Positions 1-64,000 of a stretch of DNA of 64,000 nucleotides are shown in pieces. The stretch comes from Eledone cirrhosa (Eukaryota), in the NCBI GenBank assembly GCA_964016885.1, contig OZ024754.1, forward strand, positions 41,106,001 to 41,170,000. Direction: 5' to 3'. The translations under genes were made by a program, and so were the position numbers. Positions within the stretch are counted from its first letter, which is position 1. Each line of letters starts with the position of its first letter. Under the pieces are notes generated by a model. It had not been told where the DNA came from. It worked only from the letters and a program-made list of their open reading frames with translations, and did not search any database.

Positions 1-14968: not shown

Positions 14969-15815
14969 ACTCTGTGTTTACTATGGATGACATATGTCTG
15001 TCTGTGTTTACTATGGATGACATATGTCTCTGTGTTTACTATAGATGACATATGTCTGTCTGTGTTTACTATAGATGACATATGTCTGTCTGTGTTTACT
15101 ATAGATGACATATGTCTGTCTGTGTTTACTATAGATGACATATGTCTGTCTGTGTTTACTATAGATGACATATGTCTGTCTCTGTTTACTATGGATGACA
15201 CATGTCTGTCTGTGTTTACTATAGATGACATATGTCTGTCTGTGTTTACTATAGATGACATATGTCTGTCTGTGTTTACTATAGATGACATATGTCTGTC
15301 TGTTTACTATGGATGACATATGTCTGTCTGTGTTTACTATAGATGACACATGGCTGTCTGTGTTTACTATAGATGACACATGGCTGTCTGTGTTTACTAT
15401 AGATGACATATATCTGTCTGTGTTTACTATAGATGACATCTGTCTGTCTGTGTTTACTATAGATGACATCTGTCTGTCTGTGTTTACTATAGATGACATA
15501 TGTCTGTCTGTGTTTACTATAGATGACATATGGCTGTCTGTGTTTACTATAGATGACATATGGCTGTCTGTGTTTACTATAGATGACATATGGCTGTCTG
15601 TGTTTACTATAGATGACATATGTCTGTCTGTGTTTACTATAGATGACATATGTCTGTCTGTTTACTATAGATGACATATGTCTGTCTCTGTTTACTATAG
15701 ATGACATATGCCTCTGTGTTTACTATAGATGACACATGTCTGTCTGTGTTTACTATAGATGACACATGTCTGTATATGTTTACTATAGATGACATCTGTC
15801 TGTCTGCGTTTACTC
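14969..15815. repeat. 30-bp minisatellite, about 28 copies
   Basis: Unit TCTGTGTTTACTATAGATGACATATGTCTG. Confidence 0.97.
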
Positions 15816-15848
15816 TCTAGTAATTCTCTCATCTTTCCATCTCTGTAG

Positions 15849-15885
15849 GTAATGATGAGTTGGTTGAAGTCCATGATATTGAGAG
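15849..15885 (+). CDS. DCAF5: DCAF5 exon B, 37-nt microexon
   Basis: ctctgtag|GTAATGATGAG...GAGAG|gtaag; encodes GNDELVEVHDIE with compatible phases on both sides. Absent from the ORF track. Confidence 0.93.
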
Positions 15886-16016
15886 GTAAGATTTTCTACA
15901 TTAGGTACACAATTCTCTAGTTTACATTAACTTATTCACAACTGGCGATATATTCCTAAGTCTTTTCACCATTTGAGTGACAGTACAATACATTTCTTGC
16001 ATCTTCTAGTATCATG

Positions 16017-16064
<48 letters not shown>

Positions 16065-16351
16065 TCTTCAAATTTATTATTATTACTATTTGGCTCCCTT
16101 GGTTGAGCAGTCTATTGACTTATATTCATCAAGCAGAAACAACACCTGAATATTTCTACAAAGAACATTCCCGTACCTAGCAGGAAGACATACCTAAAAC
16201 TTACAGAAAACAATCGTCTTCCTGTTTTCCTTCGGTTGCAACGTTTTTTGAAATATTTACTTCAGCGTTCACAGATTGTTTTTTTTTTAGTTTCAGAAGA
16301 TCCCGTTAAGGGTGAAAGCAGCGATTCTTTGCTTCAACTTTAATCTGTTAC

Positions 16352-16392
<41 letters not shown>

Positions 16393-16473
16393 AATATTAG
16401 ACAGGAACAAAAAACGGAGTGGCAGTACAAATGGTAGTTTATTAGGTTCATGCTTTTGAGAGTGCGGGGGTGG

Positions 16474-16547
<74 letters not shown>

Positions 16548-16596
16548 ATAGAAAAAAACGAGGAAGTTTTGTTTATGTGAAAAATATTTATTGCGT

Positions 16597-16682
16597 ATCA
16601 ACGCGTGTTTCACAGATGATTGGCTCAAGGTGACCCCTAGGAGATATGGACCCAACTCCAGTATAGATCTGCTTCTCAGGCT
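16597..16682 (-). ncRNA. Decayed hammerhead ribozyme with extended stem II
   Basis: Minus strand: AGC CUGAGAA GCAGAU..(about 50 nt)..AUCUGU GAAA CACGCG UU GAU, then AATAAA. Shows G8A and CpG-type decay. Confidence 0.5.
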
Positions 16683-16854
16683 GGTGATGTGGCAAGATAT
16701 ATTTTTGTTGTGGTATGTGGACCGAGAATGTATATATATAGGCATTGGCCCTATTTTTTTGTGTGCGTGGGTATGTGTGTATATCCTGGTGTAATTTGTG
16801 GGGTGGCAATGCAGGTGTATATTCACCAGTATTTCACCGTACTACTTACACTAA

Positions 16855-16897
<43 letters not shown>

Positions 16898-16984
16898 AAA
16901 AGGTAAACAGATAAAACAACACAATCGGTACAGTATAGGGAAGGAATTATATTAGGTTAACGCTTGAAATAGCAGGGAGAGGGT

Positions 16985-17018
16985 CTTAACGTTTTGGATG
17001 CTAGTCCTTCATCAGAAG
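16985..17018 (-). ncRNA. Decayed minimal hammerhead ribozyme (G12A)
   Basis: Minus strand: CUU CUGAUGA A GGA cuagca UCC AAAA CG UU AAG. Confidence 0.6.
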
Positions 17019-17225
17019 AAAAGAAATAAGATAGATTGAAGGGATGCACGGGTTGGAATTGGAAAAAAATGTCTTTAGATAAAAATAACAGATCCATTCA
17101 TGTTGATTGAAAACTGCAAGTATACTTTTGTCTCAGATTCAAGCTATCTGATTTTTATATTGATTTTTATATTGATTTTTACATTGATTTTTGTATTGAT
17201 TTTTATATTGATTTTCTTTGTGCAG

Positions 17226-17365
17226 TGGTGCAATGATTGATATATTTCCACATGAAGATGCTGTGTATGGCCTTACAGTAGACCCCAATAACAATAACGT
17301 GTTTGCTAGTGCTTGTGATGATGGAAGGATTCTAATTATTGACATCAGGGAACAACCTGTTAGAG
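17226..17365 (+). CDS. DCAF5: DCAF5 exon C, 140 nt
   Basis: tgcag| ... |gtaag; DIFPHEDAVYGLTVDPNNNNVFASACDDGRILIIDIRE. Confidence 0.95.
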
Positions 17366-17584
17366 GTAAGCTATTCACTTAACCTTTCAAAACTTTTCTT
17401 TGTTAATCCTTTCAGTGATCCTAGGAAATGAGGGAGGAAAACGATTAACAAGATCCCGGACTTCATTTGATTGCCAAGTGGTGTGGAACCAAGGAAACAA
17501 TGTTTCCATTGGTCTTTTCATTGCTAGTACTATCTACTGATCACAACCCCTGGCAGCATCTCTTAAACTGTTATTTCTATATAA

Positions 17585-18110
17585 TATCTGTTTTCCACTG
17601 GAATAGTTATGTTATTGCTATATATCTGTTTTCCACTGGAATAGTTATTATATCTGTTATTGCTATATATGTTTTCCACTGGAATAGTTATATCTGTTAT
17701 TGCTATATATCTGTTTTCCACTGCAATAGTTATATCTGTTATTGCTATATATCTGTTTTCCACTGGAATAGTTATATCTGTTATTGCTATATATCTGTTT
17801 TCCACTACAATAGTTATTATATCTGTTATTGCTATATATCTGTTTTCCACTGGAATAGTTTATATTTGTTATTGCTATATATCTGTTTTCCACTGGAATA
17901 GTTATTATATTTGTTATTGCTATATATCTGTTTTCCACTGCAATAGTTATTATATCTGTTATTGCTATATATCTGTTTTCCACTGGAATAGTTATATCTG
18001 TTATTGCTATATATCTGTTTCCCACCAGAATAGTTATATCTGTTATTTCTATATAATGTTTTTTTTTTGCTGGAATAGTTATTAAATCTGTTATTTCTAT
18101 ATAATATGTT
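17585..18110. repeat. 43-46-bp minisatellite, about 11 copies
   Basis: Unit ATATCTGTTTTCCACTGGAATAGTT(ATT)ATATCTGTTATTGCTAT. Confidence 0.92.
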
Positions 18111-18191
18111 ACCTGTTGAAATGGTTATTATATCAGGTGGTATGGTGCATGTTTCTGAGCTTTTCAGACATGACATCTTTAATTTTGTTAG

Positions 18192-18236
<45 letters not shown>

Positions 18237-18370
18237 CTATTTCAGAGCACCAATTCTAATTTTCAATTTCTGCTTGACCGGCAACTGCTCTGTATAATCA
18301 GTTCCTGATTATTACTAGAATTCTATAAGAATCAAACATTTATGATTTTCAGCAAACAGGTGGAGTACTT

Positions 18371-18415
18371 AGCTTTGATAAGTACCAAAAAGTACGAAAC
18401 ATAGCTCTGTCAGCT
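18371..18415 (+). ncRNA. Type I hammerhead ribozyme, U3-A8 core variant (family A), intronic sense to DCAF5
   Basis: AGCU UUGAUAA GUAC caaaaa GUAC GAAA CA uagcuc UG UC AGCU. All three stems form, the triplet is GUC, and stem I is extended by 18346-18360 pairing with 18424-18438. Confidence 0.75.
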
Positions 18416-18540
18416 TTATCTCCCCTGTTTGCTGAAAATTTAAAGTAAGTGAGACTGTCACTACTCTAAAACAATAGCGTAAGGTCTTCGAAATGCTTTT
18501 AATTAAACATAGTGTATTGCAAAATACACTATATATATAT

Positions 18541-18591
<51 letters not shown>

Positions 18592-18607
18592 TATATATAT
18601 ATATATA

Positions 18608-18910
18608 TGGAGGCACATGGCTTAGTGGTTAGAGCATTGGCCTTGCAATCGAAAGGTTGTGAGTTCAATTCTCGGACCGGGTGATGTGTTAACTCCTTGA
18701 GCAAGACACTTTATTTCACATTGCTCCAGTTTACTCAGCTGTAGAAATGAGATGATAGGGACTGGGGTTCCTATCATTCCACGGCAAAAAAGCACCCAAC
18801 ACTCACTGTAAATGAGGTTGGTGTTAGGAAGGGCATCCAGCTGTAGAAATCAAGCCAGAATCAGTTCCCGTCCCACCTTTGCAAGCAGGGAAAAGTGGAC
18901 GTAAAATGAA
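18608..18910 (+). mobile_element. tRNA-derived CORE-type SINE (family 2) with RTE-derived tail
   Basis: A box TGGCTTAGTGG, B box GAGTTCAATTC, core CCTTGAGCAAGACACT. Other copies at 32790-32935 and 38502-38888. Confidence 0.85.
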
Positions 18911-19043
18911 ATGAAACGAAATATATATATATATACATTTATATATTTTATAAAGAGTCAGGGCCCAATGGCTGAGCTCCTGCCATTTCAACAGCTAGTT
19001 CCAGATTGATATATATATAATGATGATGCTTTTATATTTGTAG

Positions 19044-19173
19044 ATGAGTTTTGTTTGGCTGAGTACACCTCGTCAATGCATGCTGTGATGTATAATCCTA
19101 TGGAACCACGCCTCATAGCAACAGCTAATGTCCGAGAAGGCCTTGGTCTCTGGGATATCCGTAAACCCCGCAC
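19044..19173 (+). CDS. DCAF5: DCAF5 exon D, 130 nt
   Basis: tag| ... |gtaag; FCLAEYTSSMHAVMYNPMEPRLIATANVREGLGLWDIRKP. Confidence 0.95.
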
Positions 19174-19436
19174 GTAAGATGATATTTTATGTTAATCAAT
19201 AACTTATAGTCAGAAAGATTGTTTTTTGGGGGGGATATACTTGGGCTAAATTCCTTGCAGTACATGCCATCTCCCTTTTAAGGCCTTCAATTACTGGCAT
19301 TCCTTTACAACCATCAGGTAAAAACAACAGCAAAAAAGATACAGATTTCTTTCTCAGTTGGAATATAGAGAAAACATTGCAAGTGAGAGGTGTCACCCAA
19401 TCATTATTAATTGACAAGATTTAGTTTTGTGCATTG

Positions 19437-19612
19437 ATTACCAAAGATCACAAACCCTAAATTCCCAAATGTTTTACCAAAGATCACAAACCCTAAATTC
19501 CCAAATGTTTTACCAAAGATCACAAACCCTAAATTCCCAAATGTTTTACCAAAGATCACAAACCCTAAATTCCCAAATGTTTTACCAAAGATCCCCAACC
19601 CTAAATTTCCAA
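19437..19612. repeat. 39-bp tandem repeat, about 4.5 copies
   Basis: Seen directly. Confidence 0.9.
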
Positions 19613-19944
19613 GTGTTTATATACAGTCTTCTATCTTACTTTTTATTGAGGGAGAAAAGGGCCTCAGGGCCTAGTGGGAGCACTTGTCCTCAGACCGGAG
19701 ATCTGGCCTGAATGCTGACAACAGAGGGGACTTCACTAAAGATACCTTACAGTCATGTTGTGTTAAACTGAGAGATTTAGGCAACTCTCCCCCACCTCTC
19801 TCACTCATTCTCTCTTCCACCTTTCTCACTCTTCCGCACTCTTTCTGTCCTCCACCTTTCTCTCCCCCACCTCTCCCTCACTATTCTGCCCTCTTTCTCT
19901 CACCAGTCACCATGTTTTCTAAGTTATCTCTCATCTTGTTGTAG

Positions 19945-20164
19945 GTCTGTGTTACGTTATGAAGGCACCGGTCACCATGTTCAACAGAGTTGTATGAGCG
20001 TTCGTATTAATGCTCTTGGAGATAAAATTATTGCTCTTCGTCGCCGATTACCACCGGTCCTTTATAACTTCAATAGTCCAACTCCTATTTGTGAATTTGA
20101 CCAACCTGGTTACTATAATTCTTGTACAATGAAAAGTTGCTGTTTTGCTGGGGACCAGGATCAG
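19945..20164 (+). CDS. DCAF5: DCAF5 exon E, 220 nt
   Basis: gtag| ... CAG|gtagc; ALRRRLPPVLY and GYYNSCTMKSCCFAGDQDQ are DCAF5 hallmarks. Confidence 0.96.
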
Positions 20165-20720
20165 GTAGCAATTATCTCTAATCTCTATTCATTACATTTT
20201 ATAATAATAATGAAAATTATTGTGTACAGTGCTCAGGTGCACTACAACTCATCAAAGGTGCATGTATAGTACATTGAATAATGTACAAATGTCAGGAAAG
20301 TGAACAGTGTATGAGTTATGATATACATGCGTGCATGTGTATGGAGGGGGAATATCAAACTACTTGTGTAAGTCCAGTTTAGAATAGGTACACCATATTC
20401 CTGCATGGATTGGCACCAGGTAAAACATCCAACCATAAAATATTGATTCAAAAAGGATCCCGTGATGTGTATTAAAGCTTGTCATAAGGTCCACAAAATT
20501 AGCCCCTTCTTTAGCAGGGGAAAATGGCCTTCAAATGCTTGTTTTACATCAAACAAAATTTTTCTCTTGTTATTTATTAATCTTTATTATCTGCTTGCTT
20601 CCTTATACAAAAACATCGGCAACTATACCTCTATATGGACGCTTAACATGCAAGAAACAGCTGCTAAATCTCACTCAAATTAATCTATTATGTTATGAAA
20701 GGAAGGATTCGTTGTATAGA

Positions 20721-20756
<36 letters not shown>

Positions 20757-21098
20757 CGATTTCAAAGAAGAAATAAAACCGAGATTGTTATGGTTGGCTG
20801 GGTTTCAAATGTTGTTGGAATCACCCTTAGACATTGTGTACACCTTTCTCTATCCATAGCAATATGTGTAACTAATGGGGCAATTCGTTTAACTGATGCT
20901 AGCATAGGAAATGGAAGTTAAATGATGATGTTTATTTGTCCCATAGAGGTTAAACCTCTCGTTATGAATGATGTAATTAAAAATGTTTATTTGTCCCATT
21001 GAGGTTAAGTCCCTTGTTATAAATGTTGATGTAATTAAAAATAGAGAGTAAGCCTCTCGTCATAATGATATAATTAAACATGTTTACTTTATTTCTAG

Positions 21099-21165
21099 TA
21101 TATTCTATCTGGTTCTGACGATTTTAATTTGTATATGTGGAAGATTCCTGAGGACTTATCTAAAA
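21099..21165 (+). CDS. DCAF5: DCAF5 exon F, 67 nt
   Basis: ttctag| ... |gtaagt; YILSGSDDFNLYMWKIPEDLSK. Confidence 0.96.
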
Positions 21166-21990
21166 GTAAGTTGTTTTTTTTTTTGTTTTATTAATTCCTT
21201 ACTGATTGAATGTTTGAATCTCCTCATCTTTTTTTTTATTGGAAATTGATTAATTAACGCTAGCATATATACATAGACTCGTAACCCCTGATGGAGTGAT
21301 ATACAGTGTGTCTTGGGCATTTAAAACCTGGTGGAGACTATCTCATCTCCAAGGTCTGAATACAGCAGATTTCTCCCAGAGAGAGAGAGAGAGATAAAAA
21401 GGAAGTGATAAAGAGACAGAAGAATCAATCTTGGGACTAGTTTGGTTTTTTTTTTATTGACCTCGAAAGGCTGAAAGGCAAAGTTGACCTCAGCAGGTTT
21501 TGAAGTCAGAGTGCAGAGAGTTAGAATAAATACTGCAAAGTATCTATATGGCCTAACAATTCTGCCAATTTGCTACCCTAACCCTAACCCTAACTAGCTT
21601 GCCCTTTAATTAAACAAAAATACAAAACAAAATTTAAAGAAATCATCTGAAAATTTTATCTATTTTTGCTGTAATCCAGTTTTTATTGATGAGATCTGTT
21701 CGGTTAGAGCTGGATCTAGTTTCGATTCCTACTGTATCCTGTAATTAGAGAGAGAACATCTCTTCCCGATGTCTTTAATTTATTTCTCGGAAATTCCAGA
21801 CTCTTTTTATGTCAACAACTCAAAATTCAGTAAAGCCAACATTTCATAAGAGTTACCTCACCTTGATATTATAGTTTTCGTTCTTAGTTGATTTTTTTTC
21901 TGATGAACTTTTATCTTAAATACTGCCATCTTTTAAACACTTTAATTTATAATATTGACTTGATTTTTGTTTTGCTATTCTCATTAATAG

Positions 21991-22109
21991 GGACCTATGT
22001 CAACAGAGCTCATATGGTTCTTAGGGATCATCGATCCATTGTAAACCAAGTGCGATTTAATCCATGTAACCATTTGATAGTATCATCTGGTGTAGAGAAA
22101 GTAGTCAAG
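21991..22109 (+). CDS. DCAF5: DCAF5 exon G, 119 nt
   Basis: aatag| ... AAG|gtatgt; HMVLRDHRSIVNQVRFNP...SSGVEKVVK. Confidence 0.95.
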
Positions 22110-22116
22110 GTATGTA

Positions 22117-22291
22117 TATTGGAAATTGAGAGTATTACATATTGATCTTAACATATTGGAAATTGAGAGTATTATATATTGATCTTAACATATTGGAAAT
22201 TGAAAGTATTATATATTGATCTTAACATATTGGAAATTGAAAGTATTATATATTGATCTTAACATATTGGAAATTGAAAGTATTACATATT
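22117..22291. repeat. 37-bp tandem repeat, about 4.7 copies, starting just after the exon G donor
   Basis: Seen directly. Confidence 0.9.
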
Positions 22292-23202
22292 GTTATAAAC
22301 ATTAATTATATATTCATAAATTACTCTCGGGGTCCCCCCCAAAATAGGTGTGGATAGATCACGTGGTATCTGTTCTAAGTTATGGTTGTATCATCATCAT
22401 CATCATCGTTTAACGTCTATCTTCCACGCTAGCATGGGTTAGATGGGCTATCTATTTCTGAATTAGAATGTCCATCAACATCCAGCCCACACTGTAATGT
22501 GGTCGTATAGGTGTCAACAAAAAGCACCCAGCTTCCACTGTAAAGTAGTTATATAGGTGTCACAACAAAAAGTACCCAGTACACACTGTTAAGTGGTCAT
22601 GTAGGTGTCACAACAAAAAGCACCCAGCACTCGCTGTAAATGAAGTTGGCGTTAGGAAGGGCATCCAGCTGTAGAAACGAAGCCCAAATCAGTTCTGTAT
22701 GAGCAAGACATGGTCACCTGACCTAGCATTGCCCACAACAGAACAACTCGTCTAACCCATGCTAGCATGGAAAAATGGACGTAAAATGATAATGATGATG
22801 ATATTAAAAATTGAAATTATTGATATTAAATGAGAAATTTGTTCTTTTTAATAAAACAAAACAAAAAAAAAAAAAATCTAAATTTATTAATTGTTGGCAA
22901 CACGACAAAAATCACCCCAGTAGACAGACGAATGGAAACATTGTTTCCCTGGTCCAATTTGGCGAGTTCCACTCAACTCGGTAAACGAGGTTTTGGAACT
23001 TGTTAATCGTTTCTATACATGTCCAGCACAAAACACACGAGTTATCTCCCCTGGCTTGATAGCTCTATATTTTATACCTGTCTAACCAGTGAACACCTTT
23101 ATGCAGTACATGCAACAGTGGCAGCTCGTTGTGTCTGTGTGTCTCCTTTTTTCTATTGCTTTCCTTTCATCATCATCATCATCATTATCATTTTAATATG
23201 GG

Positions 23203-23355
23203 GGTTACAGCCAATTTACTATTGCATTTGCTAGTGTGATGAGCACAACAGATGCTGACAGATCACAACAGATGCTGACAGATCACAACAGATGCTGATC
23301 ATTACGATCATCATTCCCATTCTTCTCAGAACAACAACAACAACAACAACAACAG
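23203..23355 (+). other. Intronic duplicate of a DCAF5 last-exon segment
   Basis: Matches 23828-23958 and is flanked by a direct duplication (23113-23198 and 23350-23428). Confidence 0.9.
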
Positions 23356-23479
23356 TGGCAGCTCGTTGTCTGTGTCTGTGTGCCTGCTTTTTTCTATTGC
23401 TTTCATCATCATCATCATCATTTTAATAAATTCCTTTCTCTTTATTAATATTCTCCTTTGTATTTTTTGTTTCAACCAG

Positions 23480-25179
23480 ATATGGAGCCCATTCTTAATT
23501 CCAAGTTCCAATGGAAGCTTAAAAAAAACTTTGAAAATTTCTCAGCCTGAGCGTCCTGTCTACACACACGAGGAATATATTAACCTAGTTCTACGAAGTG
23601 GTCATGTGATGTCACATGACTATACACACCAATCAATGGAGGAAGATCCTCGTATGATGGCTTTTTTTGACTCTTTGGTACAGCGGGAGCTGGAAGGATG
23701 GAGTTCTGAAGATGACTATTCCAATTTCTCTACAAATGATGAGGATGAAGTTTATGAACGGATGGTTCAGGCTCGTGCGGAGCTCCTTGAGATCTCCCCA
23801 CACCCTAGTTCCGACGAAGAAGAAGGAGGTTACAGCCCTTTTACTATTGCATTTGCTAGTGTGATGAGCACGACGGATGCTGACAGATCACAACAGAGCC
23901 GACCATTACGATCATCATCATCCCATTCTTCTCAGAACAACAACAACAACAACAACAGCGGTAATAGTAATAATAAGAAGAGTAATTGTAATGGTGGCGG
24001 TGGTAGTAGTAGTAGTAGTAGTAGTGGTGGTGCCAGTACCAGCAGCAGCAGCAACACCAGCAACACTACTACTACTACTACTACTACGACCACAAATACT
24101 AACACTGCCAGTACAAACATGAGCAACAACAACAGCAATAGCACCACCAGCACCACTACTACCACCACCACCAGTCTTTCTACAAATACTGTAAATTCAA
24201 CATTTTTAAATATGCCGTTAGAAAGAGAGTTTAATCCTGGAAACGTGGATGTTGCGAATGGAAGTACGTCAATGCTCGAAGGTCAACAACCCAGCAACAA
24301 CCGTAAAAGTATTTCCCAGTTGATTGCTCGAAAAAGAAAAGAAAATGCCAACATAATGTTTAATAAAGTGAGACATATGTCTGCTGCGAAGAAACGTGTT
24401 TGTCCGTGGAATCCTTCAAGTTCGGAATCTGACGAGGATGGCAACTACCTAGCGTCTGCTAAACTAAAGAAAATGGTGCCACAGACAAGTGCAGCTAGCA
24501 GCACAATGGCATCATCTACCACTTCATCTGTGGACTTGTGGCACTCACGAAACGGTACCAACTCTCAGCAAAAGCAGAAGGCCTTAGCTGATCTGAAAAA
24601 ATGGAAAGAGCTGCGCCATCAAGTGAACTCTTCAAGTTACCAATTACCAGAGACTAAACTGACTTCCCACACTCCTGCATTGTCTTCTTCTTCTTCTTCC
24701 TCTTCTTCTTCTTCCTCCTCTTCTTCTTCTTCCCCTTCTTCCTCTTCCTCATCGTCGTCTTCATCCTCCTCTACATCCACCTCCTCCTCCTCCTCTTCTT
24801 CCTCTTCCTCGTCCCCGCCCTGCCTACAAGACCGGTCAAAGTCAACCACATCATCAAAGTCACTTGTGTCGGTGGTCAGCAGCTCTGGGTCGGCTGAGAG
24901 CAAAGGTCACCGCGACGAAATGGAGCTGGGGCCATACTTGCACAAACTGGAGAGTCAACCGTGTGCCCTAGGGGACGGCCTGCTCAACAAGAACAACAGC
25001 AAGAACAACAACAGCAAGAACAGCAAGAACAACAACAACAAGAGCAACAAGAGCAGCAGCAGCAGCAACAAGAATGATGATGCGTCTAAATCTGTGAAGA
25101 AGGGAATCAGTGGGAGCAACAGTAGCCGTGTCAGTGTTGCTGGGACAGAGAAAACACAACACACCAACAGTTCACACCC

Positions 25180-25212
<33 letters not shown>

Positions 25213-25558
25213 GCCATCATTAACTACTACTACCACTTCTAATGTTTTCTGTTCTCTTGAAAATAACTACAATAACGATAATCATAACAACAATAACAAC
25301 AACAATAATAATAATGTGAATAATCATGCCATATCCAACATGACCAGTGTTAGTAGTGGTGGTAGTAGTAGTACTACAAGTGCTAGTAATAACATTGCTA
25401 GCAATAGTAGTAGTGGTGGTGGTGGTATTAGGGACAGCTCCACTTTTGAACCTGTTTGGACAGAATTCAAGAGATTCAAACACAGAGTGGAGCGTGCTCG
25501 TCGTAACTACCGGCAACAGAGCCAGTTAGATGTATCTAGTGATGATGATGATGTATGA
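23480..25558 (+). CDS. DCAF5: DCAF5 terminal exon, 692 aa: conserved segment then long low-complexity tail
   Basis: caaccag|ATATGG; IWSPF...YTHEEYINLVL...EDPRMMAFFDSLVQRELEGWSS matches DCAF5; open to TGA at 25556-25558. Confidence 0.93.
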
Positions 25559-25787
25559 AATGATGATTATTATTATTATTATTATTGTCTCCCACTTTGA
25601 CCTCTTTCTTTCCTTCTTCCCTTTTTTTTCTTCTGTCTTCTTTAGTTCCCTCTTTCTTCTCTCTTCAACAAGTTTAAGAGGTCAACCTATTTTGTTTTCC
25701 TCTGCTACTTATGTCTTTCGTATTTTATATCAAACTCTTCTACTCTACTTTCTCATATATATATATATATTTATATATATACATACA

Positions 25788-25820
<33 letters not shown>

Positions 25821-25825
<5 letters not shown>

Positions 25826-26162
25826 TGTATGTATAGTATATTTGTTAATATACTGTGTTTAATTAAAAACATTTTGAACACCATTCACTATGAGTTTAAA
25901 GCAGTGACTGTGTCACTTACTTATTCTCGGCAAAAACTAAGGGGAGTAATCCATCTTCTATAATTCTCGGTGGAAGCGAAGGAGTAAATAATCTTGATAA
26001 CCGCTAACGAGTAAGAAACAGGACTGTCGATTACTCCCCTTCGTTTTTGCTGAGAATAAGTAAGTGACACAGTCACTGCTTTAAACTCACAGCGAATGGT
26101 CTTCAAAATGTTTTTAATTAAACATACAGTATATTATTAAAATATACTATACATACATTCAT
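25821..26162. mobile_element. Foldback element with about 130-bp inverted arms, (TA)n-flanked, hammerhead-bearing (family A)
   Basis: 25821-25951 is the reverse complement of 26029-26162; the right arm is homologous to about 18415-18535. Confidence 0.88.
25989..26033 (+). ncRNA. Type I hammerhead ribozyme, U3-A8 variant (family A), downstream of the DCAF5 stop
   Basis: UAAUC UUGAUAA ccGCU aacg AGUaa GAAA CAG ga CUG UC GAUUA. Stems I and III are good; stem II is weak (3 bp). Confidence 0.62.

Positions 26163-64000: not shown

Follow-up and report, generated by a model that had tools for sequence, protein, structure and literature searches.

The hammerhead motif in an intron of the Eledone cirrhosa DCAF5 gene is not gene-specific: it belongs to a repeat copy inserted in that intron. 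We read this copy as a solitary 320-bp element of the retrozyme kind lying in (TA)n, likely a passenger there, with a ribozyme that is predicted to be efficient only in tandem transcripts, and put the probability of this reading at about 0.8. The repeat adds a member to the known class of non-LTR retrozymes, and the U3-A8 variant of its core was already known. The window, i.e., the whole stretch of 64,000 nt that was analysed, contains the following features.

17366..19043, + strand: DCAF5 intron of 1678 nt, GT..AG, containing the element (contigs, exon matches)
18192..18234, no strand: left flanking (TA)n, likely the insertion target
18233..18540, + strand: one monomer of the 320-bp non-LTR retrozyme-type repeat, subfamily A (profile positions 1-318)
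18530..18608, no strand: right flanking (TA)n
18346..18438, + strand: type I hammerhead with extended helix I (sequence, folding, Rfam match, covariation)
18346-18360/18424-18438, + strand: outer helix, perfect 15 bp, part of helix I
18371-18374/18412-18415, + strand: stem I, 4 bp, AGCU (sequence)
18375..18381, + strand: core U3-U4-G5-A6-U7-A8-A9 (UUGAUAA; sequence, genome-wide pattern counts)
18382-18385/18392-18395 (18382..18395), + strand: stem II, 4 bp GUAC, G-C closed, with a 6-nt loop
18396-18399, + strand: GAAA (sequence)
18399..18410, + strand: stem III, 3 bp with a 6-nt loop (sequence)
18411..18412, + strand: predicted cleavage site after C17 (18411, GUC; sequence, hammerhead numbering)
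25948..26200, + strand: subfamily B copy, 5′-truncated and tailed, with a decayed stem II and, at 25994, the U3-A8 core
25813..25950, - strand: inverted 3′ piece of the same element adjoining the 25948 copy (Penelope-type 5′ inversion)

A hammerhead on the sense strand of a DCAF5 intron

Three exons, all on the + strand, have DCAF5 as their best PDB match (E 4e-15 to 5e-24), and two runs from related organisms yield contigs in which 17365 is joined to 19044 over GT..AG. Three presumed RNA contig sets of related organisms do not reach the element, which counts neither for nor against its expression. The strand of the exon matches and the joined positions together place the motif in intron 17366-19043 in sense orientation, which bears out what a sequence-only reading had proposed; 632 nt separate the hammerhead from the 3′ splice site. 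The last DCAF5 exon (23537-25558) is long and displays many Ser, Asn and Thr runs. Very high-copy repeats adjoin the element at 18610-18900, where depth is high in all four read runs; we take these, from their appearance, to be tRNA-like SINEs.

The same reading had called the hammerhead apparently intact. Every part that it listed is present where it had been placed, and the core and stems are indeed there, whereas a U at 18402 breaks the palindrome of stem III. Across 18346-18438, we found a conserved core with a 3-8 Watson-Crick pair, the GAAA and an NUH site, together with three helices that show compensatory changes and an open helix I, which also has a 4-bp GGAG/CUCC helix and an internal loop between the 15-bp outer helix and stem I. 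Judged by its sequence, this is a genuine hammerhead for which self-cleavage is predicted. Among the 11 rows that a loose descriptor gave in the 64-kb window, it is the sole motif with 4-bp stems I and II and paired positions 3 and 8. The 106-nt region folds with z = -7.8, and 0 of 200 shuffles were equally stable; this stability is mostly that of the outer helix, and the 51-nt hammerhead core on its own has z = -0.9.

The best Rfam match of the motif is Hammerhead_HH9 (RF02275; 24.8 bits, E 3.5e-4 in a 271-nt scan), with a score below the gathering score of 52 bits and thus outside HH9 membership, and a C3-G8 sister sequence scores 25.1 bits against the same model. The hammerhead emerged from narrow Rfam scans only; a scan of the whole window gave microsatellite-driven miRNA matches and one sRNA among the 150 of its 301 matches that were listed. 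Another hammerhead-like motif, with a canonical C3-G8 core, a hairpin stem II and a palindromic stem III, occurs on the - strand of the window at 48620.

A dispersed 320-bp repeat family

In a DNA search of the genome, with 40 of 2597 candidates scored, the top copies were 97-98% identical to the window copy. A 31-nt core pattern has 304 exact matches genome-wide (142 forward, 162 reverse; reversed control 0), a count outside which diverged copies fall. The repeat unit is 320 bp with 33% GC, and the tandem locus L030 has a period of 320. Solos, tandems and one array of about 19 units make up the family: in the set of 30 top loci, a same-strand neighbour accompanies 10 and an inverted one 13 (6 loci have both), while 13 are solos, and the array (L109:1273-9142; about 8 kb) contains some 19 full retrozyme units along with partial units and two strand switches. 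The window copy is a single monomer between two (TA)n tracts, and its right end, which runs into (TA)n, is approximate.

A low-GC, non-coding unit in the range of 150-450 bp, a type I hammerhead and tandem copies place the family with the non-LTR retrozymes. The loci that we viewed are without an LTR-type layout, a TSD being unreadable inside (TA)n, and the 320-nt circle is predicted to be strongly self-paired (z -4.8). The 5′ ends of the copies are variable, and the 3′ ends are fixed, either at a TA-rich spot or behind a short tail, with (TA)n following; the family therefore matches the architecture of Penelope-like element (PLE) insertions, for which the accessible part of PMC8557442 describes variable 5′ ends, tails and (TA)n. 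The Penelope-type marks present in the family comprise partial tandems, 5′ truncation, 5′ inversion, a 30-40-nt tail and a microsatellite target.

The only related same-strand copy near the intronic solo is the decayed subfamily B copy, 7.6 kb away, which lies 436 nt after the DCAF5 stop codon and keeps the UUGAUAA heptamer at 25994 with most of stem II unpaired. No same-strand subfamily A partner of the intronic copy lies within the 64-kb window. Positions 36935-37084 resemble the 3′ half of the unit weakly by profile (E 0.007) and are possibly an old fragment.

Positions 3 and 8 across three subfamilies

The sequence-only reading had expected positions 3 and 8 not to vary independently among family copies, and the U3-A8 pair survives this test. 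Pattern-matching copies of subfamily A include 2 that differ at position 3 (A3-A8 and C3-A8), 1 that differs at position 8 (U3-G8) and 0 with the C3-G8 double change; three single mutants among about 291 copies amount to ordinary decay. The exact UUGAUAA heptamer is present in about 288 pattern-matching copies, and 14 differ at position 9. A9 is thus mutated in 14 of about 302 copies, versus 3 of about 579 chances for positions 3 and 8 combined (Fisher P 6e-5); this excess may reflect a mutation hotspot, sub-lineages or selection for inactivation.

Using the 25994 copy and a third variant beside it as queries, we found two further subfamilies; A, B and C are mutually 70-79% identical. The subfamily alignment holds 133 copies (135 minus 2 duplicates of one place), in which array copies are not independent. 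U3-A8 is found in 63/66 subfamily A copies, a set that includes two loci fetched for being variant, and in 30/32 subfamily B copies (93/98 in A and B together), versus C3-G8 in 33 of the 35 subfamily C copies, which upholds the earlier claim that U3-A8 is compensatory. Every exception at positions 3 and 8 is a single mutant, and no copy crosses over between U3-A8 and C3-G8. A tree of 46 of the 133 aligned copies, with columns 3 and 8 omitted, splits the three subfamilies with strong support; since it is unrooted, one change at 3/8 suffices, in either direction. The U3-A8 core at 25994 had been offered as independent covariation, a claim that we do not retain, as the two window copies are homologues of each other (73% over 158 nt) and a single change on the tree is enough to account for all three subfamilies. 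Most simply, the 18375 and 25994 copies (subfamilies A and B) would share one 3/8 event, and the real covariation would be that of A and B versus C.

The other ten core positions agree throughout the three subfamilies (10/10), versus 37/78 positions in the nearby helix and 137/173 in the distal flank; against the distal flanks alone, the core conservation is not significant (P about 0.09). Among 24 chosen copies, 94% of cells are paired, versus 27-44% in slid controls, and both partners differ in 9 of the 21 pairs, a count that is made up of few events and that 113 of 500 shuffles also attain; in stem III, no pair of these copies has changed doubly. The closing pair of stem II is a C-A mismatch in most subfamily B copies (e.g., L037 and 25994), G-C in A and A-U in C. 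We also rejected the 15-bp helix as an insertion artefact, as it is found in all three subfamilies and covaries.

Penelope-like elements and other hammerheads of the genome

The U3-A8 core in itself is no surprise, as natural cases have been published and the variant is also displayed by autonomous Penelope elements of this genome. Natural U3-A8 hammerheads are reported, with in vitro activity cited, in the accessible text of Perreault et al. (2011; PMC3088659), and about 1,300 U3-A8 matches in Schistosoma are tied to Cercyon PLEs in that of Cervera and de la Pena (2014; PMC4209133). A literature search of main texts available without subscription turned up neither a non-LTR retrozyme with U3-A8 nor any account of the present 320-bp family.

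A near-complete Neptune-like Penelope element occupies L093:4100-9901 (- strand), with a 938-codon frame in which RVT_1 scores just under the cut-off and GIY-YIG over it and in which the CX2-5CxxC linker is as in Neptune. Its direct repeats carry a U3-A8 hammerhead, and the element ends at (TA)n. The terminus of this element and the retrozyme tail have a few bases in common before (TA)n. The UUGAUAA heptamer is also found in another PLE family of this genome, at 10 loci, and other PLE families have C3-G8. Among 50 loci, chosen mostly for a nearby GIY-YIG match and drawn from 150 scored of 10,597 candidates, none held an autonomous PLE that is homologous in DNA sequence to the 320-bp unit; when 7 PLE proteins were compared by tblastn with 92 retrozyme loci, 4 loci gave matches. 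The one direct junction among them is at L014:817-1121, where a decayed PLE GIY-YIG fragment is joined to an inverted retrozyme piece. We set this junction aside as evidence of an autonomous partner: an old copy that received an insertion is its likelier origin, with a template switch as the alternative.

Further unrelated hammerhead repeat families with C3-G8 cores occur in the genome (L103:8168-9700, L095, L098, L099, L100, L102 and L107), one of which is tandem with a period of about 500 bp. A 21-bp tandem at 28404-28530 of the window has a unit that matches the 3′ region of a PLE family in L072, L095, L107 and L110. For one PLE, the accessible text of PMC11167929 describes the hammerhead as dispensable for insertion in vitro.

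Predicted folding of monomers and tandems

In most family copies, stem III is a perfect 12-nt palindrome, which the U at 18402, in place of the G of most copies, breaks in the window copy. At this position, G makes up 87% of the depth in a DNA-like read run. The palindrome-breaking U is also present in L021 (both tandem units) and L025; being common to these loci, it was rejected as a private change, and it may have propagated among copies. The palindrome duplex is modelled at -21.5 kcal/mol for the family and -8.7 kcal/mol for the window copy.

For the window copy and typical copies alike, the fold favoured by the monomer model is a decoy, with the palindrome paired to the stem I strand and U3-U4-G5. 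The strict monomer hammerhead fold lies 3.4 kcal/mol above the ensemble (P about 0.004; stem I alone P 0.24), a penalty that the family-typical monomer shares, and the decoy is modelled to be the earlier of the two to form as the RNA is transcribed (P 0.92-0.98 while stem I is still incomplete). In the natural tandem L030, the MFE structure is the double hammerhead (P 0.26), which has P 0.10 in L017, P 0.015 in L007 and P 3e-6 in L021, where both units carry the palindrome-breaking U along with other changes. As loop I-loop II contacts are outside the folding model and stem I alone has P 0.24, some activity of monomers is possible.

These models predict a family that cuts in tandem transcripts and protects monomers. 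On these models, the palindromic stems III of two units in a tandem RNA would pair to form a double hammerhead, from which 320-nt monomers would be released, and in a monomer RNA the pairing of the stem I strand and U3-U4-G5 with the palindrome would yield an inactive decoy. By analogy with published retrozymes, the released monomers would be circularised, and a Neptune-like Penelope RT/GIY-YIG protein would copy the circles into (TA)n. Most invertebrate retrozyme hammerheads tested cleave as monomers, according to the accessible text of PMC7229834.

Likely consequences for DCAF5

Ahead of splicing, the DCAF5 intronic copy would be cleaved slowly and with little consequence, because this copy is without a same-strand subfamily partner and its palindrome symmetry is lost. 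On the models, efficient cleavage of DCAF5 pre-mRNA by the solo copy is unlikely; slow monomer cleavage is possible, since tertiary contacts are absent from the models and both loop II and the loop of helix I are similar to those of HH9, and the odds of detectable cleavage in vitro at high Mg2+ are near even. A meaningful effect on the mRNA requires cutting ahead of splicing, and introns cut by hammerheads are reported to be spliced still (as cited in the accessible part of PMC2995048). The available text of bioRxiv 2026.07.22.740005 gives 42-44% of Xenopus retrozyme copies as intronic, yet under-represented for the space.

Were the solo an active monomeric hammerhead, loop I-loop II contacts would have to favour a fold that is modelled 3.4 kcal/mol above the ensemble, after a decoy that forms first, with a stem I of just 4 bp and only 632 nt left to the 3′ splice site. 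We consider the cutting of a measurable share of DCAF5 pre-mRNA at 18411, arising as a side effect of the insertion, unlikely on these grounds, even though the copy is sense-oriented within the intron, is complete in its core positions and its three stems, and has a loop II and helix I internal loop that align with Rfam HH9. In the accessible texts, U3-A8 ribozymes are active in vitro (PMC3088659) and coral and mussel retrozymes cleave as monomers at about 0.8 and 0.1 per min (PMC7229834), but only 1/9 of the predicted Xenopus retrozyme dimers cleaved and 8/9 did not (bioRxiv 2026.07.22.740005). The solo might alternatively be cut in trans, with RNAs from tandem retrozyme loci pairing with the intronic copy as a mixed double hammerhead; the modelled mixed duplex is 7.7 kcal/mol below two monomer folds (10.7 for the family pair and 4.7 for the window copy with itself), and retrozyme RNAs are abundant in mussel and coral (accessible text of PMC7229834). 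We nonetheless rate this as highly improbable, as two stable 15-bp helices would have to exchange strands within the short life of the intron and the energy is that of one hand-built structure of 106-nt fragments. Just as long a shot is the broader proposal of a recently expanded retrozyme lineage that switched from C3-G8 to U3-A8, in which the decoy would be a monomer lock and abundant RNAs would unlock sense intronic solos in trans, cutting DCAF5 among others.

Domestication of the ribozyme as a DCAF5 regulator, akin to the conserved intronic hammerheads of amniotes, we find scarcely credible. What speaks for it is precedent (RECK, CTCL and DTNB; PMC6155905), whereas a domesticated intronic ribozyme would be single-copy and conserved at the orthologous intron across species, and the window copy is high-copy and young, 97-98% identical to dispersed copies. 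It has few differences from the family majority, one of them damaging, and the family is without strand preference on the chromosomes (142 forward, 162 reverse). The reading of the window copy as a likely passenger is the one that we prefer.

Relationship to known systems and implications

Like the non-LTR retrozymes described in the accessible parts of PMC7229834 (Cervera and de la Pena 2020) and bioRxiv 2026.07.22.740005 (Li et al.), the family has a 150-450-bp non-coding unit (here 320 bp), GC under 45-50% (here 33%), a type I hammerhead per unit, forms from monomers to multimers, many intronic copies and a strongly self-paired circle (predicted here, z -4.8). It differs from them, as those parts present them, in the U3-A8 core of two of its three subfamilies, the 12-nt palindromic stem III, and the (TA)n borders and 5′ inversions that are seen directly. 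With the hammerheads of PLE pLTRs, including those of Schistosoma Cercyon (accessible text of PMC4209133), it shares the U3-A8 core, a helix III whose palindrome serves dimer action, copies that are for the most part single and dispersed, inverted pairs at distances of 100-700 bp, and the tail and microsatellite targeting. Unlike the minimal pLTR form in that text, it has stems II and III of canonical size and a long helix I, and unlike the PLEs it has a unit without an ORF, with no homologous autonomous element in 50 loci. The newt/axolotl and ASBVd double hammerheads display dimer-dependent cleavage via an extended helix III, as predicted for the family, in which the palindrome is longer and the monomer would be blocked by a decoy helix, beyond a weak stem III. 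The amniote intronic HH9/HH10 (RECK, CTCL) and the CPEB3 ribozyme are sense-strand and intronic, as is the window copy, but they are single-copy and conserved across lineages, whereas the window copy is a young repeat below the HH9 threshold.

As it stands, the DCAF5 intronic copy is an ordinary transposon copy. The three sister subfamilies offer a natural comparison of C3-G8 with U3-A8 within one scaffold, and descriptors that demand CUGANGA would miss two of the three. The family also displays PLE-style insertion marks in an invertebrate retrozyme, an aspect outside the accessible text of bioRxiv 2026.07.22.740005. If intronic solos are cut, whether in cis or in trans, host pre-mRNAs could be affected by hundreds of such insertions, and if trans unlocking is true, the repeat family would be a genome-wide trans-acting ribozyme layer.
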